Virus record (IMG/VR): IMGVR_UViG_2703719355_000014 | Location: 1 to 11,462 of that record | Strand: one strand, 5' to 3' | From: a virus | Taxonomy: Duplodnaviria > Heunggongvirae > Uroviricota > Caudoviricetes | Length of the DNA stretch: 11,462 nucleotides | Part shown: in pieces, positions 1-11,462 of the stretch | How positions within the stretch are numbered: position 1 is the first letter of the stretch | Layout: every line of letters begins with the position of its first letter | Program-made: the position numbers and the translations under genes | The notes under the pieces: model-generated | What the model was told of the DNA's origin: nothing | What the model saw: the letters and a program-made list of their open reading frames with translations, nothing else | The model's database searches: none

Positions 1-73
1 GCCATACTCCTCCGGCAGAAGCAGAAAAAGCTTATTATGCTTCCATCGGAAACGATGATCTGGCAGCCTGAGT

Positions 74-1234
74 TCACAGATAAAACACTCTCCAGGAAAC
101 CCGGGGCGGTTCATAACGCTCAACCAGACGTTTAAGAATCATGTATCGCACACGACGGATAATGAAGCGATCAAAGTCACCACAGAACATGAATTTTTTA
201 CCCGCCCCGATATCATCAATTTCCTGATCAATGACATACGGTACATTCAACACTGAAGCAGGTGCCACACCAACAATATCCGGCAACCATAAAGGGCGTC
301 CCTGACCGTCTTCCATCTCACTGATCAGTTTCAGCGTATTATCGTTAAACGCCAGGCGGAATTTCGGCCCGCGACGATATGCAGGATCAATGCTGTGTTT
401 CAGAGCCAGAATTTCCTGCCACTTCACCGTATTTGCCGCGGCAGTCTGTGTTGTGCCGGTCACAGATGCGACCAGCCCTTTGGGTTGTTTAGGCGTACCA
501 GCACCAGTTCCCTGAATCAGATAACGGGCTTCACCACGACCAATACGTTCAGCAATGCGACGGGCAAGATAAGCTTCCATATCGATCGCGCTGTCCTGCA
601 GCAACTCATTAGACACACGAATGATTTTCGATGTCATTTTGAGCGCCCCAAGACTTCCCATACCGAAATCGGTGTCTTCTTCACCGGCTTCTTCATTTTC
701 GCCCAGCAGAACACCAACTTCGGAAGTACCATCAGCTGTTGCCCACTCCATAGTGCGACCGTCAGAAGTGGTCAGAATCTGCGCCACACTGGCGATGCCA
801 CCGTAGGATTTCATCTTCTCAACAACTTTCGCCAGGAATGTTTCTGGTACGGTATATCCGCCCTTTTCATCCTGAGCTACACCCTGGGCACGAAGTTCAC
901 GCAACGCCTTTCGTTCTTCTGATGTCAGCTCACTGGCACCGTGACGCATCCACTTATCAAAAACCTGAGCTCGTTTCTCATCCTGTTGCGGATTGTTTTC
1001 CGGATCAAGATTCTGACGCTGCTCTTCCTCATTGCTTTCAATGTACGCCTGATCCTGACGACGCAGTTCTTCTTCGCGTGCAATTCGTTCATCAAGCGCT
1101 TCCAGTTCGGATTTTGCTTTGTTCCACTCAGTGCGCTGCTCTTCCGTCCATGCGTTATCACCAATTTTTTCATTCAGGGCGCGCATGTCAGTTGCGATAG
1201 TATTACGTTTCTGTTTCAGTTCATGCAGTTTCAT
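74..1234 (-). CDS. Major capsid protein, HK97 family
   Basis: 386-aa ORF with a charged coiled-coil N-terminal region (delta-domain-like) followed by a Gly/Thr-rich body typical of the HK97 fold. It follows the prohead protease in canonical order. AAGGAA Shine-Dalgarno 6 nt upstream of the ATG at 1234; TGA stop at 74-76. Confidence 0.85.
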   Translation of the reverse strand: MKLHELKQKRNTIATDMRALNEKIGDNAWTEEQRTEWNKAKSELEALDERIAREEELRRQDQAYIESNEEEQRQNLDPENNPQQDEKRAQVFDKWMRHGASELTSEERKALRELRAQGVAQDEKGGYTVPETFLAKVVEKMKSYGGIASVAQILTTSDGRTMEWATADGTSEVGVLLGENEEAGEEDTDFGMGSLGALKMTSKIIRVSNELLQDSAIDMEAYLARRIAERIGRGEARYLIQGTGAGTPKQPKGLVASVTGTTQTAAANTVKWQEILALKHSIDPAYRRGPKFRLAFNDNTLKLISEMEDGQGRPLWLPDIVGVAPASVLNVPYVIDQEIDDIGAGKKFMFCGDFDRFIIRRVRYMILKRLVERYEPPRVSWRVFYL

Positions 1235-1244
1235 GATGTTTCCT

Positions 1245-1847
1245 TTACGCGTTAAGAAGGGTCAGGACGCGTTCACGCGCCATACGTTGATTAATGGCTT
1301 TCTGTAGCGCGCCACTGTTGCGCGCCTCCTGCCATGCTTTCATGGAGCGAACAGCCGAGTCAGCCTCCTGATAGGCAGGATATGTCACAGGACTGACATC
1401 CAGCAGACGGGAAAAGCGGGTTATCTCGCGAATAACAACCCCGTCCTCATCCTGATACCACTCCTCACCGTCACGGGCGACACGGAAAGCGAAAGATGAC
1501 TGGTTAATATCTCCACGTTGCATCGGGGCCAGCACCAGATCACGAATGGTCTGTGTCTCCGGAGCCTGGATGTCATAGCGTAATCCGCGCTCATCAACTG
1601 AAAGATTCAGCGTGCCTGCTGCACTACGCCCAAGAATAAAATTAGGATCGTGGTTAAACAGTGCGCGTACATCATCACCAAGCACATCGTCAAAAGCGCC
1701 GGGCCGGATGATTTCGCGGAATGAACCGAATATCAGCTCAGAACGACAGTCAAACACCGATCCATAACCGATAATGTGCGCCGGGTTATCGTCATGCCGC
1801 TCAGCACGCACCTCACCGCTGTAACAACGGATTTCACGGTCATTCAT
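1245..1847 (-). CDS. Prohead maturation protease, HK97 family
   Basis: The ORF track gives 1245..1904, but the internal ATG at 1847 (protein MNDREIRCYSGEVRAE...) has a GAGGGA Shine-Dalgarno 7 nt upstream and matches the usual protease N-terminus. This start overlaps the portal stop by 8 nt. Sits between portal and capsid as in HK97. Confidence 0.8.
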   Translation of the reverse strand: MNDREIRCYSGEVRAERHDDNPAHIIGYGSVFDCRSELIFGSFREIIRPGAFDDVLGDDVRALFNHDPNFILGRSAAGTLNLSVDERGLRYDIQAPETQTIRDLVLAPMQRGDINQSSFAFRVARDGEEWYQDEDGVVIREITRFSRLLDVSPVTYPAYQEADSAVRSMKAWQEARNSGALQKAINQRMARERVLTLLNA

Positions 1848-3066
1848 TGGTTTTTCCCTCATCGTTTTTTGGGGGCTTAAAATCTCCTGCCGGGTTAGCA
1901 GCATTCACGCTTACCAGCATCTCGTCCAGCCCTTCAACCGGATTCATATCCTCAAATGCGCGGGCCTCATTACGGCTCATCCATCCATCGGTAATAGCGA
2001 AGTGATAGAATTGCGTGCGCTCCTGCGGAGTTCCGCGTAAAAGCCCCGTCAGATTGAACCTGACGTAATACCCGGCGGCTAACTCAGCGCGGGTAAACAA
2101 GCGACGGTTAAGCTCCTGCTCCCAGTTCGTCACCCACGGCATCATCGTGTAGCGGACAAACTGAATCGCCTGCGCAGAAATATTGGAGAAGGTGGCTTTT
2201 TCGAGGTCATTAATCATGTGCGCAGGAATATTGAAAATACCGGCGATCATTGAACGGTTCAGCTTCATCATGTCAATGATCTGAGCGTCAACTGGCGACA
2301 CAGTCAGTGCCTTGTAATCCAGATCTGCTGGCAGCAGCATGGTTTTGTTTTCCTGGCGGCGTAACGCCTGCGATGCCTTCTGCCACTGTTCTTTAAGCCA
2401 GCCCCAGCTTTCCTTATTGAGTCCGCTTTTAACGGATACTATCCCCGCCGGACGGGCATTACCGCTGAAGAAGCTTTCTGTGTACTTCTGACCGCTCATC
2501 CCCATGCCTATTGTTTCGGCATGTTGCATAATCGGACTCAGCCCCATCTTCTGATTATTACCCAGCGCTCGGATGTGGATCATATCGTCGGGGCTGATCG
2601 CAAACGCCCCATATTCGTTGTACAAACCGTAGGTGTATCGGCCACCAGTATTCATCAGCGTCGTTTCCCACGGCATACAGCAATCCAGGGATATGACTTC
2701 ACCGCGACGATTACGTTTCACCCAGGTATACCCATTCCCCCAGCCAAGGATGTGACGTTGCTTCAGTTCGCGCCATTTGTAACTGGTTTGCCAGGTATTG
2801 GGCTCATCATGAACCAGATAAAACGCCGGATGATCGCGTGCGGGCTCAACCTTCCCATTGTGCCTGCGCATAACATGCAACGGCATCTGGGCAAGGCTGG
2901 AAGACAGGACATAGATACAGGAATACACCGCAGCCAGTTTCATCGCAGTTTCAGGACTGACATAAACGTCTGCCCGGAACAGCCCATCAGTATCAACGGC
3001 ATCCCCGGTTATCGGGGTGGAAGGATTCTCCAGTGATTTACTTCTGAACAGAGCATCAAGCAGCAC
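1840..3066 (-). CDS. Portal protein, HK97 family
   Basis: Long ORF carrying a portal-like ETAMKLAAVYSCI motif near the N-terminus, placed between terminase large subunit and protease. The maximal ORF starts at GTG 3114 with no RBS; GTG 3066 is preceded by a GAAGGGGGA purine-rich RBS and is preferred here. The start is uncertain (3066 or 3114). Confidence 0.8.
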   Translation of the reverse strand: MLLDALFRSKSLENPSTPITGDAVDTDGLFRADVYVSPETAMKLAAVYSCIYVLSSSLAQMPLHVMRRHNGKVEPARDHPAFYLVHDEPNTWQTSYKWRELKQRHILGWGNGYTWVKRNRRGEVISLDCCMPWETTLMNTGGRYTYGLYNEYGAFAISPDDMIHIRALGNNQKMGLSPIMQHAETIGMGMSGQKYTESFFSGNARPAGIVSVKSGLNKESWGWLKEQWQKASQALRRQENKTMLLPADLDYKALTVSPVDAQIIDMMKLNRSMIAGIFNIPAHMINDLEKATFSNISAQAIQFVRYTMMPWVTNWEQELNRRLFTRAELAAGYYVRFNLTGLLRGTPQERTQFYHFAITDGWMSRNEARAFEDMNPVEGLDEMLVSVNAANPAGDFKPPKNDEGKTNE

Positions 3067-3217
3067 GCGTCCCCCTTCTGACCATAACCAGTGCACCCAC
3101 CAGCAGTAAAGCACCGGACAAAATCAGAGCCGGAGCCATACCAAACTGCAGGTAAACTCCGCACGTAAGCAGGCCAAAACCAGTCAGCCCGATAACATCA
3201 GCAATTAGTGATTTCAT
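3056..3217 (-). CDS. Hypothetical small membrane protein (53 aa), candidate only
   Basis: Not in the ORF track (below cut-off). Its ATG at 3217-3215 overlaps the terminase large subunit TGA stop (3216-3214) as ATGA, suggesting translational coupling. Translation [53 protein letters not shown] has two hydrophobic helix-like segments and a basic C-terminus. No clear Shine-Dalgarno; overlaps the portal 5' end in another frame. Confidence 0.3.
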
Positions 3218-4935
3218 AGAATTAAGAGATCATCGTCCGGATCAAGAGATGAGAGGAAATCGCCAGGTTCTTTGAGCATTGCCCGACCGATCGTCATAAT
3301 CAGTGCAACCGCACCATCGATTTTGTTTTCCGCCTGCTCCTTGACGGGCTTCACTAAATCATCGTTACCAGGCATGTTTTTGCCGACCACATTGCCGATA
3401 CACCAGGTCATGATGGGATTGCCGTCATGATGAAAGCGTCCCGATTCAATCGCTGCTTCCAGCTCTTTCATCGGATCGGACATATTGGCGAAGTTCTGGA
3501 CGATAGTGACGGGATTCAGATCTTCATCAGCAAGGTCATGTGACAGCCCGGTCGCCCCGAAGGGGTCGATGGGTGACTCACTGACCGGGCTGATTTTGTT
3601 CGCCGCTTTGGCCTAGCGATAATCCACCTCTGCACCATCGGTAACGGTCAGGACGCCCATTTCCACCCATTTCTGAAAGCGTTCGGCTGTCCGTCTATCT
3701 TCATTTTTCTCGACGCTGTACACCGTGTCATACGGTACCCAGAAGCGCGGGGCCACACTGTAGTAATGCGTTTTACCGTCAATCTCGCGGGTATAAAGTC
3801 GCGCCATGCTGTTCATATCCAGCTTACGCGCCAGGTCAAAGGCCAGAATGCACGGCTGCCCCTCGAACTGCTCAAGGGTCAGTGATTTATCCTCGCAGCT
3901 CTGCCAGCTCACCAGGTTGAAATACGCCGAACGTGCCGACACCCAGATATTGAGGTGTTTCGTTTTAAAGACGTTTGCCAGACGGGCGTTATTTTTCGCA
4001 CGCTGCTGCTGACTTAACAAAAATTCGCGATAAACCGACACGCCAATATTTGGATTGGCTTTTTCCAGCACCTGCGGGTCGGTCCAGTCGTCACCTTCAT
4101 CAACGGTATAGATGATCCCGAACAGTTCATCGTTAGGCACCGAGCCGTTGAGCATCTCGATGACTTCCCGCCGCTTGTCGTAGCACAGCCCCTCAATGTT
4201 GTACCCGGCGGTGGTGATGGCCCACATCAGTGGCTGACGTCGCGCCCCCATCCCGGTAAGCATTGTGGTATAAAGCGCATCGGTGGCATGCTCGTGATAT
4301 TCATCAACCACGGCACAGTGGGGTGATGAACCATCACCGGGGTTACCGATCAGCGGTTCAAACCGCGCGCCATCCTCCGGACGGTTCATGTTTGAGGCGT
4401 TAACCTCAATCCCGAACGCTTCCGTCAGCATGGGTGTGCGTTTACACATCAGTCGCGCCGGGCGAAAGACTTCCCACGCCTGTTTCTCTGTCGTGGCACC
4501 GGAATACACTTCCGCGCCAAACTCGTTATCACAGGCAAAACAATACAGGGCAACACCGGCAGAGATTGCTGATTTGCCGTTCTTACGGGGGATTTCGGTA
4601 TACACCTCCCGGAAGCGGCGCAACCGGGTGCCTTTATTGACCCAGCCAAACGCACAGCAGATCACAAATAGCTGCCACGGCTCCAGCGTGATGGGCATCC
4701 GTTTGAATGCCCACTCACCCTTGGTGTGCGGCAACAGCTGAATAAATTTCGCGGCCCGTTCAGCCAGGTCCTTGTCGAAGCGGTAACGAAACGACTTACT
4801 TTTTTCCGCCATCAGGTCATCAAGATGGCACTGGCAGGCCTGAATCACAAACTGGCAGGCAACAATCTTTCCGCGCACGACATCCCGGGCATACTGATTG
4901 GCAGCATTTACGTTGGGGTAAGATTTCCGGCTCAT
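3214..4935 (-). CDS. Terminase large subunit, interrupted by one in-frame TAG at 3613-3615 (possible pseudogene, suppressed amber or sequencing error)
   Basis: ORFs 3613..4935 (440 aa) and 3214..3483 are in the same frame. I translated 3484-3612 by hand and it is open in that frame (…[55 protein letters not shown]…), so a single TAG separates the two parts. Read through, the product is about 573 aa, a typical size. Its ATG overlaps the terminase small subunit stop (ATGA at 4935-4932). Confidence 0.8.
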
Positions 4936-5426
4936 GACTCGATGATTTTCAGAAACGGGTTAGTGGCTTTCTTCTTCCCCGCCAGGCCAATCAGACGCTG
5001 GCGGCTGCTGGGGTCGAGTCCGAGCATTGCCCCCGTGCTGCTCATCTCGGACTCCTGTTCTTTCTTGGCGGTCAGCTCCGGGTTTTTGACCATACCGCCC
5101 ATTGCACCGGTAATGGTGTTGCCCTGGCTGGCAATATTTTTCACGGCACGTCGCCAGAACTCATAGGCCACGCACCACCGCTCAAGCACCGCGAGGTCAG
5201 TCACGCACAGCAGGCCCTGACCGCAGAGTTCTTTGGTTGTCAGTTGCCACATGATCGTGGCGAGAGGGAGATCTTCTTCAGCGAACCACTCCGGTGGCTC
5301 AACACCTTTGATGGGCGTAAAAACAGGTTCATCTTTATTCAGGGCTCGCTTGCCGGGGTTTCCGGCCAGCGCCTTGCGCGCCGTTGGCTTGGGGCGACGC
5401 CCGGAACGCCCCGCCGTTCCAGCCAT
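4932..5426 (-). CDS. Terminase small subunit (P27-like family)
   Basis: Basic N-terminus [14 protein letters not shown]..., located immediately upstream of and overlapping the large terminase. The ATG at 5426 has an AGGAG Shine-Dalgarno 8 nt upstream; the ORF-track start at 5435 is a GTG without better support. Confidence 0.75.
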
Positions 5427-5435
5427 ATGCGGCAC

Positions 5436-5551
5436 TCCTGGTTAAATTTCATTTTTCGCGGGTATAAAAAAACGATGGGGCGGGCAGTCCGGAAGACGTC
5501 AGGTCACAGGGATTTGACCCGCCCCTCCCCTCAGACAGTTGAGAATTATTA
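5436..5551. other. Candidate cos / packaging-site region (GC-rich dyad between HNH and terminase small subunit)
   Basis: Intergenic segment with GGGGCGGG (5477-5484) and its exact reverse complement CCCGCCCC (5518-5525), an inner GGTCA/TGACC repeat (5502-5506 / 5514-5518) and a GACGTC palindrome (5496-5501). In HK97-like phages cos lies between the HNH gene and the small terminase gene. On the minus strand the dyad is followed by TTTTTTTAT, so a terminator or attenuator is an alternative reading. Confidence 0.3.
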
Positions 5552-5902
5552 TCACTTTAACCGTTCACGGGCCGTCTTCGCCTTATGGCAGGGCCAGCAC
5601 AGACTCTGCAGATTACTGTCGGCATCAGTGCCGCCATGCGCTTTAGGAACGATGTGGTCAACGGTTTTCGCCTCACGCACCACACCAGCATGCAGACATG
5701 ACTGACACAGGCCTTTGTCACGCTTCAGCACACGTCCACGGATGACGTCCCATTTCGCACCATAACCGCGCTGGTGTCGGGACTGGCCTGGCTTGTATTG
5801 CTTCCAGCCTTCGCTTTTGTGGCTTTCGCAGTAGCCTGACGGGTCTGTAGTGGTATTACGGCAGCCGCGAACGCGGCAGGCTTTTGGGATTCGTGATGGC
5901 AT
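5552..5902 (-). CDS. HNH endonuclease (terminase-associated)
   Basis: Zinc-binding HNH motif (CQSCLH...VDHIVPKAHGG...NLQSLCWPCHKAK). The ATG at 5902 has a GGAG Shine-Dalgarno 5 nt upstream; the ORF-track N-terminal extension to 6001 has no support. Position directly upstream of the terminase genes matches the HK97 arrangement. Confidence 0.8.
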   Translation of the reverse strand: MPSRIPKACRVRGCRNTTTDPSGYCESHKSEGWKQYKPGQSRHQRGYGAKWDVIRGRVLKRDKGLCQSCLHAGVVREAKTVDHIVPKAHGGTDADSNLQSLCWPCHKAKTARERLK

Positions 5903-6022
5903 ATGTACTCCAATGAAGAAGCCACCGACATAGCCTCCTCCATTCATCGTGAAACTATTTTCATCTACGCAGTCATGAATTCTTTGTAGAGTTGTGATCA
6001 ATACAACTCACTAATGGAGAGG

Positions 6023-6044
6023 CTTGTCCAACACGTTGGACAAG
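6023..6044. repeat. Palindrome CTTGTCCAAC-AC-GTTGGACAAG (10-bp arms)
   Basis: Perfect 10-bp inverted-repeat arms separated by 2 nt, lying in the 425-bp non-coding region between the HNH start and bor. Could be an operator-like protein binding site or a stable hairpin; function unknown. Confidence 0.4.
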
Positions 6045-6124
6045 TTTCCTGTTTGATTTACTGGACACTATAGAAGGACAGAATGCCTTCCTCACTCGAA
6101 TAACATTAATTAAGGAGGTTCAAC

Positions 6125-6247
6125 ATGTTTCATTCCACAAATCATCAGGCTGTAATTATGGCTGTATCAGTTTGTGCCACAGACCTTTTCCGCTTCACTT
6201 TGAGCCTGATTCATTTCTACCTGACCGGCTCGCCTCTATCTTTTTAA
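6125..6247 (+). CDS. Hypothetical small hydrophobic protein (40 aa), candidate only
   Basis: Near-consensus Shine-Dalgarno TAAGGAGGT 5 nt upstream of the ATG at 6125. Translation MFHSTNHQAVIMAVSVCATDLFRFTLSLIHFYLTGSPLSF has one hydrophobic segment. Below the ORF-track length cut-off; same strand as bor and upstream of it. Confidence 0.3.
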   Translation: MFHSTNHQAVIMAVSVCATDLFRFTLSLIHFYLTGSPLSF

Positions 6248-6427
6248 TCCCCGCTTTATCCAAATTGCATTGCCAGAATGCCGACAACAGACTGACATTC
6301 AAATCCTGACTACCTCCAATAGTCTGACCGTACACCTATATAGTTTTAAATTTCATCAATCCATTTAACTATCGTTTAATTGTTGTCACATAGGATTCTG
6401 CCGTTTTTAACAATGCAGGATAATAAG

Positions 6428-6721
6428 ATGAAAAAAATGTTGTTTTCTGCCGCTCTGGCAATGCTTATTACAGGATGTGCTCAACAGACGTTTACTGTTG
6501 GAAACAAACCGACAGCAGTAACACCAAAGGAAACCATCACCCATCATTTCTTCGTTTCGGGAATTGGACAGGAGAAAACTGTTGATGCAGCCAAAATTTG
6601 TGGCGGCGCAGAAAATGTTGTTAAAACAGAAACCCAGCAAACATTCGTAAATGGATTGCTCGGTTTTATTACTTTAGGCATTTATACTCCGCTGGAAGCG
6701 CGTGTGTATTGCTCACAATAA
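6428..6721 (+). CDS. bor: Bor lipoprotein (lambda Bor-like, serum-resistance lipoprotein family)
   Basis: Translation from the ATG at 6428 (MKKMLFSAALAMLITGCAQQTFTV...) has a signal peptide and LITGC lipobox, is 97 aa, and matches lambda Bor closely from memory. AGGA Shine-Dalgarno 7 nt upstream. Opposite strand to the lysis genes, as in lambda. Confidence 0.9.
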   Translation: MKKMLFSAALAMLITGCAQQTFTVGNKPTAVTPKETITHHFFVSGIGQEKTVDAAKICGGAENVVKTETQQTFVNGLLGFITLGIYTPLEARVYCSQ

Positions 6722-6731
6722 TTGCATGAGT

Positions 6732-6749
6732 TGCCCATCGATATGGGCA
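6732..6749. terminator. Hairpin between convergent bor and Rz (7-bp stem TGCCCAT/ATGGGCA, 4-nt loop)
   Basis: Inverted repeat in the 31-bp gap between the stops of bor and Rz. No clear U-tract on either strand, so terminator function is uncertain. Confidence 0.3.
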
Positions 6750-6752
6750 GCT

Positions 6753-7214
6753 CTATCTGCACTGCTCATTAATATACTTCTGGGTTCCTTCCAGTTGTTT
6801 TTGCATAGTGATCAGCCTCTCTCTGAGGGTGAAATAATCCCGTTCAGCGGTGTCTGCCAGTCGGGGGGAGGCTGCATTATCCACGCCGGAGGCGGTGGTG
6901 GCTTCACGCACTGACTGACAGACTGCTTTGATGTGCAACCGACGACGACCAGCGGCAACATCATCACGCAGAGCATCATTTTCAGCTTTCGCATCAGCTA
7001 ACTCCTTCGTGTATTTTGCATCGAGCGCAGCAACATCACGCTGGCGCACCTGCATGTCAGTAATTGTCGAGTTCGCCAGCTTCAGTTCTCTGGCATTTTT
7101 GTCGCGCTGGGCTTTGTAGGTAATGGCGTTATCGCGGTAATGATTAACAGCCCATGACAGGCAGACGATGATGCAGATAACCAGAGCGGAGATAATCGCG
7201 GTTACTCTGCTCAT
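6753..7214 (-). CDS. Rz: Rz i-spanin (inner-membrane spanin subunit)
   Basis: 153 aa with an N-terminal TM segment and coiled-coil periplasmic domain; nearly identical to lambda Rz from memory. Overlaps the R stop and contains Rz1 embedded in the +1 frame. Confidence 0.9.
6812..6994 (-). CDS. Rz1: Rz1 o-spanin (outer-membrane lipoprotein spanin subunit), embedded in Rz
   Basis: 60-aa ORF wholly inside Rz in another frame. Signal peptide with VVGC lipobox and a proline-rich mature region (PPPPPAW...PPPDW), as in lambda Rz1. Confidence 0.85.
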
Positions 7215-7687
7215 ACCTCAATCTCTCTGACCGTTCCGCCTGCTTCTTTGAATTTTGCAATCAGGCTGTCAGCCTTATGCTCGAACTGACCATAACCAGC
7301 ACCCGGCAGTGAAGCCCAGATATTGCTGCAACGGTCAATTGCCTGACGAATATCACCGCGATCAATCATCGGTAAAGCGCCACACTCTTTAATCTGCTGC
7401 AGAGCTACAGCGTCCTGGCTTTCTGGAGAAAAATCTTTCAGGCCAAGCTGTTTACGGTAAGCATCCCACCAGCGTGAAAGAAGCTGGTAACGTCCGGCGG
7501 CTGTTGACTTGAGTTTCGGGTTTAGCGTGACAAGTTTGCGAGGGTGATCGGAGTAATCAGTGAAGAGTTCACCACCAACAATAACGTCATAACCGTGGTT
7601 ACGTGTCGGTTGTCGTCCGTTATCCGTTCCTTCTGACCAAGCCACCATATCGAGGAAAGCTTTACGCTGGGAATTTAGTACCTGCAT
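7211..7687 (-). CDS. R: Endolysin R (lambda-type lytic transglycosylase)
   Basis: 158 aa, [26 protein letters not shown]...; nearly identical to lambda R over its full length from memory. Sits between holin and Rz. Confidence 0.9.
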
Positions 7688-7690
7688 AAA

Positions 7691-8017
7691 TTACTCCTTA
7701 GAGCCACCAAATTTGTTACCGATTACTCGCATTGCAGCCCCACGAATAGCATTGACACCGATCAGCCCCACCCCACCACCAATGGCAACAGATAGTGATT
7801 TAGGCCATCCGACATACTCAAGAGCGGATGCAAAAGTCAGCGTCAGAGCACCACAGAGTAGAATTTCGAGTGTTTTTCGCTTCCAGCCGCCACCACCGCC
7901 AAAATAGGCAATACGTAAACCAGCCATAACAATCGACATAATCACTGCGCCCAGCGGTGTGTCTCCACGCCACCAGCTCTGGACCAACTCCAGCCAGGTA
8001 TTTGGGTTATGAGGCAT
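7691..8017 (-). CDS. S: Holin, lambda S family (class I)
   Basis: 108 aa with hydrophobic helices and a basic C-terminal tail. Pattern resembles lambda S (…MAGLRIAYFGGGG… against lambda …MAYLRGRYNGG…). Immediately upstream of R. Confidence 0.8.
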   Translation of the reverse strand: MPHNPNTWLELVQSWWRGDTPLGAVIMSIVMAGLRIAYFGGGGGWKRKTLEILLCGALTLTFASALEYVGWPKSLSVAIGGGVGLIGVNAIRGAAMRVIGNKFGGSKE

Positions 8018-8159
8018 TTGTAGTTATCTCTCACCTCGCCAATACAGGAGGTGCAAATTGAGGGAACATCATGTACCGCAAATCAGAAGCGGAAACGTAA
8101 AAGAGGCCGAGCCAATGGATAACTGCGGTATAGACCAGGCTCAACAAATAGCCGGGTCC

Positions 8160-8188
8160 AGAAACGACAAACCCGCTCGACGGCGGGT
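8160..8188 (-). terminator. Candidate intrinsic terminator (tR'-like) on the minus strand
   Basis: Stem ACCCGC/GCGGGT (8171-8176 / 8183-8188) with a 6-nt loop. On the minus strand it is followed by TTGTCGTTTCT. It lies about 210 nt downstream of the candidate late promoter, comparable to the lambda pR'-tR' spacing. Confidence 0.3.
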
Positions 8189-8401
8189 TTAAGCTGTGTG
8201 GCGAAGTGACCACTCTTAACACGATACAATAGTTTTTGCGTACGCGTTAGCATTTTTGATGGAAGTTAATGGTTGTTAATCTTATACTCAGTAAACAAAA
8301 TTTATGCCGCCTTGAGCATGATGCGACATTAGGCACATGTTTGGATCTTCCTCGAAGATTCGTGCGGTAGCTATGCTCAAAATCCAATCAGCTCATAAAA
8401 C

Positions 8402-8430
8402 ATACTATGGGTTTTAAATGCTCATTCCAA
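8402..8430 (-). promoter_or_regulatory. Candidate sigma70 late promoter (pR'-like) on the minus strand
   Basis: Minus-strand TTGGAA (-35; plus 8425-8430), 17-nt spacer, TAGTAT (-10; plus 8402-8407). Overlaps the start codon of the first cassette gene on the other strand. Found by eye only and lies in AT-rich DNA where such matches arise by chance. Confidence 0.2.
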
Positions 8431-9167
8431 CATCTCTATCAAAACAACCAGTAATCGAAGCTGCTTTCGAAATGCGTTTTTCTAAAGAAACACAAATATC
8501 GGAAATAGTTCCAGGGTTTCTTTTTCACGCTCTAGGTTGTACAAAACCAGTAATTAGTTTACCACCCAGTCAAATACCTAAAAATGTTCGTGAGGGAGAT
8601 GAACAATTACATTACGCAGTTGTCAGTCGCCTCGAAATCGAAGGGTACTATATTGGACTAAGTGACCATGGTGTTGTTGTATCCACCAGCACCAAATATC
8701 AAGGGTGGAGTCATTTTAGAGAAAAAATCATTCATGTATTAAATGAGCTTAACAAATTAAATTTAAATGACAACATCATCCGCTACTCATTAAAGTATGT
8801 AGATTTTTTCCCAAAAGAAGACGATTCTAATTTATTTGATAAGCTAAACGTCAGCTTAAATATGGCTGGCGAGTCTATGTCTAATTATCCGATCAATATC
8901 AGAATCGATAAAAATGAAGGCGCATTTCTAAATATAATTCAAATATTATCTCATGCTTTAGTCATGTCAGATAATGGAGAATTTAATAAAAAAGGACTAA
9001 TCCTAGACATAGACAGTATTAGGCAAATCACTAATACTGATGAAATAGATAAGTTTAAAAACGAACCCAAAAAAATTCTTGATGATCTTCACTCCTGTAA
9101 TAAATTAGCTTTCTTTAGTTGCCTTAAAGAGTCAACAATTCAAGAACTAGAACCATCCTACAAATAG
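8418..9167 (+). CDS. Hypothetical protein (249 aa), first gene of AT-rich cassette
   Basis: Long ORF on the strand opposite to the phage late operon, with Asn/Lys/Ile-rich composition typical of low-GC DNA. TAG stop. No catalytic motif recognised; weak GGG-type RBS only. Confidence 0.7.
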   Translation: MLIPTSLSKQPVIEAAFEMRFSKETQISEIVPGFLFHALGCTKPVISLPPSQIPKNVREGDEQLHYAVVSRLEIEGYYIGLSDHGVVVSTSTKYQGWSHFREKIIHVLNELNKLNLNDNIIRYSLKYVDFFPKEDDSNLFDKLNVSLNMAGESMSNYPINIRIDKNEGAFLNIIQILSHALVMSDNGEFNKKGLILDIDSIRQITNTDEIDKFKNEPKKILDDLHSCNKLAFFSCLKESTIQELEPSYK

Positions 9168-9182
9168 AAATGGTGGTATGAT

Positions 9183-9527
9183 ATGTATCCGTCTCATCAT
9201 GTTTATCGAGCTCAACTTCAAGTATTAACTTTGGTTTTATATGGTCTGCATATAACAGCATTAACAGACATTGCCCAAAATCAACAGCATGGTCCTCAAC
9301 AAAGTTTAATCGTCAAAAATCACGCTTTGGAGTATAAGTCTTCAACTACCGATTCAGTTCATTCCATCACACAAACATATAAAGCAGGGAGCACAATCTC
9401 AGTTGATCAAAGACTTGCAGTCTCGATGACAAACTTTTATGAAAAATTATCAACAAACCAGGTGTCTTTAGGCAGTGAAATAAATAAAGTCGTTCATGCT
9501 TCACTGTGGGATTTATACTTGGATTAA
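9183..9527 (+). CDS. Hypothetical protein (114 aa), second cassette gene
   Basis: ATG at 9183 is preceded by a GGTGG Shine-Dalgarno 6 nt upstream and lies 15 nt after the upstream stop. N-terminal hydrophobic stretch (LQVLTLVLYGLHITAL) may be a membrane anchor. Stop TAA at 9525-9527. Confidence 0.6.
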   Translation: MYPSHHVYRAQLQVLTLVLYGLHITALTDIAQNQQHGPQQSLIVKNHALEYKSSTTDSVHSITQTYKAGSTISVDQRLAVSMTNFYEKLSTNQVSLGSEINKVVHASLWDLYLD

Positions 9528-9530
9528 GTG

Positions 9531-10145
9531 ATGAGTAATAACATTTTTGATATCGAGAAATTCAAAGATCAAATTCCATATTATTTAACAGCTCCTCAAA
9601 AAGAAGGGCTAATAAATGCACTTAGAGATTTCCCTGAAAACACTAACTACTACCTTACCAATTATCATGATGATCTGAAAAATGCTGCACTTCAGGGAGA
9701 TATATTTAAGGAGCTTACAGTATATTCAATTAAAGGGACTAAAAAAACACGAGGAATTATATTAAGCAACAGTTGCGATATAGATACAAGTAATAATCGT
9801 GATGTGCCAATGCGTGCAGTCTTTGCTCCGTTAGTAAGTTTATCTAAGTTCGAAGCTATTCTTCTCTCCAACGGAGTTTCTAAGACTTCAATAGATAGCA
9901 AAATTGATGCTATAAGGAAGCAGTTAATTACTAATATTTTTTATCTTCCTGAATCAGACAACTTAGAAGAATGCATCGTTTTTCTTGATGATGTATACCA
10001 ATTACCAACGGAAGAATTACAAAAACTCTTGAATGATAAATGCAAAGCCATAACTTTAAGTCAAGTTGGTTTCTACATTTTACTATTCAAAATATCTATT
10101 CACTTTTGTAGATTCCATGAAAACATACAACGATTCGATCATTAA
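9531..10145 (+). CDS. Hypothetical protein (204 aa), third cassette gene
   Basis: Start ATG 9531 (or GTG 9528) immediately follows the upstream TAA, giving TAAGTGATG and suggesting translational coupling. No recognisable domain. TAA stop directly followed by an intrinsic terminator. Confidence 0.7.
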   Translation: MSNNIFDIEKFKDQIPYYLTAPQKEGLINALRDFPENTNYYLTNYHDDLKNAALQGDIFKELTVYSIKGTKKTRGIILSNSCDIDTSNNRDVPMRAVFAPLVSLSKFEAILLSNGVSKTSIDSKIDAIRKQLITNIFYLPESDNLEECIVFLDDVYQLPTEELQKLLNDKCKAITLSQVGFYILLFKISIHFCRFHENIQRFDH

Positions 10146-10172
10146 GGCGGTACTACCGCCTTTTATTATTTT
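10144..10172 (+). terminator. Rho-independent terminator of the cassette operon
   Basis: AAGGCGG-tacta-CCGCCTT stem-loop directly followed by TTTTATTATTTT on the plus strand. The T-tract overlaps the stop codon of the convergent Q gene. Confidence 0.6.
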
Positions 10173-10515
10173 ACACAAGTATACTTACAACCCCCTCTAT
10201 AAAACCGATTGCGGTTTGCAACTCCTTCCTAATAGTGCCATCAGAGCACCTTCTCTTTTTGGCAATAGTGCGTAATGAGATACCAATAACAAAGTGGGCT
10301 ATGATGAGCTCATATTCCTCTGGTTTATACCTTCTCAACCGAGCCACACAACTGTCTATCATAATGCCTTCGTCATCATCACACTGAATCCGTGACTTTT
10401 TGCCATGAGGTAAAAGCCCCTTGAAGCCTGCTGCTACCGGCTGCCAGTCCACACCACTGTTGTCTGCTGCAGCCCATGCTCCCCAGCGGTCCAATACTTC
10501 ATACATATCACGCAT
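10171..10515 (-). CDS. Late-gene antitermination protein Q (QuuD-like, Phage_antitermQ family)
   Basis: Translation from the ATG at 10515 (MRDMYEVLDRWGAWAAADNSGVDWQPVAAGFKGL...CSDGTIRKELQTAIGFIEG...) resembles the DLP12 QuuD-type Q proteins as I recall them. GGAG Shine-Dalgarno 7 nt upstream; the ORF-track TTG start at 10530 is less likely. Confidence 0.75.
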   Translation of the reverse strand: MRDMYEVLDRWGAWAAADNSGVDWQPVAAGFKGLLPHGKKSRIQCDDDEGIMIDSCVARLRRYKPEEYELIIAHFVIGISLRTIAKKRRCSDGTIRKELQTAIGFIEGVVSILV

Positions 10516-10533
10516 CAACTTACTCCACAAAAA

Positions 10534-11451
10534 TCAGGCCAGCACGCCAATTGCCAGCGCACGATCGATAAAACGAAATATCAGCTCCAGCTGGGAGCCA
10601 TACTTCTCTTCAAATGCCACGGTATCCGCATGCAGCTCGTCGTGATGCTTTCTGCACAAAGGCAACACAAAGAGATCATGCGCTTTTGTACCCATTCCAC
10701 CCTGACCGTGGCCTATCAGGTGGTGGGGATCATCAGCAGGCTTTCCACAACATGCACACGGTTGCGTCTTAACCCAGCGCGTGTACTTTTCATTAACCCA
10801 GCGGCGACGTTTTGGGCGTAACATAAAAGACTCCGGCGACTCCGGATCCACTTTCAGCGCCAGCACCTTTTTCGCTTTATCCTGGATGATGCTGGTGGCA
10901 GGAACCGAAGGCACAAGGTCACTTTCCCGGGTGACAGATGGCACAACAGGCTTCGGTAATCTCAGTGCCTTACGGGCTGCACTTTCCGGTAAGGCATCCG
11001 CCAGATCATTACGAATCAACCACCAGCACAGTTCCGGCATTGTCACAACGTGACTGTCATCAAAACCGAGATCCCGACGCACAACAGACAACACCCAGCG
11101 GGCACAGTTATCCGTTGCCATTGATTCCAGCCATTCCGTGAACTGATCGCGCAGCTGGTTATCGCAGTGCCAGCACAGACGGATTGCGCCCGGAGCGTGT
11201 CGCATTGTGGTCATGTTCTCGCTGTGCCAGTCGGAATGAGGCCACTGGCAGCCTTTTTCACGAAGTAACCAGCTTTCAAGACATTCCACGCCACCAGCAC
11301 GACGGATCACTGCCTCATTGCGGAACACGGCCCGAACGGCAGGATCATCCGCCAGCGGTTGTGATGCCGCCGGAACGGCACCACTGGCGAAAGATGAGTA
11401 ACGTTCCGGCTCAGGCTCCAGCAGGACACGCCCCTGCATAAACAGGGGCAT
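10534..11451 (-). CDS. DUF968-family phage protein (putative HNH-like zinc-binding protein, YdfU-like)
   Basis: C-terminal CxxC...HH...C..HH motif (QPCACCGKPADDPHHLIGHGQGG...LCRKHHDELH) typical of DUF968 proteins that sit upstream of Q in lambdoid prophages. The frame stays open from 11452 to the window end, so the true start may lie beyond the window. Confidence 0.7.
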   Translation of the reverse strand: MPLFMQGRVLLEPEPERYSSFASGAVPAASQPLADDPAVRAVFRNEAVIRRAGGVECLESWLLREKGCQWPHSDWHSENMTTMRHAPGAIRLCWHCDNQLRDQFTEWLESMATDNCARWVLSVVRRDLGFDDSHVVTMPELCWWLIRNDLADALPESAARKALRLPKPVVPSVTRESDLVPSVPATSIIQDKAKKVLALKVDPESPESFMLRPKRRRWVNEKYTRWVKTQPCACCGKPADDPHHLIGHGQGGMGTKAHDLFVLPLCRKHHDELHADTVAFEEKYGSQLELIFRFIDRALAIGVLA

Positions 11452-11462
11452 CAGCTCTGAAC

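Follow-up and report, generated by a model that had tools for sequence, protein, structure and literature searches.

The large terminase subunit (TerL) gene of the SfV-like Escherichia coli prophage analysed here is very probably a recent pseudogene, in which a 12-nt deletion killed the gene and was then followed by decay. The amber codon that now divides the gene is the junction of this deletion and not a nonsense substitution. The deletion has been inherited by a small set of closely related prophages, its product is missing two of the three catalytic residues of the terminase nuclease, and further damage to both the gene and the element has followed. The window, by which we mean the whole stretch of 11,462 nt that was analysed, is the entire contig CYGN01000095.1 of the E. 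coli draft assembly GCA_001286505.1, and because it is a whole draft contig both of its ends are assembly breaks and not biological boundaries. It carries the late region of an SfV-like prophage, whose packaging and head module is of the HK97 type.

The break in the large terminase gene

The late genes in this part of the window all lie on the minus strand, and its translation from 4935 to 3214 yields 440 sense codons, a TAG (3615..3613), a further 132 sense codons and finally a TGA (3216..3214). This, together with the Pfam nuclease domain that spans the TAG, confirmed the proposal of an earlier sequence-only reading that the two terminase open reading frames (ORFs) lie in one frame and are split by a TAG at 3613-3615, and translation likewise bore out its statement that the 129 nt past the TAG (3484..3612) are open in that frame. 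The 5′ part of the gene (3616..4935, minus strand, 440 codons) encodes the ATPase domain in full and about the first 60% of the nuclease domain; a TerL_ATPase (PF03354) match at residues 86-256, with E=1.4e-26 and over the curated cut-off, establishes the presence of the N-terminal packaging ATPase domain, while a TerL_nuclease (PF20441) match at residues 268-439 covers profile positions 4-165 of 286. The 3′ part (3217..3612, minus strand), now untranslated, consists of 132 in-frame codons closed by the TGA at 3214..3216 and encodes the remainder of the nuclease domain. Upon translation of 3612..3217 the TerL_nuclease match covers profile positions 186-286 of 286 (E=5.9e-19), and the open frame after the TAG is no accident, because the nuclease profile continues there.

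The next in-frame ATG, GTG or TTG after the TAG is the ATG at 3483, as a result of which ORF finders list two ORFs, of 440 aa and 89 aa, deposited as CUA54044.1 and CUA54041.1, respectively. The 89-codon ORF (3214..3483, minus strand), which gene callers begin at this first in-frame ATG, is a by-product of the gene break and not a gene of its own. It is virtually impossible that the protein naturally ends at the TAG and that the downstream ORF represents a separate gene, as the gene calls, and nothing further, speak for such an arrangement, while the counterparts in E. coli, in phage SfV and among 27 Enterobacterales homologues each consist of a single polypeptide of 575-577 aa and the Pfam nuclease domain is divided by the TAG. 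The orthologue comparison by which the sequence-only reading would have recognised a natural protein end at 3613-3615 therefore gave the opposite answer.

DNA alignment with the intact TerL genes of E. coli EC1515 and phage SfV placed the TAG (3613..3615, minus strand) at the junction of a 12-nt deletion. Where the intact genes read CGC TAC ATC CTC GA(A/G) GAG GCC (R-Y-I-L-E-E-A), the window reads CGC TAG GCC, and the stop codon is made up of the TA from TAC (Tyr441) and the G from GAG (Glu445). The deleted 12 nt are either ACATCCTCGAAG or CATCCTCGAAGA, the breakpoint being uncertain by 1 nt (A), and beyond this 1-nt ambiguity the alignment revealed no tandem repeat or microhomology at the deletion, which provides no evidence for reversible slippage. 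The gap is the sole indel across 5.8 kb of head and packaging genes as compared to strain TF5, and the gene measures 1,722 nt in the window as compared to 1,734 nt, uninterrupted, in its relatives. When the 12 nt were put back an open frame of 577 codons was obtained, with 3 nt different from EC1515. A TAG derived by single-base substitution from a sense codon, as in a classical amber allele, is not what this TA(C)...(GA)G junction represents. The expectation that intact relatives would display a sense codon at that site did not hold, as no single such codon exists and the alignment shows a deletion instead; similarly, the description of the two ORFs as separated only by a TAG is correct with respect to the shared frame and the single stop, but relative to the intact genes 12 nt are also gone from that position.

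Carriers of the deletion and intact relatives

Carriers came to light solely via exact-protein look-ups, which located an identical 440-aa product on 13 contigs and the 89-aa ORF on 23 contigs. These were derived from NCBI assemblies, from Logan assemblies of independent read runs and from ENA gut-metagenome assemblies. Seventeen carrier loci, taken from both sets of contigs and with the window's own record not counted, were examined, from the NCBI assemblies GCA_002519325.1, GCA_007648485.1 and GCA_000446745.2, the Logan assemblies of SRR3976438, SRR19768701, ERR178211, SRR21431843 and ERR14121124, and the ENA metagenome assemblies, and the same junction was present in all 17. Over stretches of up to 11 kb these carriers share 99.88-100% identity with the window, and they differ among each other by at most 6 SNPs per 11 kb; all carrier contigs end short of chromosomal DNA. 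Scans for the exact junction returned 0 matches in GTDB species representatives, JGI metagenome contigs and IMG/VR.

The extra 12 nt were present in all 1,254 full-length matches obtained from 5,426 complete E. coli genomes. Some 1,100 complete E. coli genomes, as well as phage SfV, contain an uninterrupted gene annotated as "terminase large subunit" with 98.0-99.1% identity, and the full-length gene was also found in phages SfII, SfIV, SfI and ST64B, in addition to SfV. Outside the carriers the in-frame stop is absent, be it from the 1,254 E. coli copies, from the related phages or from the 27 homologues. The deletion allele is real, rare and limited to a near-clonal prophage group.

A sequencing or assembly error, whereby all 12 nt, or else some sense codon, would be present in the true genome, is scarcely conceivable. 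The window is a draft contig built from short reads, with a repeat at its end, and the junction is absent from complete E. coli genomes, both of which could be taken to point towards an artefact; however, the same junction was recovered in 17 of 17 carrier contigs that had been assembled independently by different pipelines, and a clean loss of 12 nt without a homopolymer or tandem repeat is atypical for sequencing error. The identical junction in 17 contigs from isolate, read-run and metagenome assemblies refutes the sequencing error that the sequence-only reading had offered as one of its explanations. Another of its explanations, a recent inactivating mutation, is supported, as none of the intact relatives has the lesion, which is confined to near-clonal carriers and removes essential nuclease residues.

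Effect on the protein and later damage

The RNase H-like nuclease of HK97 TerL has a catalytic centre formed by D302, D388 and D471 (PMC9410871). The intact orthologue matches HK97 TerL (6Z6D_A) over residues 80-557 with E=1.3e-26, and the three HK97 residues align with D367, D461 and D544, all of which are invariant in 27 homologues from Escherichia, Salmonella, Serratia, Xenorhabdus, Photorhabdus, Proteus, Providencia, Morganella, Yersinia, Klebsiella, Dickeya and other Enterobacterales. Residue mapping assigned the first catalytic Asp, D367, to the codon at 3835..3837 (minus strand) within the 5′ part of the gene, while the alignment to HK97 TerL 6Z6D placed D461 (3565..3567) and D544 (3316..3318, both minus strand) in the 3′ part. 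The TAG falls between D367 and D461, and the product is left without D461, D544 and the C-terminal 137 residues. Intact relatives have a complete three-Asp nuclease domain in one polypeptide, and so does the ancestral gene as reconstructed; the product of the window does not. The deleted segment is ungapped in 27 of 27 homologues, and within it I442 and E444 are invariant. An AlphaFold2 model of the intact homologue P0031, for which 26 homologues of 78-98% identity were employed, draws a helix at 439-451, the model being unreliable (mean pLDDT 36.6, pTM 0.25).

Cleavage at cos in HK97-type phages requires the TerL nuclease and the adjacent HNH protein (PMC9410871), and judging from the sequence both packaging function and infectivity would be lost. 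We propose that the ancestor of the small near-clonal prophage group lost 12 nt in codons 441-445 (Y-I-L-E-E) and that the junction by chance read TAG. Translation thus ends after residue 440, with the ATPase domain kept and the RNase H-like nuclease domain partial, and such a 440-residue product would be unable to cut concatemeric DNA at cos, assembly of a packaging motor being very unlikely. The prophage would from then on yield no infectious particles and be passed on solely with the host chromosome, while the gene has drifted later, acquiring R36C and then P250L or R106C in sublineages, and an IS629/IS1203 element has entered the capsid gene in the window strain.

The substitutions to which this scenario refers are located within the 5′ part of the gene. 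R36C (codon 4828..4830, minus strand) places a Cys where the 27 homologues have an invariant Arg and is common to every deletion carrier with a readable codon 36; among 1,123 E. coli records that hold the gene, none matches the 81 nt around it exactly. P250L (codon 4186..4188, minus strand), a Leu in place of a Pro that is invariant in the homologues, is confined to the carrier sublineage of the window, and it must be later than the deletion, because carriers L015, L017 and L018 have the deletion yet retain Pro250. L015 possesses a separate extra change, R106C. Codons 36, 106 and 250 are all invariant in the 27-homologue alignment, and R36C, P250L and R106C together have the pattern of a gene that has been released from selection.

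Damage extends to the major capsid gene. Positions 1..113 (plus strand) represent a 113-nt end of an IS629/IS1203-type element (IS3 family), which adjoins the capsid gene and within which the contig stops; this segment shows 100% identity to the terminus of an IS1203 copy that is annotated in E. coli O157:H7 MB9-1 (8371..8484 of locus L004), and homology to intact prophages begins at 114. In the truncated capsid gene (74..1234, minus strand) the first 374 residues equal those of the intact 409-aa protein and are followed by 12 unrelated codons and a stop, so that the first difference occurs at residue 375 of 409 and the IS replaces the last 35 capsid codons. This IS-capsid junction was present only in the window and in the ERR178211 contig, whereas in the other carriers the capsid gene encodes the full 409 aa, and their genes for connector, sheath, tube and tape measure look intact. 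Since the capsid gene is full-length in these other carriers, the terminase deletion came first and the IS insertion afterwards. The contig of carrier L017 also stops in this IS sequence, at another site ~270 bp further on, and the two IS ends suggest an IS-rich host background. The head and tail genes visible in carriers L005, L015 and L016 look intact, terL apart, which fits recent inactivation and would equally fit a still-functional element.

This last point bears on a conditionally functional amber allele, whereby a suppressor host, or low natural read-through, would provide near-full-length TerL and hence a viable phage. Basal read-through of UAG is above zero, the frame is kept across the TAG and in most carriers the remaining morphogenesis genes seem undamaged; nevertheless, we regard such an allele as very unlikely. 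The predicted read-through product has 573 aa, in which five conserved residues (Y-I-L-E-E) are replaced by one, and this net loss of four falls in a segment that is never gapped and that includes the invariant I442 and E444. In addition, R36C is present in all carriers with a readable codon 36, and individual sublineages have P250L or R106C on top of it. A search for a suppressor tRNA in the vicinity found none, as neither the window nor the 17-kb carrier locus L005 contains a tRNA gene, and the allele is confined to the near-clonal set and does not occur among diverse prophages. A suppressor would also read past the natural TAG of Rz, a late gene at 6753..7214 (minus strand), and of the TIGR04255-family gene at 8418..9167 (plus strand); the remark in the sequence-only reading that the other late genes whose stops it checked end in TGA or TAA is valid for the other 13 called genes but not for these two, for which TAG is the normal stop. 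As the TAG stems from a deletion, the prediction for a suppressor host changes, and the suggestion of a suppressible amber allele found no support, as suppression would still leave four conserved residues missing, on top of R36C and P250L. Programmed read-through or recoding was also considered and is not supported, given that the stop is unconserved beyond the near-clonal set, that the window and L005 have no tRNA gene and that TAG ends other genes.

The persistence of the allele in at least 23 contigs from several sources, and the fact that gene callers report both pieces, could alternatively indicate a repurposed fragment, in that the 440-residue protein, or a two-piece terminase formed with the 89-aa ORF, is under selection in a domesticated prophage. 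Such repurposing is extremely unlikely. The 89-aa ORF begins past D461, so that the active site could not be rebuilt from two pieces, and there is no in-frame ATG, GTG or TTG from the TAG to 3483. Moreover, the N-terminal piece gathers changes at invariant residues of the ATPase domain (R106C and P250L). Vertical transmission accounts for the persistence of the allele, the lesion being very young, as the carriers differ by no more than 6 SNPs per 11 kb. More generally, there is only a slim chance that the break is non-neutral, be it that a 440-residue ATPase fragment is kept for a new role, or that a read-through terminase, four residues shorter, still packages and gives rise to a low-titre mobile phage. 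Inactivation of terL by the deletion, followed by decay, remains the reading that we prefer.

Known relatives, genomic context and significance

The closest counterparts of the gene are TerL of phage SfV (orf2, NP_599034.1) and its E. coli orthologues (for example WP_044527610.1, EC1515), to which it is 98.0-99.1% identical at the nucleotide level over the whole gene and with which it shares as neighbours an HNH endonuclease, a P27-family small terminase, a portal, an HK97-family prohead protease and a capsid gene. Unlike the 577-codon ORFs of SfV and EC1515, the gene in the window is without 12 nt in codons 441-445, its junction reads TAG, and both R36C and P250L are present. The resemblance to HK97 TerL (6Z6D; Fung et al. 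2022, PMC9410871) consists of an ATPase joined to an RNase H-like nuclease, with three aligned Asp residues, and the HNH gene is adjacent in the window as is gp74 in HK97; however, HK97 TerL is a distant relative with profile-level similarity only, and the polypeptide from the window stops before the second catalytic Asp.

The packaging module of the window has the HNH and small terminase genes upstream of TerL, and the portal, protease and capsid genes downstream. The small terminase gene (P27 family/Terminase_4; 4932..5426, minus strand) was assigned by a PF05119 match (E=4.2e-21) and by the annotation of relatives, as was the HNH endonuclease gene (5552..5902, minus strand; Pfam HNH, E=2.5e-15), which occupies the position typical of an HK97-type cos module, and both genes are apparently intact. 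A bor/iss-type lipoprotein gene (6428-6721, plus strand; Pfam Lambda_Bor) is situated between the Rz and HNH genes, and in an O157:H7 relative it is annotated as the serum-survival lipoprotein Iss. The segment 5903-7275 (upstream of HNH, bor, Rz) forms a mosaic joint, with no match to TF5 and 96% identity to the O157:H7 MB9-1 prophage, while on either side of it TF5 is otherwise the closest prophage (98-99%). On the opposite strand, between the Q antiterminator and holin genes, lies a three-gene cassette (8418-10145, plus strand). In lambdoid phages the interval between Q and holin is a cargo position. The first cassette gene specifies a TIGR04255-family protein of 249 aa (NCBIfam, E=2.6e-27), the cassette gave no PADLOC or Pfam match, and the other two proteins, of 114 aa and 204 aa, were also without an NCBIfam match; the cassette could be lysogenic-conversion or defence cargo. 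A DUF968 gene (10534-11462, minus strand) runs past the contig end.

Defective prophages with small late-gene lesions and IS insertions are commonplace in E. coli and Shigella, and the window resembles them in that a prophage that otherwise looks intact acquired one small lesion in an essential late gene, after which came an IS insertion and drift through point mutations. There is no difference in kind, and what is specific is the allele itself, a 12-nt deletion with a TAG junction; a prophage pseudogene of this kind is already known. In a classical amber a single base has been substituted, and under suppression the protein regains its full length and differs in no more than one residue. Laboratory amber mutants of terminase and head genes share with the window an in-frame TAG in a phage gene, but unlike these the window has its TAG at a deletion junction and suppression would leave four residues missing. 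The HK97 amber mutant amC2, for example, was grown on the suppressor strain LE392 (PMC9410871). The same 90% identity cluster contains another truncated TerL, P0003, of 521 aa, found on 32 contigs of Shigella sonnei and E. coli, which apparently goes back to a separate lesion within this gene family. Several long chimeras called 'terminase', in which the protein is fused to sheath or portal domains (P0030, P0039 and P0040), also came up in the homologue search.

The significance of these findings is small beyond annotation. CUA54044.1 and CUA54041.1 are better annotated as one terminase pseudogene, and an in-frame stop between the halves of a gene may be a deletion junction, which only alignment to intact relatives reveals. 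In surveys of prophages and transduction the prophage is to be counted as defective, and the 12-nt junction, combined with R36C, P250L and the IS site, may serve as a lineage marker for it.

Follow-up and report, generated by a model that had tools for sequence, protein, structure and literature searches.

The DNA from 8261 to 8160 on the minus strand of the window (the whole stretch of 11,462 nucleotides of viral DNA analysed here) is very probably the Q-dependent late regulatory unit of a lambdoid prophage of the phage 21 family (PF06530). The window belongs to a lambdoid E. coli prophage resembling SfII, SfIV and DLP12, with the late genes on the minus strand; read in the sense of that strand, the gene order is Q, a three-gene cargo cassette carried on the plus strand, holin, endolysin and Rz, and S, R and Rz are the first late genes under this switch. 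The hairpin located upstream of S is a genuine early stop signal of the late operon, and the late promoter lies about 50 bases upstream of the hairpin, not 210 as an earlier note had proposed. The switch is an ordinary one of the phage 21 type, a known kind in the Q21 family and homologous to that of DLP12, and this prophage is a further member of the group. The result is chiefly a correction: the lambda template had led to a misplaced promoter in what is an ordinary late switch; the Q-specific palindromic motifs and the hotspot for cargo are modestly interesting by-products.

In the mechanism that we propose, the sigma-70 RNA polymerase would start at A8214, helped by a UP-like A-run, a weak -35 region and the -10 element TATCGT, and the prophage's own Q would dock on a motif of about 18 bp (a palindrome plus an A-tract) between the A-run/-35 region and the -10 element. 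Without Q, transcription would halt about 53 nt on, at the hairpin 8190-8169 and its U-rich tail; with Q loaded near the start site, the polymerase would read through into the holin, endolysin, Rz and virion genes. The late start and stop are in this way placed for this prophage family, which is needed for annotation and for predicting what the cargo sees. Moreover, the same block drives stx in several Stx1/Stx2 phages, and a map of promoter, Q site and terminator matters for toxin regulation.

The Q gene is located upstream of the late genes and on the same (minus) strand; its mechanical ORF begins at TTG 10530. The protein belongs to PF06530, the Q21/Q933W family (Yin et al., bioRxiv 10.1101/651190), and not to the lambda Q family PF03589 (Pfam). 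It shares 85% identity with the Q of SfII, 53% with the Q of SfIV and 46% with K-12 QuuD, and its match to the phage 21 Q structures 6P18/6JNX is distant (E = 0.0014). At the DNA level S and R are 92-95% identical to their counterparts in the Shigella phages SfII and SfIV. An HNH endonuclease gene (PF01844; 5552-6001, minus strand) is located further downstream of the lysis genes, as it is in SfIV; it is the usual partner of terminase in this phage group. A tRNA search of the window with ARAGORN found none. The features of the window and of the phage 21 unit are collected in Table 1.

Table 1. Features of the window and, for comparison, of the late unit of phage 21 (locus L129)
Feature	Position	Strand	Remarks
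DUF968/HNH protein	10534-11451	minus	context gene beyond Q
Q antiterminator gene	10171-10515	minus	114 aa from ATG 10515; Pfam PF06530 Phage_antitermQ, E = 1.4e-44
Cassette intrinsic terminator	10144-10162	plus	AAGGCGGTACTACCGCCTT then TTATTATTTT; within the 25-nt gap from cassette stop to Q stop
Cargo cassette, three genes	8418-10145	plus	antisense to the late operon, between Q and the late promoter
Gene C	9528-10145	plus	205 aa
Gene B	9183-9527	plus	114 aa
Gene A	8418-9167	plus	249 aa; TIGR04255 family, E = 2.6e-27
Candidate promoter TTGGAA-17-TAGTAT	8402-8430	minus	8/12 consensus, at chance frequency; no support as a functional site
Cassette-specific upstream DNA	8258-8417		presumed cassette promoter and 5' UTR
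A-run CATCAAAAATG	8251-8261	minus	about -47 to -37; UP-element-like tract, left edge of the shared block
Putative Q-binding element CTAACGCGTACGCAAAAAC	8232-8250	minus	-36 to -18; motif of about 18 bp, unique in the window
-10 element TATCGT	8221-8226	minus	conserved TAnnnT; DLP12 start 7 nt after the homologous hexamer
Candidate sigma-dependent pause element AAGAGT	8212-8217	minus	only xAxxxT hexamer near the start, -3 to +3
Putative late-operon start A	8214	minus	TATCGT-GTTAAG-A-GTGG; transferred by homology from DLP12
tR'-like intrinsic terminator	8160-8191	minus	stem 8190-8183/8176-8169, U-rich tail UUUGUCGUUUC to about 8160
S holin	7691-8017	minus	Pfam Phage_holin_3_1 / Phage_lysis matches for the lysis genes
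R endolysin	7211-7687	minus	lysis gene after S
Rz	6753-7214	minus	lysis gene after R
Phage 21 -35 TTGACA	L129 1939-1944		OL657228.1 annotation
Phage 21 QBE ATTGAGCA + AATGAGCA	L129 1947-1962		OL657228.1 annotation
Phage 21 -10 AACACT	L129 1962-1967		OL657228.1 annotation
Phage 21 start A	L129 1974		OL657228.1 annotation
Phage 21 pause element TAAGCTG	L129 1975-1981		OL657228.1 annotation
Phage 21 terminator	L129 1976-2023		OL657228.1 annotation

Extent of the shared block and position of the late start

Homology to SfII ends at 8258, and in an alignment of the DNA upstream of S the window, SfII and SfIV are nearly identical up to about 8250 and share nothing beyond. Of 5,426 complete E. coli genomes, 92 have the cassette; in each of them it occupies exactly the same junction, with at least 99% identity, and all other matches in the genomes searched start at 8257 and run downwards. 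Because cassette-less prophages match only from 8257 downwards, the DNA at 8258-8417 is part of the cassette rather than of the late regulatory region. Between Q and S of SfII and SfIV there are plus-strand cargo genes as well, but these differ from the ones of the window, and in K-12 DLP12 the same block is located upstream of essD, after the antisense porin gene nmpC.

The constant leader of the block was found in at least 120 IMG/VR contigs by an exact-pattern scan, and BLAST of 8155-8262 against phage records returned 81 records with the block, including 434B, PA-2, cdtI, phiP27, Stx1a and Stx2a phages and one Klebsiella phage. The Elizabethkingia phage EKP1 (OM284015.1), an unexpected host range, has a 33-nt stretch of the constant leader at 94% identity, which could reflect chance, contamination or transfer. 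Nine loci are free of cargo; in these the Q match ends just 80-103 nt before the constant leader, and the stop of the Q reading frame falls in the A-rich tract or at the left edge of the motif. The late promoter of the cargo-free loci must therefore sit inside the block, and models that require DNA further upstream are excluded.

The anatomy of the block was derived from 39 unique variants aligned on the constant leader; in this pattern-derived set positions -6 to +22 are invariant by construction, and independent support for their conservation comes from the BLAST hits only. In the hexamer that abuts GTTAAGAG, -12T is found in 95% of the variants and -11A and -7T in all of them (100%), while -10 to -8 vary freely; judged from the aligned sequences, this TAnnnT pattern is the signature of a sigma-70 -10 element. 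Upstream of the hexamer, positions -23 to -19 form an A/T tract and -31 to -24 a GC-rich core, and beyond them an A-run peaks at -41. The frequency of A is 62-85% at -43 to -40, and at least four consecutive A are present within -48 to -37 in 25 of the 39 variants; the A-run may act as a UP element. The -35 region, CTAACG at a spacing of 18 nt, is a poor one, and the promoter as a whole, which matches the consensus at 7/12 positions, was not listed by the consensus scan.

The start site is known from DLP12. In the MG1655 start-site table obtained by Cappable-seq (Ettwiller et al. 2016, PMC4782308, Additional file 1) there is a plus-strand start at U00096.2 576,452, which is NC_000913.3 577,229. 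It corresponds to position 3730 of the DLP12 locus L003 (NC_000913.3 573500-578500), namely to the A of TATGCT-GTTAAG-A-GTGG, 7 nt after the hexamer, and the homologous base of the window is A8214. The shift between the two genome versions is here +777, a 776-bp IS1 plus 1 bp in ylbE; the other differences, a 1,199-bp IS5 and 1 bp in glpR, complete the four that make up the full 1,977-bp length difference. An internal check agrees with this shift, which brings a strong start nearby (576,081) to a position precisely 7 nt past the hexamer TATTAT. The Cappable-seq score of the DLP12 late start is low (1.7); short terminated RNAs may have been under-sampled. Since the DLP12 start lies 7 nt after the homologous hexamer, TAnnnT is the -10 element of the promoter and not a downstream pause element. 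By homology, through the 39 variants and the DLP12 start, the late genes are closely preceded by a sigma-70 promoter whose start site is defined.

Two other hexamers were rejected as the -10 element: TATTGT (8230-8225), which would leave TAAGAG as a 21-like SDPE, has at position 2 an A that other variants do not keep, and the DLP12 start suits the abutting hexamer instead; AAAAAT (8257-8252), in the A-run, is not conserved. The minus-strand ORFs 8083-8253 and 8247-8387 are regarded as spurious, being unconserved (for example, the ATG is lost in SfII).

The strong start of DLP12 mentioned above (position 3359 of the locus, score 90), 33 nt away from the start codon of nmpC, is on the plus strand and reads towards the late start, which lies 371 nt further downstream. 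A consensus promoter scan of the DLP12 intergenic region found nothing, though two starts are mapped there; consensus scans are uninformative here, and the homology-supported 7/12 promoter of the window was missed as well. The cargo-side start of DLP12 speaks for a secondary, Q-independent minus-strand promoter in the window too, formed by the hexamers at 8430-8402 or by another site in 8258-8417, whose transcripts would end at the hairpin, and it is general knowledge that AT-rich divergent regions often fire both ways. The corresponding sequence of the window is however not conserved and its hexamers are at chance level, so that we regard such a promoter as unlikely. It could coexist with the unit at 8261-8160, and it would not be the Q-controlled late switch.

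The Q-subtype motif and competing promoter positions

The putative Q-binding element contains the palindrome GCGTACGC at 8245-8238 (-31 to -24), followed by an A5 tract at 8237-8233. The Q proteins of about 100 loci were sorted into clusters with an identity threshold of 80%, and the clusters were tabulated against the motif found at -33 to -12. The cluster to which the Q of the window belongs (19 loci plus SfII, 86-100% identical, 10 different Q-to-block distances) has the core GCGTACGC. The SfIV type and the no-cargo type (clusters 2 and 3; 20 loci, 12 distances) have GCGGTCCGC, with GCGTTCCGC in one locus, and the QuuD type (55 loci, 5 distances) has TTTACGTACGTAAA, TTTACGATCGTAAA or TTTACAATCGTAAA. 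Three Qs are singletons with one locus each, L110 with TTTACGTACGTAAA, L099 with TTCGTTACGAA and phiP27 (L128) with GGAATTCC. The type of motif follows the Q cluster with zero exceptions, across many different cargo inserts.

Because it changes in step with the Q subtype, the motif is taken as the probable Q-binding element. The correlation could partly be due to linkage of neighbouring DNA, but the repeated replacement of the cargo argues against this; functional coupling is favoured over mere linkage because the leader is common to all clusters while the intervening cargo has been repeatedly replaced. In phage 21 the QBE is found between the -35 and -10 elements (Shi et al. 2019, PMC6606751). 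The motif of the window co-varies with the Q cluster, and its symmetry is unlike that of the Q21 QBE. Dyad symmetry is in fact present in the motif of every subtype (GCGTACGC, GCGGTCCGC, TTTACGTACGTAAA and GGAATTCC), and the form of these sequences makes a binding mode different from that of the tandem Q21 QBE possible.

The same symmetry, together with the direct repeat of the solved Q21 QBE (Yin et al.; PMC6606751), would suit a palindrome at 8245-8238 bound by a factor other than Q, such as a dimeric repressor or a host protein, with the correlation to Q type as mere linkage. This is rather improbable: the motif stays with its Q cluster through at least 10 different cargo inserts per cluster, the leader downstream of it being shared by every cluster, it sits at the position of the phage 21 QBE, and the block has no other subtype-specific element. 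If the motif is the Q site, as we prefer to read it, a more speculative proposal can be advanced, which we hold only tentatively and consider doubtful as a whole: the Q site in this branch of the Q21 family would be dyad-symmetric (AT-rich flank, GC core, inverted copy), implying another loading geometry for two Q protomers, and the junction from the Q stop to the site would be a dedicated hotspot for swapped antisense cargo, probably defence or fitness cassettes. The motifs specific for Q subtypes offer a ready set of natural specificity swaps with which DNA recognition by antiterminators of the Q21 family can be studied.

A different arrangement has the promoter at TTAACA-16-AAAAAT (8279-8252, start about 8245), with TATCGT as the pause element and the Q motif in the early transcribed region. 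Near the block no other pair on the minus strand reaches 9/12, a TAnnnT with invariant A and T would also suit a pause element, and the distance from the motif to TATCGT resembles that from QBE to SDPE in phage 21. However, the -35 hexamer lies in cassette-specific DNA; the equivalent -10 of SfII, AAAAAC, lacks the T that is essential, and a hexamer is missing at this place in other variants; the DLP12 start is 7 nt after the TAnnnT hexamer and not upstream of the motif; and in the cargo-free loci the position falls in the Q coding sequence. The arrangement is very improbable.

The promoter proposed in the earlier note overlaps the first start codon of the cassette. Its hexamers are indeed present, TTGGAA (8430-8425) and TAGTAT (8407-8402) being separated by 17 nt that include the complement of the gene A ATG (8418-8420), but they occur at the frequency of chance only. 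The match to the consensus (4+4 = 8/12) is under the 9/12 threshold of the scan, so the pair was not listed. Pairs of at least 4+4 whose -10 hexamer has A as its second and T as its sixth base were counted on both strands of the window and in 100 dinucleotide-preserving shuffles; 49 were observed vs 51.2 +/- 6.8 in the shuffles, and the pair is thus devoid of statistical weight. Its 3' part is included in 8258-8417 and the remainder runs into gene A; this cassette-specific DNA is not found in any related prophage with the same late block, and the pair is kept only within this one cassette lineage. That it should be the Q-responsive late promoter, with a lambda-like leader of about 235 nt to the hairpin 8190-8169 and interference with the start of gene A, is scarcely credible: the hexamers and their spacer exist, the terminator is genuine and the strong DLP12 start near the cargo start codon has the same direction, but the match is at chance frequency, the DNA is missing in all other prophages with the same Q type and late block, these prophages, some with only about 45 nt from the cargo start codon to the block, must use another promoter, no Q-subtype-specific motif is found near 8430-8402, and units of the Q21 family are about 50 nt long.

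The chosen hexamers are about 190-215 nt too far upstream, and the cause is the use of the lambda 194-nt unit as a template. The spacing of about 210 nt was arithmetically right, but it is not the distance from the real promoter to the terminator. Rather than overlapping the gene A start codon, the late promoter is located about 170-200 nt from it, and any interplay with the cassette promoter would fall around 8250-8300 and not, as the supposed divergent interference required, at 8402-8430. The position of the late promoter on the far side of the cassette from Q, directed away from the cassette, was correctly predicted.

Terminator, leader and known late switches

The hairpin with a T-rich tail that the earlier note had described at 8188-8160 was confirmed by the scan and by RNA folding, and its role as a tR'-like terminator of the late operon is supported by folding and conservation. 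The scan returned a 9-pair stem with 5 GC pairs at 8191-8168, followed by TCGTTTCTGG; it returned 19 terminator-like sites in the window, with 10.0 +/- 3.7 expected. Folding of the 60-nt leader (8214-8155) gave a loop CGUCGA and -20.4 kcal/mol (z = -2.2). The hairpin is found at the same place in essentially all related loci, and of 42 unique variants 40 have a GC hairpin with a T-run after the constant leader, the hairpin sequence being a different one in several lineages; the terminator role is supported because the function is retained despite replacement of the hairpin sequence. An intrinsic terminator is present a few tens of nucleotides after the start and upstream of the late genes, and the leader RNA expected from a start at A8214 is about 53 nt long. 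The U-tract of the window is interrupted (UUUGUCGUUUC), and therefore its terminator may be less efficient than the DLP12 version. A second hairpin of the scan, 8175-8153, is regarded as incidental, overlapping the 3' arm of the terminator and being unconserved in SfII/SfIV.

The whole window has no Rfam match at E <= 1, and thus the leader corresponds to no catalogued RNA family. The minimum-energy fold of the full 5' leader (8018-8214, minus strand) has -64.3 kcal/mol (z = -2.7); in the predicted fold the first 15 nt or so of the late transcript pair with GGCGAGGUGAGAG at the ribosome-binding site of S, and GUGGU...GCCAC (8213-8198) is predicted to form a small hairpin at the 5' end.

Among the closest known units is that of phage 21 (OL657228.1), in which -35, QBE, -10, TSS, SDPE and terminator lie within about 85 bp and the terminator ends at about +50. 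The two systems have in common a Q of family PF06530, a Q motif (putative in the window) between the -35 region and the -10 element, a weak -10 that keeps only -11A and -7T, a start at an A 7 nt after the -10, and a terminator that ends about 50 nt after the start and is followed by lysis genes. They differ in several respects: the Q proteins are only distantly related (E = 0.0014), the phage 21 QBE consists of two tandem (A/T)TGAGCA subsites whereas the motif of the window is a palindrome with an A/T tract, and the window lacks both a consensus TTGACA -35 and an evident pause element at +2 to +7. Over the wider interval +1 to +10, too, a clear sigma-dependent pause element is absent, and the next xAxxxT hexamer is CAGCTT at +19 to +24; the candidate AAGAGT resembles the phage 21 SDPE TAAGCT(G) in sequence but is located at -3 to +3 and not at +2 to +7. 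The distance from Q to the promoter is 6 nt in phage 21 and 1.95 kb, filled with antisense cargo, in the window.

In K-12 DLP12 (quuD - nmpC - essD) the Q is homologous (46%) and the block, located upstream of the holin, is nearly identical to that of the window from -6 to the hairpin, with the start mapped at the homologous A. DLP12, PA-2 and 434B carry an antisense porin gene (nmpC/lc) as cargo between Q and the block, the same arrangement as in the window. The Q subtype and the motif differ (TTTACGTACGTAAAAAA in DLP12 vs CTAACGCGTACGCAAAAA in the window), as do the cargo and the holin, which is class II and S21-like in DLP12 and a lambda-like S in the window. QuuD reportedly controls the DLP12 lysis cassette. 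A literature search on the sequence of the block and on the DLP12 Q/essD termini returned nothing relevant; a NET-seq paper on sigma pausing did not include DLP12.

The lambda pR'-6S RNA-tR' unit resembles that of the window in having a constitutive promoter by the late genes, an early terminator and a promoter-loaded Q that overrides the terminator, but lambda Q belongs to the unrelated family PF03589. The lambda leader is 194 nt long, its promoter is located directly after Q, and its QBE and pause element differ from those of the window. A lambda-type unit would have a PF03589 Q and a leader of about 190-200 nt, and the window has about 53 nt; the analogy drawn in the earlier note with a leader of about 200 nt fails, the Q being in the Q21 family and the unit about 50 nt long.

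Stx1a and Stx2a phages (Stx2a_WGPS2, Stx1_14744, phiP27) carry the same block at 84-94% identity, after antisense cargo and upstream of late genes including stx. A methylase, tRNAs and stx are found downstream of their terminator, whereas in the window S follows the block directly.

The cargo cassette and its insertion site

Genes B and C gave no Pfam, NCBIfam or PADLOC match, and beyond the TIGR04255 assignment of gene A the cassette has no Pfam or PADLOC identity; where it sits and how compact it is point to a defence or fitness module not yet characterised. Located upstream of the late promoter and divergent from it, the cassette is not a late gene.

From the Q stop at 10171 to the block at 8257 there are about 1.9-1.95 kb of antisense cargo, and the unusual distance of 1.95 kb between Q and the promoter exists because the antisense cassette entered precisely at the junction of the Q stop codon with the promoter block. 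The promoter does not follow immediately after the Q gene here, and the two are adjacent in only 9 of about 100 loci; adjacency of Q and promoter is typical but not defining, and separation by cargo is the commonest arrangement in this Q subfamily. At the same junction the approximately 100 loci carry at least 20 different inserts of 560-2,950 bp, almost all of them antisense to the late operon; the exceptions, with an ORF on the same strand, are phiP27 (a GIY-YIG nuclease) and the locus L116. If the junction is a true hotspot, this placement would shield the cargo from late transcription and expose it to antisense read-through from the early operon in lytic growth.

On the minus strand at 10144-10162 the hairpin of the cassette terminator is followed by TTAATGATCG, with no U-run. 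Minus-strand early transcripts that pass the Q stop would meet no obvious terminator at 10144-10170 and would run antisense through the entire cassette in the direction of the late promoter.

In the cassette DNA just upstream of the late block there is a direct repeat with a 10-bp period, ATTAACaacc ATTAACttcc (8261-8280, minus strand), which may be the cassette's own promoter/operator, back to back with the late promoter. Two plus-strand hexamer pairs overlap the repeat, TTGTTA-17-CAAAAT at 8273-8301 and TGGAAG-17-TATACT at 8260-8288, each with 8/12 matches to the consensus.

Follow-up and report, generated by a model that had tools for sequence, protein, structure and literature searches.

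The cassette at 8418–10145 of the analysed window, a stretch of 11,462 nucleotides, is a strictly conserved and horizontally mobile unit of three genes, carried as cargo between the antiterminator gene Q and the holin gene of an Escherichia coli prophage rather than as a phage housekeeping function. The trio is proposed, with a probability of roughly 50%, to be an uncharacterised tripartite toxin–antitoxin-like or abortive-infection module that is expressed in the lysogen as prophage cargo at the Q–holin hotspot. As a new toxin–antitoxin-like or anti-phage module, the trio is a promising candidate, though still unproven.

Layout and borders of the cassette

The first-pass annotation described three co-oriented ORFs of 249, 114 and 204 aa, lying antisense to the late genes around them, and this arrangement was recovered in full. 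The three genes share one orientation on the plus strand and span about 1.75 kb, and Q, the DUF968 gene and the three lysis genes are all on the minus strand. The features are as follows:

6753–7214, minus strand: Rz, a lysis gene
7211–7687, minus strand: endolysin, a lysis gene
7691–8017, minus strand: holin of the lambda-S family, first lysis gene (PF05106, E = 2e-24)
8018–8257, minus strand: conserved block 5′ of the holin gene, bounding the cargo site on the left
8258–8417, plus strand: 5′ non-coding leader and presumed promoter region, start of the prophage-specific cargo DNA
8418–9167, plus strand: ORF1, 249 aa, TIGR04255 family protein
9183–9527, plus strand: ORF2, 114 aa, phrog_5728, candidate antitoxin-like protein or adaptor
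9528–10145, plus strand: ORF3, 205 aa from GTG or 204 aa from the ATG at 9531 (RefSeq start), predicted MazF/CcdB-fold protein
10144–10172, plus strand: intrinsic terminator (terminator scan) located between the stop codons of ORF3 and the convergent Q gene
10171–10530, minus strand: antiterminator Q (PF06530, E = 1.4e-44), convergent with the cassette and bounding the cargo site on the right
10534–11451, minus strand: DUF968 protein, neighbouring late gene

The ORF2 stop codon abuts the ORF3 start. The ORFs are real genes: all three proteins match PHROG families (E values of 1e-59 to 1e-132), and of 80 distant genomes inspected, 79 have kept the trio. The GC content of 8220–10172 is 33.8%, with minima of 29–31% in 300-nt windows, against 50.5% in 6753–8220 and 52.7% in 10171–11462. 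The clear drop relative to flanks of about 50% thus stands, but the value estimated earlier by eye (roughly 30%) was slightly too low.

The extent first given for the cassette, 8220–10172, essentially coincides with the limits of the cargo obtained from related prophages. On the holin side, similarity to sister prophages stops at about 8228–8257, and on the Q side the limit is the Q stop (about 10171–10200), directly downstream of which the sister prophages diverge. In the ACN002 annotation, the RefSeq start of Q is at 10515, giving a protein of 114 aa. The terminator, previously called strong, is a real hairpin with a U-tract, solid but short of exceptionally strong: the hairpin at 10144–10162 has an 8-bp stem with five G–C pairs followed by TTATTATTTT, and its folding energy is −11.7 kcal/mol (z = −4.8 versus shuffled sequences). 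Read on the minus strand, the hairpin is without a good U-tract. The cassette promoter probably lies in the leader. A consensus scan of the leader gave no strong sigma-70 match on the plus strand upstream of ORF1; inspection by eye found a −10-like hexamer, TATACT, at 8283–8288 with a weak −35.

The block at 8018–8257 is common to the sister prophages, SfII and SfIV at 85–94% identity, and part of it is also present in DLP12, PA-2 and Stx phages. Within it, at 8191–8168, lies a terminator-like site made of a hairpin and a T-tract (terminator scan), and the consensus scan gave a promoter-like site, TTAACA-16-AAAAAT, at 8279–8252. This block is likely to be the late promoter/qut/tR′ region. The host prophage has a nonsense codon in terL and appears to be defective.

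The three proteins

ORF1 was found to match the NCBIfam model TIGR04255 with 96.2 bits (cut-off 30) over model positions 2–251 of 252, and ten distant syntenic homologs scored 82–128 bits against the same model. It is a stand-alone protein of alpha+beta type in which many charged residues are invariant, in an enzyme-like pattern. Its structural likeness to kinases and ligases is weak, and nothing significant was found in PDB sequence searches with the single sequence or the family profile. A Pfam scan gave no match for any of the three proteins. The earlier statement that none of them matches a nameable family needs a slight correction for ORF1, whose family is named, if uncharacterised; no Pfam or NCBIfam model was found for ORF2 and ORF3. 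In the neighbour table of DefensePredictor, TIGR04255 at position ±1 adds a mean SHAP value of +1.62 towards the class 'defensive' (n = 9), alongside 1.43 for AAA ATPases and 0.53 for transposases, which is a weak, independent pointer to defence; the RefSeq accessions of the trio were not among the DefensePredictor supplement entries listed.

ORF2 matches phrog_5728 (E = 4e-59) and is fast-evolving. A word-index homolog search returned only its own cluster, and its distant homologs were recovered by synteny. In an alignment of 73 sequences, the N-terminal segment is moderately hydrophobic (median hydropathy of 1.66 over 17 residues), the linker varies, and the acidic/aromatic C-terminus is conserved, with the motif ...LG.EFE.VL..NLWDLY. 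Profile scans of ORF2 gave no AbrB, RHH or other DNA-binding signature and no known antitoxin domain, and a single-sequence search gave no significant PDB match. In its gene order, a small variable gene abutting a putative effector gene, the cassette resembles toxin–antitoxin pairs.

ORF3 is predicted to be a MazF/CcdB-fold effector. Its structural model matches MazF, Kid and CcdB, and the top 11 structural neighbours are all toxins of toxin–antitoxin systems. The predicted core is an SH3-like beta-barrel with a C-terminal helix, as in the CcdB/MazF fold; ORF3 is further extended by helices at its N-terminus, interrupted by a two-helix insertion, and carries the conserved motif HFCRFHE in a helix at its C-terminus. 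At the sequence level, neither ORF3 itself nor any of 56 members of its family had a relevant Pfam match (E ≤ 10), and PDB searches with the sequence alone and with the family profile gave no significant match. An HMM derived from MazF seeds gave E values of 0.2–0.8, and when the ORF3 family was compared by hhalign with MazF sequences and with a small alignment of MazF, the result stayed below significance (probability of 0.1–1.2%). In this non-significant alignment, KGIILSN lies opposite RPAVVLS, FAP opposite the strand-3 motif and LDD...P opposite ADQV. In its register, the Arg-Pro position of MazF falls on the (K/R)-G at the start of KGIILSN, and FAP is not followed by a conserved Thr or Ser, the catalytic residues compared by this weak alignment being Arg29 and Thr52 of E. 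coli MazF. The invariant residues of the ORF3 family (D57, N80, C82, D83, R90, H191 and C193) are located outside the MazF catalytic positions. Because the family has its own invariant residues elsewhere and the MazF catalytic positions are not obviously conserved, the biochemistry of ORF3 may differ from RNA cleavage.

Cargo sites and distribution

The Q-to-holin interval had been described as a hotspot for morons, and at least nine alternative cargoes were indeed found at the same site in this prophage family, most of them antisense. Antisense cargoes include a nucleoid-associated protein plus a hypothetical protein, an SDH Clp-fold protease, a KAP NTPase, a 248-aa hypothetical protein, the porins NmpC and Lc (DLP12 and PA-2), and the two-gene sets of SfII and SfIV. 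One cargo, a DNA methyltransferase plus a hypothetical protein, has the sense orientation. The empty site between Q and S that comparison with related prophages was expected to reveal was not found: an artificial query joining the holin side to the Q side gave none, and every relative inspected carries some cargo. The cassette shows what defines lambdoid moron cargo, namely variable presence between conserved flanks, foreign GC content (33.8% versus about 51%) and its own terminator. It was detected in 92 of 5426 complete E. coli genomes (1.7%), always at ≥99% identity and always beside Q, and this sporadic occurrence implies that it is not a core phage function.

In Stx phages, stx lies downstream of the late-promoter block. 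The lambdoid Q–S morons, that is stx as well as lc in PA-2 and nmpC in DLP12, share with the cassette the interval, the foreign composition and a terminator of their own, and lc and nmpC are antisense as the cassette is. Unlike stx, the cassette appears to be placed between Q and the conserved late-promoter block. Those morons encode secreted toxins or porins, whereas the products of the cassette would be cytoplasmic or membrane-associated, with a toxin–antitoxin-like design.

Relatives of ORF3 were found in 144 species-level genomes from many phyla, free-living environmental bacteria included. Among the best 80 loci of these 144 genomes, an ORF1 homolog is located directly upstream in 79, and a syntenic ORF2 homolog of 104–135 aa is detectable in 73, the remaining loci keeping a gap of about 290 nt. 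The triad is retained even where ORF1 identity has fallen to 22% (locus L120). In all but one of 72 loci (71), the trio has a lower GC content than its flanks, the median difference being 12.7 points. Together with the sporadic occurrence in E. coli and the spread over many phyla, this composition bears out the first-pass proposal of a horizontally acquired accessory module.

Most copies are chromosomal and outside prophages. The commonest nearest-neighbour genes are integrases (7) and resolvases (3), and individual loci have toxin–antitoxin genes, reverse transcriptases, Wadjet or integrases in their surroundings. In bacterial chromosomes, the immediate neighbours are mostly housekeeping genes, with defence genes making up a handful of the 142 examined; enrichment is weak, and a strong defence-island signal is absent among them.

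The cassette DNA gave no megablast match among 50,697 phage records, and protein-level searches located the trio in phages Dobby and VW-6S. In Klebsiella prophages it lies antisense in the nin region, and in Pseudomonas phage VW-6S it is directly downstream of cI and co-oriented with it. Lambda rexAB occupies the same place relative to cI. In the P2-like phage Dobby, the trio adjoins the portal gene in the cos/portal hotspot; the cos-proximal region between gpA and gpQ is the hotspot of the P2 old/tin defence genes (PMC9122126). All four phage-type positions, the Q–holin interval included, are typical of lysogen-expressed exclusion or defence cargo.

Proposed function and comparison with known systems

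In the proposed module, ORF3 would be the toxin, most likely an endoribonuclease, and ORF2, with its conserved acidic C-terminal helix, would restrain it as antitoxin or adaptor, possibly at the membrane. ORF1 would be an obligatory third partner, either a sensor, a regulator or an enzyme that modifies its target. Were a second phage to infect the cell or the element to be lost, ORF3 would be released and the cell arrested, with abortive infection, superinfection exclusion or addiction as the outcome, to the benefit of the prophage. The orientation agrees with this proposal: convergent with Q, placed upstream of the late promoter block and closed by a terminator of its own, the cassette would be expressed in the lysogen, and antisense transcription would oppose it during the prophage's own lytic growth. 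A more specific version is put forward tentatively, in which the trio is a new, widespread three-component abortive-infection system captured into defence hotspots by at least four temperate lineages. It would consist of a TIGR04255 protein, as a hitherto unrecognised sensor or enzyme in control of the toxin, a small membrane-associated adaptor, and a MazF-like toxin whose active site is non-canonical and possibly metal-dependent via its conserved Cys and His residues.

A pure addiction module, which would selfishly stabilise its carrier DNA by post-segregational killing and have no role against other phages, would account equally well for the predicted ORF3 fold and the operon layout. The many copies that stand alone beside housekeeping genes or integrases, and not in defence islands, also suit such a module, and the near-identical copies in about 1.7% of E. 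coli genomes fit recent selfish spread. It is nevertheless rather unlikely as the whole explanation, given that a benefit against rival phages accounts better for the lysogen-expressed exclusion or defence positions in four unrelated temperate phage types and that an obligatory protein of 250 aa as a third component is unusual in simple addiction modules. Addiction and anti-phage roles are not mutually exclusive.

A non-toxic accessory function appears unlikely. Here the ORF3 barrel would be a binding scaffold, and the trio would carry out another lysogenic-conversion task, for example in a small regulatory, stress or metabolic pathway centred on a TIGR04255 enzyme, or in anti-defence on behalf of the phage. 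This reading draws on the MazF catalytic residues not being evidently conserved, on the invariant Cys/His/Asp set of ORF3, which could bind metal or build another active site, and on the enzyme-like charged residues of ORF1 with its faint resemblance to kinases and ligases. It is also in keeping with the outcome of a search of PADLOC-DB v2.0.0 (5027 models), in which no cassette protein had a match at E ≤ 1. The uniformly toxin-like structural neighbours of ORF3 argue against it, as does, for a host-specific virulence or metabolic role, the sporadic, AT-rich and mobile nature of the trio over phyla that include free-living environmental bacteria. Anti-defence genes are usually phage-restricted and expressed early, whereas most copies of the trio are chromosomal and outside prophages. 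An ordinary phage housekeeping or late function, or an AT-rich non-functional remnant, to which the PHROG membership of all three proteins and the apparently defective host prophage could be referred, is effectively refuted by the other genes found at the site in most related prophages, the strand opposite to the late operon, the cassette's own terminator, the non-phage chromosomal copies, the restriction to 1.7% of E. coli genomes, and the intact ORFs with motifs conserved across 144 species.

The first-pass suggestion of a toxin–antitoxin-like system was strengthened by the modelled ORF3 fold and the small variable gene abutting ORF3, but homology at the sequence level to known toxins or defence proteins did not emerge. 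A literature search on TIGR04255, the RefSeq accessions and MazF-like three-gene systems gave nothing specific. Compared with the toxins of MazEF, PemIK (Kis-Kid) and CcdAB, ORF3 is twice the size (204 aa versus about 110), has extra N-terminal helices, the two-helix insertion and HFCRFHE, and lacks a Pfam PemK or CcdB match. ORF2 differs from the corresponding antitoxins in its hydrophobic start and in having no DNA-binding fold signature. In the trio, moreover, an obligatory TIGR04255 gene precedes the pair.

Several other assignments were considered and rejected. [quoted passage not shown] Identity with Rst_3HP was likewise rejected, as the 3HP proteins differ in size and sequence and the family motifs of the trio are absent from the tables of the 3HP paper.

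An architectural parallel is GajC of Type II Gabija (Liu-DS1), a split MazF-like barrel with an alpha-helical insertion that is presumed to be the effector of a multi-gene anti-phage system (PMC13069673). GajC and ORF3 share a helix-interrupted MazF-like barrel, a likeness of architecture only and by description, and the partner of GajC is a UvrD-type helicase, GajB, without a TIGR04255 or ORF2-like protein. In genomic setting, the trio resembles lambda rexAB, P2 old/tin and Rst_3HP, all of them exclusion or defence cargo that sits in variable hotspots of temperate phages and is expressed in the lysogen. Rst_3HP ('hp+hp+hp') also consists of three proteins with no predicted domain, of about 335, 355 and 225 aa; the rexAB, old/tin and 3HP proteins are unrelated to the trio.

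If the proposed function is correct, the trio would be a compact and widespread three-gene addition to the prophage-borne defence and toxin–antitoxin modules, giving a first function to TIGR04255 and to two families known only as PHROGs of unknown function, and would show the MazF/CcdB toxin fold elaborated in a further way. Being small, self-contained and at home in E. coli, the cassette lends itself readily to testing. The Q–holin interval of SfII/SfIV-like, thrW-integrated E. coli prophages is itself a rich, mostly antisense cargo hotspot that could be mined for other systems.

Organization of the cassette and its insertion site

The window covers the late region of an Escherichia coli lambdoid-type prophage, and all three plus-strand ORFs of the cassette are located between the antiterminator Q and holin genes, as listed here.

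Features of the prophage late region
10534–11451, minus strand, DUF968/HNH-like protein gene
10171–10530, minus strand, antiterminator Q gene (PF06530)
9528/9531–10145, plus strand, ORF3 (205/204 aa)
9183–9527, plus strand, ORF2 (114 aa)
8418–9167, plus strand, ORF1 (249 aa)
7691–8017, minus strand, holin gene (PF05106)
7211–7687, minus strand, endolysin gene
6812–6994, minus strand, 60-aa ORF inside Rz
6753–7214, minus strand, Rz gene
6380–6721, plus strand, bor (Bor/Iss-type lipoprotein gene), antisense to the late genes
past Rz, minus strand, genes for HNH endonuclease, P27-type small terminase, large terminase, portal, HK97 protease and capsid

The GC content of 8220–10172 is 33.8%, versus 50.5% and 52.7% in the flanks. 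The ORF3 stop is separated from that of the convergent Q gene by an 8-bp hairpin at 10144–10162 (dG −11.7 kcal/mol; z −4.8 versus shuffles) with a T-tract after it. Since the ORF coordinates, the GC contrast and the hairpin with its T-tract were all found, the first-pass annotation of an AT-rich cassette with three antisense ORFs and a terminator was correct apart from small numerical differences (its GC estimate was about 30%).

A search of 5426 complete E. coli genomes located the 1953-bp stretch carrying the cassette in 92 of them, always with at least 99% identity, and a Q gene adjoins it in all 30 of the matches listed. Among host prophages the best match is that of strain ACN002, which lies next to a tRNA-Thr gene beside proA and combines early genes of the lambda kind with a P27/HK97-type head module and a contractile tail resembling that of Mu. 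The proposal that this interval is a cargo hotspot was borne out by at least nine other cargoes at the same site.

Other cargoes at the Q–holin site
A65EC, antisense, nucleoid-associated protein and hypothetical protein
FAHZZU6724, antisense, SDH-family Clp-fold protease
XH988, antisense, KAP NTPase
FDAARGOS_1262, antisense, 248-aa hypothetical protein
MIN10, sense, DNA methyltransferase and hypothetical protein
DLP12, antisense, nmpC porin
PA-2, antisense, lc porin
Phage SfII, antisense, two genes
Phage SfIV, antisense, two genes
Coordinates of five of these cargoes in the compared loci: KAP NTPase, L092, 4625–5956; nucleoid-associated protein and hypothetical protein, L003, 5618–7820; SDH Clp-fold protease, L004, 5782–6777; SfII genes, L121, 2786–4400; SfIV genes, L123, 2405–3827

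In alignments, the cargo begins at about 8228–8257 near the holin and runs to the Q stop. An empty site, which the first-pass annotation had suggested seeking in related prophages, was not found in any genome with a query that fused the holin flank to the Q flank; this query showed that many relatives share the roughly 230 bp preceding the holin, and that the DNA from there to Q is variable. The cassette is real, horizontally acquired prophage cargo, and the hotspot is genuine. The antisense alternatives (the KAP NTPase, the nucleoid-associated protein with its hypothetical partner, the SDH Clp-fold protease, and the SfII and SfIV gene pairs) are themselves mostly uncharacterised, and merit screening as candidate defence genes.

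The thrW-type prophages, SfII and SfIV share the conserved non-coding block at 8018–8257 (minus strand), part of which is also kept in DLP12, PA-2 and Stx phages. The block contains a promoter-like site and a hairpin with a T-tract at 8191–8168, 5′ of which lies the invariant stretch TGTTAAGAGTGGT.ACTTCG.CACACAGCTTAAACC, and a CRP site is annotated in the PA-2 record within the matching stretch. Because the hairpin and the promoter-like site lie in the holin-proximal block and the DNA just downstream of Q showed no conservation among relatives, the block is probably a late promoter/qut/tR′ unit. The cargo would accordingly be placed between Q and this putative promoter.

Conservation and distribution of the trio

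A word-index search gave 469 clusters for the ORF3 family (about 45–50% identity across Proteobacteria and beyond), 23 close relatives for ORF1, and no match for ORF2 except itself. A full profile search extended the ORF1 family to 2036 representative relatives, each of the best 150 being a stand-alone protein of about 250 aa, and ten of ten diverse homologs passed the TIGR04255 cut-off. Gene neighbourhoods in Allochromatium, Trinickia, Candidatus Symbiobacter and Klebsiella prophages have the same 249/114/~204-aa order.

Scanning a single genome for each species identified 144 genomes with an ORF3 relative. Among the best 80 of these loci, an ORF1 homolog lies immediately upstream in 79, the sole other locus being a 1.7-kb contig, and an ORF2 homolog is detectable in 73, the others retaining a gap of about 290 nt at its position. 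The only interrupted trio among the 80 is in an Arenicellales MAG (locus L089, 7090–9992), where about 1.8 kb of inserted DNA parts ORF1 from ORF2 and ORF3. In 71 of 72 loci, the module is poorer in GC than the surrounding DNA (median difference, 12.7 points). On bacterial chromosomes, the commonest nearest-neighbour families are integrases (7 of 142) and resolvases (3); housekeeping genes are numerous, and defence genes are few (DrmA, type II methyltransferases, AriA, Old and PycC). The trio behaves like a small mobile islet, not a regular member of large defence islands. Two pieces of a partial ORF3 (56% identical), in three places on an E. coli plasmid (CP085522.1, 31207–31604), may represent a related module that has decayed.

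An ORF1 relative occurs on 23 IMG/VR viral contigs, and the full triad was present in all seven examined for ORF2 and ORF3. One of these triads is very distant (22% ORF1 identity) and adjoins a putative large-terminase ORF, recognized by eye from a P-loop motif. Besides its Q–holin position in the present prophage, the trio occupies the nin region of Klebsiella lambdoid prophages, in antisense orientation. In Pseudomonas phage VW-6S, it is co-oriented with and directly downstream of the cI repressor gene, the place occupied by rexAB in lambda. In the P2-like phage Dobby, a viable phiCTX-like phage without ctx (PMC7454045), it adjoins the portal gene convergently at the cos-proximal end; the P2 region from gpA to portal gpQ (old, tin) is a hotspot of anti-phage systems (Rousset et al., PMC9122126). 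We infer that the arrangement in all four phage settings predicts expression in the lysogen, with silence or antisense opposition in lytic growth.

Predicted properties and possible function of the proteins

The AlphaFold2 model of ORF3, built from 56 homologs (pLDDT 82.9; core >90), suggests a MazF/CcdB-like fold. Beyond this fold, family members have a helical region at the N-terminus, an insertion of two helices behind the third strand, and a C-terminal helix in which the HFCR motif is invariant; Q55-G56-D57, N80, C82, D83 and R90 are among the other invariant residues. ORF3 had no match in Pfam, and hhalign gave at most about 1% probability for MazF, its proposed registers agreeing with motif equivalences visible by eye. 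As sequence methods give no MazF connection, our claim is confined to the predicted fold and extends to neither family membership nor RNase chemistry. One might speculate that the conserved C82, H191, C193 and H196 form a metal site, in a model that is poor at residues 194–199.

An alignment of 73 syntenic ORF2 homologs revealed a short conserved N-terminus, followed by some 17 residues of moderate hydrophobicity (median Kyte-Doolittle 1.66). The linker after these is variable and rich in Ser, Thr and Asn, and the C-terminal stretch, which ends in NLWDLY(E/Q)S, is conserved and acidic/aromatic. No known antitoxin domain was found in ORF2. Its pattern would suit a labile partner that binds an effector via its C-terminus, as MazE binds MazF. 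The confident ORF1 model (pLDDT 89.9) has only grey-zone structural neighbours in the PDB, and its strands are rich in invariant Glu, Arg, Lys, His and Asp residues, a pattern that looks enzyme-like or ligand-binding.

None of the three proteins matched PADLOC-DB v2, and no mention of TIGR04255 or the ORF accessions was found in the papers searched. The 3HP system ("hp+hp+hp") of the P2 hotspot consists of larger, unrelated proteins. A type III toxin-antitoxin system was rejected, with neither repeat RNA nor an Rfam family at the cassette. A recent paper reported GajC, the effector of a type II Gabija, as a MazF-like barrel that a helical insertion interrupts (PMC13069673), an architecture that parallels ORF3, with different partner proteins. 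In the DefensePredictor neighbour table, a TIGR04255 neighbour lifts the defence score by 1.62 on average (n = 9), about as much as AAA ATPases or helicases do, a weak hint of defence.

The reading that we consider most likely, with a probability of about one in two, makes the trio a tripartite module, so far uncharacterised, of a toxin-antitoxin-like or abortive-infection type, whose effector has the MazF/CcdB fold. That it is instead a purely selfish addiction module is unlikely, a non-toxic accessory function is slightly less likely still, and a housekeeping function or remnant is very improbable. The trio is of interest as a clean, testable candidate; specialists would be unsurprised, as many such systems are expected in prophage hotspots.

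Other features of the prophage

The large terminase gene terL (3214–4935, minus strand) has an in-frame stop after codon 440 (3613–3615), past which the single frame matches the C-terminal part of an intact 577-aa homolog with 96.5% identity; unless this is a sequencing error, the prophage is probably packaging-defective. Across 1–3291 (portal, protease and capsid) and 5903–7274 (bor/Rz), blastn gave no match to the ACN002 prophage, which is 95–99% identical elsewhere and has the same gene order; these are clear mosaic module exchanges. The 60-aa ORF inside Rz, with a lipoprotein-type signal (LVVVGC), is the Rz1 o-spanin. A second AT-rich cargo site (5900–6750; GC 38–43%) lies between Rz and the HNH/terminase genes, and where this prophage carries bor, sister prophages carry GrlR, DUF6236, iss, or Rha with an S1 peptidase.

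Follow-up and report, generated by a model that had tools for sequence, protein, structure and literature searches.

In many toxin-antitoxin operons, the antitoxin gene stands first and the toxin gene last, and in the type II pair MazEF the C-terminal tail of MazE occupies the groove of MazF. Several toxin-antitoxin systems are tripartite, including the toxin-antitoxin-SecB chaperone (TAC) operons, omega-epsilon-zeta, PaaR-PaaA-ParE, and MqsRAC, and the third protein in these systems controls the toxin-antitoxin pair. Omega, a transcriptional regulator, and PaaR are each encoded by the first gene of their respective operons.

Related folds and layouts have been described amongst phage defense systems. 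The effector GajC of type II Gabija (Liu-DS1) has a MazF-like fold split by helices, and the system is validated as anti-phage and acts by abortive infection (PMC13069673); MazF-like folds with a helical insertion are therefore used in defense. HEC-07 is a single polypeptide that joins an AdoMetDC-like domain to a RelE RNase (Payne et al., 2024, bioRxiv 10.1101/2024.01.29.577857). Rst_3HP (“hp + hp + hp”) consists of three domain-less genes in a P2 hotspot and confers protection from phage P1 (Rousset et al., 2022, PMC9122126). The sources searched assign neither a function nor a fold or partner to the protein family TIGR04255 (NCBIfam “sporadTIGR04255”), and no paper naming TIGR04255, CHP04255, IPR026349, WP_000907077, or phrog_5464 was found in the literature searched. 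In the training data of DefensePredictor, a TIGR04255-annotated neighbor raises the defense prediction (mean SHAP 1.62 at position 1, n = 9; PMC13092281 Table S3), which weakly backs a defense association of the family. The units tested in that study include none annotated as TIGR04255, and its “MAZF” unit is a canonical PemK/MazF toxin (PMC13092281).

Here, a TIGR04255 gene was examined in its genomic context within the window (the whole 11,462-nucleotide stretch of DNA that was analyzed), which is the late region of an Escherichia coli lambdoid prophage. The gene (gene A, 8418-9167) opens a three-gene block on the + strand (8418-10145) and is followed by gene B (9183-9527) and gene C (9531-10145). 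The best-supported reading is that this triad is prophage cargo of a toxin-antitoxin-like kind, in which the third component is novel. More specifically, we assign a probability of about one half to A-B-C being a mobile, tripartite toxin-antitoxin-like module that acts in abortive infection or superinfection exclusion, with C as the effector, B as its neutralizer or adaptor, and A as the control component. TIGR04255 is an already known family and membership in it is not new; the new findings are its obligate association with B and C and the cargo slot that the triad occupies in the prophage.

Gene A is an ATG-to-stop ORF encoding a soluble protein of 249 aa (~28 kDa), identical to RefSeq WP_000907077.1 (“TIGR04255 family protein”). 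An earlier note, made from the sequence of this DNA alone, had described the product as the largest protein of the cassette, predicted to be soluble, with an acidic and Asn/Lys-rich C-terminal half. The ORF is real and the description agrees with the measured values: B has 114 aa and C has 204-205 aa, the GRAVY score of A is -0.26, and the C-terminal half differs from the N-terminal half in pI (4.86 vs. 6.50), Asn plus Lys content (20% vs. 10%), and Asp plus Glu content (16.8% vs. 10.5%). The note had also reported no assignable domain and had regarded a resemblance to TIGR04255 as too uncertain to assert. The profile searches that it proposed as a check left Pfam blank, in line with the first statement, whereas the NCBIfam model TIGR04255 matched over the full length of the protein (E 2.6e-27, 96.2 bits against a cut-off of 30 bits), so that the statement does not hold for NCBIfam and the suspected resemblance was correct. 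Residues 7-244 of A cover positions 2-251 of the 252 in the TIGR04255 profile as a single domain, the same architecture and length (~250 aa) as the family at large. The same profile matches all 65 diverse relatives of A that were searched (best E 6.5e-43), and A also matches phrog_5464 (E 3e-132).

Conservation of gene A is strong. Seventeen enterobacterial orthologues with 46-77% identity align end to end, with no frame disruption and with 58 invariant columns. A profile search against 1.8 billion cluster representatives recovered 2046 of them at E ≤ 1e-3, of which 337 reach E ≤ 1e-30, and nearly all are ~250 aa long; apart from a few longer ones, the relatives have 240-270 aa. Fused domains were considered for five longer relatives and rejected, as their N-terminal extensions are unlike one another and look like miscalled starts. 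No match for A was found in Pfam, PADLOC, or PDB sequences by single-sequence and profile searches, and no similarity to a characterized housekeeping family or to a nuclease, NADase, pore-former, or other known effector class was detected. The Walker A motif is absent, and neither of two R-x(4-6)-H strings falls on a family-conserved His, leaving no conserved HEPN-type motif, which bears out the earlier reading that A lacks a recognizable nuclease or ATPase signature. Judged by sequence, gene A encodes a real and conserved protein of the uncharacterized TIGR04255 family, and neither of the two outcomes that the note had named as refuting, a housekeeping identity or a lack of conservation amongst homologues, was observed.

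The AlphaFold model of A, the structural check that the note had suggested together with Foldseek, is confident (pLDDT 88.8, pTM 0.86) and predicts a two-layer alpha/beta protein with the element order beta-alpha-alpha-alpha-beta3-alpha-alpha followed by beta-alpha-beta3-alpha3. The top Foldseek matches are to AdoMetDC/prozyme at a TM-score of only ~0.3, and the other fold matches include TBP-like, guanidino-kinase-like, and ligase-like neighbors as well as Med18/20. A comparison of the N-terminal with the C-terminal half (hhalign) detected no internal duplication at the sequence level. Amongst 166 relatives with a median identity of 31% to A, the family-wide conserved residues are E18, R20, R58, D83, Y94, W97, R122, S124, K126, Y127, G193, D197, D199, H225, K229, F232, F233, P246, and Y248; those listed from E18 to F233 are kept in at least 83% of the sequences, a threshold at which 15 polar or aromatic positions are retained. 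Several of the conserved residues alternate along three predicted beta-strands, and from this strand periodicity, as opposed to the model coordinates, we infer that E18, R20, R122, S124, K126, D197, and D199 form one patch on a face of the sheet, which would be a putative binding or catalytic site. The conservation pattern suggests an active or ligand-binding site rather than a passive scaffold, and the role of a sensor or enzyme is favored over that of a scaffold because many charged and aromatic positions are conserved at low overall identity.

The activity of A is not assignable from fold or sequence comparison, and one alternative to a control subunit that senses a cue is that A is an enzymatic antitoxin of a type VII-like kind, which would modify C or B with a nucleotide or phosphoryl donor until infection interrupts the modification. 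The guanidino-kinase-like and ligase-like fold neighbors of A speak for this alternative. The phosphagen and protein arginine kinases, which have the glutamine-synthetase/guanidino-kinase fold, are only 6-14% identical to A, and the Pfam signature of phosphagen and arginine kinases (ATP-gua_Ptrans) has no match in A. We regard an enzymatic antitoxin as an unlikely alternative to the tripartite module with A as its control subunit.

The gene neighborhoods are informative. The order A (~250 aa), B (~95-127 aa), C (~200-210 aa) recurs in the equivalent slot of lambdoid prophages from Klebsiella and Yersinia, adjoining the portal gene of the P2-like Pseudomonas phage Dobby, directly behind the cI repressor gene of phage VW-6S, in metagenome contigs in which A is 33-35% identical, and on a Phocaeicola (Bacteroidota) plasmid beside an integrase-like ORF. 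A set of 80 loci was fetched from one-genome-per-species contigs by means of the conserved motifs of gene C, and these loci include Pseudomonadota, Desulfobacterota, Bacteroidota, Myxococcota, and Muiribacteriota. An A-family ORF lies upstream of C on the same strand in 78 of the 80 loci, the two exceptions being loci without upstream DNA, and the gap between A and C is B-sized (243-379 bp) in 74 of the 78; in the other four, either the gap is wider or the A match is truncated. Amongst the related loci with enough flanking DNA, A is always found with B and C, a pairing that is absent from the definition of TIGR04255; the subfamily sampled here is bound to a module of three genes that includes one for a protein of predicted MazF/CcdB-like fold. 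The identities of A and C to the proteins of the window move in step (65/64, 46/50, 32/43, and 33/32%), and the start and stop codons of A, B, and C are adjacent or overlapping, which suggests co-translation. The flanks are heterogeneous, with 140 Pfam families amongst 148 flanking ORFs and integrase the commonest. Strict synteny of A-B-C within unrelated flanks indicates that the triad is therefore the unit of selection and transfer.

Occasional disruptions of the triad, which may reveal which of its genes can be lost, were observed in four loci: ~2.1 kb, possibly an insertion, separates A from C in L113 (3027-6600), and the A matches in L046, L077, and L114 are truncated. One further cassette copy (L024, IMG/VR UViG_2547132254_000004, 5001-6723) retains residues 1-221 of A and residues 72-204 of C with B intact, and is either decaying or an assembly error. 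On the E. coli plasmid p4D31-5 (CP085522.1), which is 41 kb long and non-mobilizable, a fragment resembling A (L119, 4001-4588; 47.5% identity, residues 18-219) carries no annotation. In the GenBank records, the CDS of the A homologue starts at 1483 in Dobby (L008, triad at 1117-2786) and at 4097 in VW-6S (L009, triad at 4001-5644), whereas the tblastn matches begin at 1117 and 4001, respectively, and a 46-aa ORF labelled “integrase” overlaps the position of B in VW-6S. These starts, which look too far downstream, and the “integrase” ORF appear to be annotation errors.

Gene C (+ strand) starts at ATG 9531 in RefSeq, with an in-frame GTG at 9528, giving a protein of 204-205 aa. Its predicted structure has a core like that of the MazF/Kid/CcdB toxins, namely the SH3-like barrel of the MazF/PemK/CcdB superfamily, preceded by an additional helical region at the N-terminus and interrupted by inserted helices. 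In total, 469 homologues of C were detected, and none of the 120 matches listed has a Pfam domain; C itself has no Pfam match, and none of its 38 relatives searched for PemK_toxin or CcdB has one. Invariant motifs of the family are IPYYLT, LQGD, GIILSNSCD, N-x-R-x-x-P, FAP, and TLSQxGFYLFLFKLSIHFCRFHE, and C193 and H196 are replaced in the Phocaeicola homologue. Profile alignment of C with MazF, Kid, EndoA, and CcdB (hhalign) gave a probability of 1.1%. Membership of C in the MazF/CcdB superfamily is accordingly predicted at the level of fold and absent at the level of sequence, and the predicted fold makes C a candidate toxic effector.

Gene B (+ strand) is a small ORF of 114 aa with a variable N-terminal half and a conserved C-terminal ~45 aa ending in LWDLY. 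From the A-C gaps of the related loci, 77 B ORFs were recovered, of which 47 were detected by phmmer with gene B of the window; the 77 are one family and have the C-terminal pattern FE..i..FYa.Ll..QEPLG.EFEkVL.eNLWDLYES in common. B evolves fast, being 29-32% identical where A and C are ~65% identical, and its N-terminal half contains a borderline-hydrophobic 17-residue window (median Kyte-Doolittle value of 1.63 for the best window). No consistent Pfam or PDB match was found for B, and no AbrB, RHH, HTH, Phd, or other antitoxin-type DNA-binding domain was detected in it. The B profile also matched Med11 weakly (E 0.06), which, beside the Med18/20 matches of A, was taken as coincidence. The position of B directly upstream of C, its size, and its evolutionary rate make it a candidate neutralizer or adaptor, and by analogy with MazE its conserved Trp-containing tail may occupy a groove of C.

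The window encodes, on the - strand, the major capsid gene (74-1234), an HNH endonuclease (5552-6001) and, between these two, the prohead protease, portal, large terminase, and small terminase genes, followed by the Rz/Rz1, lysozyme, and holin genes (6753-8017), the antiterminator Q gene (10171-10530; Pfam Phage_antitermQ, E 1.4e-44, and RefSeq), and a DUF968 gene. The bor lipoprotein gene (6380-6721, + strand; Pfam Lambda_Bor, E 1e-30), which is ordinary lambdoid cargo, lies in a second low-GC patch (~0.40) that separates the lysis genes from the HNH/terminase block. The large terminase gene (3214-4935) has an in-frame stop codon at 3613-3615 (“...AEVDYR*AKAANK...”), and a single tblastn HSP (4935-3250) is 96.5% identical to the intact 577-aa TerL of strain ACN002; the prophage may be defective and decaying, or the stop codon may be a sequencing error.

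The three-gene block stands out from this background by its GC content, which is 0.31-0.38 across 8251-10000 compared to ~0.49-0.59 in the phage flanks. Its left edge is a - strand segment at 8168-8254, presumed to be a late-promoter, Q-utilization, and terminator region, that is common to lambdoid prophages and contains a terminator-like hairpin (8191-8168); the right edge is Q. The region upstream of A (8255-8417, + strand) is cassette-specific and presumably holds the promoter and 5' UTR of the operon, and a promoter scan of it detected no strong sigma-70 consensus and no + strand promoter. An imperfect 16-nt inverted repeat (8386-8401 and 8411-8426, 75% complementary) spans the start codon of A and could occlude translation initiation; no counterpart was found in the Klebsiella, Yersinia, and Dobby upstream regions scanned, and neither this search nor the promoter scan yielded a convincing element or one common to A and its orthologues. 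Directly after gene C, in the 25-nt gap between the convergent stop codons of C and Q, lies an intrinsic-terminator-like hairpin with a T-rich run (10144-10162, + strand), comprising an 8-bp stem with five GC pairs and the tail TTATTATTTT.

Comparison with other E. coli genomes shows that the interval is variable. Of 5426 complete genomes, 92 contain the 2-kb cassette at ≥99% identity, where its RefSeq annotation reads “TIGR04255 family protein | hypothetical protein (x2)”, and positions 8200-8257 are the sole part of the block shared by 46 other E. coli genomes. A three-way alignment delimits a conserved segment of ~85 nt (~8170-8254), after which homology ends abruptly at ~8254. In strain HM670 (L120), the conserved segment stops 8 nt from the Q stop codon and the slot is empty, whereas in strain 14EC007 (L121, 3105-4716) the slot holds a two-gene + strand cassette that matches PADLOC PDC-M53A/B (E 1e-31 and 2e-54). 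Therefore, A-B-C (~8255-10170) is one of several interchangeable opposite-strand cargos, and cargo seems to accumulate preferentially in the Q/late-promoter interval, as in a hotspot. The earlier note had placed A within a module, and the locus is indeed a cargo triad, located in a slot where another prophage has a defense candidate. In HM670, a scabin-related ADP-ribosyltransferase and a subtilase-family B subunit are encoded downstream of the promoter segment.

Mobile cargo of this kind need not serve defense. The triad could be an addiction or stabilization module, or other lysogenic-conversion cargo, with A perhaps a transcriptional regulator like omega. Its toxin-antitoxin-like architecture, the integrases and diverse mobile contexts that accompany it, the TBP-like fold of A, and the first gene position of A, shared with omega and PaaR, speak for this alternative. 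However, A is acidic (pI 5.5) and has no detected helix-turn-helix or ribbon-helix-helix domain, and the triad occupies classic defense or exclusion positions in three unrelated phage types, namely in the Q/late-promoter interval, beside the portal gene of Dobby, and after cI. Moreover, its slot is shared with the PADLOC defense candidate PDC-M53, which favors a defense role of the triad. A function confined to addiction or conversion seems unlikely to us.

Under the preferred reading of a tripartite module with A as its control component, the operon would be expressed from the prophage, and C would be a toxic effector with a MazF/CcdB fold, either RNase-like or gyrase-poison-like. B would restrain C or act as a bridge in the complex, using its conserved C-terminal helix and the W-D-L-Y tail. 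A would be a conserved, non-toxic control subunit, either a sensor or a small-ligand-binding enzyme, that couples an infection cue to the release or activation of C, giving rise to the putative anti-phage phenotype. The earlier note had named A as the likeliest effector or sensor of the module; A remains a candidate sensor, regulator, or enzyme, and the effector role is not assigned to it because the predicted toxin-type fold belongs to C. That A is itself the effector with B and C as its regulators is highly improbable, for although A exceeds B and C in size, matches C in conservation, and has a deduced patch of conserved charged residues, it resembles no known effector class, the predicted toxin-type fold sits in C, and C takes the last position, where the toxin stands in antitoxin-then-toxin operons.

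A broader reading, which we advance tentatively, is that the triad is an undescribed and widespread tripartite anti-phage or abortive-infection system, in which A is a new sensor or enzymatic switch that licenses a divergent toxin with the MazF/CcdB fold. The switch would have a TBP/AdoMetDC/guanidino-kinase-like sheet and a conserved charged pocket, and the system would extend over Pseudomonadota, Desulfobacterota, and Bacteroidota as well as at least three types of temperate phage. If true, a new tripartite toxin-antitoxin-like defense system has been missed by current defense-finding HMM sets, its third component has a fold that hints at unexplored sensing or enzymatic control, and a curated family of ~2000 sequence clusters at 50% identity would gain its first function. 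The Q/late-promoter interval of lambdoid prophages would likewise be marked as a swap-in slot for opposite-strand cargo, useful for mining further systems.

Searches of PADLOC-DB v2.0.0 with A, B, and C gave no match at E ≤ 1, and 82 diverse members of the three families gave only six unrelated single matches (E 2e-4 to 9e-3). No published description of the A-B-C module was found in the literature searched. The HEC systems were rejected as a match for gene A, as there was no PADLOC match, and the HEC-07 model is absent from the PADLOC results for the triad. The toxin domain of HEC-07 is of the RelE type, whereas that of C is predicted to be of the MazF type; no sequence similarity was seen, and the putative parallel to the triad is one of fold level; the main text of the HEC preprint does not describe a MazF- or PemK-type system (bioRxiv 10.1101/2024.01.29.577857). 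Rst_3HP resembles the triad in having three domain-less genes in a temperate-phage hotspot, and the triad is also found in the P2-like phage Dobby. Identity with Rst_3HP of E. coli E1114 is unlikely, as its proteins are larger (two of ~330-350 aa and one of ~225 aa) and appear unrelated on reading. The partner of GajC is the UvrD-type helicase GajB, whereas the partners of C are a TIGR04255 protein and a small protein, neither of them a helicase.

Compared to the type II systems MazEF, Kis-Kid, and CcdAB, the triad has no sequence-level similarity. MazF is half the size of C, which adds the N-terminal helical extension and inserted helices, and the AbrB, RHH, or Phd-type domain of type II antitoxins is absent from B. 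A TAC identity was rejected, as the third component of the triad is not SecB-like. Nevertheless, the triad is a three-gene operon like the toxin-antitoxin-SecB chaperone, omega-epsilon-zeta, PaaR-PaaA-ParE, and MqsRAC systems, and it differs from the type II pairs in its obligatory and equally conserved third gene encoding a protein of 250 aa.

What the first reader, a model, noticed from the sequence alone, without database searches (positions are those of the whole stretch)
9183..10145. Cassette genes B and C are translationally coupled (TAAGTGATG junction)
The stop of B (TAA, 9525-9527) directly abuts the GTG/ATG start of C (9528/9531). B has a hydrophobic N-terminal segment and could be membrane-anchored; C is hydrophilic with a hydrophobic C-terminal patch. 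Tight coupling implies a fixed stoichiometry, as in toxin-immunity or sensor-effector pairs.
Basis: seen in the sequence. Interest (0 to 1): 0.6.

Follow-up and report, generated by a model that had tools for sequence, protein, structure and literature searches.

The report
MazF-fold toxin-like gene pair in prophage
Genes B and C are real, tightly joined partners in an uncharacterised three-gene cassette; the prophage carries it in a known anti-phage defence slot, and C has the fold of the bacterial toxin MazF, so the cassette is a credible but untested toxin-antitoxin-like defence candidate.

Summary
The junction is as described: B ends with TAA at 9525-9527, then GTG, then ATG at 9531. The real start of C is the ATG. 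Four enterobacterial relatives keep stop-NNN-ATG, but their spacers (taa, tca, tat, taa) are not start codons.

Such tight spacing is ordinary for an operon. What matters is what the genes are.
- **Synteny:** A (TIGR04255 family), B and C occur together, in this order, in 80 of 80 species genomes and in about 40 of 41 viral contigs.
- **B:** it is a real, fast-evolving gene. It has a hydrophobic N-terminal stretch and a conserved acidic C-terminal 40 residues.
- **C translation:** C's own ribosome-binding site is weak, which fits translation coupled to B.
- **Location:** the AT-rich cassette lies next to the antiterminator gene Q. In sibling prophages this slot holds the validated defence system DS-1, a metallophosphoesterase-NACHT protein, or a TIR-caspase pair.

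Best reading: a tripartite toxin-antitoxin-like defence module in which C is the effector, B its neutraliser or adaptor, and A a sensor. Toxicity, B-C binding and defence are untested.

The parts
8418..9167 (+). Gene A, 249 aa, TIGR04255 family. First gene of the cassette and the putative sensor or regulator.
9172..9176 (+). GGTGG Shine-Dalgarno of B.
   Evidence: Duplex with the 16S 3' end is -6.2 kcal/mol, within the best 7% of positions in the cassette. In this copy it replaces the 8-nt A/B overlap seen in 68/82 family loci.
9183..9527 (+). Gene B, 114 aa. Hydrophobic stretch at about residues 12-30; conserved C-terminal 40 residues that are acidic across the family. Putative antitoxin or adaptor.
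   Evidence: Found between A and C in all 80 genome loci after one HMM iteration. C-terminal consensus F..FY..L...QEPLG.EFE.VL..NLW.LYES; the median net charge of the last 40 residues is -6 across the family and -2 in this copy. PHROG 5728. 14 relatives of 93-124 aa among 1.8 billion representative proteins, none fused.
9525..9533 (+). B/C junction TAA-GTG-ATG: B stop, 3-nt spacer, C start.
   Evidence: The spacer varies among relatives (taa, tca, tat, taa). C's own SD is weak at -3.1 kcal/mol.
9531..10145 (+). Gene C, 204 aa. N-terminal helical region, MazF/Kid-fold core with a helical insert, and a C-terminal helix carrying HFCRFHE. Putative toxin or effector.
10144..10172 (+). Intrinsic-terminator-like hairpin and T-run ending the cassette, back to back with the 3' end of Q.
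   Evidence: stem AAGGCGGTACTACCGCCTT followed by TTATTATTTT.
10171..10515 (-). Antiterminator Q gene, convergent with the cassette. It marks one side of the cargo slot.
   Evidence: Pfam Phage_antitermQ, E 1e-44. Annotation.
8153..8279 (-). Late-promoter-like site (8279-8252) and two terminator-like hairpins (8191-8153) upstream of the holin gene. The cassette therefore appears to lie between Q and the late promoter, outside the late transcript.
   Evidence: Consensus scan only; function is inferred from lambdoid gene order. The holin at 7691-8017 is confirmed by Pfam.

Best explanation
B and C are the second and third genes of a self-contained, horizontally mobile three-gene operon (A-B-C). 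An E. coli lambdoid prophage carries it as AT-rich antisense cargo in a defence hotspot next to the Q antiterminator gene.

**Shown**
- The three genes always travel together, in this order.
- C's core has the fold of MazF/Kid-type toxins.
- B is a small, rapidly evolving protein with a conserved C-terminal tail that is acidic across the family.
- C lacks a good ribosome-binding site and starts 3 nt after B's stop.
- Sibling prophages hold a validated defence system, or defence-type proteins, in the same slot.

**Inferred mechanism**
- Ribosomes finishing B reinitiate at the C start codon. C is therefore made only together with B, at a set ratio.
- B's acidic C-terminal tail binds and neutralises the MazF-fold protein C, as MazE does for MazF.
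- A is a TIGR04255 protein with a conserved charged face on its beta-sheet. It senses a ligand or a phage product and controls the stability of B or its hold on C.
- Infection releases C, which stops growth (abortive infection), most likely through RNA cleavage or another nucleic-acid target.
- The hydrophobic N-terminal stretch of B may be a membrane anchor or the segment that A holds.
For: - **Junction and start codon:**
- **Weak SD for C, good SD for B:**
- **Synteny:** A-B-C in 80/80 species genomes from several phyla. In 41 viral contigs, 38 are complete by HMM, 2 more have a B-sized gap and 1 is cut. Also present in Pseudomonas temperate phages Dobby and VW-6S.
- **Spacing:** the B-C gap is 2-17 nt in nearly all loci where it could be measured. 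A and B overlap by 8 nt in 68/82 loci.
- **C's fold:** MazF/Kid/CcdB.
- **B:** conserved C-terminal tail, acidic across the family, with low conservation elsewhere, as is usual for antitoxins.
- **No conserved fourth gene:** neighbours are variable, and integrases and resolvases are the most frequent. A few are known defence genes.
- **Foreign origin:** GC is 31-36% against about 52% in the flanks.
- **Hotspot:** in prophages with the same backbone, the same slot holds DS-1, which is listed among the validated systems of the DefensePredictor paper (PMC13092281). Other siblings hold a metallophosphoesterase-NACHT protein or a TIR plus caspase-family pair.
- **Precedent:** a MazF-like domain with a helical insert acts as a defence effector in type II Gabija (PMC13069673).
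Against: - No sequence-level link between C and MazF/PemK or CcdB: hmmscan finds nothing at E<=1, a profile search of PDB sequences finds nothing, and hhalign gives probability 0.8%. The MazF catalytic residues cannot be mapped.
- The C family is mildly acidic (median pI 6.2), which is unusual for an RNA-binding toxin.
- B has no recognisable DNA-binding domain. Its N-terminus looks like a signal or anchor sequence in some lineages. If B's tail were exported it could not neutralise a cytoplasmic C.
- Nothing matches any PADLOC defence model.
- No interaction, toxicity or phage assay exists. No paper mentions TIGR04255.
- Only a handful of the 150 flanking genes of family members are known defence genes.
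Confidence: 0.5

Rival explanations
1. The cassette is a toxin-antitoxin-type addiction module. It stabilises the prophage or mobile element that carries it (post-segregational killing) and does not defend against phages. B-C coupling serves the same purpose, which is never to make toxin without antitoxin.
For: MazF-fold C downstream of a small acidic B. Integrases and resolvases are the commonest neighbours. The cassette occurs on many different mobile elements.
Against: Its position in a slot that holds validated or defence-type cargo in sibling prophages. An obligate third gene, A, is not needed for simple addiction. The two roles are not exclusive: many toxin-antitoxin modules do both (own knowledge).
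Confidence: 0.15
2. B is a membrane-anchored or exported protein and is not a cytoplasmic antitoxin. The module acts at the envelope, for example in superinfection exclusion, or B tethers or gates C at the membrane. Coupling then only ensures co-expression.
For: A hydrophobic or small-residue stretch at residues 8-30 in all 80 B homologues, with a median uncharged run of 24 residues. Some look like Sec signal peptides with Ala-rich ends. 0-2 Lys/Arg precede the stretch.
Against: Hydrophobicity is borderline: the median KD19 is 1.48, only 25/80 reach 1.6, and the median strictly hydrophobic run is 15 residues. Neither A nor C has a signal or membrane segment; their maximum KD19 values are 1.37 and 1.44, the latter being C's C-terminal helix. 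The conserved part of B is the acidic tail, not the hydrophobic segment.
Confidence: 0.15
3. B and C are merely packed together in one operon. B works with A, as its partner, substrate or chaperone client, and C is controlled by A directly or is not a toxin at all. The MazF fold would then serve as a binding domain.
For: The A-B junction is far more strictly conserved (an 8-nt overlap in 68/82 loci) than the B-C junction. C lacks detectable MazF sequence motifs and is acidic. Short gaps are normal in operons.
Against: Stop-NNN-ATG is kept through 46-73% protein divergence in the enterobacterial clade. C's weak SD makes it dependent on upstream translation. Conservation is very strong around the MazF-like strands and the Cys/His cluster, which suggests an active site.
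Confidence: 0.15
4. B is a non-coding artefact, or B and C are made as one read-through protein because they share a reading frame here.
For: B and C are in the same frame in the window, separated only by TAA GTG. A single-sequence word search found only B itself.
Against: B homologues of 93-127 aa with a conserved tail are present in every locus. Frames differ in most other lineages. Two enterobacterial relatives have tandem stops at the junction, TGA TAA and TAG TAA. The one apparent fusion (L040) has an irregular A-B junction too and is probably a frameshifted MAG assembly.
Confidence: 0.02

Closest known systems
Type II toxin-antitoxin MazE-MazF / PemI-PemK (Kis-Kid)
   Different: No sequence-profile similarity. 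C is twice the size, with an N-terminal helical region, a helical insert and an invariant Cys/His cluster. B has a hydrophobic N-terminus instead of an AbrB or RHH DNA-binding domain. A third gene, A, is obligate.
Tripartite toxin-antitoxin-chaperone systems (Mycobacterium HigBA-SecB-like TAC; the anti-phage CmdTAC). Comparison from my own knowledge of the literature.
   Same: Three co-transcribed genes. A labile antitoxin with a hydrophobic, aggregation-prone segment that a third protein could hold. In CmdTAC the third protein senses phage capsid and releases the toxin. That logic would fit A-B-C.
Type II Gabija GajC (a split MazF-like effector with a helical insertion), PMC13069673
   Same: A MazF-like domain interrupted by helices, used as the effector of a validated anti-phage system.
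   Different: GajC works with a UvrD-type helicase, GajB. No helicase is conserved next to A-B-C.
DS-1 and DS-8 of DefensePredictor (PMC13092281)
   Same: They, or for DS-8 a protein of the same architecture, occupy the same Q-adjacent, antisense cargo slot in sibling E. coli prophages.
   Different: The proteins are unrelated: YejK-like NA37 plus a partner, and metallophosphoesterase-NACHT. A-B-C accessions and sequences were not found in that paper's stored supplementary tables, some of which were truncated when stored.

Membership tests
MazF/PemK toxin family (Pfam PF02452) with CcdB (PF01845) | SH3-like barrel toxin fold | tested here: met
   [not shown]
MazF/PemK toxin family (Pfam PF02452) with CcdB (PF01845) | Significant match to the family sequence profile | tested here: not met
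   No Pfam hit at E<=1. A profile search of PDB sequences finds no MazF. hhalign against a 4-sequence MazF alignment gives probability 0.8%.
MazF/PemK toxin family (Pfam PF02452) with CcdB (PF01845) | Catalytic residues (E. coli MazF R29 and T52, own knowledge) and endoribonuclease activity | tested here: inconclusive
   A mostly basic residue precedes G75, and the stretch [KR]-G-I-I-L-S-N-S-C-D resembles the R-P-x-L-V-I-Q-x-D stretch of MazF. Activity is not testable here.
Type II toxin-antitoxin module | Antitoxin gene immediately upstream of the toxin gene and tightly coupled to it | tested here: met
   3-nt gap here. Gaps of 2-17 nt in nearly all family loci where they could be measured. 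Stop-NNN-ATG in five enterobacterial lineages.
Type II toxin-antitoxin module | Antitoxin with a DNA-binding N-terminal domain and a toxin-binding C-terminal tail | tested here: inconclusive
   The conserved acidic tail is present. The N-terminus is hydrophobic, poorly conserved and matches no Pfam family. No structure prediction of B was run.
Type II toxin-antitoxin module | Toxin arrests growth and antitoxin neutralises it by direct binding | not testable with these tools
   Needs expression assays or multimer prediction.
Toxin-antitoxin-chaperone (TAC) systems | Third gene encodes a SecB-like chaperone | tested here: not met
   [not shown]
Known anti-phage defence systems (PADLOC-DB v2.0.0) | Match to a curated defence protein model | tested here: not met
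   No hit for A, B or C at E<=1.
Anti-phage defence system (generic) | Located in a defence hotspot or island of a mobile element | tested here: met
   The same Q-adjacent slot carries DS-1, a metallophosphoesterase-NACHT protein or a TIR plus caspase pair in sibling prophages. In phage Dobby the cassette lies beside the portal gene, and in VW-6S between cI and int.
Anti-phage defence system (generic) | Reduces phage plating or burst when expressed | not testable with these tools
   Experiment required. No report was found.
TIGR04255 family (gene A) | Score above the NCBIfam cutoff over the full length | tested here: met
   96.2 bits against a cutoff of 30; residues 7-244 match model positions 2-251 of 252.
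Type II Gabija (GajB-GajC) | MazF-like effector partnered with a UvrD-type helicase, GajB | tested here: not met
   No helicase is conserved among 150 flanking genes of 76 loci. None is in the window next to the cassette.

The most novel reading that the evidence does not exclude
A-B-C is a previously undescribed family of tripartite anti-phage systems. A TIGR04255 protein would use its conserved charged beta-sheet face to sense a small molecule or a phage product. Through a small adaptor with a hydrophobic head and an acidic tail (B), it would release a highly divergent MazF-fold effector (C) that carries a family-specific Cys/His, possibly metal-binding, site. This would give the first function for TIGR04255 and define a new clade of MazF-fold toxins. 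The family is spread by temperate phages and integrative elements across Proteobacteria and beyond.
Probability: 0.35. Interest if true: 0.7.

Novelty: new variant of a known kind. Interest (0 to 1): 0.55.

Why it matters
If the reading is right, a widespread family with no assigned function would gain one. C has 469 detected homologues, and the cassette is in at least 119 species genomes, 41 viral contigs and 92 of 5,426 complete E. coli genomes.

TIGR04255 would get its first biological context. The MazF fold would gain a sequence-invisible branch with a different partner arrangement.

The work also documents a cargo slot next to Q in one lineage of lambdoid prophages, including an Stx2 phage. 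That slot swaps validated and candidate defence systems, so it can be mined for more.

The narrow claim, B-C translational coupling, is ordinary operon biology. It matters only as the likely way the cell avoids making C without B.

Tried and rejected
- **GTG 9528 as the start of C:** rejected. The spacer is not a start codon in four relatives, and their N-termini align to the ATG start.
- **Read-through B-C fusion:** rejected, because of tandem stops in relatives and different frames elsewhere.
- **Natural B-C fusion in L040:** examined and judged a frameshifted MAG assembly. Its A-B junction is also irregular.
- **Family searches:** Pfam, PADLOC and NCBIfam give nothing for B and C. PHROGs gives only 'unknown function' families.
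- **Sequence-level homology of C to MazF:** hmmsearch against PDB sequences and hhalign are both negative.
- **Single-sequence searches with B:** these found only itself or 14 relatives. B homologues had to be recovered from synteny.
- **A as a SecB-like chaperone or DNA-binding regulator:** not supported. There is no SecB hit, and A's enterobacterial relatives are acidic, with a median net charge of -8.5.
- **Promoter for the cassette:** no consensus sigma-70 site was found on the + strand upstream of A, so the promoter is unidentified.
- **An 'empty' Q-holin site:** none was found among 5,426 E. coli genomes.
- **Literature:** no paper mentions TIGR04255, CHP04255 or the three WP accessions. 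They were not found in the DefensePredictor supplements either, apart from TIGR04255 appearing as a neighbour-gene label in Table S3. Two other papers hold no searchable supplements.
- **The afdb50 fold library:** not available.
- **Inter-protein covariation (DCA):** considered and not run. About 120 triplets are too few to trust.

Full report
**1. Where the window comes from**

The window is the late region of an E. coli lambdoid prophage. On the minus strand lie capsid, protease, portal, terminase, HNH, Rz, lysozyme and holin genes. Further on are the antiterminator Q gene and a DUF968 gene.

Three plus-strand genes lie between the holin gene and Q:
- A, 8418-9167
- B, 9183-9527
- C, 9531-10145

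This stretch has 31-36% GC, against about 52% around it. The region 8250-10200 occurs at 99% identity or more in 92 of 5,426 complete E. coli genomes. It is always annotated as a TIGR04255 family protein, two hypothetical proteins and Q.

**2. The observation**

The sequence at 9520-9539 is tggat TAA GTG ATG agtaat. The stop of B therefore abuts a GTG, and an ATG follows.

NCBI's annotation of a genome identical over this region starts C at the ATG. Comparison settles the choice of start codon. Leclercia, Citrobacter, Klebsiella and Yersinia relatives have C proteins 50-71% identical to this one. All four keep stop-NNN-ATG, but their spacers are taa, tca, tat and taa. The GTG is therefore only a spacer. 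Two of these relatives even have tandem in-frame stops, which argues against read-through.

Across the ~75 genome loci where both ends could be placed, the B-stop to C-start gap is 2-17 nt in nearly all, mostly 7-11, and the frames vary. A short gap is ordinary in operons, but here it is clearly maintained.

C's own Shine-Dalgarno is weak. Its duplex energy is -3.1 kcal/mol, and a quarter of all positions in the cassette do as well or better. B's GGTGG gives -6.2. Termination-reinitiation coupling of C to B is thus plausible, but it is an inference.

**3. B is a real gene and the unit is three genes**

C has 469 detectable homologues and no Pfam domain. I first looked at loci from Allochromatium, Trinickia and a Desulfobacterota MAG. 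Then I examined 80 species genomes spanning Alpha-, Beta- and Gammaproteobacteria, Desulfobacterota, Bacteroidota and Muiribacteriota.
- An A homologue lies on the same strand upstream of C in all 80, directly upstream except in L082.
- A B-sized ORF lies between A and C. A four-sequence B profile finds it in 73 of the 80, and one iteration finds it in all of them.
- In 41 IMG/VR viral contigs, 38 have all three genes, two more have a B-sized gap, and one is cut off.
- Pseudomonas temperate phages Dobby (P2-like, beside the portal gene) and VW-6S (between cI and int) also carry the full trio.

B evolves fast. It is 21-29% identical between phyla, and a scan of 1.8 billion representative proteins found only 14 relatives. 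Two features are kept:
- A hydrophobic or small-residue stretch at residues 8-30.
- A C-terminal 40 residues with the consensus F..FY..L...QEPLG.EFE.VL..NLW.LYES, acidic across the family (median net charge -6; -2 in this copy).

Across the family the A-B junction is more rigid than the B-C junction. In 68 of 82 loci the ATG of B lies inside the last codons of A (..TATGAATAA.., an 8-nt overlap). The E. coli copy has replaced this with a 15-nt gap and its own SD.

No fourth gene is conserved. The 150 flanking genes match 155 different Pfam families. Integrases (7) and resolvases (3) are the most frequent non-repeat families, and a few flanking genes are known defence genes.

**4. What the proteins look like**

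C was modelled from 119 sequences and gave a confident model (pLDDT 87, pTM 0.82).
- Foldseek independently ranks 32 MazF/MoxT/YdcE-type chains first, with probability 0.98-1.00.
- C adds an N-terminal helical region carrying the motif IPYYLT, a two-helix insert, and a C-terminal helix.
It carries the nearly invariant motif HFCRFHE.
- C82, H191 and C193 are invariant and H196 nearly so.

At sequence level nothing links C to MazF. Pfam, an HMM search of PDB sequences and profile-profile comparison (probability 0.8%) are all negative. C therefore shares the fold but is not a demonstrable family member.

A matches TIGR04255 (96 bits against a cutoff of 30) and models well (pLDDT 90).
- Residues conserved at 80% or more across 78 family members include E18/R20, R122/S124/K126 and D197/D199. 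They sit in an i/i+2 pattern on neighbouring strands.
- That pattern looks like a polar ligand-binding or catalytic face. This is an inference.

**5. Genomic setting**

A promoter-like site and two terminator-like hairpins on the minus strand (8279-8153) precede the holin gene. A terminator-like hairpin (10144-10162) ends the cassette back to back with Q. The cassette therefore appears to sit between Q and the late promoter, antisense to the phage genes. That is how lysogen-expressed cargo is arranged.

Prophages with the same backbone (identical holin; related Q, DUF968, KilA-N and RusA genes) carry other antisense cargo in the same slot:
- WP_000355468.1 plus WP_000150292.1. Table S6 of the DefensePredictor paper lists this pair as DS-1, one of its experimentally validated systems.
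- A 1,050-aa metallophosphoesterase-NACHT protein, with the same architecture as that paper's DS-8.
- A TIR-domain protein plus a caspase-family protein.
- Two-gene pairs of unknown function, one of them in an Stx2 phage.

The Leclercia, Citrobacter and Yersinia copies of A-B-C also lie between Q and the lysis genes of different prophages. This is good 'guilt by location' evidence for a defence role. It is not proof.

**6. Most likely mechanism**

- **Shown:** the obligate trio, the MazF fold of C, the conserved tail of B, the tight junction with a weak SD for C, and the hotspot location.
- **Inferred:**
  - C is a growth-arresting effector.
  - B's tail neutralises it, as MazE neutralises MazF.
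  - Reinitiation after B ensures that C is never made without B.
  - A senses infection and controls B.
  - Release of C aborts the infection.

I put about 0.5 on this as a whole. Higher (about 0.9) is the claim that B and C are co-translated partners of a three-gene module. Lower is any specific biochemical activity. The rivals are addiction only, B as an envelope protein, and B working with A rather than C. None can be excluded without experiments.

**7. Comparison with known systems and novelty**

The module works like a type II toxin-antitoxin pair with an added third component. It is therefore closest in logic to MazEF and to tripartite toxin-antitoxin-chaperone systems such as CmdTAC (from my own knowledge of the literature). 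A MazF-like effector with a helical insert also has a precedent in type II Gabija.

It fails the membership tests for each:
- no MazF sequence signal;
- no DNA-binding antitoxin domain;
- no SecB-like chaperone;
- no helicase partner;
- no PADLOC match.

I found no paper on TIGR04255 or on these proteins. I rate it a new variant of a known kind.

The coupling itself is mundane. The interest lies in the uncharacterised, widespread cassette and in the Q-adjacent hotspot.

Noticed in passing
window 8018-10170; sibling loci L089 2087-4479, L090 817-3969, L091 2901-4464, L092 3000-4461, L093 3024-4401: The slot next to the 3' end of Q is an exchangeable cargo site in one lineage of E. coli lambdoid prophages. 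The cargo is always antisense to the phage genes. It holds A-B-C here. Siblings hold DS-1 (validated in PMC13092281), a metallophosphoesterase-NACHT protein, a TIR plus caspase-family pair, and two uncharacterised two-gene pairs, one of them in an Stx2 phage.
   Followed up: partly
window 9165-9185; family loci, e.g. L002 1170-1177: In 68 of 82 family loci, B's ATG lies inside A's last codons (..TATGAATAA.., an 8-nt overlap). The E. coli copy has lost this overlap and has a 15-nt gap with a GGTGG Shine-Dalgarno instead.
   Followed up: yes
[not shown]
   Followed up: partly
window 9531-10145 (protein C residues 82, 191, 193, 196): C82, H191 and C193 are invariant and H196 is nearly invariant. 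They could form a metal site joining the loop after strand 2 to the C-terminal helix.
   Followed up: no
window 6425-6721 (+): A Bor lipoprotein gene (Pfam Lambda_Bor, E 7e-31) sits antisense in a second low-GC patch (about 40% GC) between the HNH and lysis genes. In the otherwise related ACN002 prophage the matching position is annotated as a GrlR-family gene, so this is another variable cargo site.
   Followed up: partly
L082 3108-5977: In one Arenicellales MAG, A lies about 1.8 kb upstream of B-C instead of abutting B. This may be an insertion into the cassette.
   Followed up: no
L040 5656-6612: B and C appear in one ORF in a long-read MAG. The A-B junction is irregular too, so this is more likely assembly frameshifts than a natural fusion.
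   Followed up: partly
plasmid hit H25 (CP085522.1 31207-31604): A 41-kb non-mobilizable E. coli plasmid holds only fragmented pieces of a C relative (56% identity, 66% covered, three places). It may be a decayed copy on a phage-plasmid.
   Followed up: no

Follow-up and report, generated by a model that had tools for sequence, protein, structure and literature searches.

A complete Q antiterminator gene and a convergent three-gene cassette at a recurrent cargo slot of Q21/QuuD-type lambdoid prophages

The window considered here is the whole stretch of viral DNA that was analysed, 11,462 nt in length. Read in the direction of late transcription (minus strand), it carries a DUF968 gene, the gene for the antiterminator Q, a three-gene cassette on the plus strand (8418–10145), and then the genes for holin S, endolysin and Rz/Rz1. 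Farther along lie a plus-strand Bor gene and genes for an HNH endonuclease, the small and large terminase subunits, portal, protease and capsid. Every phage late gene in the window is on the minus strand. The terL gene of this prophage copy contains an in-frame stop, and the copy may therefore be non-viable as a phage regardless of Q. The G+C content of the cassette is 0.28–0.37, compared to ∼0.5 in its flanks. A 2.8-kb stretch running from the holin start through the cassette and Q to the end of the DUF968 gene matches a prophage of E. coli ACN002 with 100% identity, and at least 80% of this region is covered in 92 complete E. coli genomes.

Q is encoded at 10171–10515 on the minus strand. 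The corresponding open reading frame (10171–10530) matches PF06530 (Phage_antitermQ) with 151.3 bits against a cut-off of 26, over profile positions 1–112 of 118, and also matches phrog_79, ‘anti-termination protein Q-like’ (E = 1.5e-46). A weak but specific match to phage 21 Q (PDB 6jnx/6p18; E = 0.0012) aligns residues 20–99 alone. The gene order RusA, KilA-N, DUF968, Q, cassette, holin, endolysin, Rz puts it last among the early rightward genes and ahead of the lysis genes, as expected for a PF06530-type Q. The RefSeq start, an ATG at 10515 with GGAG 7 nt upstream, gives a protein of 114 aa that ends in ...GFIEGVVSILV and terminates at a TAA (10173–10171); a TTG in frame at 10530 is unlikely to be the start instead. 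Based on the comparisons below, we assign this protein to a short-form subfamily of PF06530. Directly upstream of Q is the DUF968/HNHc_6 gene (10534–11451, minus strand).

The first gene of the cassette (8418–9167, plus strand) encodes a TIGR04255 family protein of 249 aa, for which we obtained a good structural model (pLDDT 90) but no convincing fold match, and of which we found no mention in the literature searched. The second (9183–9527, plus strand; 114 aa, phrog_5728) lies directly upstream of the third, and the C-terminal half of its product is kept in distant copies of the operon. The third gene (9528–10145, plus strand; 204–205 aa, the RefSeq start being the ATG at 9531) belongs to no Pfam, NCBIfam or PADLOC family; its product has a predicted MazF/CcdB/Kid toxin-like fold and resembles solved toxins in a fold-similarity comparison. 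None of the three proteins matched PADLOC or a function-bearing family, and none could be placed in a defence family. The three genes occur together, with their order kept, in distant Proteobacteria (Trinickia, Allochromatium, Desulfobulbaceae, Caballeronia and Pseudomonas peli), and they constitute a real mobile operon. A toxin-based role in defence or addiction is plausible.

Between the cassette and the late region is a cargo-specific leader (8258–8417), which should hold the cassette promoter, predicted on the plus strand. On its minus strand is a –35-like TTAACA (8279–8274), 16 bp upstream of the A-rich box described below. A part of the leader, GTATAAGRTTAAC, is kept in two cassette copies of 65% identity (loci L023 and L024). 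These diverged copies adjoin Q genes that are 72–76% identical to the one here, with the same layout of stop, hairpin and stop and the same GCGTACGC core in the late-promoter region. The arrangement of Q with the cassette is, as we read these relatives, long-standing.

The last cassette gene and Q converge, and the 25 bp between their stop codons (10143–10145 and 10171–10173, respectively) are taken up entirely by a hairpin and T-run. On the plus strand, nucleotides 10144–10162 (AAGGCGGTACTACCGCCTT) form an 8-bp G+C-rich hairpin, followed by TTATTATTTT; the T-run (10163–10173) includes the Q stop codon, which reads as ‘tta’ on this strand. The fold has a predicted energy of –11.7 kcal/mol (z = –3.35), and 1 of 200 shuffled sequences was equally stable. 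A terminator scan of 7600–10700 returned this hairpin as the sole terminator-like site on the plus strand, and the stem followed by UUUUAUUAUUUU has the form of an intrinsic terminator (10144–10173) for the cassette. The preliminary description of this DNA had placed the Q stop within the T-tract of a convergent cassette terminator, and that is where it lies. The cassette is an independent, opposite-facing unit with its own leader and with a hairpin terminator that abuts the Q stop.

Hairpins of –10 to –22 kcal/mol, no more than 12 nt from the Q stop, are found in most of the classes of relatives that carry other cargo; in some (e.g. loci L089 and L112) the Q stop codon forms part of the stem, and in phage 434 the hairpin begins ∼36 nt past the Q stop rather than at it. 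One could imagine that such a hairpin mainly serves Q, either by stabilising or terminating the early transcript at its 3′ end or, as a terminator active in both directions, by shielding the cassette from early transcription. In several cargo classes (e.g. mEp460, M11957, cdtI and the Klebsiella phage ST846-OXA48phi9.1) the hairpin does have a T-run for transcription in the Q direction, or one on each side. Here, however, the minus-strand hairpin is followed by AAUGAUCG, which contains no U-run, and the scan reports the site on the plus strand only. Moreover, no hairpin follows Q in cassette-free loci, from which it follows that the hairpin arrives with the cargo. We consider a primary role for Q unlikely.

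Downstream of the cassette, 1,950 nt from the Q stop, is a conserved block (8257–8160, minus strand) that precedes the lambda-family holin S gene (7691–8017, minus strand), the first late gene, with the endolysin gene (7211–7687) and Rz/Rz1 next. The holin gene begins at 8017, leaving 2,153 nt to the Q stop; the cassette does separate Q from the late genes, as noted at the outset. At the upstream edge of the block is an A-rich box, AAAAAT (8252–8257, minus strand), and all 30 distinct sequences compared have an A/T-rich hexamer there. Next come the palindrome GCGTACGC (8238–8245, minus strand) and a –10-like hexamer, TATCGT (8226–8221), which leads into GTTAAGAGTGGT, our search anchor (together 8209–8226, minus strand); the TAnnnT positions of the hexamer are invariant in an alignment of seven phages. 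The block ends in a tR′-like intrinsic terminator, AAACCCGCCGTCGAGCGGGTTTGTCGTTT (8160–8191, minus strand), upstream of the holin gene. In the 400 bp between cassette and holin, the terminator scan placed a minus-strand site at 8191–8168. Rfam yielded nothing in 7900–10700.

The same block is present in phages SfII, Stx2a_1447, mEp460, cdtI, 434 and PA-2, with varying genes downstream. In the seven-phage alignment the invariant columns are CGTnCGnAAAnnnTnnnnTAnnnTGTTAAGAGTGGT, and the block runs on into the terminator AAACCCGCCGTCGAGCGGGTTT; this terminator is kept although the genes beyond it differ (holin; methylase/tRNA/stx; ADP-ribosyltransferase). Three prophages with different cargo share common sequence from the holin gene to CTAACGCGTACGC and diverge beyond it. 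Across all cargo classes, the block is the sole sequence in common.

Two promoter readings fit what is observed in 8160–8257, namely a palindrome that goes with the Q subfamily, a conserved TAnnnT hexamer and a terminator downstream. Either the A-rich box would be the –10 element, with the palindrome at about +1 to +8 and TATCGT acting as a sigma-dependent pause element, or TATCGT and the adjoining sequence would be the –10 and start region, with the palindrome in the –35/–10 spacer, the arrangement in lambda and 21, and an UP-like role for the A-rich box. For the former, the spacing is TTAACA-16 bp-AAAAAT in the window and TTGATT-16 bp-TGaAAAAAT at the cassette-free site of Combat2C1, where the –35 falls inside the last codons of Q. 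Sigma-70 promoter scoring over 30 sequence classes did not separate the two readings. We also considered whether each cargo supplies a new –35 for a split promoter, as TTAACA seems to do here, but rejected this as a general rule in view of the poor –35 matches in most other classes; it remains a feature of the present locus. Under both readings, the predicted late promoter lies downstream of the cassette.

Could the late promoter instead lie elsewhere, for example right after Q in the 3′ end of the cassette and antisense through it, leaving the 8160–8257 block a mere leader or attenuator? The A+T-rich cassette does contain weak promoter-like matches in that orientation (minus strand; 9205, 8970 and 8742). 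However, seven such matches were found compared to 9.5 expected in shuffled sequence; the palindrome motif and the GTTAAGAGTGGT block are each found a single time in the window; and the block, besides being what all cargo classes share, starts directly after Q in cassette-free relatives. We regard a promoter elsewhere as extremely improbable.

The palindrome within the block covaries with the Q subfamily. GCGTACGC is present at every short-form Q locus examined (E. coli, Shigella, Klebsiella and IMG/VR contigs), GCGGTCCGC at five loci with long-form Q (120–126 aa), and ACGTACGT at the QuuD-type loci of 434, PA-2 and mEp332. These palindromes are 8–9 bp in size. The DNA between Q and the block is unrelated from class to class and measures anywhere from 38 nt to 3.8 kb. 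The co-variation suggests that the subfamily-specific palindrome is probably the Q binding element, and hence that Q probably keeps its cognate target across the cassette. One caveat here is that the co-variation spans three classes only, and linkage could account for part of it. Q proteins bind DNA at the late promoter (PMC6606751); accordingly, separation of Q from the promoter is not in itself a defect. A short constitutive transcript that ends at a terminator is the paradigm for Q-controlled promoters (PMC6606751, PMC7547250), and the block has the anatomy that this predicts; a paper on the Stx late promoter (PMC6266700) gave no useful detail on this type of Q.

For the cassette-free state, we fused 8166–8258 of the window to 10171–10420 and used the product as a query. 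In 13 complete E. coli genomes it aligned as a single stretch of 338 bp, and in a fourteenth it was split into two neighbouring pieces. At the empty site of Combat2C1, the Q stop TAA is followed by GTTATGAAAAAATCA and then CTAACGCGTACGCAAAAACTATTGTATCGTGTTAAGAGTGG. The distance from the Q stop to the conserved block GTTAAGAGTGG is 45 nt in cassette-free relatives of the same subfamily (E. coli Combat2C1 plus 12 other genomes) and 1,950 nt here. This difference places the cassette, by alignment, precisely in the interval bounded by the Q stop and the A-rich box (8257–8252). DNA similarity among relatives stops at the Q stop codon, and the last 0–5 residues of Q, together with the stop codon, are specific to each cargo class. 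A cargo boundary at the 3′ end of Q, where the preliminary description had put its junction, is thus borne out. A longer query (8018–8258 plus the whole Q gene) found no place in E. coli with at least 80% coverage, because the holin leader that it contains is absent from cassette-free loci; against phage records, it found cassette-free long-form loci at 52–54% coverage.

The preliminary description went further, suggesting that the junction may fall within Q and that the acquired DNA provides its stop codon. On a full reading of this kind, the insertion would have cost Q a QuuD-like tail, leaving the protein altered and the late genes uncoupled from it or weakly controlled. Several observations fit. 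The QuuD-type Q of phage 434 is longer than this Q by 13 residues (127 versus 114 aa), and the cassette-free Q of PhiR49_2, Stx2_14040 and 1720a-02 by 12 (126 aa); nucleotide identity to relatives falls to 53–57% over its last 30 nt; and, as noted, the terminal residues and stop codon vary by cargo class. The shortness relative to QuuD is real, but the comparison is with another subfamily. The 120–127 aa forms (QuuD of 434, the three cassette-free proteins just named, and Q of cdtI and M11957) are 46–57% identical to Q here, 434 QuuD being at 46%, and have a different promoter motif; they also possess a tail with LEMD or similar, which is absent from the short-form subfamily. Within the short-form subfamily, Q is 113–118 aa in relatives with other cargo and 115–116 aa in the cassette-free loci of Combat2C1 and TUM9757. 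A cassette-free Q ending at the same residue had been named as the case that would speak against truncation, and Combat2C1 essentially provides it: its Q (115 aa, ending in ...GFIDGCICLILS and a stop) aligns without gaps and runs one residue past the Q studied here. At 86% protein identity, this cassette-free Q is a relative, and therefore not the ancestor, of the present locus.

Substitution patterns point the same way. Across codons 1–100, comparison with seven relatives gave pN values of 0.02–0.13 and pS values of 0.34–0.84, and dN/dS was 0.03–0.06 where dS could be corrected, indicating strong purifying selection; in codons 101–113, dN/dS was 0.27–0.36 and pN 0.22–0.35. Q is best described as a constrained gene with a looser 13-codon tail that may have a small functional effect. 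The looser tail explains, in part, the drop in nucleotide identity near the Q stop. We also considered this drop as the mark of a recombination breakpoint but set the idea aside, as the higher non-synonymous change in the tail accounts for at least part of it. Q has been kept, moreover, beside a diverged cassette copy; its cognate promoter motif has been retained; and the same architecture is seen in the genome records of 434, mEp460, SfII and cdtI. These data largely refute truncation by insertion, which we now think very improbable. The claim that the insertion shortened or altered Q is not supported, and by comparison with its own subfamily Q is complete and of working length.

Is there, then, a more general explanation for what lies between Q and the late promoter? 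The conserved block was found in 68 of the 80 closest Q relatives in IMG/VR, and in all 68 the Q stop is separated from it by 654–3,780 nt. The longest intervening open reading frame is convergent with Q in every one of these loci (187–1,050 aa, versus 40–110 aa in the Q direction). Between the Q stop and the block, at least 17 junction classes can be distinguished; the cargo always converges on Q, and the Q tail is particular to the class. Unrelated gene sets thus occupy one bounded position that also exists in an empty state, as in a cargo (moron) hotspot. Among the alternative cargoes, a KAP NTPase corresponds to PADLOC PDC-S20, and a gene pair in SfII to PDC-M53A/B. The nmpC/lc porin gene occupies the same position in 434, PA-2 and mEp332, and the layout is therefore of a known kind, ordinary for this phage group, to which the present locus adds a different cargo. 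In the literature searched, we found no description of a hotspot between Q and the late promoter.

On balance, we think it likely that Q is a complete, short-form antiterminator of the Q21/QuuD family (PF06530) and that the cassette fills a standard cargo slot in front of the late-promoter module. The generally poor –35 hexamers of most cargo classes count against this explanation. A related possibility is that no insertion took place at the Q stop in this lineage, and that Q and cargo instead form one module, swapped by homologous recombination in the flanking DUF968 and late-promoter sequences; the Q tail would then differ through its linkage to the cargo. We give this joint proposal a little less than an even chance. 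The 3′ end of the DUF968 gene is 90–100% identical across E. coli loci, whereas Q identity declines steadily toward its 3′ end, and the DUF968 gene as a whole is 97–100% conserved in E. coli prophages with different Q alleles and cargo, and could therefore anchor recombination on its side. Q allele and tail are particular to each cargo class, and similar numbers of the E. coli records searched contain a Q allele of at least 95% identity (94) and the full cassette region (92). On the other hand, FDAARGOS_401 is 97–100% identical over mid-Q but carries other cargo, so crossovers inside Q also occur, and the faster change in the tail partly reflects relaxed constraint, with dN/dS still below 1. 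Module swapping is, in any case, compatible with the slot model: it covers the spread of cargo but not its first point of entry. A more specific version of the slot model, in which the slot is dedicated to lysogen-expressed, convergent cassettes with a terminator, the present cassette is a toxin-based anti-phage system and induction silences it by antisense transcription, strikes us as possible but doubtful.

Returning to the complete Q and the cargo slot, the following scheme can be envisaged. Upon induction, Q would be made from the early rightward transcript and would bind GCGTACGC, 1.9 kb away. It would then load onto RNA polymerase during a pause close to the –10-like element and carry it through the tR′-like terminator into the lysis, terminase and head genes. 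Without Q, a short transcript of ∼55–85 nt would end at that terminator. In the lysogen, the cassette would be expressed alone, and its terminator would block antisense transcription from running into Q and the early genes. After induction, early transcription may in turn read antisense through the cassette, because the hairpin lacks a U-run in the Q direction.

The locus represents one more ordinary case of a cargo slot that recurs among Q21/QuuD-type lambdoid prophages, as opposed to an insertion that does damage. With Q and its candidate target both present, control of the lysis genes should resemble that of 434-type phages. The comparison also yields the exact empty-site sequence of the cargo slot and a candidate Q binding element for each of three Q subfamilies. 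The DNA between the Q stop and GTTAAGAGTGG offers a route to harvesting accessory and defence cassettes from lambdoid prophages. Two alternative cargoes match candidate defence systems, and the conserved three-gene operon found here, which encodes a toxin-fold protein, reasonably merits experimental work.

The closest known counterpart is the quuD-nmpC/lc-essD arrangement of 434, PA-2 and mEp332, which is also that of prophage DLP12 in E. coli K-12. It shares with the present locus a PF06530-type Q, a convergent accessory gene, the TAnnnT-GTTAAGAGTGGT block, the AAACCCGCCGTCGAGCGGG terminator, and the holin and endolysin genes. It differs in having a single porin gene as cargo instead of a three-gene cassette, a 127-aa Q of another subfamily, and the palindrome ACGTACGT in place of GCGTACGC.

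Phage 21 and lambda offer more distant parallels. The Q of phage 21 belongs to the same Pfam family as PF06530 Q (Yin et al. preprint, bioRxiv 10.1101/651190), and it binds two 6-bp repeats that lie within the late promoter (PMC6606751). Phage 21 and, by prediction, the present locus have in common a repeated short DNA element bound in the late promoter, together with a –10-like pause element and a terminator ahead of the late genes. However, Q21 has 162 aa, its binding element consists of two direct TGAGCA repeats rather than an 8-bp palindrome, and its last six residues contact RNA polymerase, a stretch without equivalent in the 114-aa Q described here. The lambda system of Q, pR′, qut, 6S RNA and tR′ follows the same logic at the same genome position, with Q, a constitutive promoter giving a short terminated RNA, and then S, R and Rz. 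Lambda Q, by contrast, is from an unrelated family (PF03589), its promoter directly follows Q, and the short RNA is 194 nt compared to the ∼55–85 nt predicted here.

Stx-type cargo (e.g. in Stx2_14040 and 1720a-02, and also the ADP-ribosyltransferase/AB5 toxin genes of Combat2C1) likewise consists of accessory genes between Q and the lysis genes. Those genes lie after the promoter and terminator, point in the direction of the late genes and depend on Q, whereas the cassette described here lies before the promoter, in the opposite direction and with a terminator of its own.

The three genes of the plus-strand cassette (8418–10145), which encode a TIGR04255 protein, a small protein and a 205-aa protein, form a conserved operon whose gene order is kept in many distant Proteobacteria (loci L027–L059). 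The third product, the 205-aa protein, has a predicted fold resembling MazF/CcdB. Comparison of the three cassette proteins with PADLOC gave no matches, and a literature search found no mention of TIGR04255. In other genomes, two alternative cargoes of the same slot, which lies between the Q stop codon and the late-promoter block, match PADLOC candidate defence systems. One is a KAP-family NTPase gene (L003, 1925–3256; PDC-S20, E = 1e-175), and the other is a gene pair of Shigella phage SfII (L007, 2904–4518; PDC-M53A/B). The Q-to-late-promoter slot may be a defence hotspot.

The arrangement in which a convergent cargo stop codon, a hairpin and the Q stop codon follow one another has an exception in E. 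coli FDAARGOS_401 (L004). Here, the last cargo ORF, on the opposite strand, overlaps the 3' end of Q by 21 nt (3959–3979), and there is no hairpin between the two. The Q protein of SfII (L007, 4522–4833) is 103 aa long and lacks 13 residues, between GAW and AAGFKG, that are common to all relatives. Upstream of Q lies a DUF968/HNHc_6 gene (10534–11451 in the window; also present in L002–L008). Its product is 97–100% identical among E. coli prophages (window, L002–L008), although identity between their Q genes is no more than 52–90%, and the DUF968/Q junction is a sharp mosaic boundary.

A Bor/Iss-type lipoprotein gene (6380–6721, plus strand) sits between the Rz and HNH/terminase genes of the window, opposite in strand to both. 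At this position E. coli ACN002, whose prophage is identical to the window around Q and the cassette, carries a GrlR-family regulator gene instead, so prophages of this type have here another site, besides the Q slot, at which the cargo varies.

Within the large terminase gene (3214–4935, minus strand), one in-frame stop codon (3613–3615, minus strand; ...AEVDYR*AKAANK...) breaks the frame into two ORFs, one of 440 aa and one of 89 aa; the ACN002 annotation gives an unbroken gene of 1,734 nt. Owing to this stop, DNA packaging may have been lost in the window's prophage copy, or the stop codon may instead reflect a sequencing error.

In the cassette-free relative E. coli Combat2C1 (L070, 1069–2355), genes for a scabin-related ADP-ribosyltransferase and a subtilase-family AB5 toxin B subunit come immediately after the late-promoter block, and holins come next. 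These toxin genes are placed like stx, under Q control.
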